DNA from: an uncultured Clostridia bacterium
GTDB taxonomy: Bacteria; Bacillota; Clostridia; TANB77; CAG-508
Reading direction: 5' to 3'
Assembly (NCBI GenBank): GCA_934120135.1
Contig: CAKOTK010000004.1
Coordinates: forward strand, 57,862 to 121,861
DNA: 64,000 nt
In this document: one piece after another, positions 1 to 64,000 of the stretch
Numbering within the stretch: position 1 is the first letter of the stretch
How the letters are laid out: each line of letters starts with the position of its first letter
Notes under the pieces: model-generated
Database searches by the model: none
What the model was told of the DNA's origin: nothing
What the model saw: the letters and a program-made list of their open reading frames with translations, nothing else
Program-made: the position numbers and the translations under genes

Positions 1-2351
1 ACGATCCTTCATTAAAAAAATGGTATGGATTAATTGAATTTCCATATCCTTCTGGTCAAGGATTACATGTTGGTCATCCACGTAGCTATACTGCATTAGA
101 TATTATTGCTAGAAAGAAAAGAATGGAAGGATATAACGTATTATATCCAATTGGATTTGATGCATTTGGATTACCAGCTGAAAACTATGCTATTAAAAAT
201 CATGTTCATCCTAAAATCACAACTGAAAAAAATGTTGATCATTTTAGAGAGCAATTAAAAGCATTAGGTTTTTCATTTGACTGGTCTAGAGAAGTTAATA
301 CAACAGATCCTAATTATTATAAATGGACACAATGGATTTTTATTCAATTATATAAACACGGCTTAGCATACAAAGCCACAATGCCTATCAACTTTTGTAC
401 TGGTTGTAAAGTAGGCCTAGCAAACGAAGAAGTTGTTAATGGTGTTTGTGAAAGATGTGGAAGTCCAGTTGTTCAAAAAGAAAAAAGCCAATGGATGTTA
501 AAAATTACAGAATATGCTCAAAGATTAATTGACGACTTAGATGATGTTGATTATTTAGATAAAATCAAAGCACAACAAAAAAACTGGATTGGTCGTAGTG
601 AGGGTGCTGAGGTTAAATTTAAACTTGCAAATCATGATAAAGAATTAGTTGTATATACAACAAGACCTGACACATTATTTGGTGCAACATATATGGTAGT
701 TGCTCCTGAACACCCTATCATTAAAGAATTAGAAAGTGAAATTACTAACTTAGACGAAGTAAAAGAATATCAAAGACAAGCTAGTTTAAAATCTGATTTT
801 GAACGTGCTGAGTTAAATAAAGAAAAAACAGGTGTTGAAATTAAAGGTATTAGAGCAATCAATCCTTTAACAAATACAGAAATTCCAATTTGGGTTTCAG
901 ACTATGTTTTAATTACTTATGGTACTGGTGCAATTATGGCTGTTCCTGCTCATGATACAAGAGACTGGGAATTCGCTAAAAAGTTCGATTTACCTATTAT
1001 TCAAGTAATTGAATCTGCAAATGAAAATACTGTTTGTGATATTGATAAAGAAGCTTTTACAGATGTTGCAAGTGGTAAACTTATTAATTCAGGATTTTTA
1101 AATGGATTAGAAGTAAAAGAAGCTATCAAAAAGGTTATTGATTACTTAGAGGAAAATAAAATTGGAACTAGAAAAGTAAATTACAAATTACGTGATTGGG
1201 TATTTTCAAGACAACGTTATTGGGGCGAACCAATTCCTATGGTTTATTGTGAGAAATGTGGTTGGGTTCCACTTCCAGAAGAAGAGCTTCCTCTATGCTT
1301 ACCAGATATCGAAGATTATGAACCAAGTGAAAACGGTGAATCACCTTTGGCTAAACATACTGACTGGGTTAATACAACTTGTCCTCATTGTGGTGGAAAA
1401 GCGAAACGTGAAACAGATACAATGCCTCAATGGGCTGGTTCTTCTTGGTATTATCTAAGATATATTGATCCACATAATGATAAAGCTTTAGCTTCTAAAG
1501 AAGCTCTAGAATATTGGAGTCCAGTTGACTGGTATAATGGTGGTATGGAACATACTACACTTCACTTATTATACTCAAGATTTTGGCATAAATTTTTATA
1601 TGATATTGGTGTTGTGCCAACTAAAGAGCCTTATCAAAAACGTACTTCACATGGTATGATTTTAGGTTCAAATGGAGAAAAAATGTCAAAATCAAAAGGT
1701 AATGTTATAAACCCTGACGATATTGTTGAAGAGTTTGGTGCAGATACCTTCCGTGTTTATGAAATGTTTATGGGACCATTTGATCAAACAGCTCCATGGT
1801 CTATGGAAAGTATTCGTGGATGTAATAAGTTCTTAGACAGAGTATGGAATATGCAAGAATTTTTAGTTGATGGAGATAGTTATTCACCTGAATTTGAAAA
1901 AATGATGCATAAAGCTATTAAAAAGGTTTCTTCTGACATTGAAGAAATGAAATTTAATACAGCAGTTTCTACATTTATGACTATGACAAATGAATTTTAT
2001 AAATTAAAGAGAATAAACAAAGCAGAATACAAAACATTCTTGCAATTGTTAAATCCTTTTGCTCCACATATGACTGAAGAATTATTTGAGAAAATTGGTG
2101 CAAAAGACACAATAGCAAATACTCTATGGCCAACTTACGATGAAGCTAAAACTATTGATGATGAAATTGAAATTCCAGTTCAAGTTAATGGAAAAGTAAA
2201 AGCTACAGTATCTATTACTTTAGATACTGACGAGGCAATTGTAAAAGAAAAAGTTCATGAAAATCAATCAGTAAAAAATGCAATTAGTGATAAAAACATT
2301 GTTAAAGAAATTTATGTAAAAAATAAAATTTATAACATTGTTGTTAAATAG
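1..2351 (+). CDS. leuS: leucyl-tRNA synthetase, 5' end outside window
   Basis: Window opens in-frame with the ORF; upstream residues include HVGHP (HIGH motif). Class I LeuS editing and KMSKS (KMSKSKGN) regions present. Confidence 0.95.
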
Positions 2352-2357
2352 ACATAA

Positions 2358-2388
2358 CAAAAAAACCACCAGAACGGTGGTTTTTTTG
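2358..2388 (+). terminator. rho-independent terminator after leuS
   Basis: aaaaaaCCACCagaacGGTGGttttttt: GC stem plus T-tract 7 nt after the stop. Confidence 0.8.
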
Positions 2389-2395
2389 TTTGGAG

Positions 2396-2788
2396 TTACA
2401 TCATATTTTCATAATACAAAATCGGTGATTTGGAATTGCAAAGTTCTTCAATTTGATAAAATTTTGCTTCTTGAAGACTTCTGAAGACTTCTCTCCAGTC
2501 CTCACTTACCAAGATTATGGCAAGTGTTTGATTCAGCTTAACTGAATCCACTTTGTTGGGCTTTCTGTTTTTGCCTGTCCCAGAGCAAACTCTAATTTGC
2601 TCTATTTTGCCCAAGATTGCCGCCGCATCTGCAACAGATAAGTTTGTCATCCGTTGTAGCTGTTCAGCTTCATCAATTTCGACTTTAAAAGTCTTATTTT
2701 CAAATTGATCAAGATCTTTAAAATAGATTTTGTCGTTGTCAAAAATCAACATAAAATTGAATTCAGCTGAATAACTTCTAATAGACAT
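2396..2788 (-). CDS. hypothetical 130-aa protein, GC-richer than flanks
   Basis: ORF with SD GGAGG 6 nt before the ATG (track used an upstream TTG). About 40% GC against ~28% locally. No family recognised. Confidence 0.5.
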   Translation of the reverse strand: MSIRSYSAEFNFMLIFDNDKIYFKDLDQFENKTFKVEIDEAEQLQRMTNLSVADAAAILGKIEQIRVCSGTGKNRKPNKVDSVKLNQTLAIILVSEDWREVFRSLQEAKFYQIEELCNSKSPILYYENMM

Positions 2789-2882
2789 ACTAACCTCCAA
2801 ATTTTAATAGCCCTTTGGCTAAGATACTTATATTATAATACTTTTTACACATTATGTCAATTTATATTGTTTTGTTACATAT

Positions 2883-2941
2883 TTGTAATAAAAGTGTAAT
2901 ATGCTTGTAATATTATTTTGTAATATTATGTTGTATAATTG
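2883..2941. promoter_or_regulatory. four or five direct repeats of TTGTAATAT(T), ending in a TATAAT box
   Basis: ttgtaataaaag / tgtaatatgc / ttgtaatattatt / ttgtaatattatg / ttgtataatt, in the divergent intergenic region upstream of the 2976 gene. Confidence 0.35.
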
Positions 2942-2975
2942 TAAAAGGAAATTACTAAGGAGAAACATTTTATAA

Positions 2976-4055
2976 ATGAACGTTGAAGCTGAATTAAGAA
3001 AAGATGGAATTGAAATTATTGGAAGACTGGATACTTTGAGTGTAAATTCTATTTCTAGAAATGCTGCCGAAAAAATTTGCAAAGCATTTCCTAGAGCTCA
3101 TTTCGATTATGGTCAATTATTTATTGAGTTTTCTAGAACGCCAATGTATATAGCTAAAATGCCCGAAGGATATGCTGAAGCAACTTACTTTTATAAAAAT
3201 TCATCTATATATTTTAAGGCAGGTGTGCCTTTAAAAGATTTAGAAAAATTTGCTATTCATGAACTTATTCATCATATTCAAGAGGTAAAAGATACTAAAG
3301 GAAATTTATATCGTTTAGGTTTATGCGAATATGGCGAATTTAAGACATATGGAATGGCTTTAAATGAAGGAGCTGTTCAGTTAGCAGCATCTAAAATTTT
3401 AGAGCAAAAAGAAACTGTTGTAAAATATTATGACATTTCACTTCCTACTAATAGTCCGAATTGCTATCCACTTTTGTGTAATTTGGTAAATCAATTAGCA
3501 TATTTAGTAGGTGAACATGCATTATTTGAAAGTACACTTTTTAGTACTGATCAATTTAAATTAGATTTAATAAAGTTATGTGGCAAAAAGAATTTCTTCA
3601 ATATTCAAAACTGCTTAGACAAAGTATTAAATATTGAAGAAAAAATAGTTTTCTTAAATAATGAATTATTAGAAGATGCTTTATCAGATGAAAAAGCTCA
3701 AAAAATTGCTTTTAAAATTGGTAAACTAAAAGCTGAACTGAAAAATACATTTATTCAAACTCAAAATTTAATTTATAGTTCATATTTCGATAATGAACTT
3801 AATAGAATAACAACTACTGAAGAAATTGAAATTTATCGTACTAGATTATATGATTACAAGAATTACATTGGAATTACCGAAAACTACAGTGACTTTAATA
3901 ACTATTATCTTGACAAAATGATAGCTTTAGATGATAGATACGAAGCTATTTTAAATAATGTTGCGTTAGTAGTTGTAAAAGAAAATACAATTTCTAAAAT
4001 GTTTAAAAGAATTAAAAATATATTTAATTTAAGTAAAAGTTTCGAGCGAGATTAA
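2976..4055 (+). CDS. zincin-like metallopeptidase-domain protein (HEIxH plus downstream Glu; ImmA/IrrE-like N-terminal domain) with long helical C-terminal region
   Basis: AIHELIHHIQE at aa 93-103 and NEG at ~130-132 fit a gluzincin/COG2856-like arrangement. Sits directly upstream of an HTH_XRE gene. Confidence 0.5.
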   Translation: MNVEAELRKDGIEIIGRLDTLSVNSISRNAAEKICKAFPRAHFDYGQLFIEFSRTPMYIAKMPEGYAEATYFYKNSSIYFKAGVPLKDLEKFAIHELIHHIQEVKDTKGNLYRLGLCEYGEFKTYGMALNEGAVQLAASKILEQKETVVKYYDISLPTNSPNCYPLLCNLVNQLAYLVGEHALFESTLFSTDQFKLDLIKLCGKKNFFNIQNCLDKVLNIEEKIVFLNNELLEDALSDEKAQKIAFKIGKLKAELKNTFIQTQNLIYSSYFDNELNRITTTEEIEIYRTRLYDYKNYIGITENYSDFNNYYLDKMIALDDRYEAILNNVALVVVKENTISKMFKRIKNIFNLSKSFERD

Positions 4056-4116
4056 GGTATTTGTAAGTAACTTATTTTCTAATACTATTTATATTAAAAT
4101 TTACTAGGGTGAGTTT

Positions 4117-4335
4117 ATGGTAAATTTTAATATAGAAGAATTACTTAAAAATAAGGGTAAAACTAAATATTGGCTTTGCAAAAATATGAATATAACTACT
4201 AGAAATTTAAATCGAATAATAAATGGAGAAACAACTTCTATTTCATTTAAATACATTGAAGATTTGTGTAATTTTTTAGATTGCAAAATAGAAGATTTGA
4301 TTTCGGTAGATAATGATAATGATAAAACAGCATAA
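4117..4335 (+). CDS. XRE-family helix-turn-helix transcriptional regulator (72 aa)
   Basis: KYWLCKNMNITTRNLNRIINGETTSISFKYIEDLCNFLDCKIEDL is a classic Cro/C1 HTH. Confidence 0.8.
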   Translation: MVNFNIEELLKNKGKTKYWLCKNMNITTRNLNRIINGETTSISFKYIEDLCNFLDCKIEDLISVDNDNDKTA

Positions 4336-4370
4336 AAGTTGGAAATTTTACAATTCCAACTTTTATTTTG
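4335..4370. terminator. bidirectional terminator hairpin between HTH gene and gltD-like gene
   Basis: aaagttggaa...ttccaacttt stem followed by ttatttt. Confidence 0.6.
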
Positions 4371-5625
4371 TTTCTAGGTATTCTATTATTTTATTTGCAA
4401 CTTTTCTGCCATCACTTGCTGCCCAAGCTACAGTCGAATTTTGTCCTACTATATCTCCACCTGCAAATACTTTCTTATGTGAGGTTTGATTGTTTTCATT
4501 TACTTGTACATATTTTTTTGATGTAGTTTCAATATTGCATTTTTCTATTATATCTTTATCAACTTTTCCACCAACTGCCATAACTACGTAATCCATGTCC
4601 ATTATGTAATTGCTGTTTTCAATATTTACAGGAGACATTCTTGTTTCTCCTTCTTTTTGTACTAATTCTGTTTTTATACATTCTATCTGTTCAACCTTAT
4701 CTTTGCCTAATATTTTTACAATATTATTTAAAAATAAAAACTCAACACCTTCTTGTTTTGCATCTTCAATTTCCTTTGCTTCTGCTGGCATTTCTGCTTC
4801 TGACCTTCTATATATTACAACTACTTCTTTAGCTCCCATTCTTTTAATTGTTCTTGCACAGTCCATTGCAACATTTCCACCACCAATAATTGCAACTTTT
4901 TTATTTGTATAATCAGGATGATTTTGATTTTCTAATAATGAATTACCACCATATACTCCTTCTAGTTCTTCACCTTCAATAGCCATCTTTCTTGGCACAT
5001 TTGCTCCTATTGATAAATATATTGCGTCATATTCTTTTTCTAAATCAGCTAGTTCTAAGCTCTTTCCTAACTCTTTTTCACATTGTACCTTTACGCCAAT
5101 TGCTAAGATTTGCTCAATAGTTTTTTCTACAATTTCATTTGATAGTCTAAACTCTGGTATTCCCCTTTTTAAAATTCCACCTAAATCTTTTTGTTTTTCA
5201 TAAATTGTTACTTGGTATCCTTTTTTTCTAAGAAATGCAGCAGCTGTTAATCCTGATGGACCTCCACCAATAACTGCTACTTTTTCATTTTTTTCTTGAA
5301 TATTTTCACTATAGTTTAATAAGTTACTTGAATTATTTAATGCCCAATCTCCAACATATGCCTCTATTTCTCCAATTGAAACTGGATCTGACTTAATGCC
5401 TCTAACACATTTTCCTTGGCATTGTTTTTGGTGTGGACATATTCTGCCACATATTGATGGCATAACGGTAGTATCGCACAATATTTTATATGCTTCTTCT
5501 AAATTATCTTCTTTTACTTTTTGAATAAAAGCTGGAATATTATTTCCAAGTGGACATCCTATCCTACATTGTGGATTTTTGCAATTTAAGCAATATTCAG
5601 CTTTTTGTTTTATATTATTTTCCAT
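4363..5625 (-). CDS. GltD-family NAD(P)H-dependent FAD/Fe-S oxidoreductase (glutamate synthase small-chain-like)
   Basis: Two Cys clusters (CLNCKNPQCRIGCP, CGRICPHQKQCQGKC) and two dinucleotide-binding motifs (VAVIGGGPSG, VAIIGGGNVAMD). Confidence 0.8.
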   Translation of the reverse strand: MENNIKQKAEYCLNCKNPQCRIGCPLGNNIPAFIQKVKEDNLEEAYKILCDTTVMPSICGRICPHQKQCQGKCVRGIKSDPVSIGEIEAYVGDWALNNSSNLLNYSENIQEKNEKVAVIGGGPSGLTAAAFLRKKGYQVTIYEKQKDLGGILKRGIPEFRLSNEIVEKTIEQILAIGVKVQCEKELGKSLELADLEKEYDAIYLSIGANVPRKMAIEGEELEGVYGGNSLLENQNHPDYTNKKVAIIGGGNVAMDCARTIKRMGAKEVVVIYRRSEAEMPAEAKEIEDAKQEGVEFLFLNNIVKILGKDKVEQIECIKTELVQKEGETRMSPVNIENSNYIMDMDYVVMAVGGKVDKDIIEKCNIETTSKKYVQVNENNQTSHKKVFAGGDIVGQNSTVAWAASDGRKVANKIIEYLETK

Positions 5626-6187
5626 CTTCTACCCCTGATTTATTAAAAAATTTCACAACTTCTTTTAAATCTTTCCAAAACTCAATCTTCTTATTTTCGT
5701 CTCTAAGTAATGCAGCAGGATGCCAAGTAGGCATATACATTATTCCTTTTTGTTCTATCCATTTTCCTCTACTAGCTGTAATAGAATACTCTTTTCCTAA
5801 TACATTCTTTAAAGCTGTACTTCCTAAAAGAACTATTACCTTAGGTTTTACAAGAATTACTTGGTTGCGCAAATAATTTAAGCATGCTTCTGCTTCCTCT
5901 TGTTCTGGCACTCTATTTGCAGGTGGTCTGCATTTAACTATATTTGTTATATAAACTTCTTGTCTTTTTATTCCCAAACCTTGAAACGCTTTATTCATAA
6001 GTTGCCCTGCTTTTCCCACAAAAGGAAGTCCCTGAGTATCTTCGTCTGCACCAGGTCCTTCTCCTATAAACATTAAATCTGCTTGTTTGTTTCCCTCTCC
6101 AAAAACAATGCTTTTCCTTGTTGAACATAATTTACATCTATTACAATTTTTTATACTATTTTCTAAATCTTCCCAATTATCGTACAT
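5615..6187 (-). CDS. udg: uracil-DNA glycosylase, family 4 (Fe-S type)
   Basis: GEGPGADEDTQGLPFVGKAGQLL motif and N-terminal CxxC pair. Confidence 0.85.
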   Translation of the reverse strand: MYDNWEDLENSIKNCNRCKLCSTRKSIVFGEGNKQADLMFIGEGPGADEDTQGLPFVGKAGQLMNKAFQGLGIKRQEVYITNIVKCRPPANRVPEQEEAEACLNYLRNQVILVKPKVIVLLGSTALKNVLGKEYSITASRGKWIEQKGIMYMPTWHPAALLRDENKKIEFWKDLKEVVKFFNKSGVEDGK

Positions 6188-6214
6188 TTTTTATTTCCTT
6201 ATTTTTTATATCTG

Positions 6215-6243
6215 TTGACAATATTATAAAATATATGTATAAT
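6215..6243 (+). promoter_or_regulatory. consensus sigma-A promoter (TTGACA-17-TATAAT) firing into cassette 1
   Basis: TTGACA 6215-6220 and TATAAT 6238-6243. Predicted +1 falls on the ATAGG of the left inverted repeat (6248). Confidence 0.7.
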
Positions 6244-6248
6244 AAATA

Positions 6249-6352
6249 TAGGAAATGAATATCCGCAATAAATGCGGTTACCACTACATATAGTATAACA
6301 ACACATTCGCAAATTGGTAAATAGGAGAATGTGTTGTTATTTTATTCCTTAT
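6249..6352 (+). ncRNA. candidate ~100-nt antisense/antitoxin sRNA of cassette 1
   Basis: Starts at the consensus promoter and ends at hairpin AACAACACATTC..GAATGTGTTGTT plus ATTTTATT. Its 3' end overlaps the convergent small ORF. Confidence 0.45.
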
Positions 6353-6455
6353 CTATTATCATATTTACATATTTTATGTATAAAATCGTCAATAAGGCTA
6401 CGTTTATAGTTATAGAGGTCATAAGGGCTATTACTAAAAATAGTATCAAACTCAT
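6342..6455 (-). CDS. unannotated 37-aa hydrophobic peptide MSLILFLVIALMTSITINVALLTILYIKYVNMIIDKE (type I toxin-like)
   Basis: SD GAGGTGG 8 nt upstream of the ATG. Single transmembrane helix plus charged tail. Below the 60-aa cutoff of the ORF track. Confidence 0.6.
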   Translation of the reverse strand: MSLILFLVIALMTSITINVALLTILYIKYVNMIIDKE

Positions 6456-6537
6456 AAACACCACCTCACTTTCTGATAACTAATGTTATCAAGTGTAGTG
6501 GCAACACATACTACTATGTTCATTTCCTATATTAGTT

Positions 6538-6566
6538 AGTATAATATATCCATTTATAAAAGTCAA
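6538..6566 (-). promoter_or_regulatory. near-consensus promoter (TTGACT-17-TATACT) for the cassette-1 peptide mRNA
   Basis: Minus-strand reading. +1 falls on the right inverted repeat ATAGGAAATGAA (6519-6530). Confidence 0.6.
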
Positions 6567-6591
6567 TATAATTCAAACATTTTTTCGCATT

Positions 6592-7503
6592 TTATTTTAC
6601 ACAATCTTCCAGTAATTCTATCTTGTTTTCTAAATTAGTATCAATCTTTGCCATTGTTCCAATTGGTATAACAGTTTTCTTATCTATATGCCCAAAATTA
6701 TTAGATTTTATTATTGGAAAACTATATTCTCCATCTAAAGTATCTAACAAAATTTTCTCTATACTTACTGCCCCATCATAGTTGCCAAGCCAGATTCCTT
6801 TTATTTTGTCAAATACTCCATTTTGTTTCATATGATAAAAATAATTGCTAACTAATTCTGGTGGTGTCTCTACAAATAGTTCTTCTAAAAATAGTATTTT
6901 ATCTGTAAAATCAATACTATATTTTCCACATACCATTTCATTTACCAAGCTTAAATTACCACCAACTAAAATTCCTTTTGCCTTTCCCTCTTTAATTGTA
7001 ACATATTCATCATCTGCTTGTCCAAGGCTCAAGCCACCTTCCACAAACCTTTTCATTACTTCTTCATATCCATATTGTGTTTGCCATGAAGTTAATGCTT
7101 TAAATGTTGGTCCATGAAATGTTACTAATCCAGTTTTAGCATATATTGCATTTAATAATGATGTTGAATCACTAAATCCACATATTATTTTTGGATGATA
7201 TTTTATTGTATCATAATCTAAATAGTCAAATGTAGAGTTTGAATTAAATCCTCCTGATATGCAGAATATAGCCTTTATTTCGTTGTTCTGAAACATACAA
7301 TTTATATCCTCTGCTTTTTGCTTTGCTGTTGCTGAGTATCCTAATTTATTTGATACTGCATTTGGTGCAAATTCAATTTTAAATCCTGCACTTTCCATAA
7401 GCATTATCGAATTATTTATTGTTTCTAAATCTTCTTTTAGTACAGGGCTTGATGGTGCTATTAATCCAATAGTATCACCTTTTTTTAGTTTTTCAGGAAT
7501 CAT
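6592..7503 (-). CDS. ldcA: LD-carboxypeptidase (peptidase S66)
   Basis: GFSDSTSL serine-nucleophile motif; length and domain order typical of LdcA. Confidence 0.8.
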   Translation of the reverse strand: MIPEKLKKGDTIGLIAPSSPVLKEDLETINNSIMLMESAGFKIEFAPNAVSNKLGYSATAKQKAEDINCMFQNNEIKAIFCISGGFNSNSTFDYLDYDTIKYHPKIICGFSDSTSLLNAIYAKTGLVTFHGPTFKALTSWQTQYGYEEVMKRFVEGGLSLGQADDEYVTIKEGKAKGILVGGNLSLVNEMVCGKYSIDFTDKILFLEELFVETPPELVSNYFYHMKQNGVFDKIKGIWLGNYDGAVSIEKILLDTLDGEYSFPIIKSNNFGHIDKKTVIPIGTMAKIDTNLENKIELLEDCVK

Positions 7504-7512
7504 AATTACCTC

Positions 7513-8307
7513 CTATTTTAATGCTATTATTGCTCCATTCACTCCAAAGCTTTTTCCATCTGCTCTATATGAATGAAATTCATTTGAATGACACATTGTA
7601 CAAATATTACTGTCTATTATATTTTCTTCTTTTAAGCCTATATTTTTTAATAACTCTATGTTAATTTTTGCTGTATCAATATAGTATTTTTGCTTATCTT
7701 CTTTTTTGTCCCCTAGTTTAATTATTTCGTCAATGTTTTTTAACTCTTTGTATTTATTATAAAATAAGTCTTTTACATCTTCATCAACTTCAAAACAGCA
7801 TTGTCTTATGCTTGGACATATACAACATATAATGTCTTCAGGATTGCTCTGATATTCAGTTATCATCTTTTCTATTGCTTTTACTATTATTCCTTTTAAA
7901 GTACCTTTCCAGCCCGAATGAATACTTCCTATATCCTTCTTTACTGGATCATATAAAAGCATTGAAATGCAGTCTGCAGAAGTTGTAAGTAATGCAATAT
8001 CTTTTTTATCAGTTACTATTCCATCAACATCTTTTAGTTCATCAGTTGTTTTTACTTCATCGACTTTTTCTACTATATCTGTATGTGTTTGATATGGTCT
8101 TACAATTTGTGCATTTTCTAAATCTAGACTCTTTAATATTTTATCACAACTTTGCTTAAAAAAGTCACGATTTTTTATTTGAAAATTCAACTGATTATTA
8201 TTTCGCATTGTATAACAATGTGTTATCTCTGGATATTCTAATAATCTTTTAAATTGAATATATTCAACTCCATCTTTATTTTGATAAATTATATTTTCCA
8301 CGTGCAA
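7513..8307 (-). CDS. pgeF: YfiH/PgeF-family protein (DUF152, Cu-oxidase_4)
   Basis: TSADC and HSGWKGT motifs. Confidence 0.8.
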   Translation of the reverse strand: MHVENIIYQNKDGVEYIQFKRLLEYPEITHCYTMRNNNQLNFQIKNRDFFKQSCDKILKSLDLENAQIVRPYQTHTDIVEKVDEVKTTDELKDVDGIVTDKKDIALLTTSADCISMLLYDPVKKDIGSIHSGWKGTLKGIIVKAIEKMITEYQSNPEDIICCICPSIRQCCFEVDEDVKDLFYNKYKELKNIDEIIKLGDKKEDKQKYYIDTAKINIELLKNIGLKEENIIDSNICTMCHSNEFHSYRADGKSFGVNGAIIALK

Positions 8308-8333
8308 TTTATTTCCTCTCTATAAAGTTATTC

Positions 8334-8363
8334 TTGACAAATTTTAATCAATTGTTATATAAT
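8334..8363 (+). promoter_or_regulatory. consensus promoter (TTGACA-18-TATAAT) firing into cassette 2
   Basis: TTGACA 8334-8339 and TATAAT 8358-8363. +1 falls near the ATAGG of the left inverted repeat (8368). Confidence 0.65.
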
Positions 8364-8369
8364 AATAAT

Positions 8370-8456
8370 AGGAAATGAAAAACCACAAACGTGGTTTGCC
8401 ATATAAAATGCAAAAAGCGCATCTACAACGGTCAAATTACAGATGCGTTTTTTTTA
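8370..8456 (+). ncRNA. candidate ~87-nt antisense/antitoxin sRNA of cassette 2
   Basis: 5' hairpin AAACCACaaacGTGGTTT. Terminates at bidirectional terminator GCGCATCT..AGATGCG plus T8 (8417-8456). Confidence 0.45.
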
Positions 8457-8461
8457 TTGGT

Positions 8462-8584
8462 TTATTTCTGTTTACTCAAAATTACAGCTAATACTATAAT
8501 TAAGGCAAACGTAATGATAGTTACTCCAATTAAAGAATAATATAATATGTATATTGTTGCAATTAATGATTGTATTTCTACCAT
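8462..8584 (-). CDS. unannotated 40-aa hydrophobic peptide MVEIQSLIATIYILYYSLIGVTIITFALIIVLAVILSKQK (type I toxin-like)
   Basis: Perfect SD AAGGAGGTG 7 nt upstream. The SD can pair with an upstream CCUCC (anti-SD hairpin). Followed by the bidirectional terminator. Confidence 0.6.
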   Translation of the reverse strand: MVEIQSLIATIYILYYSLIGVTIITFALIIVLAVILSKQK

Positions 8585-8669
8585 ACGCCTCACCTCCTTG
8601 TAGGAGGCAAACCACATCTGTCTTTTTCATTTCCTATAATTATATAGTACAACATTTACTTATAAATGT

Positions 8670-11600
8670 CTAGCGAACATTTGAAATTTTTTCCAATACT
8701 TTTTCTTTATTAACATTTGGTATGTAGTTATAATTATTTTTTGTAGTTTGATTAAACTGACAAATCGCCTTATAACTACAATATTCGCAAGGTGTTTTCT
8801 TATCCCTAGTTCTATAATATGGCTCAATTCCAATGTTTCCATTTAAAATTTCTTCTGAAATTTGTTTTATAATTTTTTCCATATAATTTTGCAAGTTTTC
8901 AAATTGTTTTCTATTTAATGTATTTGGTTTGTCACTAACTTCTCCATCTTTGCCTATATATGCTGGTACAACATTAGAACTACCAGATACTAAATTTGTG
9001 TCCATTTTTCTTACAATATTACTATCTGCAAGTATAAGCCCTTGCATTTTAAATTGTTTTCTTAGTTCTTCTGTAATTTCTTCATCTGTCATATTTGGAT
9101 TTGCATTTAATACTGGATCTATTAAGTTAAAATATAATGCCCCTGCTGGTGTTACCTCTTCGTTTTCACAAGCTGCATCCAAATATGTTAATAATTGAAG
9201 TTGCAAACCTGCATACACTTCATTTAAATTTATATTTTTTATTGATGATTTATAATCTATTATTCTAATATAATTTCCATCTGCAGTTTTTGCTATATCT
9301 AATCTGTCAATTTTTCCAATTATCTCAACCTTTTTACCATCTTTTAATTCATATATAATTGGCTCATATTGGCCACCTTGTTTAAATTCAAGTTCATGTC
9401 CTAGCACTTCAAAGTCACTATATTTTAAACTATCTACAATATATTTCATAGATTTTGTAATTACTTTTTTTAACCTTTGAGCTAATATTCTGTATTTTGG
9501 AATACTATTAAATATATCATATTTTTTTAATGTTAGTTTTTCCTCAACAATATTTTCTGTAATTTGTTTTATTTGTTCTTCTTCAATATTTTTTACAGAT
9601 ATGTTTAATTCATCTAATATTTCAAAAAAGCTGTCTATTACTTCATGCATTAAATTTCCTGTATCAACAGCCTCAACATTAAAGCTATCTTTTTCTTTTA
9701 ATTTTAGTCCGTATTTTAAATAATATGAAAAAGCACAAGCTTGATATTGTTCTAGCCTTGACACACTTGTTTTTAAAGTATTACCATATAATTTTTCTAA
9801 TTTATTCTGCTTTAATTTTTCTGGCTCATTTTTATATTGTAAAGCTTTTATTGCTGACTCTAATTTTGTTTTATAATTAGCTTTATAATAATTGTATACA
9901 TCAAACCAAATAGGTTCTATTTCCTCACCCTGTGTAAAATTTCTCAAATTTACTAATAATTCATCAAATGTAGTTTTAGAAAGTAATACTTCACTTTTTC
10001 TTTCTATTACATCACTTTGTTCTTTTATATTAGGAAATATTCTTTTAATTTTATTTATTAATATTGATGCTCTTAAAGATTTTCCTTCTGCATCTGATGA
10101 AGCATAAGATAAATAAAGTTTTTCTTCTGCTGTTGTAAATGCCTTGTAAATATTAAAATTGTCGTCATAAATTTGCTCTATTGTTCCTTTTGCAAGTTCT
10201 ATTCCTTGCTCTTTTAATATATTTCTATCTTTATCATCTAAAAATCCTTCATCTTTTTGTATACTTGGAAAACTTCCATCATTTAGACCTATAATAAATA
10301 CTGCCTTTACTTTATGTGATCTTGAACGGTCTACATCTCCTACCATTACTTGATCTGCAGTTGCAGGAATTGTACCTAAGTCACTTTGATTAAAGCCCAT
10401 TTTTAATATTTTTGCATATCTATCAAAAGTTATATTTTTATTTCCTAAAACTAATACTATTTCATCAAATAAATCGGTTAAAATTTTAATACTTAATTCA
10501 TATTGTTTTGCAATTTCTAGTTCATTATTTTGTTTCAATTCCTCAATTTTTTGTTCTAGCTTTTCATATATATTATTTTGAACTAAAAATTCATATAATC
10601 CAGTTGTTATTTCTTTTACTGTTTTTAATCCTGCTAACTGTTTTTTGAATTTCAAAAGAGGTTCTACAACTTTATCTCTTGCATATACTATTTGCTTTTG
10701 TTGCTCTTCTGTTTCATTATAAAAACTCCACTCTTTTGCATACCATTTACTTCCTTTTATGCCCCATTTTAAGCAATAATTTTCTAATACAGCTATTTCT
10801 TGTGTATCTAAATCTAATAATCCTGTTTTTATATAACCAAAAACAGATTCATAAGACCAGTTCTTTGCAAATATCTCTAGTAAAGATAGTACATATCTTA
10901 CTAAAATATTGCTTCCTAGGTCTTTTTTCTCATCTATAAAAACTGGTATATTATATTGCTCAAAAATTGCTTTGCATAAACTTGAATATGTATCTATATT
11001 TTTTGTAATTACAGCCATTTCTTCATATTTGTAGCCTTGTTTTGCAAGTTTTGTTATTTGTATTGCAACATTTTCTATTTCAGAATATGGATTACTTGCT
11101 AAAAATATAGATAAGTTCTCATTTTGTTTATCGTATTTTTTATAAAAAGGGGATGCCATATTTTCTGCTAGATGTTGTAATTCTTCAGTTTTAAATCTGT
11201 ATGGCGTATTTAGAAAAATTGGTTTTTCTACTTCTATTTGCTCTTGGTTTGCAATTTCTAAAATCCTTTTTACTGTTTGCTTATTGCTATAAAATGTGTC
11301 TATATCAGCATTTGTGTTTTCTTGTAAATTATCTGCACAAATTGTTATTGTAATTTTGTGTGATATTTTCATAAGTTTTCTTAAAATTTCATATTCTTGT
11401 AAAGTGAAACCTGCAAATTCGTCAATATATATATCACAGTTTTTAAATTCATTTGACTCTTCTAACTCTTCTGCCAAAAGAGTTAATCCATCATTTTCAT
11501 CAATATATTGGTTTTGAATTGAATTATTATATAAATCATATAAATTTGTAATATCTTCAAGCTTTTTTTGTAGGTATTTATCTTGAGTATTTTTAGTAAC

Positions 11601-12032
11601 TTCTTTTAATGTATCTAGCTGAACTTGGTGTTTTTTTAGCTCAGTTAATTGCCTTGCTATCATCTCTACATTTTCATCTGATTTACCTAAAAATGAGAAC
11701 TTATTATTTTCTGTTAGTAAAATATGGTCTATAAGCATTGCTTTGCCTGAACCAGATAAATTTATTCTTGTTTTTTTGCCTACTTCTCCTAAAATTCTAT
11801 ATGCCATACGTGCAAACGTAATTACTTCTGCTGAAATCATGCTTTGTGAAGAAGATGTTTCAAGTAATTTTTGCTCTGCTGTATATGAAAATTGCTCTGG
11901 TGTAATTACTTTTATTTTGTATGGACTTTTTTGTTTTATTTGTTCATTTATTTGGTTAAAAATATATGTACTTTTTCCTGTACCTGATGTTCCATATACA
12001 ATTTGAATACTCAAAACTCTCTCCCCTTTCAA
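8670..12032 (-). CDS. addB: ATP-dependent helicase/nuclease subunit B (AddB/RexB)
   Basis: N-terminal GTSGTGKST P-loop, DEFAGFTLQE, GRIDRLD, DYKSS, and C-terminal Fe-S nuclease motif KTPCEYCSYKAICQF. A likely alternative start is TTG at 12014 with SD GGGGAGAG. Confidence 0.85.
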   Translation of the reverse strand: MKGERVLSIQIVYGTSGTGKSTYIFNQINEQIKQKSPYKIKVITPEQFSYTAEQKLLETSSSQSMISAEVITFARMAYRILGEVGKKTRINLSGSGKAMLIDHILLTENNKFSFLGKSDENVEMIARQLTELKKHQVQLDTLKEVTKNTQDKYLQKKLEDITNLYDLYNNSIQNQYIDENDGLTLLAEELEESNEFKNCDIYIDEFAGFTLQEYEILRKLMKISHKITITICADNLQENTNADIDTFYSNKQTVKRILEIANQEQIEVEKPIFLNTPYRFKTEELQHLAENMASPFYKKYDKQNENLSIFLASNPYSEIENVAIQITKLAKQGYKYEEMAVITKNIDTYSSLCKAIFEQYNIPVFIDEKKDLGSNILVRYVLSLLEIFAKNWSYESVFGYIKTGLLDLDTQEIAVLENYCLKWGIKGSKWYAKEWSFYNETEEQQKQIVYARDKVVEPLLKFKKQLAGLKTVKEITTGLYEFLVQNNIYEKLEQKIEELKQNNELEIAKQYELSIKILTDLFDEIVLVLGNKNITFDRYAKILKMGFNQSDLGTIPATADQVMVGDVDRSRSHKVKAVFIIGLNDGSFPSIQKDEGFLDDKDRNILKEQGIELAKGTIEQIYDDNFNIYKAFTTAEEKLYLSYASSDAEGKSLRASILINKIKRIFPNIKEQSDVIERKSEVLLSKTTFDELLVNLRNFTQGEEIEPIWFDVYNYYKANYKTKLESAIKALQYKNEPEKLKQNKLEKLYGNTLKTSVSRLEQYQACAFSYYLKYGLKLKEKDSFNVEAVDTGNLMHEVIDSFFEILDELNISVKNIEEEQIKQITENIVEEKLTLKKYDIFNSIPKYRILAQRLKKVITKSMKYIVDSLKYSDFEVLGHELEFKQGGQYEPIIYELKDGKKVEIIGKIDRLDIAKTADGNYIRIIDYKSSIKNINLNEVYAGLQLQLLTYLDAACENEEVTPAGALYFNLIDPVLNANPNMTDEEITEELRKQFKMQGLILADSNIVRKMDTNLVSGSSNVVPAYIGKDGEVSDKPNTLNRKQFENLQNYMEKIIKQISEEILNGNIGIEPYYRTRDKKTPCEYCSYKAICQFNQTTKNNYNYIPNVNKEKVLEKISNVR

Positions 12033-12081
12033 TTTGCAAAAATCATTTACTGTTCAAAAAAGAATTATTAGTTGACTAGGC

Positions 12082-12145
12082 AGACTTTATTTGAAAGGCA
12101 AGTGCGCATACATATTGTATGTAACCGCGTTTCAAATAAAGTCTA
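12082..12145. repeat. conserved ~64-nt long hairpin element, copy 1
   Basis: AGACTTTATTTGAAA-GGCAAGTGCGCATAC-atatt-GTATGTAACCGCG-TTTCAAATAAAGTCT: perfect 15-bp outer stem. Second copy at 20703-20766. Confidence 0.7.
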
Positions 12146-12178
12146 ACGACGTCAAATGATGATTATTTTTTAACGTGT

Positions 12179-13042
12179 TTACGCTTCGCGTTTCCAATAG
12201 AATAAATACTGTTGTGCTAGTCCTGCTAAATCTCCATATTTTTCTGTTGCTAATTTTTCTATTTGATCTCTTTTTAGTTTTGTTTCGTCTGGTAATTTAA
12301 AATATAGCTCATTCATAACTCTTCTTACCCACACATCTACTGGAAATACATCTAAACATTTTAATGTCGAAAATAACATTATACAGTCTGCTACCTTAGG
12401 TCCAACTCCTGGTAATGTTAATAAAGTCTCTTTTATTTTTTTGCTATCTGTTTCTTGTTTTAATTTTTCTAAATCTATTTGTTTTGATATAACTAATTTT
12501 GTTGTATCATATATTCTTTTATCTCTAAATCCTAACCCTAATGTTCTTAAGTCTTCTACATTTGCTTTTGACAATTGTTCTGGTGTTGGGAATGTATAAT
12601 ATTCATTTCCTTTCCATTCAATTTTGTTTCCATATCTTCTTGCCATTCTTTCTATTATGCCTTTTATTCTTGGAATGTTATTATTAGCTGATATTATAAA
12701 AGATATAGTTGTTTCCCATAAATCCTGATTTAATAATCTTATTCCGCTTCCATAATCAATGCTATTTTTTAATGGTTCATCTATTTTAGATAGTTTATTT
12801 TTTATATCGTCATAATCTCTATCCAAATCAAAATATTGGGTTACTATTTCTTTTATATCTCCATCACAAATACCATCAAATATAATTTGATGGTTTTGTT
12901 CTTTTACATTTAATACATTATTCTTAAAAACTCCAGTATAGCTTCCGTCTAGCTCTTCGTTCCATCTAAAGCATTGCCCACATTCAAATATGTGCTTCAA
13001 CACAAGGCTTCCGTTGTTTTCTATTTTGTATTGTTGCTCCAT
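12179..13042 (-). CDS. ogg: 8-oxoguanine DNA glycosylase / HhH-GPD family DNA glycosylase
   Basis: LPGVGPKVADCI helix-hairpin-helix and downstream catalytic D (FPVDVW); OGG-like N-terminal domain. Confidence 0.65.
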   Translation of the reverse strand: MEQQYKIENNGSLVLKHIFECGQCFRWNEELDGSYTGVFKNNVLNVKEQNHQIIFDGICDGDIKEIVTQYFDLDRDYDDIKNKLSKIDEPLKNSIDYGSGIRLLNQDLWETTISFIISANNNIPRIKGIIERMARRYGNKIEWKGNEYYTFPTPEQLSKANVEDLRTLGLGFRDKRIYDTTKLVISKQIDLEKLKQETDSKKIKETLLTLPGVGPKVADCIMLFSTLKCLDVFPVDVWVRRVMNELYFKLPDETKLKRDQIEKLATEKYGDLAGLAQQYLFYWKREA

Positions 13043-13054
13043 TTGACTTTCTCC

Positions 13055-14563
13055 TTATTCTGTCTGCCACGTCGCTTGCACCGTTGATATATCAAAATAA
13101 AATTCTACCCCATTAGAAAGATTTTGCACGCCATATTCATTTTGATAATTGTTTTGTATAGCCCTTACTATTGATAATCCTATTCCGCTTCCACTATTTT
13201 CACGATTACGTGAATCATCTACTTTGTAGAATCTTCCCCATATTCTGGTTAAATCTTCCTCAGGTATTTTGTCACCTGTATTAAATACAGTTACTCTTAT
13301 TTTGTCATTTACATTTTGTATAGTTATTTTTATTTGTTTCTCACCATTAACCTCTTTTGCGTGTTTTATCGCATTTGTGAAATAATTAGTCATTACTTGT
13401 TCTATATAAAAATCGTCTGCATACGCATATATAGGTTCCTTTTCGTTAAATATTACTTGAATGTGGTTTTCCTCTAGCATTACATTGCATTTCCTAATAA
13501 CCTCATTTATTAGTTCCACAACATTAAATTTTTCGTCTGTGAATTCACGTTTTCCATATTCAAGCTTCATTAACTCTAGTAATTGTTTTACTAATACATC
13601 CATTTTATTTGACTCATCTAGTATTACTTCTGCATAAAATTTTCTAGACTCATCATCAGTATTTACATTTTCTATTAAGCCTTCTGCATATCCTTGAATT
13701 AACGCAATTGGTGTTTTTAGTTCATGTGATACATCTGATATAAACTGCTTCCTCATTTCATCTATTTTAGATTTTTCTTCAATATCCTTTTCAAGCTCAC
13801 TGTTTGTTTCTCTTAGCTGTTTTATAGTTGCTTCTAGCTTATCTGACATAGTATTTATGTTTCTTCCAAGTTCATTTATTTCATCATCCGAATCATTTAT
13901 TCTATATTTCTGTTCAAAATCAAGTTTAGCCATTTTCTTTGTAATATCATTTAATTGTAAAATTGGTTTTGTAAATTTACGTGATATTACAGATGCCGCA
14001 AAAGCTGATATTAATATAGTTATCACTCCTATTGTGACTAAAGTTGTGTTTGAAATTCTTACACTTTCTTCAATTGGTGCAATAGGAATTCTTATATATA
14101 GGCTATATCCATTGTCTAATTTTCCATATAGCAAAATATAGTTTAAACTATTACTAGTATCATCTATTTTTCTTATAGTCATTTTTTCGTCACTATATAA
14201 TAGATTTTTTCGTTCCTCAAAAGGTGTTTTGGTTTTACTTTCAACGGCTGTTATGTTTGACAAAAAATCCTTATTGGTTGAAAATAAAATCAAATCTGTG
14301 TCTGCTTTTATTAATATGTCAAAATTATTTCTAAATGCTACTTTTTTTAATTCTGTTTCCAAACTTATGTCTAGATTTGGCTCCTCATAATAGTCATTTA
14401 TTTTATTATATAGCTCTTTTATTGTATTTGTTTTACTATATATGTAAAAGTTCTCTAATACTAAACTATTTACAGCTATTAAGCATATTACCAATGTTAT
14501 AACAACTACACAAAGTGTTAGAAATAGCCTAACTCTTACTGATTTTAATTTTTCTTTTAACAT
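13055..14563 (-). CDS. sensor histidine kinase (HAMP-HisKA-HATPase)
   Basis: N-terminal transmembrane segment, H-box SHELKTP, N and G boxes. Confidence 0.85.
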   Translation of the reverse strand: MLKEKLKSVRVRLFLTLCVVVITLVICLIAVNSLVLENFYIYSKTNTIKELYNKINDYYEEPNLDISLETELKKVAFRNNFDILIKADTDLILFSTNKDFLSNITAVESKTKTPFEERKNLLYSDEKMTIRKIDDTSNSLNYILLYGKLDNGYSLYIRIPIAPIEESVRISNTTLVTIGVITILISAFAASVISRKFTKPILQLNDITKKMAKLDFEQKYRINDSDDEINELGRNINTMSDKLEATIKQLRETNSELEKDIEEKSKIDEMRKQFISDVSHELKTPIALIQGYAEGLIENVNTDDESRKFYAEVILDESNKMDVLVKQLLELMKLEYGKREFTDEKFNVVELINEVIRKCNVMLEENHIQVIFNEKEPIYAYADDFYIEQVMTNYFTNAIKHAKEVNGEKQIKITIQNVNDKIRVTVFNTGDKIPEEDLTRIWGRFYKVDDSRNRENSGSGIGLSIVRAIQNNYQNEYGVQNLSNGVEFYFDISTVQATWQTE

Positions 14564-14577
14564 TATTCTACTCCGTT

Positions 14578-15255
14578 TTATTTAACTTCAAATTTGTAGC
14601 CTACGCCTCTCATAGTTTCTATGTACTTACCTTTTTTGCCTAACTTGTGTCTTATTTTCTTTATATGGCTATCAATAGTTCTTGAATCTCCATAATAGTC
14701 ATAATTCCATACATTATTTAATATTTTGTCTCTAGATAATGCAATTCCTTCATTTTCTACTAAGTATTTTAATAATTCATATTCACGAAGGCTCATTTCA
14801 ACTGGTTTATCATCTACCTTAACAGTTCTTCCGTCTGGATCTATCACAATACCGCCGTAGTCTTTTACTTCTGTTTTATCTCCCATAGTTCTTTTTAGTA
14901 TTGCTTCAACTCTTGCTACTAAAATTTTAGGGCTAAATGGTTTTGCTATATATTCGTCTACTCCAAGTTCAAATCCAAATAATTCGTCCTGCTCTTCACC
15001 TCTGGCTGTAAGCATTATAATTGGCACTTTTGAACTTTGTCTTATTTGTCTAAGCACTGACCAACCATCAAGTTTTGGCATCATTACATCTAGTAATATA
15101 AGGTTAATATGGCTTTTGTTTTCTTCATATACTTGAAGTGCTTCTTCTCCATCTCCAGCTTCTAATATACTATAACCTTTTTGTGCCAAAAAGTCTTTTA
15201 TCAATTTTCTCATTCTTGATTCGTCATCTACTACTAAAACGGTAATATTGTTCAT
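14578..15255 (-). CDS. OmpR-family response regulator
   Basis: Receiver domain (VLVVDDE...D) plus winged-helix output domain. Confidence 0.9.
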   Translation of the reverse strand: MNNITVLVVDDESRMRKLIKDFLAQKGYSILEAGDGEEALQVYEENKSHINLILLDVMMPKLDGWSVLRQIRQSSKVPIIMLTARGEEQDELFGFELGVDEYIAKPFSPKILVARVEAILKRTMGDKTEVKDYGGIVIDPDGRTVKVDDKPVEMSLREYELLKYLVENEGIALSRDKILNNVWNYDYYGDSRTIDSHIKKIRHKLGKKGKYIETMRGVGYKFEVK

Positions 15256-15321
15256 GTGTTTTTCCTCCTAAATATTACATAGCTATTATACATTATACAA
15301 AGGTTTTATGTCTAGATTGTG

Positions 15322-15363
15322 AACAAAAAAAGAAAAAATTGCCATTGAAGTTCAATAGCAATT
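15322..15363 (-). terminator. rho-independent terminator after splB
   Basis: On minus strand: AAATTGCTATTGAACTTCAATGGCAATTTTTTCTTTTTTTG. Confidence 0.7.
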
Positions 15364-15379
15364 TCATAATTTATAAAAA

Positions 15380-16420
15380 TTATACTATATATTTAATTTC
15401 ATTATGTTGGAAGTATTTTCTCATTAAGTCCCTTAGAAATATTTCTGCTTCTTGTCTTACGTCTTTGTTATATGTGTATTTTCCTTTTCCTCTGCCTGTC
15501 ATTATTTCTTGATTATATAGACTTGTTTGTTTTGGAAATGCTTCCTGATTTATCATTCTATGCACATAACTATATGTCATAAATATTATTTCAAAAAACA
15601 CATCTTTTTTTACTTGTTCTGATAGATTTTCTGCTAAATATTGAACTAGTTCTGTATATTGCTTTTTCCAGTCTTCTACTAGAATTACAGGTGCTATTAA
15701 AATTCCTAGTTTATATCCTGCATCTTTTAATTTATTTATTGCTCTTACTCTGTTTTCTAATGGCGATGTTCCAATCTCAATTGTTCTAATTATTTCTCTT
15801 GGATTTACACTCATTCTTACTATTACTTTTCCTTTATGGTCTAGTGGTAAAATCGGGTCTACCATATCAAATTTAGTTGGAAATGTTAGTAGTCCTTTTG
15901 GATTATCTTTAAAATTTTCAATTGTCCATACTAAATTATTTGTAATGGTATTTTCCAAAATCAAATCACTGTTACTTCCTATTTCAAAGGTTAAATCTTT
16001 GTCTGCCTCATTTGCTACTTTTATTATTTTTCCTAGCATTTGCTCTCTATTAACAAATAGCCTTAAATATGCACATTTGTTATAGTTACATACTAAATAG
16101 CAGTATAAGCACATTGCTATACAGCCTGACGAAGTATATGGAACTAAAAAGTCTGATGTTTTATGATTTGGCACAAATTTATGTGTTTTTCTAACTCCTA
16201 TTATTAAATTTTGTTTCATTTGTGGAAATTCACTGTTTTGCTTTTTTCTCATTTCTTCTATATTGTTGTGATTTTCTATTTCAATACATTGTATTTTTTT
16301 ATCTCTATATCTTTTTAAAAGTTCTTTTCCTAGTTCATAATTCTCACTTTCTTTTTCGTAATAAACGGCTTTAGGCAAGAACATATTTAAATCACCTCTA
16401 AATATATTCTTGCCTAACAT
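15380..16420 (-). CDS. splB: spore photoproduct lyase (radical SAM)
   Basis: CIAMCLYCY CxxxCxxC motif; overall similarity to SplB, including a conserved GTSPL stretch. Confidence 0.85.
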   Translation of the reverse strand: MLGKNIFRGDLNMFLPKAVYYEKESENYELGKELLKRYRDKKIQCIEIENHNNIEEMRKKQNSEFPQMKQNLIIGVRKTHKFVPNHKTSDFLVPYTSSGCIAMCLYCYLVCNYNKCAYLRLFVNREQMLGKIIKVANEADKDLTFEIGSNSDLILENTITNNLVWTIENFKDNPKGLLTFPTKFDMVDPILPLDHKGKVIVRMSVNPREIIRTIEIGTSPLENRVRAINKLKDAGYKLGILIAPVILVEDWKKQYTELVQYLAENLSEQVKKDVFFEIIFMTYSYVHRMINQEAFPKQTSLYNQEIMTGRGKGKYTYNKDVRQEAEIFLRDLMRKYFQHNEIKYIV

Positions 16421-16427
16421 TTAATGA

Positions 16428-17300
16428 TTATTCAGTTTTTACTAATTTCTCTATTTCTTCTTTTGTTAGTCCTGTCGTTTCAATAATTACTTCCATTTCT
16501 ACTTTTGCTTTTAATAATTTCTTTGCTATTTCTATCTGTTTTTCTCTTGCGCCTTCTTCTTTACCATCCCTTTTTGCTTCATACATTAGTTGAGCATGGT
16601 CCATCCTTTCTAGTTCTGCCTTAAATGCCATTCTTCTTAATATATCATCTTGACTAATTCTATCTAGTTCTTCTTTTGCTTCTTTGATATTTTCATTTTC
16701 TTCCATTATTTTGGTTACCTCCACATCTTCTGGATTTTCCAAAAACATCATCCACTGCAGTGCTCCATTTTCTTTATTTGTTTTATACTCTCTTATTGCT
16801 TTTGGTAGCTCTATTATACAAATCTCAAAATAGCTTGTCAAGATTATACTTTGATATTCTTCTTCTCTTATTTGCCAATTGGTTTGTGCTTTCTTTATCC
16901 CCTTAAATTCTGGTAGTTCTCCATCTACTATTATTATACTTATTGTTCTTCTTAATTTACTATATTCATCACCAACTTTTAAATTTGCACTATACATTTT
17001 TGCCCAATATAGTAAAAATCTTGGCAACATTTTATCATGTGTTGTTAATTGTACTTCTATATCACATTCTATGTTATCATTTATTACTGCTCTTAAGTCT
17101 AGTCTTCCATTCTTGTCATTCTTATTTTCATTTAACAAGTCTTTGCTCTTATCTAATTCTAGTTTATGTATTTTTATTTTTAGTATTTTTTCTAGTAGAT
17201 CTTTTGTAATTTTTTCTTTTCCTCTTGAAAATAAAGTTTGAAATACAACGTCATTTTTTGGTTTTAATATTTCATTATTTCCAATTTCATTTTTTTTCAT
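16428..17300 (-). CDS. Rpn/YhgA-like PD-(D/E)xK nuclease family protein (so-called putative transposase), with DUF4351-like C-terminus
   Basis: NDVVFQTLF N-terminal motif, LDLRAVINDNIECDIEVQ core, charged helical C-terminus. Confidence 0.7.
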   Translation of the reverse strand: MKKNEIGNNEILKPKNDVVFQTLFSRGKEKITKDLLEKILKIKIHKLELDKSKDLLNENKNDKNGRLDLRAVINDNIECDIEVQLTTHDKMLPRFLLYWAKMYSANLKVGDEYSKLRRTISIIIVDGELPEFKGIKKAQTNWQIREEEYQSIILTSYFEICIIELPKAIREYKTNKENGALQWMMFLENPEDVEVTKIMEENENIKEAKEELDRISQDDILRRMAFKAELERMDHAQLMYEAKRDGKEEGAREKQIEIAKKLLKAKVEMEVIIETTGLTKEEIEKLVKTE

Positions 17301-17778
17301 AATTTTTTTCTCCTAAATTTTATATATTTTAGCTACATCTTTTTTATAAAAATACACCTGCCTTTCTTGCTAATTCATATTTTCTTTGTTCGTGGAAATT
17401 TTAAGATTTTAATTTTTTAGATTTAACAGTATCAAAAAACATTAAGAATTTAAAATATTATTGGTTTAAAATAATTTTGATTTTAAATAATACTAATTTA
17501 GAATAATTACATTAAAGTTTAATAATTAGAAACTCCAGATTAAAAAATAATTTAAATATTGTTTTGAAAATAATTATTGCATTGTGTTTGTAAATTTTTC
17601 AAGTTTTACTGCACTCAAAAAATGCAACTAAGTTAGTATTGTTATACTATACTTAATTGCATTTTGCAAGTAAAATCGTATGTCAAATTTCGACATATTT
17701 TGCTATACGGCAATGTTAAGTTACCTTGAGTTGTGCATATTTTCGAAGCAAAATTTACATATAGTGAAGCCACTTATC

Positions 17779-18894
17779 TTATTTTTCAATATATCCACTT
17801 GTTTTTTGAGTATACATTTCGTCTGTTACTGATTTGTATGTTTCTCCTTTGTAGTCGTCTGTGAACCCGTTATATGCTTTATATATTTCACCTGTATCAG
17901 TATTGTAAACTCTTTCATATCCTAATGTTGCGTCACTTTGTTTTTGGCTCATAATATCATATGTTGTTTGTCTGTTTTCCCATGCTTGCATATATGAGTC
18001 AAATGCTGCTTGAATTGAAGCACTTAAAGCTAGAGCTTGTTTTGTTTGTGCGTTTCCATCATCTATTGTCTTTTTTACATAAGCATCACTAAATTCAATT
18101 GAGTTAGCTGATTGTAACAAAATATCTTTGTAGTCTATAAACTCATCTTTTGCTGAAGTTATTGACATTATATCATACACCATATAGTATAGCATATCTG
18201 TTCCACCTTGATATTGGTTTCCAAAATTTACAATAGATGCCATAAACATACCTTCACCTTGTTTATTGTTATCTCCTGTAAATGTAGCTCTTAATACTTT
18301 GCTATCTAATGCAACACTTTTCATAGATGCTTTAGAATCAGATTCTTCTAATTTTGTAAAGTTGTTAAATTTAGGAAAATTAAATGTACTTAATGTTGGT
18401 TCAATTGAATTCATATATGAACCTATCTCACTAAACTTTTTGTAAAATTCTTCTGTTGTTGGCTTTTCCAGAACCACAGCATCCGCAAATACTTTGTATT
18501 GGCTGTTATTTCCACTTAGTTTATAGTAATTTTGCCAAAAAGCTTTTCCTGCTGTGCTCTTTAGTAGTGGTTGCATTTTTAACATTAAAAATATTTGATT
18601 GTTTGTTTCGTTTGGATCATATACTTTAATTGCATAATACATTCCTGTTCCACCTGTTTCAACTTTCCAGCCTTGTGGTTTTTTCATTGAAAATTCTACT
18701 GTTGAGTAATCTTCAAGTGTTAATTGACTTGCTGCATTTGCCACTATTTTAACATTGTTTTGTCCTTTAACTGTTCCTCCATTATTGTTATTTTGCTCTG
18801 TATCGTTATTTCTTGTCATTAGATATCCTCCTCCAAATACAAGTATAAAGACTACTACAATAGCTATTATCCAATTTCTCTTGTTTTTATCCAT
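17779..18894 (-). CDS. hypothetical membrane-anchored protein
   Basis: N-terminal transmembrane helix then a Gly/Asn-rich linker; no family recognised. Confidence 0.5.
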   Translation of the reverse strand: MDKNKRNWIIAIVVVFILVFGGGYLMTRNNDTEQNNNNGGTVKGQNNVKIVANAASQLTLEDYSTVEFSMKKPQGWKVETGGTGMYYAIKVYDPNETNNQIFLMLKMQPLLKSTAGKAFWQNYYKLSGNNSQYKVFADAVVLEKPTTEEFYKKFSEIGSYMNSIEPTLSTFNFPKFNNFTKLEESDSKASMKSVALDSKVLRATFTGDNNKQGEGMFMASIVNFGNQYQGGTDMLYYMVYDIMSITSAKDEFIDYKDILLQSANSIEFSDAYVKKTIDDGNAQTKQALALSASIQAAFDSYMQAWENRQTTYDIMSQKQSDATLGYERVYNTDTGEIYKAYNGFTDDYKGETYKSVTDEMYTQKTSGYIEK

Positions 18895-19022
18895 AGTTAC
18901 CTCTCCTTTTCTTATTTTTTTATTTATTATACTACAATGTCAATATAAAAATCTAGATTTTATATTATTTTTACCAATTTTTCCGTGACTATTCGGTAGT
19001 TGATTTGCAATTAATTAAGCAC

Positions 19023-19697
19023 TTATCCGGCGATAAGTGCTTTTATTTTTATTCCTTGTTCTGAGAACATTTTCTCATGTTCTGTTTCAATGTTTTCCCA
19101 AAAGTCTGGTTCTTTTTGTAAATCTCTTGTCAGTTTTTCAATTTTAAAACCTGCATCTTCAAAGTAATGTATACTTTCTTCAAATAAATTATCGTCATCT
19201 GTTTTAAAATAAATTTTTCCACCATTTTTTAAGAATTCTTTGTAGTGTTCAAGTTGTCTAGTATATGTTAATCTTTTTTTGTGATGTTTGCCTCTTGGCC
19301 AAGGGTTACAGAAATTTATGTATATTCCTTCAATTGAGTCTTGTTTATTTAAAATCAACAAAATTCTTTCAATATCAAAACGAGTAAGTATAATGTTATC
19401 TATATCTCTATTGCCTTGAGTATATACTTCTTCAACTTTTCTTTTTGCTAAACCTAGCATTGGATCTACTAAATCAATTGCCAAATAGTTATTTTCCGGA
19501 TGTAAAAAAGCTTTTTGTGATATGAAGCCACCTTTTCCACATCCTAGCTCAACAAATAAAGGTTGGTCTGGTCTTATATATTCATTCTTCCAGTTTCCTA
19601 TTATTTCTTCTGGATGTTCTCTATAAAATTTACTTTCTTCTAGTTCTTTTCTAGCCCATGGCTTATATCTAATTCTCAATGTTTTCTCCTTTAACAA
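19023..19697 (-). CDS. trmB: tRNA (guanine-N7)-methyltransferase
   Basis: GCGKGGF SAM-binding motif and NPWP motif. Confidence 0.85.
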   Translation of the reverse strand: MLKEKTLRIRYKPWARKELEESKFYREHPEEIIGNWKNEYIRPDQPLFVELGCGKGGFISQKAFLHPENNYLAIDLVDPMLGLAKRKVEEVYTQGNRDIDNIILTRFDIERILLILNKQDSIEGIYINFCNPWPRGKHHKKRLTYTRQLEHYKEFLKNGGKIYFKTDDDNLFEESIHYFEDAGFKIEKLTRDLQKEPDFWENIETEHEKMFSEQGIKIKALIAG

Positions 19698-19720
19698 AAT
19701 GTCAGTTAGAGTTATAAACT

Positions 19721-20590
19721 CTAAACTGACAAAAATTTACTTTCTAATTCTGCATTATGATATATTTTTATTGCTTTTGGTATGATTTTTATTTCAAATT
19801 TTGTATTTTCTATTGTTTCTCCATCAACATTAAATCTAATTGGTTCTTCTGATGTTACTGTAATGTTGTTTGTTTTAAAATGATTTGTTCTTTTATCTTG
19901 TTCAAGTTTTCCTTTTTTCAATTTCAAAAGTAGATTTATAATTGATGGTAACCTTAGTTTATTTATATAATATACATCAAAATAGTTATCCTCTAAACTT
20001 GCTTTTGGAGATATATTATAGCCTCCACCATAATATCTACCATTACAAATACTAAGTATTGTAAAGTTTCCTTTTTCATCTTTTTCTTGTGATTTGAAGT
20101 GTATTTGTTTAAATTTAAAATGTGTAAAAGTGTATAAAATACTTGCTGTATATAGATTTTTTACTTTAACATTTTTCTTTTTCATTAAAGGTACATTGTT
20201 GGCAACTTCTGCATCAATTCCAACACATGCAATATTTAAAAAATATTTTCCATTTATTACACCAACATCTGATTCTATTTCTGTTTTGCCAAGCTCTTTT
20301 ACTGTACGATAAAAGTCATTACCTGAACCTGCTGGTATTATACCAATTTTGTTTTTTGTTCCTACTACTCCATTTAGCACCTCAGATAATGTTCCATCTC
20401 CACCCACAGCATATATAATGTTTTCTTCGTCTTTATAGCTTTGTGCTAATCTAGTAGCATCTCCTTGCGCCAAAGTATAGCATACTTCATATTCTATATG
20501 TTCTTGTTTACATACTTTTTCAATATTTCCTATTATTTTCATTGCATTACCTTTTGCTGACTCAGGATTAACTATAAATATATACTTCAT
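19721..20590 (-). CDS. diacylglycerol/lipid kinase catalytic-domain protein (DagK/YegS family)
   Basis: GGDGT motif; domain length. Confidence 0.8.
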   Translation of the reverse strand: MKYIFIVNPESAKGNAMKIIGNIEKVCKQEHIEYEVCYTLAQGDATRLAQSYKDEENIIYAVGGDGTLSEVLNGVVGTKNKIGIIPAGSGNDFYRTVKELGKTEIESDVGVINGKYFLNIACVGIDAEVANNVPLMKKKNVKVKNLYTASILYTFTHFKFKQIHFKSQEKDEKGNFTILSICNGRYYGGGYNISPKASLEDNYFDVYYINKLRLPSIINLLLKLKKGKLEQDKRTNHFKTNNITVTSEEPIRFNVDGETIENTKFEIKIIPKAIKIYHNAELESKFLSV

Positions 20591-20624
20591 TTCTTGTTTC
20601 GTCCCTTCTCTATATTCCTAATCC

Positions 20625-20651
20625 AGTTGAGAAAGAATTAAATTTTGGCAA
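20625..20651. promoter_or_regulatory. 27-nt motif AGTTGAGAAAGAATTAAATTTTGGCAA (copy 1), 35 nt upstream of the dagK-like start
   Basis: 25/27 identical to 43575-43601. Partial palindrome centred on AATTAAATT. Confidence 0.4.
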
Positions 20652-20702
20652 TCACTGATGCTGTTAAGGCTTTGCCTGTTACAGCATCAGTATGCAAAGC
20701 TG

Positions 20703-20766
20703 AAAATTTTATTTAAAAGGCAAGGGCGCATACGTGGTGTATGTAACCGCGTTTTAAATGAAATTT
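20703..20766. repeat. conserved ~64-nt long hairpin element, copy 2
   Basis: AAAATTTTATTTAAAA-GGCAAGGGCGCATAC-gtggt-GTATGTAACCGCG-TTTTAAATGAAATTT. Relative to copy 1, outer-stem changes are compensatory and the inner loop differs. Confidence 0.7.
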
Positions 20767-20785
20767 GACGCAGCAAAAATTGTAA

Positions 20786-21365
20786 TTATTTTTCAACTAA
20801 TAACTTAGTTATTTCTTCGGTTAGTACTGTGTTTGCTTCTGTAGTATCCATATTCGTCACATCTATTGGTTCTCCAAATTCTATTGTCAAACCTCCAAAT
20901 GGTCTGTATTTTCCTGTAATTGCAAATGGTATTATTTTTGCATTTGTTTTTTTAGCTAATAATGTAGTTCCTTTTCTTAATGGTAAAAGTAATTGGTCTG
21001 TTTTATTTCTAGTTCCTTCTGGGAATATACCTATCGATTTCTCTTCTTTTAGCAAGTTTATTGCATTTTCAAAAGATTCCTTATGCAATTTTCCTACATG
21101 TACTGGCAATACTCCGCAAACTTTTGAAAAATGGCCCCAATATGCTATTTGTATATACATCTTTTATGAAAAAGTGTATTACTCTCCTAGTACAGCTTCC
21201 TACTAATACCGGGTCTGGATATGCTTTATGATTTCCTGCCAAAATTATTGGTCCCTCTTTTGGTATTGCTTGTTTATTTATTACTTTAGGTTGATATATA
21301 ATTTTTAATAATACTATTGCTAGTGGTCTTAGAAATTTGTAATTCCACTCTGGTACTTTTTTCAT
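20786..21365 (-). pseudogene. plsC: 1-acyl-sn-glycerol-3-phosphate acyltransferase, split by a +1 frameshift
   Basis: N-terminal ORF carries NHxxxxD (AGNHKAYPD); C-terminal ORF carries FPEGTR. The frames join at the T4 run 21162-21165. Confidence 0.7.
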
Positions 21366-21381
21366 TTATACATCCCTTTCA

Positions 21382-22587
21382 CTAATCATTACTACACATA
21401 TGCTTTCTTGTAACTTCAAGTAGGTCTAAAGGTGTGAAACCTACTATTTGAATTTTTGAACGGTCTTTTTTCACATGTTCTTCTAGTATTTCTAATATTT
21501 TTTGTTTTGTTTCCTTTTTCTCCATATCTATGTAGTCTATAATTATAATTCCGCCGATGTCTCTTAATCGTAGCTGTTTTGCAATTTCAATAGTTGCTTC
21601 TCTATTAACTGTAAATACTGTTTGTTCTAAATCTTTGCTACCTACATATTTGCCTGAATTCACATCAATTGCTGTTAATGCTTCTGTTTTATCAATAGTT
21701 ATAAAACCTCCACATTTTAGCCAGATTTTACGATTATTTGATTTTTCTATTTGGTCTTCTATATCATATATATTTAGCACATTTTCATTTTGTTTTAACT
21801 CTAATTTTACCTTTGATTCAAGGCCTGTATCTTGCAAAAACTTTTGAACATATTTATTTATTTCTAAATTGTTAGTTATTATTCTTTGTAAATCTTGGTC
21901 AATAATATCAATTAATATTTTTTCCACAATTCCATTGTTTGAATATAGAGCTACTGGATTAAAGTTGCTTGATTTTTCAAGAGTTTTAGCCTTTTTTATT
22001 ATTTCGTTATATTGTTGTATAACTCCCTCTATATCTTTTTGTATTAGTTCTTTTTCTTTACCTTCTGCTGAAGTTCTTATAATAAGTCCAAAGCCTTGTG
22101 GTAATACACTTTTGGCTAAGTCTGTAAGTCTTTTTCTTTCCTGGTCTTTTTCTATCTTTTTAGAAATTGTAATGAATTCTGAGTTTGGCATTAACACTAC
22201 AAATCTGCCTGGAATAGTAACATGTGTAGAAACTCTTGCGCCTTTTTTATTTGTGCTGTCTCTTTTTACTTGCACTAATATTGGCATTCCTGTGTGTATA
22301 TAATTTTTTATATCATATTTGCTTAATGTTTCGTTTTTGTTACCTGTTTCATTACTTACTTTTGGAATAATATCTTTTATATGTATAAAAGTATTTTTTT
22401 CTACTCCAATATCAACAAAAGCAGCTTGCATACCAACTAATACATTTTCTACTTTTCCTAAATATATATTTCCTTCTAGCCTTTTTTGCTCTGGTCTTTC
22501 TTCGTATTTTTCAACTAATTTTCCGTTTTCTACTAAAGCAACTATTTTATTGTTTTGCTTGTCCTGACTAATTATTACCTCTTGCAT
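21382..22587 (-). CDS. rng: ribonuclease E/G family protein
   Basis: S1 domain plus DVNSGK and DIGGIIIIDYIDM catalytic motifs. Confidence 0.8.
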   Translation of the reverse strand: MQEVIISQDKQNNKIVALVENGKLVEKYEERPEQKRLEGNIYLGKVENVLVGMQAAFVDIGVEKNTFIHIKDIIPKVSNETGNKNETLSKYDIKNYIHTGMPILVQVKRDSTNKKGARVSTHVTIPGRFVVLMPNSEFITISKKIEKDQERKRLTDLAKSVLPQGFGLIIRTSAEGKEKELIQKDIEGVIQQYNEIIKKAKTLEKSSNFNPVALYSNNGIVEKILIDIIDQDLQRIITNNLEINKYVQKFLQDTGLESKVKLELKQNENVLNIYDIEDQIEKSNNRKIWLKCGGFITIDKTEALTAIDVNSGKYVGSKDLEQTVFTVNREATIEIAKQLRLRDIGGIIIIDYIDMEKKETKQKILEILEEHVKKDRSKIQIVGFTPLDLLEVTRKHMCSND

Positions 22588-22607
22588 ACTTTCCCTTTCT
22601 ATAGCTG

Positions 22608-23165
22608 TTAATTAAACTTATTCATTGTATTATCTATTCCATGTTCAATATAATAAATAGTTGCATCTGCTGCCCTATTTATTCCCACTTCTAATGCTTT
22701 ATATTTTTCTTCGTCTAATTTTCCTATAACATAATCAATTGCATCATATTCATCCACTGGCTTACCAATTCCAACTCTAATTCTCGGAAAATCTTCTGAT
22801 ACAAGTTCATGTACTACTGACTTTGCACCATTATGTGTTCCTGGTCCGCCTTTTTTTCTTATTTTGATACTTCCTACGGAAACATCCATATCGTCATATA
22901 TAACTATTACATTCTCTAGTGGTATCTTATAAAAGTCTACAAATGGTTTTATAGATTGTCCACTTAGATTCATATATGTTTGTGGCTTTAATAAAATAAC
23001 TTTTTCGTCTTTTATAATTCCGCTTCCATATAAACCATTAAATTTTGTTCTTGAAATATCAATTTCACATTTTTTTGCTATTTTGTTAATTACATCAAAT
23101 CCCATATTATGCCTTGTATAACTATACTCTGGCTCAGGATTTCCTAGTCCTACTATTAAATACAT
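22608..23165 (-). CDS. pth: peptidyl-tRNA hydrolase
   Basis: MYLIVGLGNPEPEYSYTRHNMGF N-terminus. Confidence 0.9.
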   Translation of the reverse strand: MYLIVGLGNPEPEYSYTRHNMGFDVINKIAKKCEIDISRTKFNGLYGSGIIKDEKVILLKPQTYMNLSGQSIKPFVDFYKIPLENVIVIYDDMDVSVGSIKIRKKGGPGTHNGAKSVVHELVSEDFPRIRVGIGKPVDEYDAIDYVIGKLDEEKYKALEVGINRAADATIYYIEHGIDNTMNKFN

Positions 23166-23178
23166 TTAATTTTCCTCT

Positions 23179-23640
23179 TTAATTTAATATCATTTCATAA
23201 TATCTAGCATGTGTTGTAGAATTTCTTAGTTCTTCTTTTTCAACAAATCCATTTTTCAAATAAAAATTTATTGCTCTACCTAGGCTTTCATAAGTGCCTA
23301 ATTGTAATTTTTCTAAATTTAAAGTTTGAACTGCAAATCCAAACACTTCGTTTAATAACTGCTTTGCTAATCCTTTGCCTCTATATTCTATATCACAACA
23401 AACATTTTCAATTCTGCCAACACTGTCTTCCAACTTCTTAAGCATCATTGTCGCTAGTATTTTGCCTTCTTGCTCTATATACCATATGTATAAATTCTCG
23501 TCATTGTAGTTTTTCTCTAAATAGTTTTTGCTAAAAACTTCAAAGCCGATTTTCTACAACCATAACTTGATTAGTTAAACTTTTTATTGCTTTTTCTAAC
23601 TCAGCATTTTCTTCATATCTTTTTACAATATAGTTCTCCA
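23179..23640 (-). pseudogene. GNAT N-acetyltransferase with a frameshift in an A/T4 run
   Basis: N-terminal 33 codons (MENYIVKRYEEN...) are in a different frame from the downstream GNAT core (RGKGLAKQLL). The frames meet at the T4 run 23550-23553. Confidence 0.6.
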
Positions 23641-23668
23641 TTTATTACCTCATCCCTTTTTACATATT

Positions 23669-25288
23669 TTAGTGTACTAAATTAAATCTATAATTTTTTT
23701 CATGTTTTTTACTTAATTTTTTTATTTCTTCTAAAGTTCTTTTTGAATTATTATGATCTAAATAATGAAATGTGTTTTCTATAGTGTTTTTATATTTTTC
23801 TTCTATTTGGCAATTATTTTTTATGTAAAAAATAATTTTGTTTACTATATCGTCTTCATCTTTAATCAATTCTCCAAATCCATCTTTTCCATAGTCAAAA
23901 TAGCCTCTATTATAATGTGCTGTAAAGAATTTTTCTTGGTCAAATTGATAATATATAATTGGTTTTTGTAAAAATGCTACATCAAAATGTGTGCTTGAAT
24001 AGTCTGTAATAAATAATGCACATTCTTTAAATAATGTAGAGTATCTTATATCTTTGGTTGATAAAACCTCTACGTTTTCATTTTGTAAATTTAAAAAGCT
24101 TTGCTTATATTTTTCTGATGCTGGATGTAACAAAAACTGAATTTTGTATCCATATTTTTTTATTTCATCTAATATTTCTTTTTTGTTTAATAAGCTTTGA
24201 TATTTTTTATAAAACTCTGACTCCTCTAGTGAGTTTCCTTTGTCATTTGTGTATTCTACATTTTCTAAAAACGCTCTCCAAGTAGGTGCTATTAAAATTA
24301 TCTTTTTTCTTTCATCTTTTAGCCTATCAAACCTAGCAAGTCCAGTACATACAATTGCATTTTTATCGTACATATAGTTTTGCTCTACGTCCTCATATTC
24401 TGGCTTTGTAGTTGTAACAAATAAATCTGCTATAATGTGCTCTCTGTTCAAAAAGTTATGAACATCGTTCATTATAACTCCATGTTGCAAAAATACAAAT
24501 TGTTTATTTATTTTATCTTTATAAACTGACATTTCTTGTTCATTAAATGGGTTAAATACTCTGTCATAATAACTAGCATGTGATGACATTATCATTTTGC
24601 TATTTATGTATTTTAATTTGTGCTTTAAAGACCCATATTTTAGCACTTTTCCGGCTTTGCTAATATCTTTAAAATTAGGAGAATTTTTATCTAACACGAA
24701 ATACGTGTATTTACTGAAATTTTTATCTTCCTGATTTATGTATCTAAACAATTGCTCTGCATTATCGTCTCCATACATAATTCTGTCATTTAATAAATAA
24801 TATTTTTCTCCTGTTTTAAACAAATTTAGAATATACCATTTGTGATATAATTTTCTAGCTTTAAATATCTTAGATAATTCATATTTAAATTTTTCAAATG
24901 CTTTGTATTTTGTTACAGTAAATGTTGCTGTTTCGCCGTCTATAGCTAGAGTATAGCCTTTTGTAAAAATTTTATATGGTATTTCTAGTTCATTTATTTT
25001 TTGGTCTTTGTTGTCTAAGAATTCCACATCCTCAAACTTTTGGTTATTATCTTCTAAGATAAATTTGTATATATTTTCAGTGTCAATTTTTATATTTAAA
25101 GTAAGTTTATTATAATTCACTTCTTGTGAAAATGAATATGTTTGAACATCAAAATTATAGTTTTGATGTTCAGTTTTTAAATATGCTTTTATATTATGAA
25201 TTTCATTATTTGTTTTATATAAAATCTCAATGTTTGCAATTCTATCTTCAACAATTTTAACATTAACTAAATTAACACTTTTTTTCAT
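23669..25288 (-). CDS. CDP-glycerol glycerophosphotransferase family protein (TagB/TagF-like)
   Basis: C-terminal LQHG...APTWR motifs. Confidence 0.75.
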   Translation of the reverse strand: MKKSVNLVNVKIVEDRIANIEILYKTNNEIHNIKAYLKTEHQNYNFDVQTYSFSQEVNYNKLTLNIKIDTENIYKFILEDNNQKFEDVEFLDNKDQKINELEIPYKIFTKGYTLAIDGETATFTVTKYKAFEKFKYELSKIFKARKLYHKWYILNLFKTGEKYYLLNDRIMYGDDNAEQLFRYINQEDKNFSKYTYFVLDKNSPNFKDISKAGKVLKYGSLKHKLKYINSKMIMSSHASYYDRVFNPFNEQEMSVYKDKINKQFVFLQHGVIMNDVHNFLNREHIIADLFVTTTKPEYEDVEQNYMYDKNAIVCTGLARFDRLKDERKKIILIAPTWRAFLENVEYTNDKGNSLEESEFYKKYQSLLNKKEILDEIKKYGYKIQFLLHPASEKYKQSFLNLQNENVEVLSTKDIRYSTLFKECALFITDYSSTHFDVAFLQKPIIYYQFDQEKFFTAHYNRGYFDYGKDGFGELIKDEDDIVNKIIFYIKNNCQIEEKYKNTIENTFHYLDHNNSKRTLEEIKKLSKKHEKNYRFNLVH

Positions 25289-25303
25289 AAATACAATTTT
25301 CCT

Positions 25304-26539
25304 TTATATTTCTGATTTTAGCTTGTCCCAAATCTCATTTGTTTTTAAATATTCATTATAATGTTTTTTTACATTTTTGTCATACTTAGTTAAGTCTTCT
25401 AGCAATACATTACAATCTTCATTTTCAAATAATTTATTTACTTCTATAATTCCTGTTTTTAATTTTTCGTATGTCTCTTGAATTTTCTCTTTATATGTTT
25501 CTTTATGTGTTATGTATTGAAATAGTGGTTTATATTTAATCCATCCTCTTGAAGCTTGGATAAATCTCTTAGCAATTTGTTCATCTTCAACTTTTATTTT
25601 TCTTAAAGTTTTGGGGTATTTTCCTCTTAATATATTTGTATATTTTAAAAATCCATCATGAAAATGATAAACAGGTACTCTTACTACCTTTGAGTCATTT
25701 AGTTTAGTAGAAAAGAATGTATCTTCTCCTCTTGCACCTTCTGGGTTATAGAATGCTGGTATTTTATCAATATGTTTTAGGTTTAAACATAAGGTAGAAC
25801 CTGCAACCCATTTCCCTATTCCATCACTTTCAAGTTCATATGCTCCTTCTCCATTACTAATTTCATTATTTGCATATGTAACTCCATTATATTTTGTAAA
25901 TTTTTCTTTTATCGAATCCCATGAAATGATGTCATTACTAATTGCTTCTATGTATTGTCTAAATAAGCTTTCGTCAACATCTTCATTTAGTTCTACATAT
26001 GGAATAGGTGATATATATCCACAATGATACCCTATTGTTACATCTGCATCTTGTATATAGTTATAATGCATACGCACATTGTCTTGTTGTTTCCATGTAA
26101 TTTCTTTTGCGCCTTCATCTTTTATACAAGCTACAGGATATTCGTCATCATCCCAAAATAGTAAATAGTCCATACCTCTTAATAATGCATAATACATTAA
26201 AGTGTTTCTGCCTTTGGCATGTCCATGTCCAAAAAACAACTCTGCTTCTTCCTTAGTTAGCCTTTCTCTTCCTATTAACCTTTTTTTCATTTCTTCAATG
26301 TCTTCTGGAGTAATATATTTAATTTTTATATCTTTATACACATTCGGCATTAAGCCATAAAAATCAACCCTTGTTGTATATTGATATCCTAAATCAAATA
26401 AAACAAAGGCTGTTAGTTCAACTTTGTCATCTAAATCTTTAAATTGGTTTACTAATTGTTCATAAGTATTGTTTATTACTTTACATACATTAGGTCTTCC
26501 TGTTACAAAACCCAACCCAAATTGAATCGTCTTGCCCAT
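25304..26539 (-). CDS. hypothetical protein, possibly glycosyl/phosphotransferase-like (DDDEYP, GARGED motifs)
   Basis: Lies in the cell-wall polymer cluster; family not recognised. Confidence 0.4.
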   Translation of the reverse strand: MGKTIQFGLGFVTGRPNVCKVINNTYEQLVNQFKDLDDKVELTAFVLFDLGYQYTTRVDFYGLMPNVYKDIKIKYITPEDIEEMKKRLIGRERLTKEEAELFFGHGHAKGRNTLMYYALLRGMDYLLFWDDDEYPVACIKDEGAKEITWKQQDNVRMHYNYIQDADVTIGYHCGYISPIPYVELNEDVDESLFRQYIEAISNDIISWDSIKEKFTKYNGVTYANNEISNGEGAYELESDGIGKWVAGSTLCLNLKHIDKIPAFYNPEGARGEDTFFSTKLNDSKVVRVPVYHFHDGFLKYTNILRGKYPKTLRKIKVEDEQIAKRFIQASRGWIKYKPLFQYITHKETYKEKIQETYEKLKTGIIEVNKLFENEDCNVLLEDLTKYDKNVKKHYNEYLKTNEIWDKLKSEI

Positions 26540-26678
26540 GCTTTTCTCCTTAACATTTGTACTATTAAATCACAAAATCTAACTATAAAATTATATCATA
26601 TTTTGCGTTTTGTGTCAATTTCTAGTTTTTGTTGATTTATAGCACTTTGTAGGTACTTTAGCATTGATTTTTTAAGCT

Positions 26679-27554
26679 TTAATTATTTAATTCATAAATT
26701 AAATTTTCATAAGCTTTGTGTGACAGTTCATTGTTGTATTTTTCGTCAACATATTTTTCTAATATCCAGTTATGTATCGCTCCTTCATATTCATTTATTT
26801 TAATTTCAGACAGTTTCTGCTGTAATATATGTACATCCGGATTTAAAATATCATTTGTTCCTGTATACACAACTATATTCTTTAGATTTTCTAGCTTTCC
26901 ATAAATTGGGCTTACTAGATAATTTGTTGTATTTTCTTCTGTTTTTGCATAAACTATTCCCACTATTTTTAGAATGTTTTTGTTTAATTTTGTGTCTCTT
27001 TTTTGAACTTCATCTATTTCTTTATTCGACATAGTTACATCTAACCATGGCGAAATTAGAATTGTTTTGCTTGGTTGTCCAAGCTTGTCTTCTGCTATTT
27101 TTTGTACAAGTGATAGACTCATTCCTGCTCCTGCTGAGTCTCCCATTAGTATTAAGTTTTCTTGTTTGACTTTTTCTAATATTTTTTCATATAGTGGTAA
27201 AACCATATTAAATGCATCTTCATAGTTATACTGTGGTGCTAGTGGATAATCTGGCACTATTATAGTAGCATTTGTGTCTTTTATTATTTCATTGAAAAAT
27301 AGCCAATGTTCCTGTTCGATTTCTCCAACATAAGCTCCACCGTGTAAATACAATATTACTTTATTTGATTTCTCAGTCTTTGGTGTAAGAACAAATACTT
27401 TTCTTTGCGCAAATTTTTCTTCAGCTATATTATAGTTCTTCTCTTCACTTGGCTTAGCTTCTATATTTCCATTAAACCAATAAATTGCTCCAATTATCGC
27501 TCCCAGTAATATAGCTATAAATATTATTACAATTATTTTTATTACTTTCTTCAT
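26679..27554 (-). CDS. alpha/beta-hydrolase fold esterase/lipase (HGGA, GDSAGA motifs), membrane anchored
   Basis: HGGAY oxyanion motif and GDSAG nucleophile elbow. Confidence 0.75.
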   Translation of the reverse strand: MKKVIKIIVIIFIAILLGAIIGAIYWFNGNIEAKPSEEKNYNIAEEKFAQRKVFVLTPKTEKSNKVILYLHGGAYVGEIEQEHWLFFNEIIKDTNATIIVPDYPLAPQYNYEDAFNMVLPLYEKILEKVKQENLILMGDSAGAGMSLSLVQKIAEDKLGQPSKTILISPWLDVTMSNKEIDEVQKRDTKLNKNILKIVGIVYAKTEENTTNYLVSPIYGKLENLKNIVVYTGTNDILNPDVHILQQKLSEIKINEYEGAIHNWILEKYVDEKYNNELSHKAYENLIYELNN

Positions 27555-27573
27555 ATTCTGCTTCCTAACTATC

Positions 27574-28968
27574 TTATATGTGGAATTTTCTTTTAAACGT
27601 CTCCTTAAATGTCACTCCATTTTTTACTTTTTGTTTTCTTTGTTTAATCATATTCATTAGTGGTGAACTATCAATTTTAGGATATAACTCATTTGCCTCT
27701 TTTGCATAAATGTCATTTGTTATAATCTCAGTTTTAATTCCTTGCTTTTCTAAGAATTCTGCAAAGCTTTTTTCAATATCATTTTCCTGTAAAATAGATC
27801 CCACTGAAAATACTATGTTGTCTTTATATGAGCATATTGTACATTTTATTTTTTCTGCTTTTTCTGGTGCAATTATAAAAAAGAAATTTTGTATATATTG
27901 CTCATATTCTGGCAGAAAGTTCACTTTTCCTAAATTTGAAAATGTTGTGGTTGTGTATTTTTGTATTTCTCCATATACTAATTTTAATATCAATTTTTTT
28001 ATAAAAAGTGGTATTATTCTTATAAGTATTTGATTTCCCAGTTTAACATTATGTGCCATAGTTTTAGCTAAGCTTTCTTTTTGTAGGTTATCGTGGAAGA
28101 ATTCTCTTACATATTCTAATATTGCTTCAAAATTATTCAAATCTATTTTTTCTGCTTTTGCAACAACAGTCATATATGTAAAAAAGTTTGTTATTGTATT
28201 AGACGGAAAAAATTTTTTCAAATTTACTGGTATACATACTTTTATACTCTTTTTATCTTTAGTGTTCTTTTGTTGTTGATATATGCAATATATCAGCACA
28301 GCTGTAAAATACTCAGTTACTGTAACCTTTAAACTTCTACATGTTTTAATTATTGGTTTTAAGTCTATAAATACTTGAGTAGTTCCTGCTTGATATGGCA
28401 ACAGCTTCTTACCTTTTAAAATATACGCTCTTCCTGTATTATCTTTGAAATGTAGACTTTTGTCATAATTTTTCAAATAACTATCTTCTATGTCTTGCAC
28501 TTGTAGCTGTATTTGTTTTGCTGAAAATTTTTCATTAAAATCATGACATAAATTCAAATATTCATATACTATTGTTTTTACAAATTCTGTAGCTGTTGTG
28601 CCATCTGTTAAGGCGTGAAACACTTCTACATTTATTTTGTTGTTGTAATAAGAAACTCTAAATAAGTATCCATTATTTGTCCTATAACCTATATATCTAC
28701 AAGGATACCTATCCTCTGGATATACTATAATTTCTCTATTGTTTTCCTCTAAATAATACCAAAAAAATCCTGTTCTTAGTCTAACTTTAAAGTTTGCAAA
28801 AGTAGATAAGGCTTTTTCTGTTGCCTTTTTTAATTTTTTTGGATCTATTGTTTCTGTTAACACAACAGATACACGAAATATTGTGCTAAATTTTTTTGTT
28901 GATATTATCGGAAATAATTTTGCTGAATTATCTAATTTTCTCCATTTTACCTTTTGATTATTACTCAT
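27574..28968 (-). CDS. HxxxD-motif acyltransferase (condensation / WS-DGAT / alcohol acetyltransferase-like)
   Basis: FHALTDG motif at ~aa 117. Confidence 0.5.
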   Translation of the reverse strand: MSNNQKVKWRKLDNSAKLFPIISTKKFSTIFRVSVVLTETIDPKKLKKATEKALSTFANFKVRLRTGFFWYYLEENNREIIVYPEDRYPCRYIGYRTNNGYLFRVSYYNNKINVEVFHALTDGTTATEFVKTIVYEYLNLCHDFNEKFSAKQIQLQVQDIEDSYLKNYDKSLHFKDNTGRAYILKGKKLLPYQAGTTQVFIDLKPIIKTCRSLKVTVTEYFTAVLIYCIYQQQKNTKDKKSIKVCIPVNLKKFFPSNTITNFFTYMTVVAKAEKIDLNNFEAILEYVREFFHDNLQKESLAKTMAHNVKLGNQILIRIIPLFIKKLILKLVYGEIQKYTTTTFSNLGKVNFLPEYEQYIQNFFFIIAPEKAEKIKCTICSYKDNIVFSVGSILQENDIEKSFAEFLEKQGIKTEIITNDIYAKEANELYPKIDSSPLMNMIKQRKQKVKNGVTFKETFKRKFHI

Positions 28969-28978
28969 AAAATCCCCT

Positions 28979-29704
28979 TTAAAATAGCTCTTCTAATTTG
29001 TATTCTTTTTCTAATTTATCATTTAGATATAGCTTTGTAACTAGTTCTAATTCTTTTAAGCTTTCATCTGAAATGTTAAATGAAAATATTTTTTTAGCAT
29101 CTGCTAATACTATATATTGGATTGCAGTTCTAGTTGAATCTGATATTTGTATTGCACTTTTGTCTATTTTACCACAAGCTGTGCATTTCAAACAATTATC
29201 TTTTAAGCTAAAATAGTTCAATTCTTCTTGAACTTTGCAATTGCCACATTTTCTTATCTCTGGCATAAAACCAAGTAAACAACAAAGTCTTAGTTTAAAT
29301 ACTGATATTACGAAGTCCAAGTTTTTTTCTTCTTCTGATATCATGTATAAAGTGTTTAAGTATAATTGCAAAATTTTATATGTATTTTGATTTTCATCTG
29401 TTACATCATTTATTATTTTTGTAATGTATGAGGCATATTTAAGCTTGTCTAAATCTGTGCGAATATTATAAAAAACTTCAATTGTGTCACATGAATTCAT
29501 ATGATAACTGTTACTACTTTGATATAGCAAATATTCTCCAAAGCACAAAAATTGAGTGCCTGACATTAAAAGGCTTTTTGGTCTTCTAGCCCCTTTTGCC
29601 GCACACCCAATTTTACCATTTGGAGTAAGTATAGTTACCATTTTATCAAAATCATTCATATTACTTTCTGAAAGGATTATCCCCTTCGTTTTTAATATTC
29701 CCAT
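28979..29704 (-). CDS. recO: DNA repair protein RecO
   Basis: N-terminal OB-fold region (KGIILSESNMNDFDKMVTILT) and C-terminal Cys4 zinc motif. Confidence 0.85.
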   Translation of the reverse strand: MGILKTKGIILSESNMNDFDKMVTILTPNGKIGCAAKGARRPKSLLMSGTQFLCFGEYLLYQSSNSYHMNSCDTIEVFYNIRTDLDKLKYASYITKIINDVTDENQNTYKILQLYLNTLYMISEEEKNLDFVISVFKLRLCCLLGFMPEIRKCGNCKVQEELNYFSLKDNCLKCTACGKIDKSAIQISDSTRTAIQYIVLADAKKIFSFNISDESLKELELVTKLYLNDKLEKEYKLEELF

Positions 29705-29849
29705 ATTGTGTTTCCTCTACATTTTTAGCTATATCTTGCTTTGCATTTTTTTCTATATTTTCTACTTGCATTAGTTCCATAAATGTGTCAATGTTTCCTG
29801 TTTGTTTAAAAGTATTCCATGCTAGGTCTTTAATTTGTTTTTCCATCAT
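29661..29849 (-). CDS. yqzL: YqzL-family small protein
   Basis: LAWNTFKQTGNIDTFMEL matches the YqzL core. Conserved position between era and recO. Confidence 0.6.
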   Translation of the reverse strand: MMEKQIKDLAWNTFKQTGNIDTFMELMQVENIEKNAKQDIAKNVEETQYGNIKNEGDNPFRK

Positions 29850-29936
29850 TTACACATCATCTCCTATTCTAGAAGTTTTACTTCTAACTTTATCTTTCGC
29901 TTCTTTTTAAATTTTATACTGGTATAATTTGTAAAA

Positions 29937-30842
29937 CTAGTCTGTATTTTTAAATAGTTTTACAAATTTATCATTATTTATCCAGTCTTCACGTACTTTT
30001 ACCCACAATTGCAAATTAACTTTATCTTGTAATTCTTTTTCTAAATCTTCTCTTGCATAAGTTCCAATTTTTTTAAGCATAGCACCATTTTTTCCAATGA
30101 TTATACCTTTGTGTGAATCTCTTAAGCAATAAATTGTAGCTTCTATATTGAAAATTGGCTCATTATCTCTTGTTTTGCCTCTTTTCATTTTTTCAACTTC
30201 TACAAATATTCCGTGTGGTACTTCATCTTGTAAAAGTTTTAGGGCTTTTTCACGAATAGTTTCAGAAGCTATATCTCTTAAAGTTTGGTCTGTATATTCA
30301 TCTATATCATAATATGCAGGACCTTCTTTAAGGTTCTTTTCTATTTCTTCAAGTATAACTTCTGTGTCTTTTGCTTTTAAAGCAGAAATTGGAATAATAG
30401 CTTTGAAATTATACTCATCTTTAAATGCTTCTATTAGTTTAAAAACTTGCTCTTTTTTAACCAAATCGATTTTGTTTATTATCAAAATTGTATTAGCTTT
30501 TGCTTCTTTAATTTTGTCTAAAATCATTTGGTCACCTTTGCCAATTCCATCTGAAGTAGCTTCCACAACAAATAAAAGCACATCTGCATCTGGAATACTG
30601 CCCCAAGCTGTGTCATTCATAGTGTTACCTAATTTTGATTTTGGTTTATGAATTCCTGGTGTATCTGTGAATATTATTTGTGAGTTTTTTCTATTTACTA
30701 TTGCTTTAATTGCTGTTCTTGTGGTTTGTGGTTTATTAACAACTACAGCTACTTTTTGACCAACCATATCATTTAATATGCTTGATTTTCCGACATTTGT
30801 TCTTCCAACAATTGCTACAAATCCTGATTTAAATTTTTCCAT
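29937..30842 (-). CDS. era: GTPase Era
   Basis: GRTNVGKSS G1 motif and KH domain. Confidence 0.95.
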   Translation of the reverse strand: MEKFKSGFVAIVGRTNVGKSSILNDMVGQKVAVVVNKPQTTRTAIKAIVNRKNSQIIFTDTPGIHKPKSKLGNTMNDTAWGSIPDADVLLFVVEATSDGIGKGDQMILDKIKEAKANTILIINKIDLVKKEQVFKLIEAFKDEYNFKAIIPISALKAKDTEVILEEIEKNLKEGPAYYDIDEYTDQTLRDIASETIREKALKLLQDEVPHGIFVEVEKMKRGKTRDNEPIFNIEATIYCLRDSHKGIIIGKNGAMLKKIGTYAREDLEKELQDKVNLQLWVKVREDWINNDKFVKLFKNTD

Positions 30843-30887
30843 ATCTTCTCCTAATTATATTTTAATATTTATATTTTTTAGCTTAGA

Positions 30888-31113
30888 AATTATATGTATC
30901 ACTTGCAACTGTCAGACTGCACTGCGAAAGAAATTGTATTATTCGGCTCGTAGCGCCCTCAGTACAACCGAGATTCCCTACTCGCCTCAAAACAATTTCT
31001 AATACTCGTTCCGCATAGACGAAGTTGCCTGCGTTCTACATATAATTTCTAGGTTGCAAAGTAATATAATTTTAAAATCGTATGTGTATTAGTTGCAAGT
31101 GATACATATAATT
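30888..31113. repeat. 24-bp perfect inverted repeats (AAATTATATGTATCACTTGCAACT / AGTTGCAAGTGATACATATAATTT) flanking a 178-bp GC-richer core
   Basis: Exact reverse complements at 30888-30911 and 31090-31113. A partial third copy (ACATATAATTT..TTGCAA) lies at ~31037-31067. Confidence 0.6.
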
Positions 31114-31202
31114 TTTATGTTAAAAATAATACAACTTCTAGGATAATACTTAATTTAATATTTATTATGCAAAAATTATATTACTATTATAATACAAATT
31201 TT

Positions 31203-31240
31203 GTAGAAAAATGTAAACAAATTTACACTTTTTTTCTACT
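31203..31240. terminator. hairpin terminator at the hydA 3' end (T-tract on plus strand)
   Basis: GTAGAAAAATGTAAA..TTTACACTTTTTTTCTAC followed by TATTTTT. Confidence 0.5.
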
Positions 31241-31244
31241 ATTT

Positions 31245-33026
31245 TTACTTGACAAATCTATATTTTTCTTTTTTAGAATAATGAGTATGTAATAATTTAT
31301 GAGCTAATTCTCCATTAGGTTCGCCTAAAAATTCTTTGTAAACCTGCTTCAACACAGGATTCTCATGTGATTTTCTAATCACACTTTTTTCATCAATTGA
31401 ATACATTGCTTCAGCACGTTTTTTATGTATATCAACCTCTTCTTGAATTTTAGCATTTTTTATAGGTTGACCTCCACCTGTAATACATCCACCTGGGCAA
31501 GTCATAATTTCAACAAATTGATAATCTGCTTTACCAGATTTTATCTCTTCCATAATAGTTTGTGCATTTGCTAATCCATGTGCTACTGCAACTTTTACTT
31601 TTTTATCTCCAATCTCTATTTCGGCTCTTTTTATTCCACTTTCTCCTCTTACTTGTTCAAATGCAATTTTATCTAAAGGTTTTCCTGTTACAATTTCAGA
31701 AACACTTCTAAGAGCCGCTTCCATAACTCCACCAGTCACTCCAAAAATAGCTGCTGCACCGGTTGCTTCTCCCATTGGATCATCAAATTTAACATCTTCT
31801 AGATTTACAAAATCTATTTTAGCTTGTTTAATCATTCTTGCAAGTTCTCTTGTAGTAATAACTGCATCAACATCTTGCTTCATTTCTTCTCTTTGTCTTT
31901 CATATTTTTTTGCAATACATGGCATTACAGATACTACAAATATTTTACTTGAATCTAATCCTTCTTTTTCGGCATAATATGTTTTTAATAATGCTCCAAA
32001 CATTTCATGTGGTGATTTGCAACTAGATAAATGTCCTATATTTTCTGGATAATTCATTTCAATATATTTTACCCAGCCAGGGCAACACGAAGTTATCATT
32101 GGTAAATTATCATTATTTTGTAGTCTTTTTATGAATTCTGTTCCTTCTTCAACAATTGTAAAATCTGCCCCAGTATTTGTGTCAAATACTTTATCAAATC
32201 CCATTTGTTTTAATGCATTTACCATTTTTCCTTCTACATTTGTGCCTATTGGCATTCCAAATTCTTCTCCTAATGCAACTCTTACAGAAGGAGCTGTTTG
32301 CACTATTACATATGTATTTTTATCATTTATTTTGTCCCATACAATTTGTGTAGAGTCTTTTTCCCTTAAGGCTCCTGTTGGACATACTTCTATACATTGT
32401 CCACAAAAAGTACAATTTACATCATTTAAACTGTTGTGTCCAGCTGTTGAAACACATGAATTAAATCCTCTTTCTGTTACACCTATAGCACCTATTTTTT
32501 GTACTTTATTGCACATTGAAACACATCTTCTACATAATATGCATTTATTAGGGTCACGTACAATAGATGGAGATTTATCGTCTATTTGATATGTGTTTTT
32601 TGTTCCATCATATACAGTTTTTTCTTTATCAAATTGGTTTATAAGGTCTTGTAATTCACAATTTTCTTTTCTTACACAATTATCACAGTCTTGATGATGG
32701 TTAGATAGTATTAAGTCTAACATAGTTTTTCTAGCTTCTAAAACTTCTGGTGTTTTGGTATGTACAACCATCCCCTCTTCTACCTTTTGAATACAAGAAG
32801 TAGCAAAGCCTCTTTTACTTTCCACTTCTACAAGGCACATTCTACAATCTCCAATTTCATTTATTTCTTTTAGATAGCATAATGTTGGAATATCTATGCC
32901 TAATTTTGCTGCAGCTTGTAAAATTGTTGTACCTTCTGGTACTTCTATGTTTCTACCATCTATTGTTAGATTTATCATATCTATTATCCTTCCTATAGGT
33001 ATATTAAGTTGAAATCTATTTTTCAA
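31245..33026 (-). CDS. hydA: [FeFe]-hydrogenase catalytic subunit
   Basis: H-cluster motifs TSCCPGW, MPCIAKKYE and EIMTCPGGCITGGGQP; N-terminal 2Fe-2S and 4Fe-4S domains. Confidence 0.9.
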   Translation of the reverse strand: MKNRFQLNIPIGRIIDMINLTIDGRNIEVPEGTTILQAAAKLGIDIPTLCYLKEINEIGDCRMCLVEVESKRGFATSCIQKVEEGMVVHTKTPEVLEARKTMLDLILSNHHQDCDNCVRKENCELQDLINQFDKEKTVYDGTKNTYQIDDKSPSIVRDPNKCILCRRCVSMCNKVQKIGAIGVTERGFNSCVSTAGHNSLNDVNCTFCGQCIEVCPTGALREKDSTQIVWDKINDKNTYVIVQTAPSVRVALGEEFGMPIGTNVEGKMVNALKQMGFDKVFDTNTGADFTIVEEGTEFIKRLQNNDNLPMITSCCPGWVKYIEMNYPENIGHLSSCKSPHEMFGALLKTYYAEKEGLDSSKIFVVSVMPCIAKKYERQREEMKQDVDAVITTRELARMIKQAKIDFVNLEDVKFDDPMGEATGAAAIFGVTGGVMEAALRSVSEIVTGKPLDKIAFEQVRGESGIKRAEIEIGDKKVKVAVAHGLANAQTIMEEIKSGKADYQFVEIMTCPGGCITGGGQPIKNAKIQEEVDIHKKRAEAMYSIDEKSVIRKSHENPVLKQVYKEFLGEPNGELAHKLLHTHYSKKEKYRFVK

Positions 33027-33033
33027 CCACTTC

Positions 33034-33600
33034 CTATTTTACGTTTTTATTTTTAATATACTCTCTTCCTTGAAATTCTTCTCTTAAAATGTCCATCATT
33101 ACTGCATCATAGTATTTTCCATTTACAAATTTGCCTTGTCTTTCTCTTCCCATTTCTTTAAATCCGCATTTTTTGTAACATGCTTTTGCTCTTTCATTAC
33201 AATCTAAAACAGTAAGGTTAATACTATTTAAGTTCATGTAGTTGAAACCAAAATCTAGAATTAAATTGATAGCTTCTGCTCCATAGCCTTTGCTTCTGTA
33301 CTCACTTCTGCCTATAAAAATTCCTAAAGTTGCTTTACTATCTGTTCTATCAATTTTTTCTAGTGAAACTGTACCAACCATAACATCATCTTTCAAATCA
33401 ACAATTACAAATGTTGATTCTGGATTTGCATTCTTTTCTAAAAATTCTTTTTCTCCACTCAAGCTTATCATTTGAGCAGTTCTTCCAATATAATCAGTTA
33501 CTTCAAAATCATTCATCCATTCTGTAAATTGTTCCACATCTTCTGCATTTCTTGGAGACAAATATATTCTCTCTCCAACCAATTTTTTAAAATATTTCAT
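33034..33600 (-). CDS. GNAT N-acetyltransferase (RimJ/RimL-like)
   Basis: Acetyltransf_3-like fold; GYGAEAI motif. Confidence 0.8.
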   Translation of the reverse strand: MKYFKKLVGERIYLSPRNAEDVEQFTEWMNDFEVTDYIGRTAQMISLSGEKEFLEKNANPESTFVIVDLKDDVMVGTVSLEKIDRTDSKATLGIFIGRSEYRSKGYGAEAINLILDFGFNYMNLNSINLTVLDCNERAKACYKKCGFKEMGRERQGKFVNGKYYDAVMMDILREEFQGREYIKNKNVK

Positions 33601-33809
33601 AACTTCCTCCTTTTTTTATTTCTCACAAATTTTCAAAAATTTCCTTGTATATCTTTAAATTTTCAAAAGAATAGTTTTTAGTATTCTTAATTTCAATTTA
33701 AAGTAGTATATTACGAGGAAAACCAGCAAAAAATCTTGAAACTATACGAGTGTATGTTGAAAGATTTTTTGCGCAGTTTGACAAAGTAAGATGCTGCTTT
33801 AAATTGAAA

Positions 33810-35666
33810 TTAGCCTATAGCGTGGAAAGGACAAACACTTAAGCAAGTCCCACACTTAATACACTTCTCCTCGTTAATATGATGTGTTTTACCTGGCTCT
33901 CCTGTAATTGCTCCAACTGGACAATTACGACTACATTTTGTACATCCTCTACACTTTTCAGGATCAATTTGTATTTTTGCTAATGCTTTACATTCTCCTG
34001 TTCTGCATTTTTTCTCTTCTATATGCTCTAGGTATTCTTCTCTAAAATACTTTAGTGTTGAAATTACTGGATTTGGTGCTGACTGTCCTAATCCGCATAC
34101 TGAAGTTTTTGGTATAATTTTCGCTAATTCTTCTAATTTTTCTAAATCTTGCTCTGTAGCTTCTCCATTAGTTATTTTCTCTAGTATTTCAAGCATTCTT
34201 TTAGTTCCAATTCTGCATGGCGTACACTTTCCACAAGACTCATCTACAGTGAATTCTAAGTAAAACTTAGCAATGTTCACCATACATTTTGTATCATCCA
34301 TTACTATAAGTCCTCCTGAACCCATCATTGAGCCTATTTGTTTTAATGATTCATAATCTATTGGTGTATCTAAATGCTCTTTTGGAATACATCCACCTGA
34401 TGGACCGCCAGTTTGTGCAGCTTTAAACTCTCTGTTGTTTGGTATTCCTCCACCAATATCATAAACAATTTCTCTTAAGGTTGTTCCCATTGGAACCTCA
34501 ACTAACCCAATATTTACAACATTTCCACCTAACGCAAATACTTTTGTTCCTTTTGAGGTTTCTGTCCCAATACTTGAATACCATTCTGCTCCATTTAATA
34601 TTATTCTCGTTATATTCGCATAAGTTTCAACATTATTTATTAATGTTGGTTTACCCCATAAACCTGAATTTGCAGGATATGGTGGTTTTAATCTTGGTTG
34701 ACCACGTTTTCCTTCAATAGATTCTAAAAGTGCTGTTTCTTCTCCACATACAAATGCTCCTGCACCTAATCTAATATCTACATCAAAGCTGAAGTCTGTT
34801 CCAAATATATTTTTTCCAAGTAGCCCATAATCTCTTGCTTGTTTTATTGCTACTCTAAATCTATCTACTGCAATTGGATATTCAGCTCTTACATAAATAT
34901 ACCCTTGATTTGCTCCAATTGCATAACCGGCAATTATCATTGCCTCTAATACAGAATGTGGATCTCCTTCTAAAATACTTCTGTCCATAAATGCACCTGG
35001 GTCACCTTCGTCTGCATTACATACCACATATTTTTGTTCTGATTCTACTGCCTTAGTTAATGCCCATTTCTTACCTGTCGGAAATCCTGCTCCACCTCTT
35101 CCTCTTAGTCCAGAATCTTCTATTGTTTTAATTACTTCATCTGGTATCATTTCTAAAAGTACTTTTTCTAATGCTTTGTATCCATCAAAAGCTATGTATT
35201 CATCAATATTTTCAGGGTCAATTTTCCCACTGTTTTGAAGAGCAATTCTTTTTTGTTTTTTATAAAAAGTCAAGTCGTCTAGTTTGTTTACTCTAGTTCC
35301 ATCAATGTCTTTGCATAATAGTCTTTCAACTATTTCACCATCTATAATGTGCTTTTGTATAATTTCTTCACAGTCTTCTGGCTTTACCATTGCATAAAAT
35401 GTGTCTTCTGGTCTAATGATTACTATTGGTCCTTTGGCACATAACCCAAAACATCCTGTTTGAATTACACGTACATTTTCTAAATTTTTTTCTTTTACTA
35501 TTCTTTTAAAATTTTCTATAACTTGTGTAGATTTTGAAGATGTACATCCTGTTCCATGGCATACTAAAATATGTTTTTCTCTTCCTCCAACTGATGTATC
35601 TACTCTAATATTTAGTTCTTTTCGCTTTTCTTCTCTTATTTTTCTTATCTCTTCTAAAGTTTTCAA
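33810..35666 (-). CDS. hydB: NADH-binding hydrogenase subunit (NuoF-like, HydB/HndC)
   Basis: Thioredoxin-like 2Fe-2S N-terminus, NuoF FMN/NAD core, two C-terminal 4Fe-4S ferredoxin motifs. Confidence 0.9.
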   Translation of the reverse strand: MKTLEEIRKIREEKRKELNIRVDTSVGGREKHILVCHGTGCTSSKSTQVIENFKRIVKEKNLENVRVIQTGCFGLCAKGPIVIIRPEDTFYAMVKPEDCEEIIQKHIIDGEIVERLLCKDIDGTRVNKLDDLTFYKKQKRIALQNSGKIDPENIDEYIAFDGYKALEKVLLEMIPDEVIKTIEDSGLRGRGGAGFPTGKKWALTKAVESEQKYVVCNADEGDPGAFMDRSILEGDPHSVLEAMIIAGYAIGANQGYIYVRAEYPIAVDRFRVAIKQARDYGLLGKNIFGTDFSFDVDIRLGAGAFVCGEETALLESIEGKRGQPRLKPPYPANSGLWGKPTLINNVETYANITRIILNGAEWYSSIGTETSKGTKVFALGGNVVNIGLVEVPMGTTLREIVYDIGGGIPNNREFKAAQTGGPSGGCIPKEHLDTPIDYESLKQIGSMMGSGGLIVMDDTKCMVNIAKFYLEFTVDESCGKCTPCRIGTKRMLEILEKITNGEATEQDLEKLEELAKIIPKTSVCGLGQSAPNPVISTLKYFREEYLEHIEEKKCRTGECKALAKIQIDPEKCRGCTKCSRNCPVGAITGEPGKTHHINEEKCIKCGTCLSVCPFHAIG

Positions 35667-35681
35667 ATCATTACTCCTTTC

Positions 35682-36158
35682 CTATTTGGTCATCAATTCA
35701 TCTAAAACTTCATCAAGTTTTTTTACAGTAGCTCTTCCATAAACTTCTCCATTCACGGTAAATACTGGTGCTATTCCACATGCACCTAAACAACGAGTGC
35801 TATCAATTGAAAACTTTCCGTCTTCTGTTGTTTCTCCTTCTTTAATGCCTAATCTTTCTTTTAATCTATTCATTAGTTTCTCTGAACCTTTTACAAAACA
35901 TGCTGTTCCTAAGCATACTGAAATTGCATATTTTCCCTTTGGTTTTAATGTGAATCTAGAATAAAAAGTAATTACTCCATAAATTTCTGCCATTGGAATG
36001 TTTAAGTATTCTGATATTTCATTTTGTGCAATTTGTGGAATATATCCATATTTTACTTGCACATCATTTAATATTGGTACTAAATTATCTTTGGCAGTTG
36101 TATATTGCTCTAGAATTTTTTTTACTTCTTGCTTTAATTTTTGTTCTACACAATTCAT
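35682..36158 (-). CDS. hydC: NuoE-like 2Fe-2S hydrogenase subunit (HydC/HndA)
   Basis: Thioredoxin-like [2Fe-2S] Cys pattern. Confidence 0.85.
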   Translation of the reverse strand: MNCVEQKLKQEVKKILEQYTTAKDNLVPILNDVQVKYGYIPQIAQNEISEYLNIPMAEIYGVITFYSRFTLKPKGKYAISVCLGTACFVKGSEKLMNRLKERLGIKEGETTEDGKFSIDSTRCLGACGIAPVFTVNGEVYGRATVKKLDEVLDELMTK

Positions 36159-36291
36159 TGGATAAAAGTCCCCCCTTGTATATTTGTATTTTACTTTTAC
36201 GAGTTTATTATATCAAACCGTTAGTTTTTATACAACAAAATACGACAAAAAAAATGAATGATAACAAATCATCCATTTTTTGAATTTTAAC

Positions 36292-38349
36292 TTACATATC
36301 TACACCTATTAAACTTGGATAGCCATTATTCTTTGATGGGTTTAGTTCCCATACTGGTGTTTCTTGGTCTGCGTTTAATAAGGCTAGGAATTCTTCCTTT
36401 TTCATTTCTGTTTCCGATTTTCTTTCTCCTGCTACCGCTAGTTCTTCACTTGTTGTAGGTATTCCTGCTATATAATAATTGTTTTTTATTGTAAAAGTTT
36501 TTGATAATAATCCTATTACTCCTCCTACATATGTTGCATTTTTGCCCTCTGTTTCTATTTTTCCTATATTATAGTTATTAGAAATTGTTCCACTTGTTTG
36601 GTTAGAACTCATCCATCCTATAATTCCTCCTAAATATTGAATCTCCCATTCTGAATATTCCGAAGATTTTTCTGGAATTATACTACCTATGTTATAGCAG
36701 TTTTTTATTGTGGATTCATACTTATTTAATACTGATCCACAAATTCCCCCTAACTGTTCCACCCCTTTTACTTCTCCACTGTTATAACATTGCTCTATTA
36801 TTCCATTTAATCCTCCTACTATTCCTCCAATTTGAGCAAGTCCATTTATACCTCCAACATTAATACACTTTATTATGATGCTATTTTGAAGAACTTCTCC
36901 TGCTATTCCTCCTGCTCGTGATCTTTTTGCATTTATTATACCTTTATTTATACTGTTTTCTACTATTTTTCCTAGAAAACCACCTACTATTCCTCCACAA
37001 TTGGACAACGTATTACCATCATAAATTCCCCCATAAATTGTTCCCAAGTTAATACAGTTTTGTATTTTTTCCCCTTCGCTTCCTCCAATTATTCCTCCTG
37101 TATCAATTCCTCTACCAGTTATTATGCTTTTATTGGTGCAATTTATTACATCTCCAGCATCCACCCATCCTGCTATTCCTCCTACAAATCCATTGCCTTT
37201 CTCAATTCCTCCTGTTATTTTTCCGTCATTTACACAATCTTCTATCTTTTTTCCTGTAAATCTTCCTGCTATTCCTCCTACGGATTGTTCTTCCCCATAC
37301 ACATCCCCAAAATTAGTACAATCTTTTATTTTCTCTCCTACAAATATTCCAACTATTCCTCCTAGTCTAGTTCCTTTAGATTTCACATTTCCTATATTTT
37401 TACAATTTTCTATTTGTGTTCCTGTAAATTGTCCTACTATTCCTCCTACCGTTCTTCCATTTGTTCCTTCTCCAGTACTAACTACATTAGTCCCTATATT
37501 GTCACAATTAATTATACTGCCTTCACGCAATGCTGCTACTATTCCTCCTACACATTCGCCACTTGCTTCTATGTAGCTATCTACTATGGTTAAATTTTGA
37601 ATTGTATCTGAGTTTCCAAATATACCTGCAAATTTTCCATCTTTTTTTACATATATTCCTCTTACTGTATGATTGTTTCCTTCAAATGTTCCTGTAAATT
37701 TTCCTGCATTGTCTATTCCTATTGGGTCCCATGCTGTTCCTGCTGTTAGTACTCCATCTTTTTGTCTTGCTCCCATGTCTATATTGTTTTCTAAGTATAC
37801 TATTGTACTATCTGTTATCTCTAAACCTTCTTTTTCTTCATCTGTTAATTTTCCATTTACAAACTCTTCAAAGTATTTCATCTCCTCTGGTGTGTATATA
37901 TGCCAATTTTTGCTTTCATCTGCTGTTGGTTTACTCTTACTTGTTCCATCCCATATATCTGCTTTTCCATCTATTATATCTCCATTGTCATATACTGTTA
38001 CTGTTGCTTCCTCTCTTGTTACATAGCATGTGTCTTCTATGCTTCCTATTGTTTCTACTGTTCTATCTCCACTTATCCCATTTTCTAAGCTTTCCTTTAA
38101 ACTTTCTAATGGCAAACCTGACATTTTATTTACATTTCTTGCTTGGATTACTATTCCTATTTCTTCTTTTAAGCTTGATAAATTTGTTACCTTTTGTGCA
38201 TCTCGTACTTTCGCTATTATTCCATCATTTCCAAATAGCACGCTTATGCTTACTCCTGCTAAGATTAAGAGTACCACAATAGTTACTACTAGAGCAATTA
38301 GTGTAATACCTTTTGGGTTTAAATAGTTTCTTTTCATTTTATCTGTCAT
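36292..38349 (-). CDS. pilin-like N-terminal anchor fused to GLUG-motif beta-helical repeat protein (685 aa)
   Basis: N-terminus KRNYLNPKG/ITLIALVVTIVVLLILAG resembles a class III (prepilin) signal but lacks Glu+5. More than 12 repeats of ~23-25 aa ending GGIVG/GGIAG with N-C-x-N spacing. Confidence 0.6.
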   Translation of the reverse strand: MTDKMKRNYLNPKGITLIALVVTIVVLLILAGVSISVLFGNDGIIAKVRDAQKVTNLSSLKEEIGIVIQARNVNKMSGLPLESLKESLENGISGDRTVETIGSIEDTCYVTREEATVTVYDNGDIIDGKADIWDGTSKSKPTADESKNWHIYTPEEMKYFEEFVNGKLTDEEKEGLEITDSTIVYLENNIDMGARQKDGVLTAGTAWDPIGIDNAGKFTGTFEGNNHTVRGIYVKKDGKFAGIFGNSDTIQNLTIVDSYIEASGECVGGIVAALREGSIINCDNIGTNVVSTGEGTNGRTVGGIVGQFTGTQIENCKNIGNVKSKGTRLGGIVGIFVGEKIKDCTNFGDVYGEEQSVGGIAGRFTGKKIEDCVNDGKITGGIEKGNGFVGGIAGWVDAGDVINCTNKSIITGRGIDTGGIIGGSEGEKIQNCINLGTIYGGIYDGNTLSNCGGIVGGFLGKIVENSINKGIINAKRSRAGGIAGEVLQNSIIIKCINVGGINGLAQIGGIVGGLNGIIEQCYNSGEVKGVEQLGGICGSVLNKYESTIKNCYNIGSIIPEKSSEYSEWEIQYLGGIIGWMSSNQTSGTISNNYNIGKIETEGKNATYVGGVIGLLSKTFTIKNNYYIAGIPTTSEELAVAGERKSETEMKKEEFLALLNADQETPVWELNPSKNNGYPSLIGVDM

Positions 38350-38429
38350 TATATTTTGTACCCCTTTCCTTTTTTCTTTTGATTTTTTGTGATAATATAA
38401 CTCTTTTTCATGTTTGCAATAACATTTAA

Positions 38430-39515
38430 TTATTCAAAACTAATTTTGCTATCTATTGGGCAGATTTGAATAAAAGTCTTTCCGTCGTTTACTTTTATTT
38501 CGTTTCCTTCTAGGTCTTTATATACTGTTTGGCTACTTCTTGAAGTTTTGTAGCATTTAATTGGTATATATTTTCCATTTGTAATGTAATAGCCATCTAA
38601 AGTTTTTACATTATCTAATGTTTGTCTTCCTTTTCCACTTCCATCATCTAAAGTAGTATTTTTACATTTTGTTATAATAATATTTTTAGTTTTTACTGTA
38701 TTTTTTGTATTCCAGTCTGTTTGTTTTTTATCTCTTGAATATCTGACATATTCTTTGCTCTCTTCGTCATATTCATATCTTACTGTATTGTAATATGAAT
38801 ATGGAATTGTTACTGTATTTGCTAGATTCGTAATCTTTCCTTCTGTTTCACCTTCTACTGGTTCTTCTCTTTCATCTGGTAAATTTACTTCGTCAACTAC
38901 ATAGTTAAGTACTGTTTTTTTGCTAGTTGTAGTTCTAAATTCTTTGTTTTCAATAAGTTTTGTTAGCTTAGCTGTTGAAGTTACAGCATTATGTGGAGCA
39001 TATCTACTGCTGTCTCTCCAAAAGTCTGTTGCGCTTTCATATATTCCATTTATATCATCTACTTTTAATTTTGTAATGTCTGATTTTGCTTGTGGACTTT
39101 GTCCATAATGAACACAAATAGCATCATTTTCTAGTACATAATCTAGGTAGTAATGTCTAGCACTTCTTAATGGTCCAATTTTGCTTATATCTTTATTTTT
39201 AATTACTGCCATTAATCTGGTTTCTCCACCTTCAACAATCATTTCATATACTAGGTCTGCTTGTTCCAAACCTGCTTGTGGCATTGCATTTATATTATTA
39301 TCTATCATAAATGCAAGTGGTCTTTCTGTTCCTGCAAAAGTTTTTGGTTTTAATTCTTCCTTTGGAGCTTCTGTTTTTGTTGTATTTTCTGTACTTCCAA
39401 CTTCTTGGCTATTTTTAAATTTTTCAATTCCTAGCCATACACTTACTGCTAATATCGCTAATAACAATAATACGATTATTGGTTTTGCACTTTTTTTAGA
39501 TTTTTTTCTTGCCAT
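38430..39515 (-). CDS. DUF3048-family (YerB-like) lipoprotein/secreted protein
   Basis: YEMIVEGGETRLMAV motif. Likely start MARKKSKKSAK followed by a transmembrane/signal segment. Confidence 0.7.
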   Translation of the reverse strand: MARKKSKKSAKPIIVLLLLAILAVSVWLGIEKFKNSQEVGSTENTTKTEAPKEELKPKTFAGTERPLAFMIDNNINAMPQAGLEQADLVYEMIVEGGETRLMAVIKNKDISKIGPLRSARHYYLDYVLENDAICVHYGQSPQAKSDITKLKVDDINGIYESATDFWRDSSRYAPHNAVTSTAKLTKLIENKEFRTTTSKKTVLNYVVDEVNLPDEREEPVEGETEGKITNLANTVTIPYSYYNTVRYEYDEESKEYVRYSRDKKQTDWNTKNTVKTKNIIITKCKNTTLDDGSGKGRQTLDNVKTLDGYYITNGKYIPIKCYKTSRSSQTVYKDLEGNEIKVNDGKTFIQICPIDSKISFE

Positions 39516-39532
39516 TTGAAAACATCTCCTTT

Positions 39533-40270
39533 TTAAACAATTGCCATTGCTATTCCATATAGAACAAGTACTAATACAGTGGCAAAGCATCCACTAAATA
39601 TTACTTCTGATAATTTATGTTCTTTTGCAGCAATTCTACTCTCGGCTAGTAAAATAGCAGTTACTAATGATAACATTAAAATTACTATGTTATCTGTCAA
39701 TAGCCAAATCAAAGTATTTGCAGCAAATCCAATAGCTGCATGCCCACTTGGAACAAATTTTGAATTTAATCCTTTATGTTTATTAGATTTTGCATAAGCA
39801 ACTAAAGCTAATGCTGCAATCATTACAATTACCATAATTGAAAAAGATAAATGTACTGGATTGCTTGTTACATTTTTTAAAAATGCTAAACCTATATCTG
39901 CAATTTTATCAAAGAATAAGAAGTATGCTACTATTATTGCATTTATGGTTGTTATTACTACTCCTCCTGCTGCAACGTCTTTAGCTATTTTTGCTTTTGG
40001 ATGATATACATCAACATATAAGTCTACAACTGTTTCAATTGCTGTATTTACCATTTCTGCAAATATTATAAGCACTATGGTAAATAAAAAACATAAAAAT
40101 TCTGCACGGTTTAAATTAAAGAATAAGCTAACAATTACTACAATTACTGCAATTATTAATTGTTTTTGTATATTGCCTTGTGTGGTTGTTGCATATATTA
40201 TTCCATTAAATGCATTTTTCCAAGCATCTATAAAATTATGATTTTTTAGTTCCTTGTTTTCTTTTTTCAT
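39533..40270 (-). CDS. dgkA: diacylglycerol/undecaprenol kinase DgkA fused to a PAP2 phosphatase domain
   Basis: N-terminal half carries DgkA motifs (EMVNTAIE, HPKAKIAKD). C-terminal half carries PAP2 PSGH and SRIAAKEH motifs. Confidence 0.7.
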   Translation of the reverse strand: MKKENKELKNHNFIDAWKNAFNGIIYATTTQGNIQKQLIIAVIVVIVSLFFNLNRAEFLCFLFTIVLIIFAEMVNTAIETVVDLYVDVYHPKAKIAKDVAAGGVVITTINAIIVAYFLFFDKIADIGLAFLKNVTSNPVHLSFSIMVIVMIAALALVAYAKSNKHKGLNSKFVPSGHAAIGFAANTLIWLLTDNIVILMLSLVTAILLAESRIAAKEHKLSEVIFSGCFATVLVLVLYGIAMAIV

Positions 40271-40767
40271 TATTCTCCCCTTGTTATATTTAATTGAGAA
40301 AGAACATTCTCCTCTTTTTCCCTCATTTGAGCTTTTTCCTCTTCCTCCATATGGTCATAGCCTCTTAAGTGATAAAATCCATGAACAAGCATATATGCAA
40401 ATTCTCTTTCAAAACTATGTCCATATTCTTTTGCTTGTTCTTCTACTCTTTCAATAGAAATTATGATATCACCCATTATATCTTGTAATGTTTCTACTTG
40501 AGTGTCAGCTGTTTGGTCAACAAGTTTGTCCAACTCATCTTTTTCAAACATAGGAAAAGAAAGTACATCTGTCTCTTTATCTATGTTTCTATATTCTTTA
40601 TTTATTTCACGTATGTTTTTAGGATTTGTTAATGTAACACAAATATATAAAGAGGTAGGATTTATATGCTCTACCTCAAAACATTTTTGTATTACTTTTT
40701 CAATTATAGCTTCTAGCTTTTCATTTTGTTTAATATCTTTCCAAACAATTTCTGTTACTGAATTCAT
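40270..40767 (-). CDS. ybeY: rRNA maturation endoribonuclease YbeY
   Basis: HGFYHLRGYDH zinc-binding motif. Confidence 0.9.
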   Translation of the reverse strand: MNSVTEIVWKDIKQNEKLEAIIEKVIQKCFEVEHINPTSLYICVTLTNPKNIREINKEYRNIDKETDVLSFPMFEKDELDKLVDQTADTQVETLQDIMGDIIISIERVEEQAKEYGHSFEREFAYMLVHGFYHLRGYDHMEEEEKAQMREKEENVLSQLNITRGE

Positions 40768-40789
40768 TATATTTTCCTTCTATTTAAAA

Positions 40790-42052
40790 TTATGCATTAA
40801 CAACCTTTTTAGGTCTACCTCTTCTTTTGACTTTTTTAGGCCCTTTAGTATATGTACCCTCTGAGCTAAATGCATTTTTCAAGTTTTTCATAGCATCTAA
40901 TTCTACTAATTTTGCACAGTAAAATTGAATGATTTTGTAATATCTATTTGGCTCTTTTCTTAATTTTTTCAAATCGTTTCTTAAGAATAAAACTTGCTTA
41001 TCTTTAGAATAATCAATATAATTTTTCTCTTTTCCTTTTTGAATTGATTGATATTGTTTGTAAAAATCTTTATATTCTTCTCTTTCAGCTGGTTTTTCCC
41101 AGTATACTTTAGTAGATTGTAATTTTACATTATATTCTTCTATTAAAGTAATAAGTAAAGAATATGCTTTTTCTTGTTTTCTAACTACTTTTGTATCTAC
41201 TATTAAACTTCTAACATCATTTAATAATTTTTCATAACATTGTTCTGCAACTATAAGTGGTAAACTATGTGTAAATAGTTTTCTACTTAAACTTAGTAAT
41301 ATCATATTTTTTTCAATAGTATCATTTTGATCTAATTTACCAACTGTGAATCTTTCAAAACTTTGATAATCTTCAAGTATTTCCTTATATACTTTGTTTT
41401 CTGGATCCTGTTTCATTTTTAATGGTAAGATATTTTCAATATATCTTTCTAATGTGTCAAATATTTTGTTATATACTTCATCTTTAGCTCCTGGAGTTAA
41501 ATTATCTGCAAGTTTAATTGAATAATGTTTTAATAAACCTTTATATAATGATTCCATTTGAGAAACATATAATGTTTGGTATCTTTGTAATAGCTGTTCT
41601 TTATTAAGACTATCAACAGTTTCATAGTCTAAGTTTAATAAATACATTTGTTTTTTATACTTGTATTCCAAATATTCTGTTTCTTTTAAGTGAACAACTG
41701 AATAATACTCAGATAATGCATTTTTTTCAAAATCACTCGCTACATCATTTTTTACTTTTTTATAAATAGAATCCATAATATATTTATCTATTGATTCTAA
41801 GTATAACGCATAAATGTCTTCAAACTTTTTTTCAATTGCTTCTTGTTTTTCTTGGTTTTGAATATCCTCGCTTGCTTTATATGCTTCATAAGCTTTTAGA
41901 GCATTGTTTCTTTTAATTGAAATTAACATTCCATTGATTCCAATTTTTGTTGGAGTTAGTATTTTAGTAATTGTGTTACTAATTTTTGAAAAAAATGTTT
42001 TTTCTTGGTATATTCTCAAACTTCTTTCTTCCATGGCATCTGTTCCTTTCAA
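40790..42052 (-). CDS. hypothetical 420-aa helical protein with C-terminal AT-hook (KRRGRPKK)
   Basis: ATGA overlap with the yqfD stop; RGRP core flanked by basic residues at the C-terminus. Confidence 0.5.
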   Translation of the reverse strand: MKGTDAMEERSLRIYQEKTFFSKISNTITKILTPTKIGINGMLISIKRNNALKAYEAYKASEDIQNQEKQEAIEKKFEDIYALYLESIDKYIMDSIYKKVKNDVASDFEKNALSEYYSVVHLKETEYLEYKYKKQMYLLNLDYETVDSLNKEQLLQRYQTLYVSQMESLYKGLLKHYSIKLADNLTPGAKDEVYNKIFDTLERYIENILPLKMKQDPENKVYKEILEDYQSFERFTVGKLDQNDTIEKNMILLSLSRKLFTHSLPLIVAEQCYEKLLNDVRSLIVDTKVVRKQEKAYSLLITLIEEYNVKLQSTKVYWEKPAEREEYKDFYKQYQSIQKGKEKNYIDYSKDKQVLFLRNDLKKLRKEPNRYYKIIQFYCAKLVELDAMKNLKNAFSSEGTYTKGPKKVKRRGRPKKVVNA

Positions 42053-43230
42053 AATACTATTTTTTCTTTTGTCCCAATACTTTCAAGTACTTCGTAAATA
42101 ACTTCAAATTCAATATTTGCTCCTATTTGTTCTGCATTTATTTTTTTATTTGTTACTTGTTTTCCTTCTATTTGCTCTTTTAGGCTCTCGTCAGCTTGTG
42201 CTATTCCAAGCTCTTTTGCTTCTTCTATACTATATGTAATTTCTTGTTCTTCATACTCTTGGTATGTCTTTTGGTGTATTTCTATTGGCAAATAAAAATC
42301 TGAAAATAGTTTTAGTTTTTTACTCGTCTCTATTGTATCATAATTTTGAAATTTTGGAACCCCTTTTGGCAAATTTATTTCAAAATTATTTATCTTTACG
42401 GAATATTTATTTTCCTCCTTGCCTGTTTTTATTTTTTTAGTCTGTTTTAAAGGCACACTTACCTTTTGAGAATACCATACTTTTGCCTGAACTTCACCAT
42501 TTGCATGCACATATCGAATTCCTGTGAACTGACCTTCAAGCCACCCTTGTATTAGCACAGTTCCTTTTGTAACTATGTCTCCTTCTTTTACTACGGCTGT
42601 GCCATTTTGAGCATTTATCTTTACTATCATTGCATCTTTTGTTGCAACAATATTACAATACTCCTCTTCTTTGATTATATCGGGTTTCAAATCTGCTTCT
42701 ACTATTTTTACAATTGCATTTGTCCCTTTTATCTCTATTCCCATCCATGCTAAATCACTTCTTTTTAATCGTATTTTATCAATTATATTTTTAGTGTTTA
42801 AATTTGTTTTAGATGTTCCAACTTTAAAATTATCATCTGCTAAATCCTTAATGATTTCTTCTGCTGAAATCTTATTATTTCCTGTCACTTCAATATTCCA
42901 TATAAAGTTTGATAATGCAATAACTGCAATTATTAAAAGTATAAAAAATATAGCGAAGATTTTTCTTTTTTTGTATTTATGTAATATAAATGGTATTCCT
43001 CTTTTCTTTTGTATTTTCACTCTACATTTAGTTTTTTTAGCTATTTCTTTTATTCTTTTAAAATCTCTAATTCCAATATTCACTCTTATAATTGTGGAGT
43101 GTTTTCTTTTCATATTCCACAAAAATATTTTTTTACTATTGCAAATATTTATAAAACGTTCTATAAAATATCCTTCTACTTCGATATTTACATATCCTAA
43201 AATGTAAGCTAATAGTATTTTAAAATACAA
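42049..43230 (-). CDS. yqfD: sporulation protein YqfD
   Basis: Size ~390 aa, N-terminal transmembrane segment, immediately downstream of yqfC. Confidence 0.75.
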   Translation of the reverse strand: MYFKILLAYILGYVNIEVEGYFIERFINICNSKKIFLWNMKRKHSTIIRVNIGIRDFKRIKEIAKKTKCRVKIQKKRGIPFILHKYKKRKIFAIFFILLIIAVIALSNFIWNIEVTGNNKISAEEIIKDLADDNFKVGTSKTNLNTKNIIDKIRLKRSDLAWMGIEIKGTNAIVKIVEADLKPDIIKEEEYCNIVATKDAMIVKINAQNGTAVVKEGDIVTKGTVLIQGWLEGQFTGIRYVHANGEVQAKVWYSQKVSVPLKQTKKIKTGKEENKYSVKINNFEINLPKGVPKFQNYDTIETSKKLKLFSDFYLPIEIHQKTYQEYEEQEITYSIEEAKELGIAQADESLKEQIEGKQVTNKKINAEQIGANIEFEVIYEVLESIGTKEKIVF

Positions 43231-43241
43231 ACTTTTCCCTC

Positions 43242-43544
43242 CTATTCTTCATCTGTAATTGTTTCAAAATCAATGCTTTCTATTTTTCCAGTAACTAATA
43301 AATCGTCTGTTGTCATTTCTTCTAAGTATAAGTCATATCCATTTATGTTTAGAATTCCAATATGTGTACTAATTCTAATATAAAAATCTTGATATTCTAA
43401 TATTCCTTTATAGTTTTCAATTAACATTTGTTTAAAACCTATTACTGTTATTTTCGGTAAGTTGGTTGATATTTCTTGAGGAATTTCTAATAAACGATTT
43501 ATTCTACTTTGTATACTTTTATTTTTCTTAGATGCTTTTCGCAA
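43242..43544 (-). CDS. yqfC: sporulation protein YqfC (YabP/YqfC family)
   Basis: ITVIGFKQMLIENYKGILEYQD matches the YabP/YqfC core. Probable TTG start with SD GGAGA. Confidence 0.75.
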   Translation of the reverse strand: MRKASKKNKSIQSRINRLLEIPQEISTNLPKITVIGFKQMLIENYKGILEYQDFYIRISTHIGILNINGYDLYLEEMTTDDLLVTGKIESIDFETITDEE

Positions 43545-43574
43545 ACTCTCATCTCCCTTATGCTATTTCTATAT

Positions 43575-43601
43575 AGTTGTCAAAGAATTAAATTTTGGCA
43601 A
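43575..43601. promoter_or_regulatory. 27-nt motif AGTTGTCAAAGAATTAAATTTTGGCAA (copy 2), 31 nt upstream of the yqfC start
   Basis: 25/27 identical to 20625-20651. Confidence 0.4.
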
Positions 43602-43605
43602 CTGA

Positions 43606-44410
43606 TTATCTCTGAAAATCGTCTAAAGTTTTAAACTCATACCCCATCTTTTTAATTTCCTTAATACAATAATCTAAAATATTGCTATTGTCTTTTGAAG
43701 TTGCATGTAGTAATATAACTGCTCCGAGGATGTATGTTATTTAAAACCATCTTTTTGCCATAATCTTCTCTACCTTGTTTATTTTCGTCCCAATCATCAT
43801 AAGCAAAACTCCACATAACTGTTTTATAGCCTAATGTATTAGTATATGCTACAGTTCTTTCACTATATTCTCCTTTTGGTGGACGAATGTATTTCATTTC
43901 ATAATTAAATTTTTGATAAACTGCTGTATGCAAATCCATTACTTCTTTTTGTATTTGTTCATTTGTTAAATCTGGCATACTTTTATGATTTACTGTATGA
44001 TTTCCAACAGTATGACCCTCATCTATCATTTGCTTTACTAAGTCTGATGCAGTATTCAAATAATGAGCCGTTATAAAGAATGTAGCAGGAACTTGATTTT
44101 CCTTTAATATTGCTAGTATTTTAGGTGTATAACCTGCTTCATATCCATTGTCAAAAGTAAGATAAACATATTTTGAATTTTTATTTCCCATAGCAATTCC
44201 TTCATATGTATCTATTATTTTTTTATTTACACTTCCTAAATCTGGTTGTTCATTATTTTTAGATCTTTTTATTCCCCAACCAATTCTTTTTTCGCTAACT
44301 GAACTTGCACTTGTTTCTGTCGTATTGTTTGTATTAATTACGGAAATTGAAAAAATAAATACTAATAAAATTGATGATATAACTATAAGAAAATTTGACT
44401 TTTTTTTCAT
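43606..44410 (-). pseudogene. polysaccharide deacetylase (NodB homology) with a frameshift near the C-terminus
   Basis: LTFDNGYE and GNHTVNH NodB motifs. After HP the frame switches; the canonical tail GAVILLHATSKDN...GYEFKTLDDFQR is in the +1 frame (shift ~43724-43729). Start at M33 of the track ORF (SD AGAGGGA). Confidence 0.65.
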
Positions 44411-44623
44411 CCTATCCCTCTTTCCTTTTAATAACAATGCTTTCATTTTTTTCGACATTTTATAAGTTTTTGCAAAATTATTCTTGACAATATTGTTTAT
44501 TTGCATTATATTTATATAGGCAATTGGAAAAAAATGGGTAATTTTATTTTGTTTTGTCGAATTACCATTGCACGTTTTTGTTGTGTTAATTTATATTTAT
44601 TATATTATACGGGGGAAAAATAT

Positions 44624-45370
44624 ATGTTAGATTTTGTATTATGTGATGATAATTTTAACGCTTTAACAAGATTAGAAAAGATGCTAGAATCTTTATTTAT
44701 TGAGTGTAAAATTAACGCGCGTATTGCATTAAGTACAACAAATCCTGAGGAGTTAACTGAGTTTGTAAAAGTTAACAAGGTTAATGTTGTATTTTTAGAT
44801 ATTGATTTAAAATCTAACATTACTGGGCTAGATTTAGCTGATATTATCCGTAAAAAGGATAAAAACATTTATATTATCTTTACAACTGGTCATTTAGAAT
44901 ATGGTTTAATGGCATATAAGTATAAAACTTTTGATTATATACCCAAACCAATAACTGTAGAGAGATTAAAAGATACTATAAGTAGGTTGGTCGAAGATTT
45001 TTCGGGTTCTGAACCCAAGTTTGTAAGACTTGATAATAATAGGACTATTATCAAGCAAGATAAGATTTTGTATATTCAAAAAGAGGGGATGAAAACTATC
45101 TTTTATACTGATACAAGAGAATATGAGACTTATAGTTCTTTTAAAGTTATAATGTTACAATTGCCAGACACTTTTATACAATGCCATAAATCATATATCG
45201 TTAATACTAAAAAAATAACTAGTGTAGACTTTTCTAACAATGTTATTTTTCTAAATGATAATGAGGACTATAAATGCTTTATAGGTCCTAAATATAAAAA
45301 TAAAATTATGGAGGTTTTTAATTATGAAAATTTTTCAAACAATTTGGACAGCAATGACGACACAGAATGA
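44624..45370 (+). CDS. LytTR-family response regulator (AgrA-like)
   Basis: Receiver domain (LDFVLCDDN...D) plus LytTR DNA-binding domain. Start at M42 of the track ORF, SD GGGGGAAAAA. Confidence 0.8.
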   Translation: MLDFVLCDDNFNALTRLEKMLESLFIECKINARIALSTTNPEELTEFVKVNKVNVVFLDIDLKSNITGLDLADIIRKKDKNIYIIFTTGHLEYGLMAYKYKTFDYIPKPITVERLKDTISRLVEDFSGSEPKFVRLDNNRTIIKQDKILYIQKEGMKTIFYTDTREYETYSSFKVIMLQLPDTFIQCHKSYIVNTKKITSVDFSNNVIFLNDNEDYKCFIGPKYKNKIMEVFNYENFSNNLDSNDDTE

Positions 45371-46679
45371 AATCGCTTTAAGTATTGTAGGATTTTTATC
45401 TTGTTTTATTGATACTTTCGTGAATATGTTATTATTTACCACTATCTTAAATATAAACGCTACAAAGAAATCAAAAATTATTTATGTCATAGTTATGGGA
45501 ATAATAGCAATTCTATCTAGAAGTCTTATTCCTGATCCCTATGGTACATTTTTTAATATGCTTATTATTATATTTATAATTAAATTCATATTGAAGACAA
45601 GTTGGTTAAAATCTTTTTTATCTGAATTTATCGTAATAAGCACAAGTTCTTTAATGGAAATATTCTTTTTTAATTTTTATACAGAAATATGTAAAATACC
45701 ATATGATTTATTAATGTATACTCCTATATATAGATTATTATCTACTCTTTTAATATATTTGTTCATCTACATTATATACAAAATTATAAAATATTTTAAA
45801 TTTTATATAAAATTGGAAAACATGACCAAAAAGAATAAATACTTATTTATAACTAATGCTATATTAGGAATTATTGCAATGAGTACACAGTTCTATCTAC
45901 TTTCTGTTTATAGTGGTAATATGCCAATTATTATAACAATTACTAGTATACTAAGTCTATTAGCATATTTCGTTATTAGTATATATAGCTTATTAAGTAC
46001 AGGTAAACTAGATACTACCACTAGAGATTTAGAAGAAGCACAATTGTATAACAAAACATTAACAATTTTACATGACAGCATCAGAGGCTTTAAACATGAT
46101 TTTCATAATATTGTTCAAAGTATTGGTGGTTATGCAGATAGAGGTGACTTAGAAGGATTACGTGTTTATTACAGACAACTTCTACAAGATTGTGGACGTA
46201 CTAATAATTTAACTGCCCTAAATCCAGAAGTTATTAATAATCCTGCTATATACAATGTCCTAGCCACTAAATATCATAAAGCTGATGAAATTGGTGTTCA
46301 AATAAATTTAGGTATTTTTATAGATTTAAATGAAATTGAAAAATATATGAAAATTTATGAATTTACCAGAATATTAGGTATACTTTTAGATAATGCTATT
46401 GAAGCTGCTTCTGAATGTGAAAATAAAGTAATTCATGTAAGTTTTAGAAAAGAACAAAATCGTAGAAGATTACTTGTAATAATTGATAATACATATAAAA
46501 ATAAAGATATAAATGTAGATAAAATTTATGAAAAGGATTTTTCAACTAAATCTAAAAATACTAATAGCGGACTTGGTTTGTGGGAAGTCAGACAAATATT
46601 AAAGAAAAATAATAATTTGAATTTATATACTACTAAAAGTGAAGAGTTCTTTTCACAACAATTTGAAATATATTATTAA
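45324..46679 (+). CDS. AgrC/ComD-like HPK10 sensor histidine kinase
   Basis: Six to seven transmembrane helices; H-box FKHDFHN; N-box NAIEAAS; G-box GLGLWEV. Confidence 0.8.
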   Translation: MKIFQTIWTAMTTQNEIALSIVGFLSCFIDTFVNMLLFTTILNINATKKSKIIYVIVMGIIAILSRSLIPDPYGTFFNMLIIIFIIKFILKTSWLKSFLSEFIVISTSSLMEIFFFNFYTEICKIPYDLLMYTPIYRLLSTLLIYLFIYIIYKIIKYFKFYIKLENMTKKNKYLFITNAILGIIAMSTQFYLLSVYSGNMPIIITITSILSLLAYFVISIYSLLSTGKLDTTTRDLEEAQLYNKTLTILHDSIRGFKHDFHNIVQSIGGYADRGDLEGLRVYYRQLLQDCGRTNNLTALNPEVINNPAIYNVLATKYHKADEIGVQINLGIFIDLNEIEKYMKIYEFTRILGILLDNAIEAASECENKVIHVSFRKEQNRRRLLVIIDNTYKNKDINVDKIYEKDFSTKSKNTNSGLGLWEVRQILKKNNNLNLYTTKSEEFFSQQFEIYY

Positions 46680-46685
46680 AAAAGT

Positions 46686-46740
46686 AAATACAAAGAGGTA
46701 TCTTGATTTAAGATACCTCTTTGTATTTGTTTTGTCGTTT
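46686..46740. terminator. bidirectional terminator between the convergent kinase and agrBD units
   Basis: 19-bp stem AAATACAAAGAGGTATCTT / AAGATACCTCTTTGTATTT with T-tracts on both sides. Confidence 0.8.
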
Positions 46741-46772
46741 TAAGGAAATATTTATATTTATTTATATTATAA

Positions 46773-46892
46773 TTAATCTTTTTTGATTAATGATGCTGGC
46801 ATTGTTGGTTGATGTAATAATCCTAATACCCAACATGCTGTATTTGTAGATCTTGCGTATTTTTCTGCAACTTTAGCTAATAGTTTTAACAT
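46773..46892 (-). CDS. agrD: unannotated AgrD-like autoinducing-peptide precursor (39 aa) MLKLLAKVAEKYARSTNTACWVLGLLHQPTMPASLIKKD
   Basis: SD AGGAGG 7 nt upstream. Single Cys then HQP and a charged tail, as in clostridial AgrD. Immediately downstream of agrB. Confidence 0.7.
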   Translation of the reverse strand: MLKLLAKVAEKYARSTNTACWVLGLLHQPTMPASLIKKD

Positions 46893-46955
46893 TTTTATTC
46901 CTCCTTATATTATTATTTTTATATCATAAACATTGCCGGCCAATGTATTATAATC

Positions 46956-47576
46956 TTAAATTGTTTCCTCTGTATATACTTTGTAGCCATGTTTGTTATT
47001 TGTTATTTTATATGAAATAGGTAATACTGTTAGGTTTTGCAAAAACATTGCATAAATTATCATGTATGAAAATTGTTTGTATGGGTTAAATATTATTATT
47101 GATAATAAAACTACTAATGATATATATGACTTAATTTTTTTAGATTTTATTTCTTTTTTGCTCAAAATAGGCATATTTTCTGTGTCTGCAGGTGCATATT
47201 TAGCAATTATAATAATACTAAATATTGTTATCAACCCTGCTAATATATAAAGAATATTTTTATCTGATATTAAAATATATTTTGATAATATAATTGGTAA
47301 TAAATATAAAACAGATGTTGTAATCATACAACCTAAATGTGTTTTTAAATGAAAACCACCTGTAAAACTTCTATAAGGTGCTATTAAGAAAAATAATAAT
47401 AAAGTTTGCCATCCCATATTTAATAAAAATCCTATAATGAATAATATTAAAATTTTAGGTAATTCTCCAAAAATTAATCTTACACCAAAGTTAATAATTA
47501 ATTCTCTTTCCTCATCTATGTCTGTAACCTTTGATTTAATTTTTTCAGTTATCAAATCACAAAATTTATCAATCAT
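46956..47576 (-). CDS. agrB: accessory gene regulator B (AgrD-processing membrane peptidase)
   Basis: Polytopic membrane protein with RSFTGGFHLKTHLGC (conserved His/Cys pair). Confidence 0.8.
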   Translation of the reverse strand: MIDKFCDLITEKIKSKVTDIDEERELIINFGVRLIFGELPKILILFIIGFLLNMGWQTLLLFFLIAPYRSFTGGFHLKTHLGCMITTSVLYLLPIILSKYILISDKNILYILAGLITIFSIIIIAKYAPADTENMPILSKKEIKSKKIKSYISLVVLLSIIIFNPYKQFSYMIIYAMFLQNLTVLPISYKITNNKHGYKVYTEETI

Positions 47577-47742
47577 TTTCTTACCTCGTTCTTTGTTATC
47601 TGTATTTTATATTTTTTAAACGCAAAAATAAAAAAACTTTATAAAGATATAAAAATTGTGTGCGAAATTTGTCGTTTTTTGTTTTAGTCACAATTTTTGT
47701 ATTTTCATAAAGTTTAGTTTAATTTTACAAATATATAATGTT

Positions 47743-48429
47743 TCATAATTGAATATCTTTTAGTATTGCCCAACTTCCAAGCATTTGAGGTACATCTTTA
47801 AATTCCATTAGTTCATTTGTAATAGGATGATATAGTTTTAATTCATATGCCCAAAGTGCAATTTGTTTTCCATGACCTCTTCCACCATATTTTTGGTCTC
47901 CATATATGCTATGGTCTCTACTAGATAATTGCACCCTAATCTGGTGATGTCTTCCTGTATGCAAGTTTATTTTTAAAACTGATAAGTTTAATTCTTCATC
48001 ATATTTTAAAACTTCATAATCTAATATGGCTGATTTGCTATTCTTAGTTCCTTCTTTCACAACTTTGCTCATATTAGTTCTCTCATTTTTTAGTAAATAG
48101 TCTTGTAATGTTCCTTTTGAGCTTTCCATCTTTCCATTTACTATTACTAAATATGTTTTTTGAAATTGTTTTTCTCTTACTTGATTACTTAGTCTTCCTG
48201 CTGCTTTCGAAGTTTTAGCAAATACCATTACTCCACCAACAGGCCTATCTAATCTATGTACTAATCCTAAATACACATTTCCTGGTTTGTTATACTTTTC
48301 TTTTAAATATGCTTTTATTATTGTAAGCATATCAACATCACCTGTTTTATCTGCCTGTGATGGTATGTTTACTGGTTTTTCTACTACTATTATATGGTTA
48401 TCTTCAAATATTACTTTTAAATTCTGCAT
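47743..48429 (-). CDS. RluA-family pseudouridine synthase
   Basis: VHRLDRPVGG catalytic Asp motif. Confidence 0.8.
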   Translation of the reverse strand: MQNLKVIFEDNHIIVVEKPVNIPSQADKTGDVDMLTIIKAYLKEKYNKPGNVYLGLVHRLDRPVGGVMVFAKTSKAAGRLSNQVREKQFQKTYLVIVNGKMESSKGTLQDYLLKNERTNMSKVVKEGTKNSKSAILDYEVLKYDEELNLSVLKINLHTGRHHQIRVQLSSRDHSIYGDQKYGGRGHGKQIALWAYELKLYHPITNELMEFKDVPQMLGSWAILKDIQL

Positions 48430-49293
48430 TTAATTCTCCCATCTTCCATAAATACCACATGGTAAAATCATTTTTGAGTTAGTCATAGGCAGACCTATTT
48501 CTCCATTTGATACTTTTCCTTTATATTTCTTTGATATTGTAAGCTCTAAAATATTTTGTAAAACTGTACTTGATATTCCTGTTGTATATGAATTGATTAA
48601 GAAAAATAGTGGTTTGTCTGATAATACTTGTGCACATAAATTTACAAGCTCTGGTAAGTTCTCTTCAAATTTCCACACTTCTCCATTTGCGCCTCTTCCA
48701 TAAGATGGTGGGTCCATAATTATTGCATCATATTTGTTGCCTCTACGAATTTCTCTATTTACAAATTTAATAACATCATCAACTATATATCTAACTGGTC
48801 TGTCTTGTAAGCCTGAAGCTTGTATATTTTCTTTTGCCCATGCTACCATACCTTTTGAACTATCTACATGACAAACTTGAGCACCAGCATAACTACATGC
48901 TACTGTTGCTCCTCCTGTATATGCAAATAGGTTTAATACTTTTATTTCTCTATTTGCTTTTTGAATTTTTTCTATCATCCAGTCCCAATTAACTGCTTGT
49001 TCTGGAAATAAACCAGTGTGTTTAAATCCCATTGGCTTTATATTAAATGTTAAATTTTTGTATTTGACTTGCCATGCATCTGGCATTTTTTTATTGTATT
49101 CCCAGTTTCCACCACCTGTTGAACTTCTGTGGTATTTAGCATTAACATTTTTCCACTTTTCTGGAAAACTTTTTTGTGTCCATATTATTTGTGGGTCTGG
49201 TCTTACTAAAATAACATTTTTCCATCGCTCTAGTTTTTCACCATTTGCCATGTCTAATATTTCGTAATCTTGCCAATCTTTTGCTACATTCAT
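48430..49293 (-). CDS. class I SAM-dependent RNA methyltransferase (RlmI/YwbD-like)
   Basis: DPPSYG motif and Rossmann-fold signatures. Confidence 0.7.
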   Translation of the reverse strand: MNVAKDWQDYEILDMANGEKLERWKNVILVRPDPQIIWTQKSFPEKWKNVNAKYHRSSTGGGNWEYNKKMPDAWQVKYKNLTFNIKPMGFKHTGLFPEQAVNWDWMIEKIQKANREIKVLNLFAYTGGATVACSYAGAQVCHVDSSKGMVAWAKENIQASGLQDRPVRYIVDDVIKFVNREIRRGNKYDAIIMDPPSYGRGANGEVWKFEENLPELVNLCAQVLSDKPLFFLINSYTTGISSTVLQNILELTISKKYKGKVSNGEIGLPMTNSKMILPCGIYGRWEN

Positions 49294-49327
49294 TTCTAAA
49301 TATCCTTCCTCTTCTCCATATATAATA

Positions 49328-49540
49328 TTACATAGTTCCAGTTAAAATATGTATAAAATTTATAACCAACATCACATCCATAACTACAAATGTTAAAAAT
49401 ATAGCACATGCAGTTACTGCTAATTTATGTTTTTTTATTTTTTGTATAAATCTACTTGTCCATTTTAATGACCCCAAATTTAAAGTATTACTACTTTCAT
49501 CATAACGTATATTTAAAATTAAATCTTTTGTGTACTCCAT
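49328..49540 (-). CDS. hypothetical small membrane protein (~70 aa)
   Basis: SD AGGAGG upstream of the internal ATG (MEYTKDL...); C-terminal transmembrane helix. Confidence 0.45.
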   Translation of the reverse strand: MEYTKDLILNIRYDESSNTLNLGSLKWTSRFIQKIKKHKLAVTACAIFLTFVVMDVMLVINFIHILTGTM

Positions 49541-49627
49541 AAAATAAAATCCTCCTAATATATTTTCTAATAATATATATTCACATATTCGGATTTTATG
49601 ATAAAAATCGTAACACAAATTATTACA

Positions 49628-51421
49628 TTATTCGCTTAATTTCTGCTTTATGCTTTTAGCTAAATTCTCTGTAATTCCTGATACCTCTGTCAATTCTTCT
49701 ATACTAGCATTTTGTATGTTGTTTATAGTTTTAAATTTCTTTAATAAAGCTTTTTTCTTTGCTTCTCCTATTCCGTCTATTTCGTCTAAAACTGAATGTG
49801 TTGTTTGTTTATCTCTTAATTGTCTATGATAATTTATTGCAGTATCATGTATGTTATCTTGAAAATTTGTAATTACTTTCATTAAATTTTCAGATAATTC
49901 AAATTCATTTTTATTTTCGTCTATAAGAGCTCTAGTACTATGTTTATCATCTTTTACCATTCCATATACAGGTATAGATAAGCCAAGTTCTTTAATAGCT
50001 TGTTTTGTTGCTCTTATTTGTGTAATTCCACCATCTGCAAATATCACATCTGGAAAGTCTCCAAATGCTCCATTTGGATTATCTATAGAATGGAGCAATC
50101 TTCTTTTTACTACCTCTTGCATACATTTTGGGTCATCTTGACCTACCACTGTCTTTATTTTAAATTTTCTTGATAAATTCTTTTTTATCTCTCCATCTTT
50201 TAGTACACACATTGATGCAACCATAAATTGCCCTGATAAATTTGATATATCATATCCTTCAATCTTTCTGGGCAATTTATCTAATTTTAGCACTTCTTTT
50301 AATTCATTTACAACACTATATTTTTCCTTTTCTTTATTCATTATAGTAATTTCAGCATTGTTTTCTGCCATTTCAACTAGTCTTAGTTTTTCGCCCTTTT
50401 GAGGTACTTTTATTTCTACCTTATGGCTTGAATTTTCTGAAAGCAATTGCTCTAATATTTCTTTATCTTCAATCACTTCTTTTATCATAATTTTATTTGG
50501 TAAAAATACATCATTTATATAATATTGTTTAATAAAACTTGATAAAATTTCTGCATCTGATTCATCTTGTAATCCTTCAAAAAAGTAATGATGTCTTTCT
50601 ATCATTTTACTATTACGAATTAAAAATATTTCAACACATATTTGAGTTTGTCCTTTAGCTATACCTATTACATCAATATTATGTTCTGATATATTAGAAA
50701 CCTTTTGTCTTTCTTCTGTAATTCTTTGAATAGCATATTTTTTATCTCTTAACTCTGCCGCTTTCTCAAACTCCAACTTATCTGCCGCTTCTTTAATATC
50801 TTTATCAAGCTCTTTCATTATTTGGTTTGTATTACCTTCTAATAGGCTAATAATTTGATTTATTTCTTTTCTATAATCTTCTTTTGAAATTTTACCAATA
50901 CAAGGTCCAGAGCATTTTTTAATATGATAATTTAAACATGCTCTACCTTTATATTTAAATGTTTTACATTGTCTAATTTTATATTTTGAATTTATAAAAT
51001 CTAGCATTGCTTTTGCACTGCCACTATTTGCATATGGTCCAAAATATCTTGCACCATCATTTAGTATTCTTCTAGTTAAGTATATGTTTGGGAATTCTAA
51101 TTTTGTGTTTATTTTAATATATGGGTATGTTTTGTCATCTTTTAATAAAACATTGAATTTTGGCATATTCTTTTTTATTAAGTTACACTCTAAAATAAGT
51201 GCCTCTGATTCATTATCTGTAACAATATATTCAAAGTGGTCTATTAAAGACACCATATTTTCAATTCTTTTTGTTTTATTGTTTTTTCTAAAATATTGCC
51301 TTACCCTGTTTTTTAGAGAAATTGCTTTACCAACATATATAATCTTATCATCTTTGTCATGCATAATATATACGCCTGGTTTGCTAGGCAACTTTTTTAG
51401 TTCCTCTTCTATATTAAACAC
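49628..51421 (-). CDS. uvrC: excinuclease ABC subunit C
   Basis: GIY-YIG N-terminus (PGVYIMHDKDDKIIYVGKA), UvrBC-interaction region, C-terminal helix-hairpin-helix. Confidence 0.95.
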   Translation of the reverse strand: MFNIEEELKKLPSKPGVYIMHDKDDKIIYVGKAISLKNRVRQYFRKNNKTKRIENMVSLIDHFEYIVTDNESEALILECNLIKKNMPKFNVLLKDDKTYPYIKINTKLEFPNIYLTRRILNDGARYFGPYANSGSAKAMLDFINSKYKIRQCKTFKYKGRACLNYHIKKCSGPCIGKISKEDYRKEINQIISLLEGNTNQIMKELDKDIKEAADKLEFEKAAELRDKKYAIQRITEERQKVSNISEHNIDVIGIAKGQTQICVEIFLIRNSKMIERHHYFFEGLQDESDAEILSSFIKQYYINDVFLPNKIMIKEVIEDKEILEQLLSENSSHKVEIKVPQKGEKLRLVEMAENNAEITIMNKEKEKYSVVNELKEVLKLDKLPRKIEGYDISNLSGQFMVASMCVLKDGEIKKNLSRKFKIKTVVGQDDPKCMQEVVKRRLLHSIDNPNGAFGDFPDVIFADGGITQIRATKQAIKELGLSIPVYGMVKDDKHSTRALIDENKNEFELSENLMKVITNFQDNIHDTAINYHRQLRDKQTTHSVLDEIDGIGEAKKKALLKKFKTINNIQNASIEELTEVSGITENLAKSIKQKLSE

Positions 51422-51534
51422 CTTTAGTTTTCCCCCTTAGCATAATATATATTGTAGCATATTTTGCTGCATTTTACAAGGTAAACTCAAGGTTCTATTC
51501 CTTAAAGAATTTTTACTTTTTATAATAATTATTT

Positions 51535-52092
51535 CTATCTATTTTCAATATAGTATTTAAGTATTTCTCTATCTCTATAATTCATAAACTTTGTTCTATA
51601 TATACTGTCATAATCAGAAGCTTTAAGTTGACTTTCACATTCTATAATTTTATTCAAAGCCTCCTCAGGTGTAAGCCAAATAACTAATCCTCCCTCATCT
51701 ATCTCTTTTTGTGTCATTTTGGTATTTTTTGTGTCATTTTTCACATCACATCTAAATACATAGGATATCTGTTGAAAATTTTCTTGAGATTTTAGTTCTC
51801 TTGTTATTCCTAATAATAATATATTATTGACTTCACATCCAACTTCTTCTAAAACTTCTCTTTCAAATGCTTTCTCTGAAGTCTCACCTTGCTCTACTCC
51901 ACCACCAGGCAATTTATATTCATTTTTTGCTTTCTTAAAAAATACAGCTATAGTTCCATCTTGCTTTTTTACAATTCCTCTTGCACCATACCTTATTTTT
52001 GGATTATCAAAAGGAATTGATTCAATTCCAAACGTATCATCTGTTATTTCTGTTATAATATTCATATTACCTCCCTCATATTTTAATATCAA
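51535..52092 (-). CDS. NUDIX hydrolase
   Basis: Nudix box GGGVEQGETSEKAFEREVLEEVG. Confidence 0.85.
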   Translation of the reverse strand: MILKYEGGNMNIITEITDDTFGIESIPFDNPKIRYGARGIVKKQDGTIAVFFKKAKNEYKLPGGGVEQGETSEKAFEREVLEEVGCEVNNILLLGITRELKSQENFQQISYVFRCDVKNDTKNTKMTQKEIDEGGLVIWLTPEEALNKIIECESQLKASDYDSIYRTKFMNYRDREILKYYIENR

Positions 52093-53491
52093 AATTAACT
52101 ATACTATTTTTTCTACTCATAATTTCATATGCTTTTTCTGTTATTTCTATACTTGTTTTGTGTTCTAACAAATCCGAACTGTCATCTATATTAAGTAGAA
52201 AATTTATAAAACAATTTTCTCTTGCTTTTTCGTTATATCCGTTAAAATATTTTTTATCTTTTTCAGATAATGTTGCAATGTCTAATGTTTCAAATATTTT
52301 GCCTCCAATAAGTTGACTATTTCTAAATACATATATATCAAAATGTTCTACACTTCCCACACCATTATTAAGTATTTGGTCTCTATCTTTTACTTCATAA
52401 GCCTGATAACTATGAACTTGTATATTCATAAGTGGTCCAACTTGTACATTAAGTCTTTCGTGTCTCACTCTACCATTTCCCTTATATGTATCTTTAGGTA
52501 ATTCACACCAAGCTCTTCTACTAAATCCTGATTGCATTAAATTTATAGAACAGTTAGTAATTAATTTTTCATCTTGTTTAAAATTAATTATTGAATGAAA
52601 ATCTATTTCACCAAAGTCTATAAATTTTTCTTTGTTTTCTATATATTTTTCAAATCTATTAGTTTTTAATATTCTCTTATAATCATAATTGTTAAAAGTA
52701 TTAAAAAAATCTACCGGATTATATGTAGAAACAAACATTTCCGCATTATTTATTTGCTTTCCCTTAGTTTCACGGTTTACTTCCATAAGCCAAGCCATTA
52801 AATCTATAAAGTGATATCCACTGTGAAAAAGTTTTCCGTATCCATATTTGTATGGATGATTTTCTCTCTCTAGAAATTCTGAAGGCATATTCCACATTCC
52901 GTCATTATGATATATATCTATATATGTAATTGGTATATTATACTCTCTTACCACTTGTTCTAATAAACGTTTCACATATAAATACCCTTCATGAAATCTT
53001 CTTTGACATTGTATTTTGAAGCTTATTTTATCTTTTTTCTTTTTATACATTTGACATAAAATATCATATTCTTCTTTAATTTTTAATGCTTGTTTTGTAT
53101 CACAGTTAACATTAATTGGAGCTGTAATTGGTTTATCCATTAATATGTTTATGTCATTTTCAAGAAAAAATTTAGCATATGCAAAATGCGATTTCGGCTC
53201 TGTTGATATTATAGCATATTTTATGTTCTTTTGTAGAATCAACTCTTGTATTTCTTTCTTGTCTTCACTTGTAAGTTCTAGGTTATCTCTTTTGTAGTCA
53301 TCCAACAAGTATAAATCTACCGACCTAAAATCGTTTTCTTCCAAGTAACTCTCTATTTCTCTTCTTTTGCTTTTCAAGTCTACTATAACTTTTGGACTCA
53401 TTCTGTATTTTTTAAATAAATTCATATAAATTCTTTTAGCATGAGGTCCTAGTCCAACAAGTATAATACTATAGTCGTTAAATTCATTCAT
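52076..53491 (-). CDS. Gfo/Idh/MocA-family NAD(P)-dependent oxidoreductase (471 aa)
   Basis: N-terminal Rossmann fold (IILVGLGPHAKRI) and EPK..DKP motif. Overlaps the NUDIX gene by 17 nt. Confidence 0.65.
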   Translation of the reverse strand: MNEFNDYSIILVGLGPHAKRIYMNLFKKYRMSPKVIVDLKSKRREIESYLEENDFRSVDLYLLDDYKRDNLELTSEDKKEIQELILQKNIKYAIISTEPKSHFAYAKFFLENDINILMDKPITAPINVNCDTKQALKIKEEYDILCQMYKKKKDKISFKIQCQRRFHEGYLYVKRLLEQVVREYNIPITYIDIYHNDGMWNMPSEFLERENHPYKYGYGKLFHSGYHFIDLMAWLMEVNRETKGKQINNAEMFVSTYNPVDFFNTFNNYDYKRILKTNRFEKYIENKEKFIDFGEIDFHSIINFKQDEKLITNCSINLMQSGFSRRAWCELPKDTYKGNGRVRHERLNVQVGPLMNIQVHSYQAYEVKDRDQILNNGVGSVEHFDIYVFRNSQLIGGKIFETLDIATLSEKDKKYFNGYNEKARENCFINFLLNIDDSSDLLEHKTSIEITEKAYEIMSRKNSIVNFDIKI

Positions 53492-53588
53492 ACGAGTATC
53501 CTCCCTTGCAAAAACTCTATAGCAGTATTATATTAGCAATATTCCTTAAATACAAATACAAATATTTTATATATTATATAAGTGAAAT

Positions 53589-53623
53589 TTATATCAAAAA
53601 AGAAAATGCCATTTGGCATTTTC
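53589..53623 (-). terminator. rho-independent terminator after the CYTH gene
   Basis: On minus strand: AAAATGCC-aaat-GGCATTTT followed by CTTTTTTG. Confidence 0.6.
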
Positions 53624-53632
53624 AAATCTTAA

Positions 53633-54211
53633 TTATTTTACATCTAAAAAATTATTAATTGTATTATTTAATATTTCATTAAATTTTGGATCTTTTGCTT
53701 TTTCTTTAAATATATCTCCATATAATTTTTCCGGCTTGCTATTTATTCCTATTCTTTTTAAATATTCATCTAAATCTTTGAATTCATATTCTTCTTTTAA
53801 TTCAAACTCAACAAAGTTTCCCAGTATCTCTAGCTCATCTATATATACCTTTGCAACATCAATCTCTCTTACTTCTCTAATTCTATTTATATACAAATAT
53901 GGCTGTAATCCAATATTCTTTAAAAAATCATACCCATCTTTCATTGTAGGAATTACAATTTTGGACTCACTCCAAGAATTATCATCTAATCTTCTTTTAG
54001 ATTCAATTATACATTTACTTGATTTATTTCTAAGGCGAATAATGTATCCGAGTTTTTCTAATGAATCAAATCCATATTGTCCCATGCATAAATCTACACA
54101 TTGAGTTGCTTTTTCTATTGGACAAGATGAATTTATAATTCTATTTTTAATTTCTTCATCTATTTTATATCTAATTTCTCTTTCTATTTCTGTTCCACCT
54201 GACATATACAT
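53633..54211 (-). CDS. CYTH-domain protein (CyaB/thiamine-triphosphatase-like triphosphate tunnel metalloenzyme)
   Basis: EIEREIRYKI N-terminal motif, IRLR, and ExE (VEFELK) motifs. Overlaps the 3' end of the upstream gene. Confidence 0.75.
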   Translation of the reverse strand: MYMSGGTEIEREIRYKIDEEIKNRIINSSCPIEKATQCVDLCMGQYGFDSLEKLGYIIRLRNKSSKCIIESKRRLDDNSWSESKIVIPTMKDGYDFLKNIGLQPYLYINRIREVREIDVAKVYIDELEILGNFVEFELKEEYEFKDLDEYLKRIGINSKPEKLYGDIFKEKAKDPKFNEILNNTINNFLDVK

Positions 54212-56019
54212 CTGCCTCCCATTTCTTCGTAGACTTTTTTTATTTTACTTGCAAGTTCATTATCATCTCTCTCTTTTATAGAATAATACAAATCTATAGT
54301 ATCATTTGTAGCTCTACATAAATTAACTTTTCCATCTTGACTAATATATAAATCATTATGTTCCCTACAAAGTTCAGTTTTATCATTCTGTTCAGATATA
54401 ATACTACAAGTACATCTTTGTAAAAAGATGTTGTGAATTCCGTTAGAAAATAATTTTTTTCTAAAACTATCTTTTATATTCTTATACCCCATTTGTTTGA
54501 TTAAAGGCTCTATTTTATATATACTTGTATAATATTTTGAATTTTTTGGATATACCTCTACAATTTTCAAATCTGCTTTTATTGAAGAAGCAAAGCCTAC
54601 CAATTCTTGTATAGAATTATAATTATCATTTATTCCCCTTAATAATGTTGTATTTATGCTTATTTTTAATGTTGGATATTTAAACCTCATTTTTTTAACT
54701 GCAGAAACCACTTTTTCATATGAATTTTCAACAGTAGAAATACTCTGATATTTATTTTTATCAAAACTATGTAAAGAAATATTAAGCTTGTCTACCATTT
54801 CCCCTATCCACATATTATCTTCTAAAAGATATCCATTGGTAGTTACTTTTATATTGGCTCCATGTTTCTTTAAGTTGGTAATTATTTCTTTTAAGTTTTC
54901 CTTTAATAGTGGCTCTCCCCCTGTTAATTGAACTGTTTTTATTCCATATCTATTGTTTAGTACACTATACATGTATTCAATATCATCTGGTGTCATAAGA
55001 GATTCCTTCTTAGTTTTTATTCCTTCTTTATGACAAAACTCACAATTATACACACAGTCTTGTAATAATATTAAGCGGATTGTTTTTTGCTTAAGACTAT
55101 TTAACATATTAGCTTTTTCTTTAACTATTTCTACAAATTTTTTAGGTGCACTTGTTAGGAATTCTTTAATATATACTATACCAATTTTAGTTTTTGGTAA
55201 TTCTTCTTTTATTGGTATTTCTATAAGTTCACCTGATTGTAACTTATCCATAACAGACATCTTGGTAAAATACCCTATTCCCAGTCCCTTTTTTACAAGA
55301 TCCAACATTACTTCTGTTGTTGCAACTTCAATGTTAGGTTCAAATATCTCTAGAGACCCTCCTAATATATTATCCAGAGCTTTTCTTGTACTTGTTTTAG
55401 CTTGTTGTAACAGCAAAGGATATTGTGATAGTTCATTTATGCTTATGGCTTTACTATTACTTATTAACTTTGCATACTTATTACTAGCTACGAAACAATT
55501 ATCTACCTCTATTAAATCATCCACCACAATGTCTTCTCGTGAACTTTCTATTGGATAGCTATCTATTATTACATCCAGCTCTCTTTTTTCTAACATATCA
55601 ACCATTTCTGTAGTTGATCTATTAACAATAGAAAATTTTATTCCTGGATAGTTTTTATTAAAAGCTTCTATTATATCTGAAACTAAAAAGATACAAATAT
55701 GCGTCGGTACTCCTATTCTAACTTCTCCTTTTAATAAATCATTTGAATCATTTAGAACTTTAAATCCAGTTTTTATTGTATTGTATGCATTTTCCATATA
55801 ATACATAAGTTTCTGAGCATCAGCAGTAAGTTCAACACCTTTTGCTGTACGGTTAAACAATTTACATTCCAATCTGTCCTCTAATATTTTTATATTACGA
55901 CTGACAGCCGGTTGTGATACATACAACATGTCTGCCGCTTTAGATATGCTACCAGATTTTGCCACAGCTACAAATGATTTACATAGATTCAAATCTATAT
56001 TATTTAATTCTTCCATCAT
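54184..56019 (-). CDS. LysR-type transcriptional regulator fused to a MoaA/viperin-like radical-SAM domain (611 aa)
   Basis: aa 1-~300: LysR HTH (SISKAADMLYVSQPAVSRNIKILE) plus substrate-binding domain. aa ~305-611: CVYNCEFCH (CxxxCxxC), TGGEPLL, and MoaA-like C-terminus with additional Cys and a DGKVNLC motif. Confidence 0.7.
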   Translation of the reverse strand: MMEELNNIDLNLCKSFVAVAKSGSISKAADMLYVSQPAVSRNIKILEDRLECKLFNRTAKGVELTADAQKLMYYMENAYNTIKTGFKVLNDSNDLLKGEVRIGVPTHICIFLVSDIIEAFNKNYPGIKFSIVNRSTTEMVDMLEKRELDVIIDSYPIESSREDIVVDDLIEVDNCFVASNKYAKLISNSKAISINELSQYPLLLQQAKTSTRKALDNILGGSLEIFEPNIEVATTEVMLDLVKKGLGIGYFTKMSVMDKLQSGELIEIPIKEELPKTKIGIVYIKEFLTSAPKKFVEIVKEKANMLNSLKQKTIRLILLQDCVYNCEFCHKEGIKTKKESLMTPDDIEYMYSVLNNRYGIKTVQLTGGEPLLKENLKEIITNLKKHGANIKVTTNGYLLEDNMWIGEMVDKLNISLHSFDKNKYQSISTVENSYEKVVSAVKKMRFKYPTLKISINTTLLRGINDNYNSIQELVGFASSIKADLKIVEVYPKNSKYYTSIYKIEPLIKQMGYKNIKDSFRKKLFSNGIHNIFLQRCTCSIISEQNDKTELCREHNDLYISQDGKVNLCRATNDTIDLYYSIKERDDNELASKIKKVYEEMGGRCICQVEQK

Positions 56020-56124
56020 CTGTCTCCTATTTATAAATTTTATTTATGTTGTTGTTTTGCATTATATCATATTTTTATTTTGCTTTCAATATATATTACT
56101 TATTGTGATATAAAAAAATAAAAT

Positions 56125-56153
56125 TTGACACATTTTGCATTTTATAGTAATAT
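56125..56153 (+). promoter_or_regulatory. sigma-A promoter for glmS (TTGACA-17-TAATAT)
   Basis: TTGACA 56125-56130, TAATAT 56148-56153; gives a ~240-nt leader. Confidence 0.6.
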
Positions 56154-56204
56154 ATTAGCACTAGGAATACAAATTAAAAAAATATCCTTTAGGAGGGTTG
56201 TATA

Positions 56205-56385
56205 TATTTAGCGCCAGGACAGTGTTTATACACTGTTGACGAGGTTAGAGCTTATCGAAAGATTCGGCGGATGGCTCTATGGCATGCGTTACTGCCATTA
56301 CATATTAACAAAAAAATTATAGTGATATAATATAACAAATTTAATATGAGTGCGCTTTAATTTGTATGCCTTACTTTAAATTTTA
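56205..56385 (+). ncRNA. glmS ribozyme: glmS ribozyme (GlcN6P-dependent self-cleaving riboswitch)
   Basis: Core AGCGCCAGGAC...GACGAGG...TATCGAAAGATTCGGCGGATG matches the glmS ribozyme P1-P2.2 consensus; located in the glmS 5' UTR. Confidence 0.8.
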
Positions 56386-56401
56386 AGGAGGTATATTTTT
56401 T

Positions 56402-58234
56402 ATGTGTGGCATTATAGGTTATATAGGAGACAAAAAAGCCACTCCAGTTTTAATAAATGGTTTATTATGTTTAGAATACCGAGGTTATGACTCTGCTGGT
56501 ATTGCTGTTATTGAAGACGGCAAAATTACTGTAATGAAAGATAAAGGAAGAGTTGCAAATTTAGAAGCAATTGATGGTATAAATGATTTAAAATCTACTA
56601 TTGGTATTGCACATACAAGATGGGCAACTCATGGAAAACCTGCAAAAGAAAATTCTCATCCTCATATGGATAATAGCGGTGAATTTGTAGTTGTGCACAA
56701 TGGTATTATTGAAAATTACCATGAATTAAAAGAATTTTTAGCTTCTAAAGGATATTACTTTTTATCCCAAACAGACACAGAAATAATTCCTAATTTGATT
56801 CATTACTATTACACAAATGGAATAAATGATGATGACAAATTCTTAAGAGCCGTAAAATCTGCAGTCGATGATTTAAAAGGAAGTTATGCACTAGAAATTA
56901 TTTCTAACTTACATCCTGATAGAGTTATTGTAGTTAGAAAAGATAGTCCTTTAGTTTTAGGAAAAGGAAATGGTGAAAACTTTATTGCATCAGATATTCC
57001 TGCTGTTTTAAAATATACAAAGGAATTTTATTTGTTAGATGACCAAGAGTATGCAGTTGTTTATAAAGACCATATAGATTTTTATGATAATAGCTTAACT
57101 TCTCATAGCAAAGCTATTAAGAATATTGAATGGGATGCTACTGCAGCAGAGAAAAATGGCTATGAAGATTATATGTTAAAAGAAATATTTGAACAACCAA
57201 CTGCAATTCGTGAGACCATTGGTTCTAGATTTAAACTTGGAGAAAAATGCAGTTTTGATGACATAGACATTTCAAAAGAATATTTAGAGAAAATAAATAA
57301 GATATATATTGTTGCTTGTGGTACAGCTATGCATGCAGGTTTAGTCGGAAAAAATGCAATTGAAAAACTTTGCAAAATTCCTACTGTAGTTGATATTGCA
57401 TCTGAGTTCCGTTATCGTGACCCAATTATAGATGATAAAACACTTTGTATCTATATTAGTCAATCTGGCGAAACTGCTGATACAATTGCAGCTTTAAAAC
57501 TTGCTAAGGCTAAAGGTGCTAAAACATTAGCTGTTTCAAATGTAATTGGAAGTTCAATTACTCGTGAGGCTGATTATACAATATATACTCATGCCGGTCC
57601 TGAAATTGCTGTTGCTTCTACAAAAGCATATACTTCACAAGTTGTGTTAATGGTAATTTTAGCTATGTATTTTGCTGAAGTTTTAGGATCATATGATGGA
57701 ATTGAAAAATTAAAAGCTGATATTTTAGATTTACCTGCTAAAGTTGAAGCCATGTTAGATGAAACAGATGCTATTAAAGAGTTTGCTAACAAAGTATATA
57801 CTGAGCATGATATGTACTTTTTAGGTAGAGGTACTGATTACAATGTTGCAATGGAAGGTTCTTTAAAATTAAAAGAAATTTCATATATTCATTCTGAGGC
57901 ATATGCTTCTGGCGAATTAAAACATGGACCTATTGCTTTAATTGAAAATGGTATAACTGTAATTAGTATTTTAACAGATCCTAATTTAGTTGAAAAATCT
58001 ATTAGCAATATTCAAGAAGTTATAACAAGAGGTGCTAAAACTTTAGTCGTTACAAATCAAAAGTTATCAAATAGTTCATTTAATTATGTTATAAATATAC
58101 CTGAAACTAATAGCCTTATCTCACCTATCCTTTCTGTTATTCCACTTCAATTGCTTTCCTACTACATTGCTAAAAATAAAGGATTAGATGTTGATAAACC
58201 AAGAAACTTGGCTAAATCAGTTACAGTTGAATAA
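56402..58234 (+). CDS. glmS: glutamine--fructose-6-phosphate aminotransferase
   Basis: MCGIIGY N-terminal nucleophile, two SIS domains, C-terminal KSVTVE. Confidence 0.95.
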   Translation: MCGIIGYIGDKKATPVLINGLLCLEYRGYDSAGIAVIEDGKITVMKDKGRVANLEAIDGINDLKSTIGIAHTRWATHGKPAKENSHPHMDNSGEFVVVHNGIIENYHELKEFLASKGYYFLSQTDTEIIPNLIHYYYTNGINDDDKFLRAVKSAVDDLKGSYALEIISNLHPDRVIVVRKDSPLVLGKGNGENFIASDIPAVLKYTKEFYLLDDQEYAVVYKDHIDFYDNSLTSHSKAIKNIEWDATAAEKNGYEDYMLKEIFEQPTAIRETIGSRFKLGEKCSFDDIDISKEYLEKINKIYIVACGTAMHAGLVGKNAIEKLCKIPTVVDIASEFRYRDPIIDDKTLCIYISQSGETADTIAALKLAKAKGAKTLAVSNVIGSSITREADYTIYTHAGPEIAVASTKAYTSQVVLMVILAMYFAEVLGSYDGIEKLKADILDLPAKVEAMLDETDAIKEFANKVYTEHDMYFLGRGTDYNVAMEGSLKLKEISYIHSEAYASGELKHGPIALIENGITVISILTDPNLVEKSISNIQEVITRGAKTLVVTNQKLSNSSFNYVINIPETNSLISPILSVIPLQLLSYYIAKNKGLDVDKPRNLAKSVTVE

Positions 58235-58245
58235 TATTATAATTT

Positions 58246-58354
58246 GTGCCAATGGGGACGGAGAATTTTGGCACCTAATTACACCCAATTATGGCTAACA
58301 AAACAAAGTCATAATTGGGTGCTTTTTGACCCCGTCCCCAAAGTCACCTTTTTT
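58246..58354. other. nested/pseudoknotted hairpin set in the glmS-bofA convergent intergenic region (bidirectional terminator)
   Basis: GTGCCAA/TTGGCAC, CACCCAATTATG/CATAATTGGGTG (12 bp) and GGGGACGG/CCGTCCCC pair across the region; T6 at 58349-58354. Confidence 0.5.
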
Positions 58355-58613
58355 AGATGAATAGTTTTAGTATGATTAGCAGTATTGCCCCAGGAATTCC
58401 TAAAAGTCCTACTAATACTGCTGTTACAACATTTAATCCTATATGAAATCCCCAAGCTGAACCTATTAAGTTTATTATAAATATTAGCAATCCTCCTAAA
58501 ACAGAGTTTACTATTAATTTAAACAATGCTTTTAATGGAACTGAAAATATTTTTCCAATAATACACAAAACTACTATACATCCTAAAATAACTAAAGCAT
58601 TAGAAAAATCCAA
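58353..58613 (-). CDS. bofA: sigma-K processing regulatory protein BofA
   Basis: GFHIGLNVVTAVLVGLLGIPGAILLII matches the BofA C-terminal region. Confidence 0.8.
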   Translation of the reverse strand: MDFSNALVILGCIVVLCIIGKIFSVPLKALFKLIVNSVLGGLLIFIINLIGSAWGFHIGLNVVTAVLVGLLGIPGAILLIILKLFI

Positions 58614-58667
58614 CTTTTATCACCATTCCTTTAGTAATATGTATGATAAAAATTGGACAAATATTAC

Positions 58668-58994
58668 TTATCCTACTTGATTTTTTTTGAAATAAATTTC
58701 TTCTATCATATTTAATGATAATCCCCTATCTCTTGCTTTATTTACTAAAAAATCTACTTTACTTTTACTAGCTTTAATTTGATATACATAATAGTCCACT
58801 AAGCCTTCTTCTGCTGTTTCAAAATTTTTAGTTGCTAAATTTAATTCTTTTTTTGCTTTTATTAAACTCATTATAAGTTCTACTTTTTTGTCTTCATCAG
58901 TCTTGTCTTTTATATTTGTTTCTTTTTGATATTCTTCAAACATTACTTGTCTCCTTTTGGGTTTCTCATAAACATTATATACACTAATTTCCAA
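58668..58994 (-). CDS. yaaL: YaaL-family (DUF2508) protein
   Basis: Size and charged helical sequence; conserved position upstream of bofA. Confidence 0.6.
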   Translation of the reverse strand: MEISVYNVYEKPKRRQVMFEEYQKETNIKDKTDEDKKVELIMSLIKAKKELNLATKNFETAEEGLVDYYVYQIKASKSKVDFLVNKARDRGLSLNMIEEIYFKKNQVG

Positions 58995-59080
58995 TTTATG
59001 CGTTATGCTCTAAGAAATATTGATTTTTCCAAAATGTTTTGCTATAATAAATTGGTAATTTATATTATAGAGGTAAAGTT

Positions 59081-60367
59081 ATGATAGATATTAAATTTTT
59101 AAGAGAAAATCCAGATGTAGTTAAAGAAAATATTAAGAAGAAATTTCAAGATTACAAATTACCATTAGTTGACGAAGTTCTTGAATTAGATGCTAAAAAT
59201 CGTGAAGCAAAATTAAATGGTGATGAGTTAAGAAGTAAAAGAAATTCATTAAGTAGTGAAATTGGTAACTTAATGAGACAAGGTAAAAAAGATGAGGCAG
59301 AGAGTATAAAGGCTGAGGTTCAAGAAATTAACAATAAATTACTTGAAAACGAGAAACTTGAAGAGGAATATTCTGCTAAAATTCAAGAGAAAATGATGAA
59401 AATTCCTAATATTATTCATGAGTCTGTTCCAGTTGGTAAAGATGATAGTGAAAATGTTGAGATTCAAAAGTTTGGAGAACCAGTTGTTCCAAGTTATGAA
59501 ATTCCATATCATACAGATATTATGGAAGCATTTGAAGGCATTGACTTAGATGCTGCTCGTAGAGTTGCTGGTAATGGATTCTATTATTTAATGGGTGATA
59601 TTGCTAGACTTCATTCTGCAGTTATTTCTTATGCTAGGGATTTTATGATAAATAAAGGTTTTACTTACTGTGTTCCACCTTTTATGATTCGTAGCAGTGT
59701 AGTAACTGGTGTTATGAGCTTTGAAGAAATGGACGCAATGATGTATAAAATAGAAGGAGAAGATTTATATTTAATTGGTACAAGTGAACATTCTATGATT
59801 GGTAAATTTAAAGACCAAATTCTTCAAAAGGATAAAGTTCCTTATACAATGACTTCATATTCTCCTTGTTTTAGAAAAGAAAAAGGTGCACATGGTATCG
59901 AAGAACGTGGTGTTTACCGTATTCATCAATTTGAAAAACAAGAAATGATTGTTGTTTGTGAGCCTGAAGATAGCTGGAATTGGTATGATAAACTATGGTC
60001 ATATACAGTTGAATTATTTAGAAGTATAGATATTCCAGTTCGTACTCTTGAATGTTGTAGTGGTGATTTAGCTGACCTAAAAGCAAAAAGCTGTGATGTC
60101 GAGGCTTGGAGCCCTAGACAACAAAAATACTTTGAGGTTGGTAGTTGTTCTAACTTAACTGATGCTCAAGCTAGACGTTTAGGTATTAGAATTAAAGGTG
60201 AAAAACAAAATTATTATGCTCACACATTAAATAATACTGTTGTTGCTCCACCTCGTATGTTAATTGCCTTACTTGAGAATAATTATCAAGAAGACGGAAG
60301 TGTTAAAATTCCTGAAGTTTTATGGCCATATATGGGTGGAACTAAGGTTTTAAAACCAATTAAATAA
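59081..60367 (+). CDS. serS: seryl-tRNA synthetase
   Basis: N-terminal coiled-coil arm and class II motifs (FRKEKGAHG..RGVYRIHQFEKQE). Confidence 0.9.
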   Translation: MIDIKFLRENPDVVKENIKKKFQDYKLPLVDEVLELDAKNREAKLNGDELRSKRNSLSSEIGNLMRQGKKDEAESIKAEVQEINNKLLENEKLEEEYSAKIQEKMMKIPNIIHESVPVGKDDSENVEIQKFGEPVVPSYEIPYHTDIMEAFEGIDLDAARRVAGNGFYYLMGDIARLHSAVISYARDFMINKGFTYCVPPFMIRSSVVTGVMSFEEMDAMMYKIEGEDLYLIGTSEHSMIGKFKDQILQKDKVPYTMTSYSPCFRKEKGAHGIEERGVYRIHQFEKQEMIVVCEPEDSWNWYDKLWSYTVELFRSIDIPVRTLECCSGDLADLKAKSCDVEAWSPRQQKYFEVGSCSNLTDAQARRLGIRIKGEKQNYYAHTLNNTVVAPPRMLIALLENNYQEDGSVKIPEVLWPYMGGTKVLKPIK

Positions 60368-60389
60368 CCTTATTGAAAGTAGGTGCAAA

Positions 60390-60971
60390 ATGTTTATTAA
60401 GAATCCTGAATTTAGAATTTCTGCTGTTAGTCCTAAGCAATATCCTGATGATGGATTACCTCAAGTTGTATTGGTTGGAAAGTCTAATGTTGGAAAGTCT
60501 AGTTTTATAAATACATTAGTTAATCGTAAAAAGTTGGCTAGAACTAGTAGTGAACCTGGTAAAACAAGACAAATAAATTTTTATAATATGGACGAAAAGT
60601 TTTATTTAGTTGACTTGCCTGGTTATGGTTTTAGTAAAATGTCTAAGCAAGAACAAGCAAAAGTTGGAACTTTTATTGAAGAATACTTACAAAAAAGTAA
60701 AAACATTGCTTTAATAGTATTTTTAATAGATATTAGACATGACCCCACTTCTAATGATAAACTTATGTATGATTATATTTTCAAAACTAATTTACCTTGT
60801 ATTGTAATCGCAAATAAAGCTGATAAGATTGCAATCACAAAGGTTGATGACGCAGTAATTAATTTACAAAATATCTTAAATCCATTAAAAGATATTGCAT
60901 TTCTTCCATGTTCTAGTGAGAGAAAAGTTTATACAGATAAAGTTTGGGAAGAAATAGAAAAATATATATAG
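60390..60971 (+). CDS. engB: ribosome biogenesis GTPase YihA/EngB
   Basis: GKSNVGKSS, DLPGYG, NKADK motifs. Confidence 0.9.
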   Translation: MFIKNPEFRISAVSPKQYPDDGLPQVVLVGKSNVGKSSFINTLVNRKKLARTSSEPGKTRQINFYNMDEKFYLVDLPGYGFSKMSKQEQAKVGTFIEEYLQKSKNIALIVFLIDIRHDPTSNDKLMYDYIFKTNLPCIVIANKADKIAITKVDDAVINLQNILNPLKDIAFLPCSSERKVYTDKVWEEIEKYI

Positions 60972-60975
60972 TTAA

Positions 60976-61012
60976 AAAATCGACAAGATATGACATATTT
61001 TGTCGATTTTCA
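60976..61012 (+). terminator. rho-independent terminator after engB
   Basis: AAAATCGACAA...TTGTCGATTTT. Confidence 0.8.
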
Positions 61013-61064
61013 TTGACTATTTACTCCTAAAGTATTATAATAAGTTCACGCTCTTAATAAGAGC
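61013..61064 (+). promoter_or_regulatory. consensus promoter TTGACT-17-TATAAT followed by perfect palindrome GCTCTTAATAAGAGC (operator-like)
   Basis: TTGACT 61013-61018, TATAAT 61036-61041, palindrome 61050-61064. Confidence 0.6.
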
Positions 61065-61090
61065 AAATTTTATATTTGGAGGATTTGACT

Positions 61091-61330
61091 ATGAGTAAAC
61101 TGCGGAGCTATGTGATGGTGAGCTTCTCTTCTGAAAAGCTTGCAAAAGCTGCTTTGGTTGCCACAAAATCCAATTTTTATCAGGGTGTTCGTGCCAACGC
61201 ACATGATTTTAATCATGTGAAAGGAAATACTGTATTTTTTATGCGCACTAAGGATAGCGCTCGTGATCATAGAATCCGTGAGTTTTTGATGTCTCAGGAT
61301 GGGGCCCTGCCCTATTTGTGTCACATCTAA
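61091..61330 (+). CDS. hypothetical 79-aa protein, strongly GC-anomalous (~44% GC)
   Basis: SD GGAGG 8 nt before the ATG. Codon usage (CTG, GTG, AGC, CGT) is atypical for the window. Confidence 0.55.
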   Translation: MSKLRSYVMVSFSSEKLAKAALVATKSNFYQGVRANAHDFNHVKGNTVFFMRTKDSARDHRIREFLMSQDGALPYLCHI

Positions 61331-61347
61331 GTCGAATAACCTTTTAA

Positions 61348-61385
61348 AGAGGGTGGTTTTTAATAAACCACCCTCTAAGTTTTTT
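61348..61385. terminator. bidirectional terminator
   Basis: AGAGGGTGGTTT-ttaat-AAACCACCCTCT perfect 12-bp stem plus AAGTTTTTT. Confidence 0.85.
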
Positions 61386-61560
61386 AACTTTCTTTTTTAG
61401 TTATTGCTTTCAATGCTTTAGGACGTTCTAAAACAACTACATGTCCACATCCTAAACACTTCATTTTAAAATCAACACCAACTCTAGTCAATTCCCATAG
61501 TTTACTTCCACAAGGATGTTGTTTTTTTGTTCTAACAATATCGCCTACATTATATTCCAT
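61384..61560 (-). CDS. unannotated DUF951-family small protein (58 aa) MEYNVGDIVRTKKQHPCGSKLWELTRVGVDFKMKCLGCGHVVVLERPKALKAITKKES
   Basis: SD AAGGAG upstream; GDIV..KK.HPCGS..WE..R.G.D.K.KC.GCGH matches the DUF951 pattern. Below the ORF-track cutoff. Confidence 0.7.
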   Translation of the reverse strand: MEYNVGDIVRTKKQHPCGSKLWELTRVGVDFKMKCLGCGHVVVLERPKALKAITKKES

Positions 61561-61577
61561 AGGAACTCACTCCTTTT

Positions 61578-63230
61578 TTATTTTTCAATTATATTTTTAA
61601 ATCTTTTTTCTACACTTTCTTTTCCTAATACTTGCATAATTTCATATAAGTCTGGTGTTTGTTGTCTCCCTGTTAATGAAACTCTTAATACTGTACTAAC
61701 ATCGCCAACATGTGCTTTCCATTTTTCAGGTTCTTGTTTGAACATTTTTACTTCTCTTGCATATCCTAGTTCTTCTGATAAATCTTTTATTTTATCAAAC
61801 CATGTTTGTTTATCATCATTTATGTTAAAATATTTTTCTAGATATAATGATAATATTTTTTTGATTTCTTCTTTATCATTTATTTTAGCATATTCAAAGT
61901 TATTGTCTAAGCTAAAGAATTTCTCATCATACATATAGTAAATTGCATTTTTTATTTCTGCCCATTTAGCTATATCTTTTCTAGGTTTAGCTGTTCCTCT
62001 TTCAATTCCAAATACTTTTAAAGCATATTCTTTATCCTGTAACATTTCCTCAAGTTCTTTGTCATAACGTTTTGCCCAATTTAAAGAATCTTCATATACT
62101 CTTTCTTTAGAATATGTAGATATAACATTTTTTGATATGTCTAATAATTTTATCATATCAAAAATTGCTCCACTTACACTCATTTTGTTAAGTTCAAATT
62201 CAAATTCTGATATATCTTTATCTGGATTTGATCTTTTCCATGTTTCAAAGTTTGAATTTGCTATATTTAATAAATATTGATATACAGCTTCTGCTGGTAT
62301 ACCTTCTTCATGATAGTAACTAACTGCTGCTTCTGGGTCTTTACGTTTACTAATTTTACGTTTTTTGCCTTCATCATCTTTTAATATTGCTGATGTATGT
62401 GCATATTTAGGTACTGCAAATCCTAATGCCTTAAATAACTCTAAATGAAGTGGTACTGAAGATAACCATTCGTCAGCACGAATTACATGTGTAACTCTCA
62501 TTAAGTGGTCATCAACAGCGTGTGCAAAGTGGTATGTTGGTAATCCATCAGCTTTTATAATAACTATATCTTGATCATTTTCTGGGAATTCAACATTTCC
62601 TTTTATTACATCATGATGTCTGATTTTTCTTTCTTCATTTCCCATAGATTTAAATCTAACAATATATGGCTCACCAGCTTTTATTTTTTCTGCCGCTTCT
62701 TCTACTGATAAATTACGGTATGTTGCCCATACTCCATAATAACCAGGTTTAATTTTAGCAGCTTCTTGTTTTTTACGCATTTCGTCAAGTTCTTCTGGAG
62801 TTGCAAAACATGGATATGCTCTACCTTGTTCTATTAAATATTTAGCAAAAGCTTGGTATATGTCCTTTCTGGCACTTTGTTTATATGGTCCATAATTACC
62901 TTTTTCTTCAGTTTCATTTATCATACCTTCGTCAAATATAATACCAAAATCTTTAACTGCTTCTACTATTTGTACTACACCATTTTCAATTAACCTTTTT
63001 TGGTCTGTATCTTCTATTCTTAATATACTAACACCTTTAGTTTGTTTTGCAAGTGTTGTACATATAATGCTTTGATATAAACCACCAATATGAACATACC
63101 CTGTTGGGCTTGGTGCAAAACGCACTACCATTGCTCCTTCTGGTAAGTTTCTTTCTGGATATTTTTCCTCATAATATGAAATTGGCTTTGCATTTGGAAA
63201 TATTAAATTTGCTAAATCTTTATAATCCAT
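61578..63230 (-). CDS. gltX: glutamyl-tRNA synthetase
   Basis: HIGG and KISKR (KMSKS-type) class I motifs. Confidence 0.9.
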   Translation of the reverse strand: MDYKDLANLIFPNAKPISYYEEKYPERNLPEGAMVVRFAPSPTGYVHIGGLYQSIICTTLAKQTKGVSILRIEDTDQKRLIENGVVQIVEAVKDFGIIFDEGMINETEEKGNYGPYKQSARKDIYQAFAKYLIEQGRAYPCFATPEELDEMRKKQEAAKIKPGYYGVWATYRNLSVEEAAEKIKAGEPYIVRFKSMGNEERKIRHHDVIKGNVEFPENDQDIVIIKADGLPTYHFAHAVDDHLMRVTHVIRADEWLSSVPLHLELFKALGFAVPKYAHTSAILKDDEGKKRKISKRKDPEAAVSYYHEEGIPAEAVYQYLLNIANSNFETWKRSNPDKDISEFEFELNKMSVSGAIFDMIKLLDISKNVISTYSKERVYEDSLNWAKRYDKELEEMLQDKEYALKVFGIERGTAKPRKDIAKWAEIKNAIYYMYDEKFFSLDNNFEYAKINDKEEIKKILSLYLEKYFNINDDKQTWFDKIKDLSEELGYAREVKMFKQEPEKWKAHVGDVSTVLRVSLTGRQQTPDLYEIMQVLGKESVEKRFKNIIEK

Positions 63231-63285
63231 TTTTCTCTTCCCCTTTTCAAAATAATTTAATTCTAAATGTTTAATTTTGAAATAA

Positions 63286-64000
63286 TTAAACTTCGGTAAT
63301 AATTGGTAAAATCATAGGATTTCTCTTTGTCTTTTCAAATATATAATCTCTTAAAGTATCTTTTAGGTTTGATTTTATTGTTGACCAGTCTGTAATATGA
63401 CCATCTTCACATTTTCTTACTTCTTCATAAATTACTCTTTTAATGTCATCCATTAAGTTTTCTGATTCTCTAACATATACGAACCCTCTTGATACTACAT
63501 CTGGTTCTGATACTATTTCTCCTGTGTCTGAATCCATTGCAACAACTATAACTATTAATCCATCTTGTGATAAGTGTTGTCTGTCACGAAGTACTATGTT
63601 TCCAACGTCTCCAACACCTAGTCCATCTACTAAAACTTTTCCATTTGGTACTGAAGTAGTAAGTGTCGCTTCATTTTCGTTTAACTCTAATATTCTACCA
63701 TTTGTCATCATAAATATATTTTTAGCTTCTATTCCTAGTTTTTTAGCTGTTTCTGCATGTGCTCTAAGTTGTCTATATTCACCATGTACTGGTATAAAGA
63801 ATTTTGGTTTTGCTAAAGTAATTATCAATTTTTGTTCTTCTTGACATGCGTGACCTGATACGTGTACATCTTCTAGTGAGCTATATATAACCTCTGCTCC
63901 TATTTTCATAAGGTCATCAATTACTTTTGATACGTATTTTTCATTTCCTGGAATTGGAGTAGCTGATATTATTACCATATCATTTGGAGTTATTGTAACT
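63286..64000 (-). CDS. rnj: ribonuclease J (beta-CASP), 3' portion; 5' end outside window
   Basis: C-terminal beta-CASP and RNase J domain sequence; ORF open to the window edge. Confidence 0.8.
   Translation of the reverse strand, partial: VTITPNDMVIISATPIPGNEKYVSKVIDDLMKIGAEVIYSSLEDVHVSGHACQEEQKLIITLAKPKFFIPVHGEYRQLRAHAETAKKLGIEAKNIFMMTNGRILELNENEATLTTSVPNGKVLVDGLGVGDVGNIVLRDRQHLSQDGLIVIVVAMDSDTGEIVSEPDVVSRGFVYVRESENLMDDIKRVIYEEVRKCEDGHITDWSTIKSNLKDTLRDYIFEKTKRNPMILPIITEV

Follow-up and report, generated by a model that had tools for sequence, protein, structure and literature searches.

An insertion of about 392 bp (cassette 1, positions 6200..6591, not assigned to either strand) in a 64 kb stretch of DNA from an uncultured Clostridia bacterium, the whole of which we call the window, is probably a self-contained module of the type I toxin–antitoxin-like kind, located on the chromosome, and would represent an undescribed family that looks widespread among uncultured gut Clostridia. 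The cassette reaches from the stop codon of LdcA (LD-carboxypeptidase) to the ribosome-binding site of UDG (uracil-DNA glycosylase). A type I toxin–antitoxin-like identity had been proposed in an earlier note on this DNA, and it is backed here by the retention of the peptide ORF in all 84 MAG copies, the asymmetry of the two promoters, the location of the Shine-Dalgarno (SD) sequence of the putative toxin within a conserved stem, and the autonomy of the module.

Two close relatives, L041 and L019, lack the cassette, and only ~15 nt separate their LdcA and UDG genes; their neighbouring proteins share 87–99% amino acid identity with those of the source locus. There are exactly four occurrences of the 12-mer ATAGGAAATGAA (hereafter X) in the 64 kb, forming two inverted pairs with spacings of 259 and 246 nt, and 2 kb from cassette 1 lies a paralogue (cassette 2) that has the same layout but encodes another peptide. 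The search for further X-flanked cassettes suggested in the earlier note was productive: an exact-repeat scan yielded 84 copies at 82 species-level MAG loci, and a separate metagenome scan placed cassettes on >120 contigs, a lower bound. The invariance of X in the 82-locus MAG set is by construction, since these loci were chosen by an exact X on both sides. Several paralogous cassettes occur per genome region, and about 58 cassettes occupy about 53 different gene contexts. Phage, plasmid and IMG/VR collections were scanned and contained no cassette copies, in contrast to many addiction modules. Decayed copies that retain the antisense side (L080:5771-5995 and L040:4168-4423) indicate that the peptide side is lost first. 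Taken from sequence comparison, this distribution supports an autonomous module that is mobile between unrelated gene contexts.

The 37-aa peptide ORF (6342..6455 including the stop codon, minus strand) encodes MSLILFLVIALMTSITINVALLTILYIKYVNMIIDKE. Its ATG at 6455 follows the SD sequence GAGGTGG (6461..6467, minus strand) after a 5-nt spacer, and this SD is invariant or nearly so in the family. ORF and SD lie where the earlier note had put them; the ORF table carries a 40-aa GTG-start version. The 37-aa ATG start is preferred because the GTG overlaps the SD and homologues begin at ATG. Read from the sequence, residues ~2–27 are hydrophobic and are followed by the polar and charged tail KYVNMIIDKE, so that the predicted product has the characteristics of the type I class, namely small size (<60 aa), a single predicted transmembrane segment, and a C-terminus that is polar or charged. 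Asn18 does not vary across the family, LL and Ser are also conserved, and the position of this Asn in the middle of the predicted helix suggests that the peptide may form oligomers. The ORF is intact in 84/84 cassettes (82 MAG loci), and a metagenome set sampled independently has it intact in 74/77. Codon position 2 is the least variable, and pN/pS is 0.38–0.73 in frame compared with about 0.7–1.8 out of frame, the contrast being weakest in family B. By these substitution patterns the ORF evolves under coding constraint, with purifying selection in frame.

A profile search, in which the alignment was headed by the 40-aa GTG-start sequence, recovered 194 related protein clusters, every one of them unnamed. 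HMM comparison of the peptide with toxin families, as the earlier note had suggested, gave no match in Pfam or NCBIfam even at E ≤ 10. In a literature string search the peptide motifs were unmatched, and the X 12-mer appeared only in unrelated papers.

Two promoters flank the X pair, both at the positions given in the earlier note. The antisense-RNA (antitoxin) promoter (6215..6243, plus strand; TTGACA-17-TATAAT) matches the consensus at 12/12 positions, while the peptide-mRNA promoter (6566-6538, that is 6538..6566 on the minus strand) reads TTGACT-17-TATACT. The same pair recurs in 76–77 homologous cassettes: TTGACA or TTGACT, 17 nt, and TATAAT stand 4 nt 5′ of X in 76/77, and on the peptide strand X follows the −10 box at a distance of 7 nt in 71/77. 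The family mean consensus match is 11.7/12 for the antisense promoter (near-consensus) versus 8.7/12 for the peptide promoter (weak). Promoter-like sites are frequent in this 28% GC DNA, with 20 found against 12.3 expected. A chance origin is nevertheless excluded because X occurs only as two inverted pairs in the 64 kb and both promoters recur at fixed spacing across the homologous cassettes. The conserved GTTCGC upstream of the peptide promoter makes a poor candidate for a LexA-type box: by eye it amounts to no more than a half-site, and this motif is present in only 28/76 cassettes.

The predicted antisense RNA of ~100 nt (6248..6348, plus strand, both ends predicted) consists of a 5′ X (6248..6259, plus strand), a small hairpin, GTTACCACTACA, a terminator hairpin and a U-run, and folds with an MFE of -27.3 kcal/mol (z = -4.5). 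Its terminator, hairpin 1 (6296..6340, a feature of both strands), lies directly 3′ of the peptide stop codon and has a 14-bp stem with arms at 6296-6309 and 6327-6340, a loop of ~17 nt, and TTTTATT at 6341-6348. The terminator had previously been assigned to 6318-6350, an interval that covers only the 3′ arm and tail of this hairpin. Hairpin 1 shows compensatory changes at 7/14 pairs. It lies between convergent promoters and is common to both RNAs, and its loops are mutually complementary between antisense RNA and mRNA. However, 65/78 cassettes have a good U-tract on the antisense strand versus 14/78 on the mRNA strand, as scored from the last G-C pair with a few family B/C sequences parsing badly. 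U-runs follow hairpin 1 on both strands in cassette 2 and in some of family B, and therefore some mRNA may end there, without the 3′ arm. As predicted from sequence, the cassette carries an antisense RNA gene that is complementary to the peptide mRNA and has a promoter and a terminator of its own, as is characteristic of type I systems. Rfam at gathering score matched only glmS in the whole window; at E ≤ 10 over 6000-8900 it returned nothing in cassette 1 and, in cassette 2, only RefA9 at 21 bits against a threshold of 49.

The inverted X repeats do more than mark the two transcript starts. The predicted full-length peptide mRNA (283 nt, 6248..6530, minus strand; MFE -85 kcal/mol, z = -7.4) is closed by a 5′-3′ helix of nt 1-38 with the last 42 nt, in which the X repeats form the outer part of a ~38-nt helix that joins the first and last nucleotides. 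The 5′ end is the reverse-complement copy of X (6519..6530, minus strand), which in the fold pairs with 6248-6259, where the complement of X would form the U-rich 3′ terminus of the mRNA. The probability that X and its reverse complement are paired is 0.95 across the family, and the end duplex of the cassette 1 mRNA has an energy of -38.4 kcal/mol. Further inward in the 3′ arm are hairpin 2 (6263..6277, minus strand; CCGCATTTATTGCGG then ATATTCATTTCC) and M2′ (TGTAGTGGTAAC, 6277..6288, minus strand; inverted repeat I16), which is complementary to M2 in the 5′ leader. Hairpin 2 is the sole terminator-like site from a scan of 5500-7500 and a candidate terminator for the peptide mRNA; on the plus strand it is the 5′ stem-loop of the antisense RNA. 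Both of its sides change in 5/9 pairs. The stop codon lies 94 nt from the far X copy, the length of the predicted mRNA 3′ UTR, and this distance supports the ~90-nt 3′ overlap of the two RNAs that had been deduced before.

Several observations support this helix and the mRNA structure around it. Over the family, its energy is -39.8 kcal/mol on the mRNA strand versus -32.9 on the opposite strand, and 63/66 unique cassettes favour the mRNA strand (p = 7.5e-12, a value that overstates independence because the cassette sequences are phylogenetically related), and the same advantage was replicated in 56/57 of an unbiased metagenome sample. With X left out, cognate arms pair at -26 kcal/mol, compared with -18 to -20 for arms taken across families and -11.5 for shuffled arms. 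When the structure, with its 5′-UTR and SD stems and hairpin 1, is scored on a 78-sequence alignment, 84.8–86.0% of cells are paired versus 34–52% in slid controls, and 0/500 shuffles equalled the observed value. X itself covaries where the search left it free (ATAGAAAATGAG/CTCATTTTCTAT, GTAGGGAATAAG/CTTATTTCCTAC and ATAGGAAACAAA/TTTGTTTCCTAT), with compensatory variants in L066, L069 and the metagenome set; among 26 arm combinations of the X helix there are 14 compensated, 26 G·U and 11 A·C pairs, the A·C pairs being mismatches that count against pairing. The M2:M2′ helix, assessed by duplex energies and a named structure, is 78.8% paired over 78 sequences, and both sides change in 8/17 pairs; RNAalifold on a mixed-family alignment did not recover it, owing to alignment register. 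The G·U excess is specific to the mRNA strand, indicating that selection acts on RNA rather than DNA, and the same excess is the basis on which we infer the mRNA 3′ end. Collectively, the sequence data support the interpretation that the peptide mRNA is closed by a covarying 5′-3′ helix whose ends are these inverted repeats; the earlier claim that both RNAs start at these repeats stands as to their placement, yet is incomplete as an account of what they are.

The same strand-specific G·U excess bears on whether the cassette could be a non-coding repeat (a MITE-like element, an intergenic terminator or a regulatory palindrome) in which an ORF and promoters arose incidentally because the DNA is AT-rich. 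Bounding inverted repeats, multiple copies, insertion/deletion polymorphism and the commonness of promoter-like hexamers here would all fit such an element, but the ORF kept intact in 84/84 copies, its in-frame purifying selection and the conserved SD would not, and we regard this explanation as very improbable. By inspection of the sequence, neither a target-site duplication nor a terminal inverted repeat is present at the 6200 and 6591 boundaries, and the X repeats sit internal to both promoters, away from the element ends. The non-coding-repeat explanation is largely refuted, and the boundaries lack the hallmarks of a MITE or other inverted-repeat mobile element.

The 5′ leader of the peptide mRNA also holds the SD. 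M2, or anti-SD (GTTGCCACTACA, 6494..6505, minus strand), contains GCCACU, for which GGUGG of the SD and M2′ of the 3′ arm are alternative pairing partners; the SD stem and the M2:M2′ helix overlap at alignment columns 36-44 through the common GCCAC. The anti-SD/SD stem encloses a small hairpin (TGATAAC-ATTA-GTTATCA, 6474..6491, minus strand) in which 7/7 pairs are compensatory, and the SD stem itself is conserved, at 93.8% paired. Partition-function folding gives the SD a probability of being unpaired of 0.20 at full length versus 0.14 with the 3′ UTR blocked. An antisense-triggered translational switch is only weakly supported by these values because the SD is predicted to be mostly paired in every state; an exchange in which the 3′ arm takes the anti-SD and the antisense RNA returns it may thus be a minor component of the mechanism. 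SD/anti-SD stems, 3′ terminators and 5′-3′ long-distance interactions are hallmarks of type I toxin mRNAs (PMC8594479), and the predicted cassette 1 mRNA has elements of each kind that would keep it untranslated in cis: the SD/anti-SD stem, the 5′-3′ interaction and the terminator stem-loops.

These features also inform the possibility that the peptide is a small membrane protein without toxicity, such as a regulatory or accessory subunit, placed under cis-antisense RNA control rather than an addiction or stress toxin. Such a role is unlikely in our judgment, even though the peptide lacks homology to known toxins and the copies are chromosomal and missing from phage and plasmid collections. 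The peptide promoter is weak beside the strong antisense one, the SD is sequestered and the mRNA is predicted to be closed, all of which point to default-off expression. Travel between unrelated contexts and presence or absence among close relatives would be unexpected for a partner-specific accessory, and both the several paralogous cassettes per genome region and the early loss of the peptide side in decayed copies likewise argue against it.

By analogy of layout, the best reading places the module nearest to those systems of C. difficile and B. subtilis in which the two RNAs overlap at the 3′ side. The C. difficile pairs CD2517.1/RCd8, CD2907.1/RCd9, CD0956.2/RCd10 and CD0977.1/RCd11 share with cassette 1 the class Clostridia and convergent, 3′-overlapping transcripts, a likeness of layout and sizes. 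According to PMC5961336, these modules have an mRNA of ~300 nt with an 83–88-nt 5′ UTR, an antisense RNA of 134–140 nt, an overlap of 131–134 nt, and a ribosome-binding site within a double-stranded region; the predicted counterparts in cassette 1 are 283 nt, 75 nt, ~100 nt and ~95–100 nt. The toxins are described in PMC7699646 as small and hydrophobic (34–53 aa) with charged C-termini. Two differences are apparent: the C. difficile modules adjoin CRISPR arrays or lie in prophages, whereas the present cassettes occupy varied chromosomal contexts and are absent from phage and plasmid collections, and the excerpts of PMC5961336 and PMC7699646 make no mention of an end-to-end mRNA helix or of toxin and antitoxin RNAs that share 5′ sequence.

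In the Gram-positive B. subtilis systems TxpA/RatA and BsrG/SR4 (also BsrE/SR5 and YonT/SR6), a 3′-side antisense RNA overlaps the mRNA 3′ end (PMC8594479), as it would here, and the resulting duplex is described as an RNase III substrate in the discussion of PMC5961336. Homology to the TxpA/RatA and BsrG/SR4 toxins was not found in Pfam or NCBIfam at E ≤ 10, assuming that these libraries hold models for them, and all 194 relatives are unnamed. Overlap between antisense RNA and mRNA is partial in the B. subtilis families, whereas the 3′ UTR of cassette 1 appears to contain the antisense RNA in full, a layout that is absent from the listed organisations of Gram-positive type I families. Another difference is that the mRNA 5′ leader of cassette 1 nearly duplicates the antisense RNA and is predicted to pair with the site that the antisense RNA targets. 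Binding of SR4 at the bsrG 3′ end also tightens the structure that sequesters the SD, and this action at a distance is the kind of effect considered above for cassette 1.

The hok fbi/tac pairing and AapA1 exemplify 5′-3′ long-distance interactions. In the Gram-negative systems hok/Sok and AapA1/IsoA1, the full-length toxin mRNA is locked by 5′/3′ pairing, as predicted for cassette 1, and such pairing is a recognised type I determinant (PMC8594479). However, their antisense RNAs target the 5′ and translation-initiation region and 3′ trimming activates the mRNA, whereas the antisense RNA of cassette 1 would target the 3′ arm of the closing helix; hosts and peptide families differ as well.

The earlier note had further likened the peptide to Fst, TxpA and BsrG; the likeness of architecture stands, but no HMM match accompanies it and the defining features of par/Fst are lacking. 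Membership in the par/Fst-RNA II family (Enterococcus faecalis pAD1 and relatives) could be argued from several hallmarks of par (PMC7472228), namely promoters that converge, a terminator hairpin common to both RNAs, a 5′ stem-loop that sequesters the SD and a 5′ end that is itself sequestered, but the balance of the evidence makes it extremely doubtful. The 17 aligned family-A peptides contain neither the PXXXG(C) motif (as defined in PMC7472228) nor any proline, and Pfam and NCBIfam gave no Fst match at E ≤ 10. Whereas the direct repeats DRa/DRb give par its 5′ complementarity over the translation start, the repeats of cassette 1 are inverted, and therefore the 5′ regions of its two RNAs are identical rather than complementary. 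The par 5′ end pairs with an internal segment, in contrast to the pairing predicted here with the extreme 3′ end of the mRNA. A par-like interaction in trans, between the 5′ half of the antisense RNA and the 5′ and start region of the mRNA, was also evaluated and rejected, as its energy with nt 1-110 (-19.3 kcal/mol) is no better than that of shuffled controls (-17.9). Membership in par/Fst is refuted by the motif, HMM and direct-repeat (DRa/DRb) features.

For a type I toxin–antitoxin-like module, these elements can be assembled into the following putative mechanism. The weak sigma-A-type promoter on the minus strand would produce the ~283-nt mRNA, from 6530 to about 6248, encoding the 37-aa peptide with one membrane span; transcription would pass hairpin 1 and stop in the U-rich complement of X, leaving an mRNA that is closed end to end, stable and poorly translated. 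The consensus promoter on the plus strand would produce the ~100-nt antisense RNA, from 6248 to about 6348, from a gene fully within the 94-nt 3′ UTR. This RNA would be abundant, a perfect complement of the 3′ arm and, because its gene sits wholly in that arm, a near-copy of the mRNA 5′ leader and hence its competitor. Initial contact is probably made between the large loops of hairpin 1, which are complementary in the two RNAs, after which the antisense RNA would oust the 5′ leader from the 3′ arm. These steps would yield a ~95-bp duplex, a likely RNase III substrate, open the mRNA 5′ end to RNase J/Y and free the anti-SD to hold the SD, so that the peptide is not made. Should the antisense supply fall, closed mRNA would persist and the peptide would insert into the membrane.

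Beyond this, we tentatively propose, with confidence well below that for the module itself, that the mRNA carries a built-in antitoxin mimic. Its 5′ leader, a diverged copy of the antisense RNA, would hold the antisense target site by G·U-rich pairing and thereby close the mRNA, setting up a three-way contest of strand displacement: the 3′ arm would be disputed between the 5′ leader and the antisense RNA, while the GCCAC anti-SD would have both the 3′ arm and the SD as rival partners; the cassettes would then form a new mobile family, with a mid-membrane-Asn toxin, abundant in uncultured Clostridia of human and animal guts. The cassette offers a concrete, widespread and easily recognised locus signature with which hundreds of MAGs could be annotated, and a new family of peptides whose mid-membrane polar residue is invariant. 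Its natural series of compensatory variants is suited to testing the interplay between 5′/3′ closure of a toxin mRNA and an antisense RNA aimed at the closing helix.

Cassette 1 also interrupts an LdcA-UDG operon, and as a consequence of this insertion expression of the DNA-repair gene may be affected in the source strain.

Both promoters, both copies of the 12-nt repeat X, the SD and the 37-aa ORF of cassette 1 were confirmed, on reading the sequence, at the positions claimed in the earlier note. The antisense promoter on the plus strand (TTGACA-17-TATAAT, 6215–6243) matches the consensus at 12 of 12 positions, and X (ATAGGAAATGAA, 6248–6259, plus strand) begins 4 nt past it. On the minus strand, the peptide promoter (TTGACT-17-TATACT, 6566–6538) is followed 7 nt later by the second X copy (6530–6519), after which come the SD (GAGGTGG, 6467–6461) and a 37-codon ORF running from the ATG at 6455 to 6342 with the product MSLILFLVIALMTSITINVALLTILYIKYVNMIIDKE, giving the peptide mRNA a 75-nt leader. 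The sole correction concerns the antisense terminator, claimed at 6318–6350: inverted-repeat analysis and RNA folding place the arms of this plus-strand hairpin (hairpin 1) at 6296–6309 and 6327–6340 and its U-run at 6341–6348. The 64 kb of gut-metagenome sequence (GC ~28%) contain exactly four copies of X, forming two inverted pairs, the second of which (8368–8379, plus; 8626–8637, minus) belongs to cassette 2 (8330–8680). This paralogue has the same layout as cassette 1 and encodes on the minus strand a 40-aa hydrophobic ORF of a different peptide family (MVEIQSLIATIYILYYSLIGVTIITFALIIVLAVILSKQK, ~8462–8584; SD GGAGGTGAGG), while its hairpin at 8413–8453 has U-runs on both strands. Neither peptide gene was predicted by gene callers.

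The further X-flanked cassettes that the earlier note had proposed to look for do exist. A scan of MAGs, with one genome per species and the pattern X, 235–265 nt, reverse complement of X, recovered 82 loci with 84 cassettes, all from uncultured gut Clostridia (e.g., Clostridium sp. CAG:492 and CAG:567); invariance of X in this set is by construction, since the pattern demands it. The ORF is preserved in these relatives: a reading frame of 30–43 aa with a strong SD is intact in 84 of 84 MAG cassettes. In a second, independent sample, a metagenome scan that used the SD-to-ATG string, left X unconstrained and matched at least 120 contigs, it is intact in 74 of the 77 distinct complete cassettes among the matches listed. 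The other three of these listed cassettes have an ORF shortened to 16–25 codons.

The peptides form three groups: that of cassette 1 (family A), family B, with the pattern MIEAVLLEIIYLL...FALII..ILSK, and one to which cassette 2 belongs. In-frame pN/pS is 0.38–0.73 versus ~0.7–1.8 in the other two frames, a contrast least marked in family B, and the second codon position is the least variable. When 5.8 billion proteins were searched with a profile, 194 clusters matched, all unnamed or "hypothetical" and none with a Pfam domain. In family A, the hydrophobic helix has an invariant Asn at its middle (Asn18 of the 6342–6455 product), and Ser14 and Leu21-Leu22 are conserved. Because in-frame pN/pS is low, position 2 is least variable, residues are conserved and protein clusters exist, we regard the peptide ORF as a real coding sequence; the conserved family A residues suggest helix-helix association in the membrane. 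HMM comparison of the peptide with known toxin families, to which the earlier note had likened it, gave no match in Pfam or NCBIfam, and searches of Pfam, NCBIfam and Rfam with the peptides and RNAs of both cassettes returned no family.

Comparative genomics points to the cassette being an autonomous, mobile module. In two close relatives (L041 and L019), whose flanking proteins are 87–99% identical and which also carry cassette 2 in the position it occupies here, the genes on either side of cassette 1, for the LD-carboxypeptidase LdcA and the uracil-DNA glycosylase UDG, are separated by only ~15 nt (e.g., L041:3700–3730) and cassette 1 is absent. These relatives thus show cassette 1 to be an insertion of ~392 bp (6200–6591) that fits precisely between the stop codon of LdcA and the ribosome-binding site of UDG, with neither a target-site duplication nor a terminal repeat at its boundaries. 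Cassette 2, which together with cassette 1 flanks the YfiH-LdcA gene pair, is kept at the same site in L073 as well. In the MAG loci, clustering of 116 flanking proteins gives 95 clusters, and ~58 cassettes occupy 53 different contexts; scans of IMG/VR, a phage collection and a plasmid collection found nothing similar to the cassette. Additional copies lie near some cassettes, among them two decayed ones (L080:5771–5995 and L040:4168–4423) in which the antisense side can still be recognized by the X complement, hairpin 2 and a promoter in degraded form, and the peptide ORF, SD and peptide promoter are all gone.

Cassette 1 splits what in relatives is a tight LdcA-UDG operon junction, and just beyond the insert the region of the UDG ribosome-binding site (TTTATTTCCT, 6184–6200) resembles the core of the X complement; the insertion may be polar on UDG expression, or its site may have been homology-guided. 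Some MAG loci have two cassettes within a few kb (L066:337–620 and 801–1073; L069:642–919 and 2515–2802), each with its own X variant altered in parallel in both arms, and such variants could keep neighboring cassettes from cross-talk.

Transcription signals are shared across the cassettes. The antisense promoter, TTGAC(A/T)-17-TATAAT, is found in 76 of 77 (mean score 11.7/12), always 4 nt ahead of X, and the peptide promoter in this set, TTGnnn-17-TATA(C/G)T, is weaker (mean 8.7/12) and lies 7 nt ahead of X. Hairpin 1 directly follows the stop codon, with a U-rich tract after it in 65 of 78 cassettes on the antisense strand and in just 14 on the mRNA strand. The only terminator-like site that the scan found on the minus strand is hairpin 2 (6277–6263) followed by ATATTCATTT, a tail that is the complement of X. 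A GTTCGC-like motif at approximately −42 to −37 relative to X, immediately 5′ of the peptide-promoter −35, occurs in 28 of 76 cassettes, with each of the three peptide groups represented; it is missing from cassette 1, and one example is the complement of 8671–8678. It could be a regulator half-site.

Because the X copies are inverted in the DNA, both RNAs begin with the same sequence rather than with complementary ones, and the common stretch exceeds X, including GTT(G/A)CCACTACA in cassette 1 (M2, an inner leader stretch) and GTGGTTTGCC in cassette 2. The predicted 283-nt minus-strand RNA has a fold (MFE −85 kcal/mol, z = −7.4) in which nt 1–38 are paired to the last 42 nt. Several comparisons support this 5′-3′ closing helix across the family. 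The pairing probability of X with its reverse complement is 0.95; with X removed, cognate arms pair at −26 kcal/mol, versus −18 to −20 across families and −11.5 for shuffled arms. In 78 sequences, 84.8% of the cells of the named structures are paired versus 34–49% in slid controls, a level reached by 0 of 500 shuffles, and compensatory changes occur at 8 of 17 pairs between M2 and its 3′ partner M2′, 7 of 7 in the small 5′-UTR hairpin and 7 of 14 in hairpin 1; the sequences in these tests are phylogenetically related, so p-values overstate independence. The mRNA strand forms the more stable end duplex (−39.8 versus −32.9 kcal/mol) and is the better one in 63 of 66 unique cassettes and, among the listed matches of the X-unconstrained metagenome sample, in 56 of 57. 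Since a G·U pair on the mRNA strand is an A·C mismatch on the other, this asymmetry implies selection on an RNA containing both arms, and thus a peptide mRNA that would reach as far as the far X copy. Where the search left X free, X varies and its arms change together (ATAGAAAATGAG/CTCATTTTCTAT, GTAGGGAATAAG/CTTATTTCCTAC, ATAGGAAACAAA/TTTGTTTCCTAT), with 14 compensated, 26 G·U and 11 A·C pairs over 26 arm combinations.

Within the leader, the small hairpin is spanned by a stem of the SD (GGUGG) with GCCACU from the 3′ edge of M2; this stem is 93.8% paired, and by eye anti-SD and SD co-vary in other families (GCCUCCU/AGGAGGU in cassette 2; CCUUUAAUUC/GGAUUGGAGG in locus L017). The same GCCAC has an alternative partner, GUGGY, in the 3′ arm, so that an SD switch is conceivable; in partition-function folding the effect is small, with the SD unpaired at 0.20 in the full-length RNA versus 0.14 with the 3′ UTR blocked.

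The predicted antisense RNA (~100 nt, fold z = −4.5) has a 5′ X that is largely unpaired outside the MFE model, a small 5′ hairpin and an unusually large terminator loop of ~17 nt, and its gene lies wholly inside the 94-nt 3′ UTR of the mRNA. Its complementarity to the mRNA 5′/start region does not exceed chance (−19.3 versus −17.9 kcal/mol shuffled). Any antisense interaction is therefore with the 3′ UTR, where the antisense RNA and the 5′ leader of the mRNA would compete for the 3′ arm. All parts, helices and the nesting are conserved among the cassettes, and we infer a mechanism in which the weakly transcribed mRNA would pass hairpin 1, terminate in the U-rich X complement and close end to end, burying the SD in a stable, inert molecule. 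Abundant antisense RNA would dock, probably via complementary hairpin-1 loops, and invade the 3′ arm, creating a duplex of ~95 bp (a likely substrate of RNase III) and freeing the 5′ end for RNase J/Y while leaving the anti-SD on the SD. Should antisense supply fall, persisting mRNA would be translated into a membrane peptide, possibly oligomer-forming. This specific displacement mechanism is tentative, with at best an even chance of being right.

The broader type I toxin-antitoxin-like reading of the earlier note is strengthened and extended by ORF constraint and by promoters and helices conserved across cassettes, and the cassette is likely to be a type I module made up of a peptide gene and a cis-antisense RNA. 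The general kind of module is already known; the cassette family is well supported and useful, and appears to be a new family and architectural variant of such modules, widespread in uncultured gut Clostridia. Its layout and sizes are closest to the C. difficile modules and to B. subtilis TxpA/RatA and BsrG/SR4, which have convergent, 3′-overlapping transcripts. The antisense RNAs of hok/Sok and AapA1/IsoA1 are directed at the 5′ side, unlike the one predicted for the cassette. The 5′-3′ closure itself recalls those two systems (PMC8594479), and none of the Gram-positive organizations in that source has a 3′-located, fully nested antisense RNA targeting the closing helix, a layout that therefore seems unusual. 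In the C. difficile modules the mRNA is ~300 nt long with a 5′ UTR of ~85 nt, and its ribosome-binding site is sequestered (PMC5961336). Like par/Fst (PMC7472228), the cassette has convergent promoters, one terminator hairpin common to both RNAs, a stem-loop holding the SD and a 5′ end that is sequestered. Membership of par/Fst was rejected on its defining features, as the cassette lacks the PXXXG motif, direct repeats and 5′ complementarity.

The cassette 2 antisense RNA (8375–8451, plus strand) gave a sub-threshold match, probably driven by the terminator, to the Enterococcus antisense sRNA RefA9 (Rfam RF02844; 21 bits versus a gathering threshold of 49, E = 4.4). Elsewhere in the window, a glmS ribozyme/riboswitch (RF00234, 97.8 bits) lies at 56199–56358 on the plus strand, which is ordinary for Bacillota.

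Follow-up and report, generated by a model that had tools for sequence, protein, structure and literature searches.

Type I toxin–antitoxin (TA) systems encode toxins defined as small (<60 amino acids) hydrophobic peptides with a predicted transmembrane segment and a charged C-terminus (PMC6563280), and a weak, structurally locked mRNA that faces an antisense RNA made from a consensus promoter is regarded as their hallmark (PMC6563280, PMC7472228). The Gram-positive families have the same layout as the cassettes described in this work (PMC8594479, PMC7472228). In par (Fst–RNA II) of E. faecalis pAD1 and its relatives (Fst/Ldr), the two promoters converge, the toxin and antitoxin RNAs overlap at the complementary stem-loops of a common intrinsic terminator, the Shine–Dalgarno sequence (SD) is sequestered by a 5' stem-loop, and a peptide of ~30–40 residues, made of a hydrophobic helix and a tail that is charged or polar, is encoded by an ORF that the antisense RNA does not cover (PMC7472228, PMC8594479). 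All of these features recur in the cassettes.

The B. subtilis systems bsrG/SR4 and txpA/RatA resemble the cassettes in the overlap of the antisense RNA with the 3' end of the mRNA, in an SD located in a structured 5' region and in a small single-helix peptide. SR4, once bound at the 3' end of bsrG, promotes decay of the mRNA and tightens the helix around the SD. Unlike the cassettes, these systems are found in prophage-like regions and have neither a terminal inverted repeat nor a shared leader. The full-length hok and aapA1 mRNAs are held inert by end-to-end pairing. The 3' processing of hok is a subject cited within PMC8594479. The type I modules of C. difficile (CD2517.1-RCd8 and others) share with the cassettes a clostridial host and small transmembrane peptides with a charged C-terminus and no homology to the toxins of other bacteria (PMC6563280). 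They are set apart by their description as 34–59-residue peptides with lysine-rich tails, encoded beside CRISPR arrays or in prophages, and by the fact that, unlike in the cassettes, a shared leader or inverted repeat is not reported for them.

The unit described here, cassette 2, occupies ~8334–8672 of the window (the whole 64-kb stretch of DNA that was analysed) and by its sequence belongs to a large family, as yet unnamed, whose self-contained modules measure ~340–365 bp. It is probably a type I TA-like module, with the peptide as its presumed toxin, and the best explanation overall, to which we assign a probability of about 0.6, would be a new type I TA-like family with 3'-overlapping antisense control. 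The strands and RNAs are named toxin and antitoxin in this sense. Cassette 2 contains the following features:

8334–8363, plus strand: promoter of the antitoxin RNA, TTGACA (8334–8339), 18 nt, TATAAT (8358–8363)
8368–8379, plus strand: left copy of the shared leader ATAGGAAATGAA, an exact 12-mer
8370–8456, plus strand: predicted antitoxin sRNA of ~87 nt, with its 5' end predicted at ~8370
8380–8397, plus strand: antitoxin 5' hairpin AAACCAC-AAAC-GTGGTTT, a predicted fold
8403–8419, plus strand: internal leader-like repeat ATATAAAATGCAAAAAG, read from the sequence
8417–8447, both strands: central hairpin GCGCATCTG...CAGATGCGC, a GC-rich stem of 12 bp, with T8 extending to 8455
8462–8584, minus strand: ORF of the 40-residue peptide MVEIQSLIATIYILYYSLIGVTIITFALIIVLAVILSKQK, ATG at 8584 and TAA at 8464–8462
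8585–8612, minus strand: SD GGAGG (8597–8593) and its upstream anti-SD UUUGCCUCC (8612–8603), in a 10-bp hairpin
8607–8593, minus strand: CCUCC/GGAGG hairpin that buries the SD in the predicted 10-bp stem
8606–8637, minus strand: right (toxin-side) arm of the inverted repeat ATAGGAAATGAAAAAGACAGATGTGGTTTGCC, with the mRNA 5' end predicted at ~8637–8635
8637–8626, minus strand: right copy of the 12-mer ATAGGAAATGAA, an exact match
8639–8672, minus strand: weak toxin promoter, for which the family alignment favours TAGACA (8672–8667), 17 nt, TACTAT (8649–8644)
8666–8639, minus strand: second candidate for the toxin promoter, TTTATA-16-TATAAT

Every sequence feature that an earlier note on this DNA had described is present at the coordinates given there, beyond chance expectation. 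The plus-strand promoter matches the consensus at 12 of 12 positions, in the TTGACA-18-TATAAT arrangement that the note had read there, and the ~87-nt RNA with a 5' hairpin that the note had placed downstream is recovered as a prediction. From its 5' end, this sRNA is composed of a single-stranded leader, the 5' hairpin, an A/U-rich linker, the terminator hairpin and U8. Its predicted fold, at -24 kcal/mol (z = -4.3), was not equalled in stability by any of 200 shuffles. The same architecture recurs across 53 distinct sequences, and the antitoxin promoter of the family follows the consensus TTGACA-17-(TGn)TATAAT, then 4 nt and the 12-mer, with every base at least 90% conserved. RNAalifold gave no common structure for the 53 antitoxin sequences aligned with MAFFT, an alignment in which the subfamilies are out of register, and per-sequence hairpin tallies and per-subfamily consensus folds were used instead. 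The family-wide tally shows that pairing in the antitoxin 5' hairpin is maintained despite 20 different arm sequences; counting the hairpin of the mRNA 5' untranslated region (UTR) as well, pairing is preserved across 20–24 different arm sequences.

On the minus strand the candidate promoter is weak, and this asymmetry, in which the sRNA has the consensus promoter and the mRNA the weak one, extends across the family. The SD is predicted to pair with an anti-SD directly upstream, as the note had proposed, and the consensus fold pairs the (U)GCCAC(U)/GCCUCC element with the SD in all four subfamilies. The 40-residue ORF was found exactly as quoted there. Its product has a single long hydrophobic segment, with ~31 consecutive hydrophobic residues, lacks any proline and ends in a basic SKQK; basic or polar tails (SK, SKQK, NKE or DKE) are common to the peptides of the family. 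In size, hydrophobicity and charged C-terminus the peptide agrees with the generic description of a type I toxin, and an antisense RNA overlapping the toxin mRNA is likewise present in silico, as promoter, fold and common terminator.

The central hairpin is the predicted minimal overlap of the toxin and antitoxin RNAs, and in cassette 2 it would serve as a bidirectional terminator, with T8 on the plus strand at 8448–8455 and CTTTTT on the minus strand, where the hairpin is followed by CTTTTTGCATTTT. The stem covaries between subfamilies (GCGCAUCUG, ACACAUCUG, CACCACAU, AACAACACAUUC, AGACACUACAUU). The bidirectional terminator claimed earlier is convincing in the subgroup of cassette 2 only, where the toxin strand has a U-tract after the hairpin; in the majority of the family this tract is weak or absent, so that the anatomy of the RNA likely changes there. 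The antitoxin hairpin, read on the minus strand (8397–8380) and followed by UUCAUUUCCU, resembles a further terminator of the toxin strand, distal to the first, and the reverse-complemented antitoxin hairpin together with the U-rich 12-mer obtains a terminator score on that strand in both cassettes of the window. Given the decent U5 tract on the toxin strand of cassette 2, most of its mRNA may stop at the central hairpin, without the distal arm.

A scan for two inverted 12-mers 235–265 nt apart yielded 82 loci in ~80 metagenome-assembled genomes (MAGs) of gut Clostridia, with an identical layout in all of them, and a scan with a peptide pattern, in which the 12-mer was not used, added 80 loci that retain TAGGAAATG at both ends; the family thus amounts to more than 160 loci in gut Clostridia. 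The common layout comprises, on the toxin strand, a weak promoter, the shared leader, an SD locked by an anti-SD and a hydrophobic ORF of 30–43 residues, followed by the central hairpin and by an 80–95-nt RNA from the consensus promoter of the opposite strand. The peptides are under coding constraint (pN/pS 0.45–0.55 within subfamilies), the second codon position being the least variable. The orientation of neighbouring genes is random (40/35 and 35/32), and homology to ~50 non-syntenic loci begins and ends at the two promoters. The reading of the unit as an autonomous, conserved module with a type I TA layout is sustained by the number of loci, the coding constraint and the independence from neighbour orientation. 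Locus L085, considered as cassette 2 in a new context, was dropped and not used as evidence: its junction fuses the last 12 addB codons to a truncated ddl and is most likely a chimeric assembly.

Database searches place neither the peptides nor the RNAs in a described family. Pfam, NCBIfam, PADLOC and PHROG models gave no match to five representative peptides, in searches that detected BsrG (PF16935 Hol_Tox, 1.8e-8) and Fst (PF13955, 8.7e-5) as controls, and Pfam gave none for the cassette 2 peptide at E <= 10. Fst has a PXXXG motif and belongs to PF13955, whereas the cassette 2 peptide has neither (hhalign probability 1.3%); BsrG and TxpA show no sequence relation to the cassette peptides (hhalign probability 0.1%, no PF16935 match). 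A likeness between YESLMIMI and IQSLIATI was rejected, hhalign against BsrG and Fst showing no relation. Exact-sequence look-ups of the 40-residue product, a 51-residue product and PgeF returned no record. A profile search of a set of 5.8 billion proteins retrieved 570 peptide clusters, all unnamed and none with a Pfam domain. In Rfam, the only match in the window at the gathering score was glmS, outside the cassettes; the cassette RNAs matched no family, those of RNA II type included, and at E <= 10 they returned sub-threshold noise (RefA9, 21 bits versus 49; GibS, 25 bits versus 115).

A sister unit from another subfamily, cassette 1, is found in the same window with the same layout:

6215–6566, both strands: cassette 1
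6215–6243, plus strand: antitoxin promoter
6248–6259 and 6519–6530: the two 12-mers, exact copies
6455–6342, minus strand: ORF of 37 residues
6566–6538, minus strand: toxin promoter

The ORF of cassette 1 had been noted before, with a length of 40 residues; the family alignments start at the ATG at 6455, which gives 37. The two cassettes had also been called paralogous. This applies to them as DNA, since a profile of cassette-2-type units matches cassette 1 over its full length (E = 2e-17), and not to their peptides, for which no relation was detectable (hhalign probability 4%).

The 12-mer ATAGGAAATGAA occurs in four exact copies in the 64-kb window, against 0.07 expected from shuffles, and all four sit at the ends of the two cassettes. 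The arms of cassette 2 are 95% complementary at 8362–8382/8623–8643 and 82% at 8379–8400/8606–8627, in agreement with the terminal inverted repeats described in the earlier note. As the repeats are inverted, the 5' regions of both RNAs are identical rather than complementary. This geometry, a conserved shared leader with co-evolving arms, departs from the textbook par/Fst arrangement, in which the direct repeats DRa and DRb provide complementary 5' regions that block the start site; cassette 2 has the convergent promoters, the bidirectional terminator and the SD-sequestering stem-loop of par, and lacks its direct repeats. A par- or SprA1-like mechanism, in which the 5' domain of the antitoxin would pair in trans with the SD or the start of the toxin, was discarded: the RNAduplex energies do not surpass those of shuffled sequences (antitoxin 5' domain versus toxin 5' UTR, mean z = -0.41).

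The claim that both RNAs share the same 5' end was kept, as the identity persists in loci retrieved without it and both ends evolve in concert. The core TAGGAAATG is near-invariant at both ends in every subfamily, including the loci retrieved by peptide only, and the arm sequence adjoining it is variable between loci. The arms change together: ACAGGAAATG is found at both ends in some loci, AGAAAATGAG at both ends in others, and GTAGGGAATAAG is paired with GTAGGAAATAAG. Arm identity within own pairs and across pairs did not discriminate in the peptide-retrieved set (0.62 versus 0.60), a comparison that is uninformative because most of this set has one arm type. The duplex between the 5' and 3' ends is more stable on the toxin strand than its antitoxin-strand equivalent in 58 of 62 cassettes (-37.4 versus -30.8 kcal/mol), and also in 39 of the 40 cassettes of an independent set, counts that are not independent observations, as the cassettes are phylogenetically related. 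Where the arms mismatch, the toxin strand tends to form G-U pairs. The need of the antitoxin for its own 5' hairpin could be part of the origin of this strand asymmetry.

From these features we infer expression, toxicity, the RNA ends and a mode of repression. The weak promoter would produce an mRNA with its SD locked by the upstream anti-SD, encoding a single-helix membrane peptide of 30–43 residues that presumably acts as the toxin. The consensus promoter of the opposite strand would produce an abundant RNA of 80–95 nt that extends in antisense into the mRNA 3' end, and the duplex over the common central hairpin would trigger decay of the mRNA or keep it closed, as in Gram-positive systems with 3' overlap; where the mRNA reads through, the duplex would span the whole length of the antitoxin. 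SR4 would be, by analogy, the closest precedent for an antitoxin bound at the 3' end that affects 5' structure.

For the terminal inverted repeat, an explanation at the level of RNA fits best. The toxin-strand region antisense to the antitoxin 5' end is complementary to the mRNA's own 5' leader, so that a read-through mRNA ending at the distal hairpin and UUCAUUUCCU would form a 5'–3' panhandle; because the antitoxin is antisense to that 3' arm, its sequence must copy the mRNA leader. The mismatch bias on the toxin strand suggests that the mRNA leader pairs with the 3' extension antisense to the antitoxin, and hence that the antitoxin mimics the leader. The minimum free energy fold of the 227-nt mRNA pairs AUGAAAAAG at the 5' end with CUUUUUGCAU at the 3' end, and the ends of an mRNA reaching the distal hairpin could pair over ~35–40 nt (-37 kcal/mol on average, predicted). 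The complement of ATATAAAATGCAAAAAG, found 3' of the central hairpin on the toxin strand, is also able to pair with the mRNA 5' leader. This panhandle and leader-mimic part of the model is tentative, and we consider it somewhat more apt to be wrong than right. An mRNA extending to the distal hairpin would resemble hok and aapA1 in its end-to-end lock; the antitoxins of hok/sok and AapA1/IsoA1 target the 5' region, whereas the cassette antitoxin would target the 3' arm, where the mRNA leader would be its competitor.

A more elaborate version, which we regard as doubtful, combines a competition among three partners with a recognition site for a factor. The full-length mRNA would close through a 35–40-bp 5'/3' panhandle, and the sRNA, which has the same leader and the arm that contains the anti-SD and is an exact antisense match to the 3' arm, would take the place of the mRNA leader there; as a result, the duplex would become open to RNase III and the anti-SD would pair with the SD again, and the near-invariant AGGAAAUGA would additionally be recognized by a factor common to both RNAs. 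If true, the leader-mimic model would account for the inverted rather than direct repeat that flanks the module and would represent a new mode of mRNA control by antisense RNA; the three-partner design has not been described for any type I system. A switch that opens the SD was rejected: the unpaired probability of the SD is 0.20 when free and 0.14 with the 3' arm blocked, in a consistent direction (48 versus 1), a shift too small to carry the model. Pairing alone leaves unexplained the near-invariance of the 10–12-nt leader in place of free covariation.

That invariance is central to another reading, compatible with a type I TA module and in our judgement rather unlikely, in which both RNAs need the shared leader as an element recognized by its sequence, and the inverted repeat does not owe its existence to RNA pairing. 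The leader might bind a ribonuclease or an RNA-binding protein, stabilise the 5' end, dock the ribosome or serve both promoters as an operator at +1. The contrast between TAGGAAATG, almost unchanged at both ends in all subfamilies, and the varying arm beside it would fit such an element, as would the predicted single-stranded state of the leader in the sRNA and the absence of the 12-mer from the rest of the window. It leaves unexplained, however, the similarity of the ends over ~30 nt beyond the 12-mer and the G-U bias on the toxin strand, and it lacks a known candidate factor; AGGA lies only 1–2 nt from the AUG, too close for a normal SD, and the upstream ORFs opened there are not conserved. 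The perfect inverted 12-mers located exactly at both transcription starts, with promoters outside and reading inward, could also indicate an inverton, a 246–259-bp segment between the 12-mers flipped by a recombinase that would swap the strong and weak promoters of mRNA and antisense RNA, and recombination between the arms would account for their concerted evolution too. We consider this very improbable: none of 80 assemblies, from different species, has the flipped arrangement, the strong TTGACA-17-TATAAT is never on the toxin side, the orientation is the same in all of the at least 10 syntenic relatives of the window, and the strand asymmetry is left unexplained.

The repeats might instead be transposase or recombinase sites of a MITE-like non-autonomous element, with the peptide and sRNA as stabilising cargo. 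Besides the inverted repeats at both ends, this reading draws on the discrete blocks of homology, on tandem and decayed copies, and on family-A cassettes that are 95–98% identical in at least six non-homologous contexts, two of them (L027 and L078) within one MAG. Comparison of the flanks in related genomes further shows that cassette 1 is variably present, being missing from 8 syntenic relatives in which the ldcA–UDG gap is 15 nt. The conserved unit, however, reaches beyond the repeats, as the -35 and -10 boxes are distal to them; the only possible target-site duplication, TATT at cassette 1, carries no information in DNA of 28% GC; cassettes 1 and 2 have diverged strongly from each other; and strand-asymmetric mismatches are unexpected for a site acting as DNA. 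We judge the MITE-like reading improbable. From the earlier idea of a repeated or mobile-like element, the near-identical copies in unrelated contexts and the variable presence of cassette 1 stand, and no transposition signature (a clear target-site duplication or a transposase) was found. Searches of viral contigs, INPHARED phages and PLSDB plasmids gave no cassette match. This also counts against the MITE and suits, the copies being chromosomal, a gene for a small membrane protein other than a toxin (an accessory subunit or stress peptide, for example) with a cis-antisense regulator. For that non-toxin reading speak also the lack of homology to any toxin family in Pfam, NCBIfam, PADLOC and PHROG and a pN/pS of ~0.5, compatible with any hydrophobic helix; the type I hallmark of a weak locked mRNA facing a consensus-promoter antisense RNA (PMC6563280, PMC7472228), the multiple, tandem and decayed copies, the variable presence and the lack of a conserved partner gene beside the cassettes give it a low probability. 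If the signals were simply the usual promoters and terminators that serve addB and pgeF, around a chance ORF, this would suit the position of the unit in an intergenic gap between co-oriented genes and a pgeF without an obvious promoter of its own. The earlier note had named such neighbour signals, with no conserved peptide, as the contrary case; the comparative data contradict it, as upwards of 160 loci, amid unrelated neighbours and in both orientations, conserve the peptide together with the two RNAs; the left promoter is also directed away from pgeF, and the probability of this reading is practically negligible. A type I TA-like module with 3'-overlapping antisense control is the reading we prefer.

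The hosts are uncultured MAGs of low-GC gut Clostridia. Considerably more than a hundred species-level genomes of these abundant bacteria, from human, rabbit, ruminant, mouse and chicken samples, carry the family. As a compact, self-contained 350-bp unit, the cassette could be a convenient part for counter-selection or containment in gut Firmicutes, and its variable presence could make it a strain marker.

The observation on cassette 2, the unit between pgeF and addB, is confirmed: all the sequence features first described are present, and the region reads exactly so. The minus strand carries the putative toxin mRNA and the plus strand the convergent sRNA, its putative antitoxin.

Features of cassette 2 (window positions)
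8334–8363, plus: sRNA promoter TTGACA-18-TATAAT, 12/12 consensus match
8368–8379, plus: leader 12-mer ATAGGAAATGAA, directly downstream of the sRNA promoter
8380–8397, plus: hairpin AAACCAC-AAAC-GTGGTTT, then an A/U-rich linker
8417–8447, plus: central hairpin with a 12-bp GC-rich stem, then T8
3' of the ORF, minus: central hairpin, then CTTTTTGCATTTT
8584–8462, minus: 40-codon ORF
between leader and ORF, minus: predicted 10-bp hairpin with GGAGG buried in the stem
8637–8626, minus: second copy of the leader 12-mer ATAGGAAATGAA, downstream of the weak promoter
within 8639–8672, minus: weaker, toxin-side promoter

The predicted 87-nt plus-strand RNA folds with −24 kcal/mol (z = −4.3). The inverted terminal repeats were found as stretches of 21 nt (95%) and 22 nt (82%), with the same 12-mer at both predicted RNA starts. 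In the 64-kb window, part of a gut-metagenome contig with 28.5% GC, the exact 12-mer occurs four times, confined to the four ends of cassettes 1 and 2, against 0.07 expected and a maximum of 1 in the shuffled window. The pgeF start is only 26 nt from cassette 2 (window 8308–8333), and no minus-strand promoter-like site was found in this gap, so pgeF-ldcA may rely on read-through across the cassette from the toxin or the addB side.

The cassettes are a family, beyond a local oddity. A first scan for ATAGGAAATGAA-N(235–265)-TTCATTTCCTAT, with one genome per species, yielded 82 loci. The roughly 80 MAGs that carry them bear the labels Clostridium sp. CAG/UMGS, Clostridia or Clostridiales and derive from human, rabbit, goat, sheep, deer, chicken and mouse samples. 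Once oriented by the ORF, the order of parts is identical in every locus: a weak promoter, the leader, a 51–80-nt UTR containing a covarying hairpin and GAGGUGGUG or GGAGG, a 30–43-aa hydrophobic ORF, the central hairpin, the reverse complements of the sRNA 5' hairpin and of the leader, and a consensus promoter directed back inward. The peptides are of cassette-2 type (M[IV]E..L..IIYLL..SLVG.TIIAFALII.LVIILSK(QK)), cassette-1 type (MSFILFLIYALMVS.TINVALLTILYIKYVNSIIDKE, also in a shorter ...TNKE form) or a third type (MSIILTLILLY...). A cassette-2-type profile searched against 5.8 billion proteins matched 570 clusters; none has a name other than “hypothetical” or carries a Pfam domain. A second, independent scan, in which metagenomes were searched by peptide pattern only, gave 80 loci in which TAGGAAATG still stands at either end, spaced as expected; the leader itself is therefore conserved, rather than being an artefact of the first scan. 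The leader also contains an AUG, 5 nt into the predicted RNA (window 8632–8630 and 8375–8377; family-wide), from which upstream ORFs of differing length and frame open: 52 codons on the window toxin mRNA, in the toxin frame in the MIEA subgroup, and with a stop after 13–15 codons in the family-A cassettes. In-frame starts 5' of the toxin ATG (e.g. the ATG at 8617, giving a 51-aa ORF) explain database ORFs of 50–76 aa.

Both the peptide and the RNA structures appear constrained. Within subfamilies pN/pS is 0.45–0.55, and the second codon position is the least variable, in line with constraint on a hydrophobic helix. Pairing is kept with 20 different arm sequences in the sRNA 5' hairpin and 24 in the UTR hairpin; the central stem differs wholly in sequence between subfamilies and always keeps its pairing. 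The proposed sequestration of the SD by an upstream anti-SD is supported by modelling, in which the 10-bp hairpin would bury GGAGG and the SD pairs with an upstream (U)GCCAC(U) or GCCUCC element in the consensus folds of 4/4 subfamilies; loss of 20 nt in the cassette-2 subgroup makes the anti-SD directly adjoin the SD. The family promoters, TTGACA-17-(TGn)TATAAT for the sRNA (every base at least 90% conserved) and TTGnnn-17-TGnTATAcT for the mRNA, indicate an asymmetry in strength.

The identical 5' end of both RNAs is real, conserved and co-evolving, as the second-scan loci also indicate. The two ends change together: ACAGGAAATG stands at both ends in L108, L116 and L118–L124, and AGAAAATGAG in L066 (an extra copy), L138 and L111/L112, while L069 pairs GTAGGGAATAAG at one end with GTAGGAAATAAG at the other. 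The likeness extends about 30 nt past the 12-mer, a stretch that includes the anti-SD element. When the mRNA 5' arm is paired with the toxin-strand 3' region, the duplex is stabler than its other-strand equivalent in 58 of 62 distinct cassettes (−37.4 vs −30.8 kcal/mol) and in 39/40 cassettes of the independent set, neither count being phylogenetically independent; this bias arises because most arm differences still permit G-U pairing on the toxin strand. In every subfamily the sRNA strand of the central hairpin bears a U-tract; on the toxin strand only some carry one, cassette 2 among them. In both window cassettes, the reverse complement of the sRNA hairpin plus UUCAUUUCCUAU was flagged as terminator-like on the toxin strand. 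These four facts jointly suggest that at least part of the mRNA would read through the sRNA gene, and that its ends would pair with each other, as in computed full-length folds. The sRNA would then be antisense to the mRNA 3' arm and would therefore have to resemble the mRNA leader. Most probably, the shared 5' end has its basis in pairing of the mRNA leader with a 3' extension that is antisense to the sRNA, and the near-invariance of AGGAAAUGA, beyond what pairing explains, suggests a further role that depends on sequence. Pairing in trans between the sRNA 5' domain and the SD region, and an SD-opening switch, were both tested and proved weak, and an inverton is unsupported, a strong promoter on the toxin side being found in 0/80 assemblies.

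The reading as a putative type I toxin–antitoxin-like module is well supported by comparative anatomy. As in Gram-positive type I families, the antisense RNA is on the mRNA 3' side (PMC8594479). The closest layout is par/Fst-RNA II, whose promoters converge on a shared terminator, whose 5' stem-loop sequesters the SD and whose antisense RNA lies outside the ORF (PMC7472228); the cassettes have all four features. However, the cassette repeats are inverted, not direct, so the two RNAs lack 5' complementarity, and the peptides gave no Fst_toxin match or PXXXG motif (Fst positive control included), so membership was rejected. TxpA/BsrG (Hol_Tox) membership was likewise rejected, using a BsrG positive control with its sequence verified in SPbeta. 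C. difficile modules are also convergent and overlapping in design and lack homology to other toxins, but differ in context and have no reported shared leader (PMC6563280). The cassette matched no Rfam antitoxin family. The sole gathering-score Rfam match in the window is a glmS ribozyme/riboswitch (RF00234, 56199–56358, plus, 97.8 bits).

Neighbouring genes occur equally often in both orientations, and flanks are mostly unrelated across loci. Compared with about 50 non-syntenic loci, similarity to the window starts at 8328–8358 and stops at 8637–8692, that is, at the two promoters. Family-A cassettes 95–98% identical occur in six or more contexts whose downstream flanks cannot be aligned; one MAG contains two of them. 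Around ldcA-pgeF, cassette 1, the sister unit beyond that pair, is variably present. Cassette 2 adjoins addB in nine syntenic relatives (L019, L041, L073, L088–L091, L094, L100), and in all eight reaching the ldcA-UDG junction cassette 1 is absent, ldcA and the UDG-family gene being 15 nt apart (L019 6694–6708, L041 3713–3727; also L088–L091, L094, L100). The window counterpart, 6188–6591, is filled by cassette 1, and its flanking genes are 94–99% identical in amino acids to those of the eight relatives. TATT flanks the filled site on either side and occurs a single time in the empty one, which is uninformative at 28% GC; no informative target duplication was found. Tandem cassettes occur in L066 (290–663, with AGAAAATGAG at both ends, and 801–1073), and decayed remnants in L040 (4172–4401) and L080 (5777–6002) retain the antitoxin half only. 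No similar sequence was found in viral contigs or phage or plasmid collections. A 99% identical cassette 2 copy (L085 1873–2781), joined to a truncated D-Ala-D-Ala ligase gene and retaining the last 12 addB codons, was rejected as a new context; a chimeric metagenome assembly is the likeliest explanation, a rearrangement the other.

One family-A subgroup (L010, L014, L022, L027, L055, L059, L065) has, upstream of the toxin promoter, a further conserved stretch of about 190 nt that is non-coding and lies about 60–250 nt upstream of the toxin-side 12-mer. It begins GGTRCCAACGAAGTAGTTATCTACAAC, holds the palindrome GATTGATA-N4-TATCAATC, contains no ORF, Rfam match or tRNA match, and is absent beyond about 25 nt at window cassettes 1 and 2. 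Several family-A cassettes have tRNA genes within 1–2 kb (L022 59–141, L027 3773–3849, L055 4282–4481, L065 3667–3749).

Follow-up and report, generated by a model that had tools for sequence, protein, structure and literature searches.

The 64-kb stretch of DNA analysed here (the window) very probably encodes a functional agr-type autoinducing-peptide quorum-sensing system laid out as two convergent operons. We read the system as complete because all four proteins match their family models, the locus is conserved in 26 species, and agrD is under purifying selection. The host, a low-GC bacterium, belongs to a lineage of uncultured gut Clostridia near Clostridium sp. CAG:508, and not to classical Clostridium. 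Although agr systems are textbook material in pathogens, they have barely been studied in gut commensals, and the locus is an ordinary kind of system that extends agr to a new clade and leaves our understanding of agr unchanged; a possible seven-residue ring is a plausible structural twist within this known kind.

Gene arrangement and protein families

All four agr genes are present in the window, at the following positions:

44624-45370, plus strand: agrA, LytTR-family response regulator of 248 aa (Response_reg and LytTR profiles)
45324-46679, plus strand: agrC, HPK10-type sensor histidine kinase of 451 aa (family profiles and alignment to S. aureus AgrC)
46773-46892, minus strand: agrD, autoinducing-peptide precursor of 39 aa (TIGR04223; orthologues in every locus)
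46900-46904, minus strand: Shine-Dalgarno sequence of agrD, GGAGG, 7 nt before the ATG
46956-47576, minus strand: agrB, predicted membrane cysteine endopeptidase/cyclase of 206 aa (PF04647)

The agrA-agrC unit on the plus strand and the agrB-agrD unit on the minus strand converge and meet at a 19-bp hairpin; the start of agrC overlaps agrA by 47 nt, and a gap of 63 nt separates agrB from agrD on the same strand. A complete agr-type locus in this convergent two-unit arrangement was the claim of a preliminary description of this DNA, and it stands in both its parts, as family models match all four proteins and as all 26 related species-level genomes keep the gene set, the order and the convergent orientation as far as their contigs reach. 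These genomes are from uncultured gut Clostridia, the nearest named one being Clostridium sp. CAG:508, and the four-gene linkage is also found in a more distant relative with a C+5 core (L033). Recurrence of the locus in relatives is, in fact, far beyond chance. AgrB homologues lacking a downstream peptide gene had been named in advance as evidence that would speak against this reading, and the peptide gene is present in all 26 relatives.

AgrA matches the Response_reg (3.9e-14) and LytTR (4.1e-18) profiles of Pfam, with D8, D9, D59 and K108 invariant across the 22-27 genomes compared. Its best NCBIfam model is AgrA (1.2e-21), but at 77.4 bits, against a cut-off of 400 for the equivalog NF046049, it is not an orthologue of staphylococcal AgrA. 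Likewise, AgrC carries a GHKL domain (HATPase_c_5, 6e-18) and finds staphylococcal AgrC as its best NCBIfam model (1.2e-28), but reaches 100.5 bits against a cut-off of 500 for the equivalog NF046015, so that it is not an orthologue either. Judged by these scores, both proteins are members of their families and not orthologues of the staphylococcal proteins. AgrC aligns to the kinase module of S. aureus AgrC (6e52) at 2.7e-19, with FKHDFHN, the H-box already recognised in the preliminary description, lying opposite FRHDYVN, and H258 (within FKHDF), N357, G416 and G418 show no variation among the 22-27 genomes compared. Hydropathy peaks fall only within residues 19-220 of AgrC, and there is no extracytoplasmic domain.

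AgrB scores 142.1 bits against Pfam PF04647 (cut-off 23, E = 1.6e-41) over profile positions 3-183 of 185 and has several hydrophobic segments, as a polytopic membrane protein would; the PDB gave no AgrB chain detectable by sequence. Its motif GGFHLKTHLGC (residues 73-83) holds the conserved His and Cys that had been singled out earlier, and these residues, H76 (47349-47351) and C83 (47328-47330), are of catalytic type, lie seven apart, are invariant in 27 genomes, and are presumably equivalent to H77 and C84 of S. aureus.

The product of agrD, 39 aa in length, is MLKLLAKVAEKYARSTNTACWVLGLLHQPTMPASLIKKD. It matches the NCBIfam model TIGR04223 (quorum_AgrD) at 29.5 bits (cut-off 19, E = 5.9e-07), with residues 1-37 covering profile positions 3-38 of 38, while the Pfam profile search returned no match. 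It can be divided into a leader (M1-A19), amphipathic with a hydrophobic moment of 0.66, Cys20, a variable core (W21-L26) and a follower (H27-D39). Orthologues are 39 codons long in every related species; C20 is invariant, the follower HQPxMPASLIKKD nearly so, and variation is confined to residues 21-26. Invariant residues are nevertheless written in mixed codons: Cys by TGT in 14 and TGC in 13, Pro29 by CCA in 17 and CCT in 10, Ile36 by three codons, and Ser34 by TCA, TCT, AGT and AGC. Such synonymous-only change on both flanks of the core is protein-level purifying selection and, with the TIGR04223 match, it bears out the identification of the small ORF as an AgrD precursor. The Shine-Dalgarno sequence had likewise been noticed before; its spacer measures 7 nt, and relatives have AGGAGG or GGGGG in every species. 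The gene had also been called unannotated, which holds for the ORF track used in the preliminary description, where it was missing, but not for public data, where 66 contigs carry a gene call with the identical 39-aa sequence and where NCBI and JGI label close relatives as 'cyclic lactone autoinducer peptide'. The wider AgrD family comprises 3115 clusters at E <= 1, and relatives with Ser in place of Cys exist (P0184, P0188, P0189).

Co-variation of the AgrD core with the AgrC sensor half

Comparison with the relative L006 delimits a second variable segment in the locus:

about 45324-45923, plus strand: polytopic hypervariable sensor half of AgrC, residues 1-200

Between the window and L006, AgrA and AgrB are each 96% identical and the kinase half of AgrC is 88-100% identical, the sensor half being 28-68% identical and the AgrD core reading WVLGLL versus FVLGII. 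Among metagenome copies with identical AgrD, on the other hand, sensor halves differ by at most 2%. Between pairs with 0 and pairs with 6 core differences, sensor divergence climbs from 0.35 to 0.61 and kinase divergence only from 0.22 to 0.35. With kinase distance as covariate, sensor divergence can be predicted from differences at core positions +1 to +3 (permutation P = 0.0005) and from those at +5/+6 (P = 0.0035), in a regression that controls only partly for shared ancestry. The core between Cys and HQP takes 84 distinct forms among 122 sequences (the closest matches), all of one length. It would seem, then, that the AgrD core and the AgrC sensor half hold the identity of the signal and have diversified together into many pherotypes.

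The history of the metagenome lineage L001 adds to this picture. Three-way site patterns place L001 with L006 over 44000-45299 (by 39 sites to 3) and again from 47600 onwards (21 to 0), and with the window over 45300-46199 (221 to 1) and 46600-46899 (28 to 0). L001 thus has the agrC-agrD allele of the window inside the flanks of another lineage, and therefore we conclude that this block was exchanged by recombination. The mosaic indicates that an agrC-agrD(-agrB) block can move between closely related lineages by homologous recombination; taken with the co-variation, co-inheritance across it argues, indirectly, that AgrD and AgrC are a cognate pair.

Size of the mature ring

The predicted signal corresponds to the following codons:

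46815-46835, minus strand: C-W-V-L-G-L-L (Cys20-Leu26), predicted mature macrocycle, with an inferred boundary

A seven-residue macrocycle, CWVLGLL, is our best guess for the mature signal, held with even confidence, and we favour it because in the gut-Clostridia AgrD family the stretch from Cys up to the follower counts seven residues, whereas the rings of characterised clostridial agr peptides have five or six (PMC12312760). In the AgrD orthologues the hypervariable stretch begins at Cys and ends exactly at His. The preliminary description had given the product as CWVLG(LL), with the ring size left open; the evidence leans towards all seven residues being part of the signal. It had also likened the peptide to clostridial AgrD, and HQP does align with that of C. 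difficile AgrD1, with two extra residues between Cys and HQP in our peptide. In AgrD1 (...ANSTCPWIIHQPK) HQP comes straight after the core (PMC8534292), and because this sequence pairs with a peptide given as ANST[CPWII] (PMC12312760), the last residue of the C. difficile ring is the one just before HQP. Six-residue rings with no tail are also established in clostridia, namely CVLVTL and CWFWSY (PMC8251862, PMC12312760). One orthologous, syntenic locus (P0223) has a core one residue shorter (C+5), and therefore core length does change within the lineage.

Alternatively, AgrB might cut after Gly, leaving a canonical five-residue ring, C-W-V-L-G, while the next two residues depart with the follower. 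We regard this as unlikely. In its favour, five is the commonest ring size known (table in PMC12312760), and +4 is Gly in 25 of 27 species; among the closest matches, each of the 84 distinct cores has it too, just as a fixed P1 residue would be kept. This Gly, invariant in the close clade, could mark the site of cleavage, with +5 and +6 serving as a tolerant hydrophobic linker. Those two positions, however, vary as much as +1 to +3, next to a follower that is nearly invariant from His onwards, and differences at +5/+6 independently track the divergence of the AgrC sensor. Moreover, Gly is not fixed at +4 in the wider family (CMIWHAF, CGVFWYV, CVGWWLM, CMIVWWT), and the ring of C. difficile abuts HQP directly (PMC8534292 with PMC12312760).

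The seven-residue reading may be carried a step further, in a tentative proposal to which we give a little less than even confidence: the very large gut-Clostridia AgrD family would make a seven-residue ring, unlike the described agr ring sizes of five, six and nine (PMC12312760), and would have diversified into dozens to hundreds of pherotypes, exchanged among lineages living together by way of an agrC-agrD cassette. If true, this would provide a natural system for strain-level kin discrimination in the uncultured, reduced-genome TANB77/CAG-508 clade. An invariant follower set against a variable segment of seven residues also makes a good test case for the determinants of ring size in AgrB, and the pherotype cores are ready strain markers for metagenomes.

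Regulatory elements, proposed circuit and known systems

The non-coding features of the locus are the following:

44451-44457, strand not assigned: TTCGACA, exact Spo0A-box consensus in reverse orientation, some 30 nt ahead of the agrA -35
44484-44512, plus strand: promoter of the agrA-agrC unit, TTGACA, 17 nt, TATATT (11/12 consensus matches)
44555-44561, plus strand: TGTCGAA, exact Spo0A-box consensus in the agrA 5' leader
46686-46728, strand not assigned: bidirectional intrinsic terminator with a 19-20 bp stem, a 5-nt loop, an A-tract on one side and a T-tract on the other
46731-46757, minus strand: conserved non-coding block lying between the agrD stop and the terminator, ATAAATATTTCCTTAAAACGACAAA, recurring near-unchanged in most species
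47604-47611, minus strand: -10 element of the agrB-agrD promoter, TATAAAAT, with conserved columns in the 27-species alignment
47638-47667, minus strand: candidate AgrA (LytTR) boxes, TTTCGCACA, N12, CTTTATAAA, direct repeats of 9 bp spaced at a period of 21 bp

Both elements of the agrA promoter, -35 and -10, are conserved in 22 of 22 aligned species. What we take to be the Spo0A-box consensus is matched exactly at two places, the first of which lies in the intergenic region common to agrA and a divergent deacetylase gene; at each of the equivalent positions an exact box is found in 10 of 22 species, over a background of 0.23 per kb in the same loci. The bidirectional terminator with its 19-bp stem, as first described, was recovered on both strands, with a folding energy of -25.1 kcal/mol; the region has 4 terminator sites versus 0.7 expected, and all species compared have a strong hairpin at this position, with differing stem sequences. 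The agrB-agrD promoter has no conserved -35 in the 27-species alignment. The proximal candidate AgrA box ends about 26 nt upstream of the -10, the family consensus being TTTCGTAWA, N12, TTTCATAWA, and about 22 of the 27 species have their best repeat pair at -90 to -107. A pair scoring at least 15/18 occurs in 23 of 27 species versus 5% of shuffles, by a consensus derived from these same sequences; the pair of the window itself is weak (14/18), and a scan of the whole window finds the motif about as often as chance would (2 matches, 1.5 expected). Rfam detected no RNA family and no RNAIII-like element in the locus, RNAIII having been described for staphylococci only and being absent from lactobacillus and Listeria systems (PMC12312760).

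With the family membership of the four proteins shown above, the steps of processing and signalling can be carried over from characterised families. The agrB-agrD mRNA would yield the 39-aa AgrD, whose amphipathic leader would bring it to the membrane, where AgrB, through H76 and C83, would recognise the invariant follower HQP(K/T)MPASLIKKD, remove it, and join the new C-terminus to Cys20 as a thiolactone. A cut immediately before His27 would give the macrocycle C-W-V-L-G-L-L. In several clostridia the leader is cleaved off exactly at Cys; should the same happen here, the ring would rearrange by an S-to-N acyl shift into a homodetic cyclic heptapeptide. Once exported, the peptide would be sensed by the polytopic N-terminal half of AgrC, which would autophosphorylate on H258 and pass the phosphate to D59 of AgrA. 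Phosphorylated AgrA probably binds the paired 9-bp repeats beside the agrB promoter, which lacks a -35, and would thereby complete a positive feedback loop. Sporulation is our leading guess for a regulated output, suggested by the genes nearby, by the matches to the Spo0A box and by precedent in other clostridia.

It is also conceivable, though quite unlikely, that the main role of the peptide is to interfere with other strains or species, or to act as a cell-autonomous cue (e.g. intracellular unprocessed AgrD), and not to signal density. The extreme pherotype diversity in one habitat (84 cores, 3115 clusters) does resemble the cross-inhibiting groups of staphylococci (PMC12312760), and an AgrB-independent role of AgrD has been reported in C. 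difficile (PMC8534292); in staphylococci, however, interference coexists with self-signalling, and conservation of the kinase, the regulator and the promoter repeats speaks for self-sensing being kept here. That the AgrC/AgrA-like pair is instead an independent LytTR two-component system beside an orphan agrBD is very improbable, for even though such orphans signalling through unlinked systems exist, e.g. C. difficile agr1 (PMC4453554), and the two units here are separate transcripts, the four genes stay together in all 26 species and in L033, the sensor half co-varies with the AgrD core, and agrC and agrD were transferred together in the L001 mosaic.

A conserved, strongly selected peptide circuit adjoining sporulation genes offers a handle on this lineage, and synthetic peptides are possible cultivation or sporulation cues. 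The CAG-508 family (order TANB77) has been described as a prevalent, uncultured clade with reduced genomes and an enrichment in immunotherapy responders (PMC11680825). Clostridium sp. CAG:508 is tied to that family by label only.

Among known systems, agrBDCA (RNAII) of S. aureus has the same four protein families, an AgrD with the same amphipathic leader, Cys-containing core and Pro-containing follower, an HPK10 AgrC with an aligned H-box, a LytTR AgrA, and allelic specificity groups with hypervariable AgrD core and AgrC sensor (PMC12312760). It differs in being a single operon, where our locus has two convergent ones with the regulator gene before the kinase gene and a shared terminator. In our locus, furthermore, AgrB does not belong to the hypervariable region, with 96% identity between pherotypes, the half of agrC that encodes the conserved kinase lies between the two variable segments, and seven residues, not five, run from Cys to the follower. 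In the systems of C. acetobutylicum (agrBD and agrCA) and Ruminiclostridium cellulolyticum (Agr1), agrBD and agrCA likewise form transcription units of their own (PMC12312760, PMC3754575); the literature yielded no account of a convergent arrangement in either. Their cores are hydrophobic, as ours is, with rings larger than five, and their peptides lack an exocyclic tail, rearrange to homodetic cyclopeptides and have sporulation links (PMC8251862); their rings are of six residues where our core allows seven, and they come from cultured organisms with chemically detected peptides. C. difficile agr2 (agrACDB) shares the map order A, C, D, B, with regulator before kinase, but is reported to be a single co-directional transcript (PMC3754575), our agrB-agrD being on the opposite strand, and its AgrD2 has Ser and a five-residue ring (PMC12312760), unlike ours. 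AgrD1 (...CPWIIHQPK; PMC8534292), by comparison, has HQPK after the ring, resembling our HQP(K/T)MP. Enterococcus faecalis fsrBDCA, finally, is a co-directional operon with another precursor arrangement and a lactone formed through Ser, unlike our locus, and the nine-residue ring of its product GBAP is a precedent for macrocycles above five (PMC12312760).

Gene content, family identity and host of the agr locus

Four genes make up the locus at 44624-47576; they form two convergent units, which meet at a strong hairpin.

Genes and hairpin of the agr locus
44624-45370, plus strand: agrA, 248 aa, receiver domain and LytTR domain
45324-46679, plus strand: agrC, 451 aa, HATPase_c_5 GHKL domain
46686-46728, both strands: hairpin with a 19-bp stem, between the agrC and agrD stop codons
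46773-46892, minus strand: agrD, 39 codons, GGAGG with a 7-nt spacer, 63 nt downstream of agrB
46956-47576, minus strand: agrB, 206 aa, Pfam AgrB (1.6e-41)

The preliminary description had proposed a LytTR regulator and an HPK10 AgrC-like kinase read rightwards, agrB and a small ORF with a Shine-Dalgarno sequence read leftwards, an AgrD-like precursor of 39 aa encoded by that ORF, and a bidirectional terminator with a 19-bp stem between the two units. The gene, domain and hairpin findings bear it out in every element. The top NCBIfam models are AgrA for the 248-aa protein and staphylococcal AgrC for the 451-aa protein, both with scores well under the equivalog thresholds. An alignment of the kinase half of AgrC with the S. 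aureus AgrC kinase module, whose structure is solved, scores E = 2.7e-19 and pairs FKHDFHN with FRHDYVN. The AgrB sequence found no match among PDB sequences. No Pfam model matches the small peptide, MLKLLAKVAEKYARSTNTACWVLGLLHQPTMPASLIKKD; in NCBIfam it scores 29.5 bits with TIGR04223 (AgrD family cyclic lactone autoinducer peptide), whose cut-off is 19. Terminator prediction calls the hairpin on both strands, and its folding energy is -25.1 kcal/mol. The agrC start lies 47 nt inside agrA in another frame (45324-45370), with a GGAGG of its own; this overlap is of equal length across related loci.

Judged from these matches, all four proteins are members of the agr families. Scores at the level of the staphylococcal equivalogs, a single-operon layout and RNAIII are not found at this locus, and outside staphylococci none of the three is a defining feature of agr. 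The locus is thus a correctly identified agr system of a known kind, and public pipelines already name this AgrD family; what goes beyond routine, all as read from sequence, is a likely seven-residue ring, a very high pherotype diversity, apparent cassette recombination, and the host clade. The closest characterized systems come from clostridia. In C. acetobutylicum agrBD and agrCA are separate units, and the ring, of six residues, lacks a tail. R. cellulolyticum, with its homodetic cyclopeptide, is nearest in peptide chemistry. The agr2 locus of C. difficile has the same A-C-D-B map order but, unlike here, is reported as one co-directional transcript (PMC3754575). No description of a convergent agr layout was found in the limited literature searched, which is no proof of novelty.

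All four proteins are present verbatim in public collections, and the identical 39-aa peptide is a called gene on 66 contigs. Contigs with this peptide are metagenomic and have a common neighborhood (UvrC, SAM methyltransferase, RluA-type pseudouridine synthase, agrB, agrD, agrC, agrA, polysaccharide deacetylase, YabP and YqfD). A scan with one genome per prokaryotic species returned 26 loci, all in metagenome-assembled genomes of uncultured "Clostridia" from the guts of humans, rabbits and other hosts. The nearest named genomes are Clostridium sp. CAG:508, whose AgrB is 95% identical, and CAG:273. The name of the former would place it in CAG-508, described as one of the major families of TANB77, an uncultured order with reduced genomes (PMC11680825). 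The GC content of the window is 25-32%. Large-scale mining has found AIP families to be plentiful in gut genomes (PMC11953309).

An orthologous small ORF comes after agrB, on its strand, in 26 of 26 species, and agrC and agrA are convergent in all 26 species where the contig extends far enough. The preliminary description had held that relatives with agrB but no downstream peptide gene would speak against its reading, an objection that therefore fails. A distant relative, P0223 (locus L033), has a 37-aa AgrD and likewise a convergent layout, adjoining YabP and YqfD, which argues that this arrangement is old in the lineage. A strong hairpin separates the two stop codons in every species with varying stem sequences, as conserved terminator function predicts. 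Over 4363-56019 the GC skew is negative and nearly all long ORFs are read from the minus strand. The one long unit on the plus strand there is agrA-agrC, and the skew flips locally at 44-48 kb; an old inversion of the two-component genes would fit this pattern. One protein, P0196 (L032 31-321, plus strand; 96 aa), joins an AgrD-like N-terminus to the last ~55 residues of AgrC. It was rejected as evidence of a relative with co-directional agrD and agrC, as its own 1.6-kb contig carries a normal convergent agrD and agrB, and the fusion probably arose in assembly, as a chimera, or by local rearrangement.

AgrD anatomy and the size of the ring

The agrD orthologues have 39 codons and a strong Shine-Dalgarno sequence without exception among the 26 species, and at their invariant residues the species use different synonymous codons: Cys20 as TGT in 14 and TGC in 13, Ala9 as GCA in 13 and GCT in 13, with similar mixing at Pro29, Pro32 and Asp39, three codons at Ile36, and both TCN and AGY at Ser34. 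Such a codon table shows purifying selection at the protein level. That the ORF arose by chance in AT-rich DNA is rejected in view of the fixed length, the Shine-Dalgarno sequence and the synonymous-only variation.

In alignments of the AgrD orthologues, one of them built from the window sequence and the proteins returned by the search, four segments stand out. The leader, MLKLLAKVAEKYAKSTNTA, hardly varies and has a helical hydrophobic moment of 0.66 at a mean hydrophobicity near zero; Cys20 is invariant; the six residues 21-26 (+1 to +6 from the Cys, here called the core) are hypervariable; and the follower, HQPKMPASLIKKD, is nearly invariant, the window having Thr at position 30. When 5.8 billion proteins were searched with a profile, for which one terminal X column was added to the 39-column alignment as a search device, there were 3115 clusters at E <= 1, some of which carry the NCBI or JGI name "cyclic lactone autoinducer peptide". 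Six residues separate Cys from His in each of the 122 closest sequences, which among them have 84 distinct cores, always with Gly at +4. At the 50%-identity level, where the family widens, Ser stands for the ring Cys in some relatives (P0184, P0188, P0189 and P0197; …TNTASFVLSWIHQP…, …TNTASFVLSWIHQPKMP…), which would imply lactone instead of thiolactone variants within one family, and a sister group with a 37-aa AgrD has five residues only after the Cys (…SCWGWLLHQPKAP…).

Known agr rings have five residues in staphylococci, C. perfringens (CLWFT) and C. difficile (ANST[CPWII]), six in C. acetobutylicum (CVLVTL) and R. cellulolyticum (CWFWSY), and nine in the GBAP of E. faecalis (PMC12312760, PMC8251862). 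Because the C. difficile precursor reads …ANSTCPWIIHQPK (PMC8534292), its listed ring ends with the residue that directly precedes HQP; if the rule that the ring ends before HQP is applied here, seven residues result, C-W-V-L-G-L-L. We would put the chances of such a seven-residue ring, CWVLGLL, at about even. A ring of five residues, CWVLG, appears doubtful: the Gly at +4, invariant in the close clade, does look like a fixed cleavage-site residue and counts against the longer ring, but it is not conserved across the wider family, where at the 50%-identity level cores such as CMIWHAF, CGVFWYV and CVGWWLM occur; moreover, +5 and +6 vary as much as +1 to +3, and it is from the His onward that the sequence is frozen. 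Differences at +5/+6 also independently predict extra divergence of the AgrC sensor. When sensor divergence was regressed on core differences with kinase-domain distance as a covariate, a design from which phylogenetic confounding is not fully removable, each +5/+6 difference added 0.023 (permutation P = 0.0035) and each +1 to +3 difference 0.028 (P = 0.0005). The residues before the Cys, being invariant, would carry no specificity. The remaining probability falls to a ring of six residues or of another size. If the peptide is tail-less, an S-to-N acyl shift to a homodetic cyclopeptide would by analogy be expected (PMC8251862). In the limited literature searched we found no paper describing a seven-residue AIP ring, and none on the follower motifs of this family, which is no proof of novelty.

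Pherotypes and putative cassette exchange

The window (core WVLGLL) and the closely related locus L006 (core FVLGII) are 93-100% identical in DNA over 10 kb outside the agrC 5' half and the agrD core, whereas agrC codons 1 to ~250 drop to 63-81%, and the agrD core differs too. At the protein level, AgrA and AgrB are each 96% identical and the kinase half of AgrC 88-100%, but the sensor half only 28-68%. Metagenome copies with identical AgrD have sensor halves within 2% of each other. Over all species pairs, between 0 and 6 core differences the sensor distance rises from 0.35 to 0.61, and the kinase distance from 0.22 to 0.35 only.

A three-way comparison with the metagenome locus L001 places it with L006 in agrA and the left flank (39 informative sites against 3) and again from 47600 rightwards (21 against 0), but with the window at 45300-46199 (221 against 1) and 46600-46899 (28 against 0), with mixed signal between the blocks. 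These site patterns indicate that the agrC-agrD(-agrB) block was exchanged between lineages by homologous recombination, with breakpoints near the agrA/agrC junction and the agrB start. The logic is that of the staphylococcal agr specificity groups (PMC12312760), except that AgrB here lies outside the variable region, which fits with an invariant leader and follower that AgrB must recognize. Because the layout is convergent, unlike in staphylococci, the variable agrC and agrD segments are split by the conserved kinase-coding half.

Another metagenome locus, L005, is near-identical to L001 except at the agrB 5' end and upstream (~47400-47900 of the window), where identity is 64-86%; this is a second, independent recombination tract, over the agrB promoter. 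At ~49200-49400, close to the small ORFs that lie upstream of the methyltransferase gene, there is also an insertion/deletion polymorphism: one form is common to the window and L006, and L001 and L005 are only ~45% alignable there.

Candidate regulatory elements

Promoter elements and candidate binding sites
44451-44457, inverted relative to 44555-44561: exact Spo0A-box match, in the intergenic region that agrA shares with the divergent deacetylase gene
44484-44512, plus strand: agrA-agrC promoter, TTGACA-17-TATATT, near-consensus, kept in 22 of 22 aligned species
44555-44561, inverted relative to 44451-44457: exact Spo0A-box match, in the agrA leader
47604-47611, minus strand: conserved -10 element of agrB-agrD, TATAAAAT
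47638-47667, minus strand: candidate AgrA boxes upstream of the agrB-agrD -10, two direct repeats of 9 bp at a period of 21 bp (consensus TTTCGTAWA-N12-TTTCATAWA)

No conserved -35 was found for agrB-agrD in the species alignment. The repeat pair stands at an equal position in about 22 of 27 species, the proximal repeat ending ~26 nt upstream of the -10. Repeats of 9 bp at such spacing have the geometry of LytTR/AgrA sites, as at S. aureus P2/P3, and at the agrB promoter the pair would give autoinduction. The motif was derived from the scored sequences themselves and is to that extent circular, and the window copy is weak (14/18); a scan of the 64-kb window for the pair, aimed at regulon members, gave 2 matches against 1.5 expected, which is uninformative at 28% GC.

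The two matches to the Spo0A-box consensus (TGNCGAA) flank the agrA promoter 104 bp apart, each kept at its position in 10 of 22 species, at a density ~20-fold over the background of the same loci. Taken together with the YabP and YqfD neighbors and clostridial precedent (PMC8251862), they make sporulation our leading guess for the agr-linked pathway. For the upstream box, the divergent polysaccharide deacetylase gene (43685-44410, minus strand) is an equally possible target.

A Rfam search of the agr locus returned nothing credible, which excludes a described riboswitch or RNAIII-like family and leaves room for an undescribed RNA. Directly after the agrA -10, a leader block, AATTGGAAAnnnnTnGGTAAT (44513-44550), is conserved in almost every one of the 22 species; Rfam has no match for it, and it could be an operator or an RNA element. 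A second conserved block, which is non-coding, ATAAATATTTCCTTAAAACGACAAA (46731-46757, minus strand), lies between the agrD stop and the terminator in most species; its AACGACAAA part recurs ~100 nt upstream of agrB (47668-47676), and its UCCUUA stretch is complementary to part of the agrD ribosome-binding site. Elsewhere in the window, Rfam identifies a glmS ribozyme/riboswitch at 56199-56358 on the plus strand (RF00234; 97.8 bits, gathering score 37). The 610-aa ORF that follows closely downstream (56402-58234) is presumably glmS.
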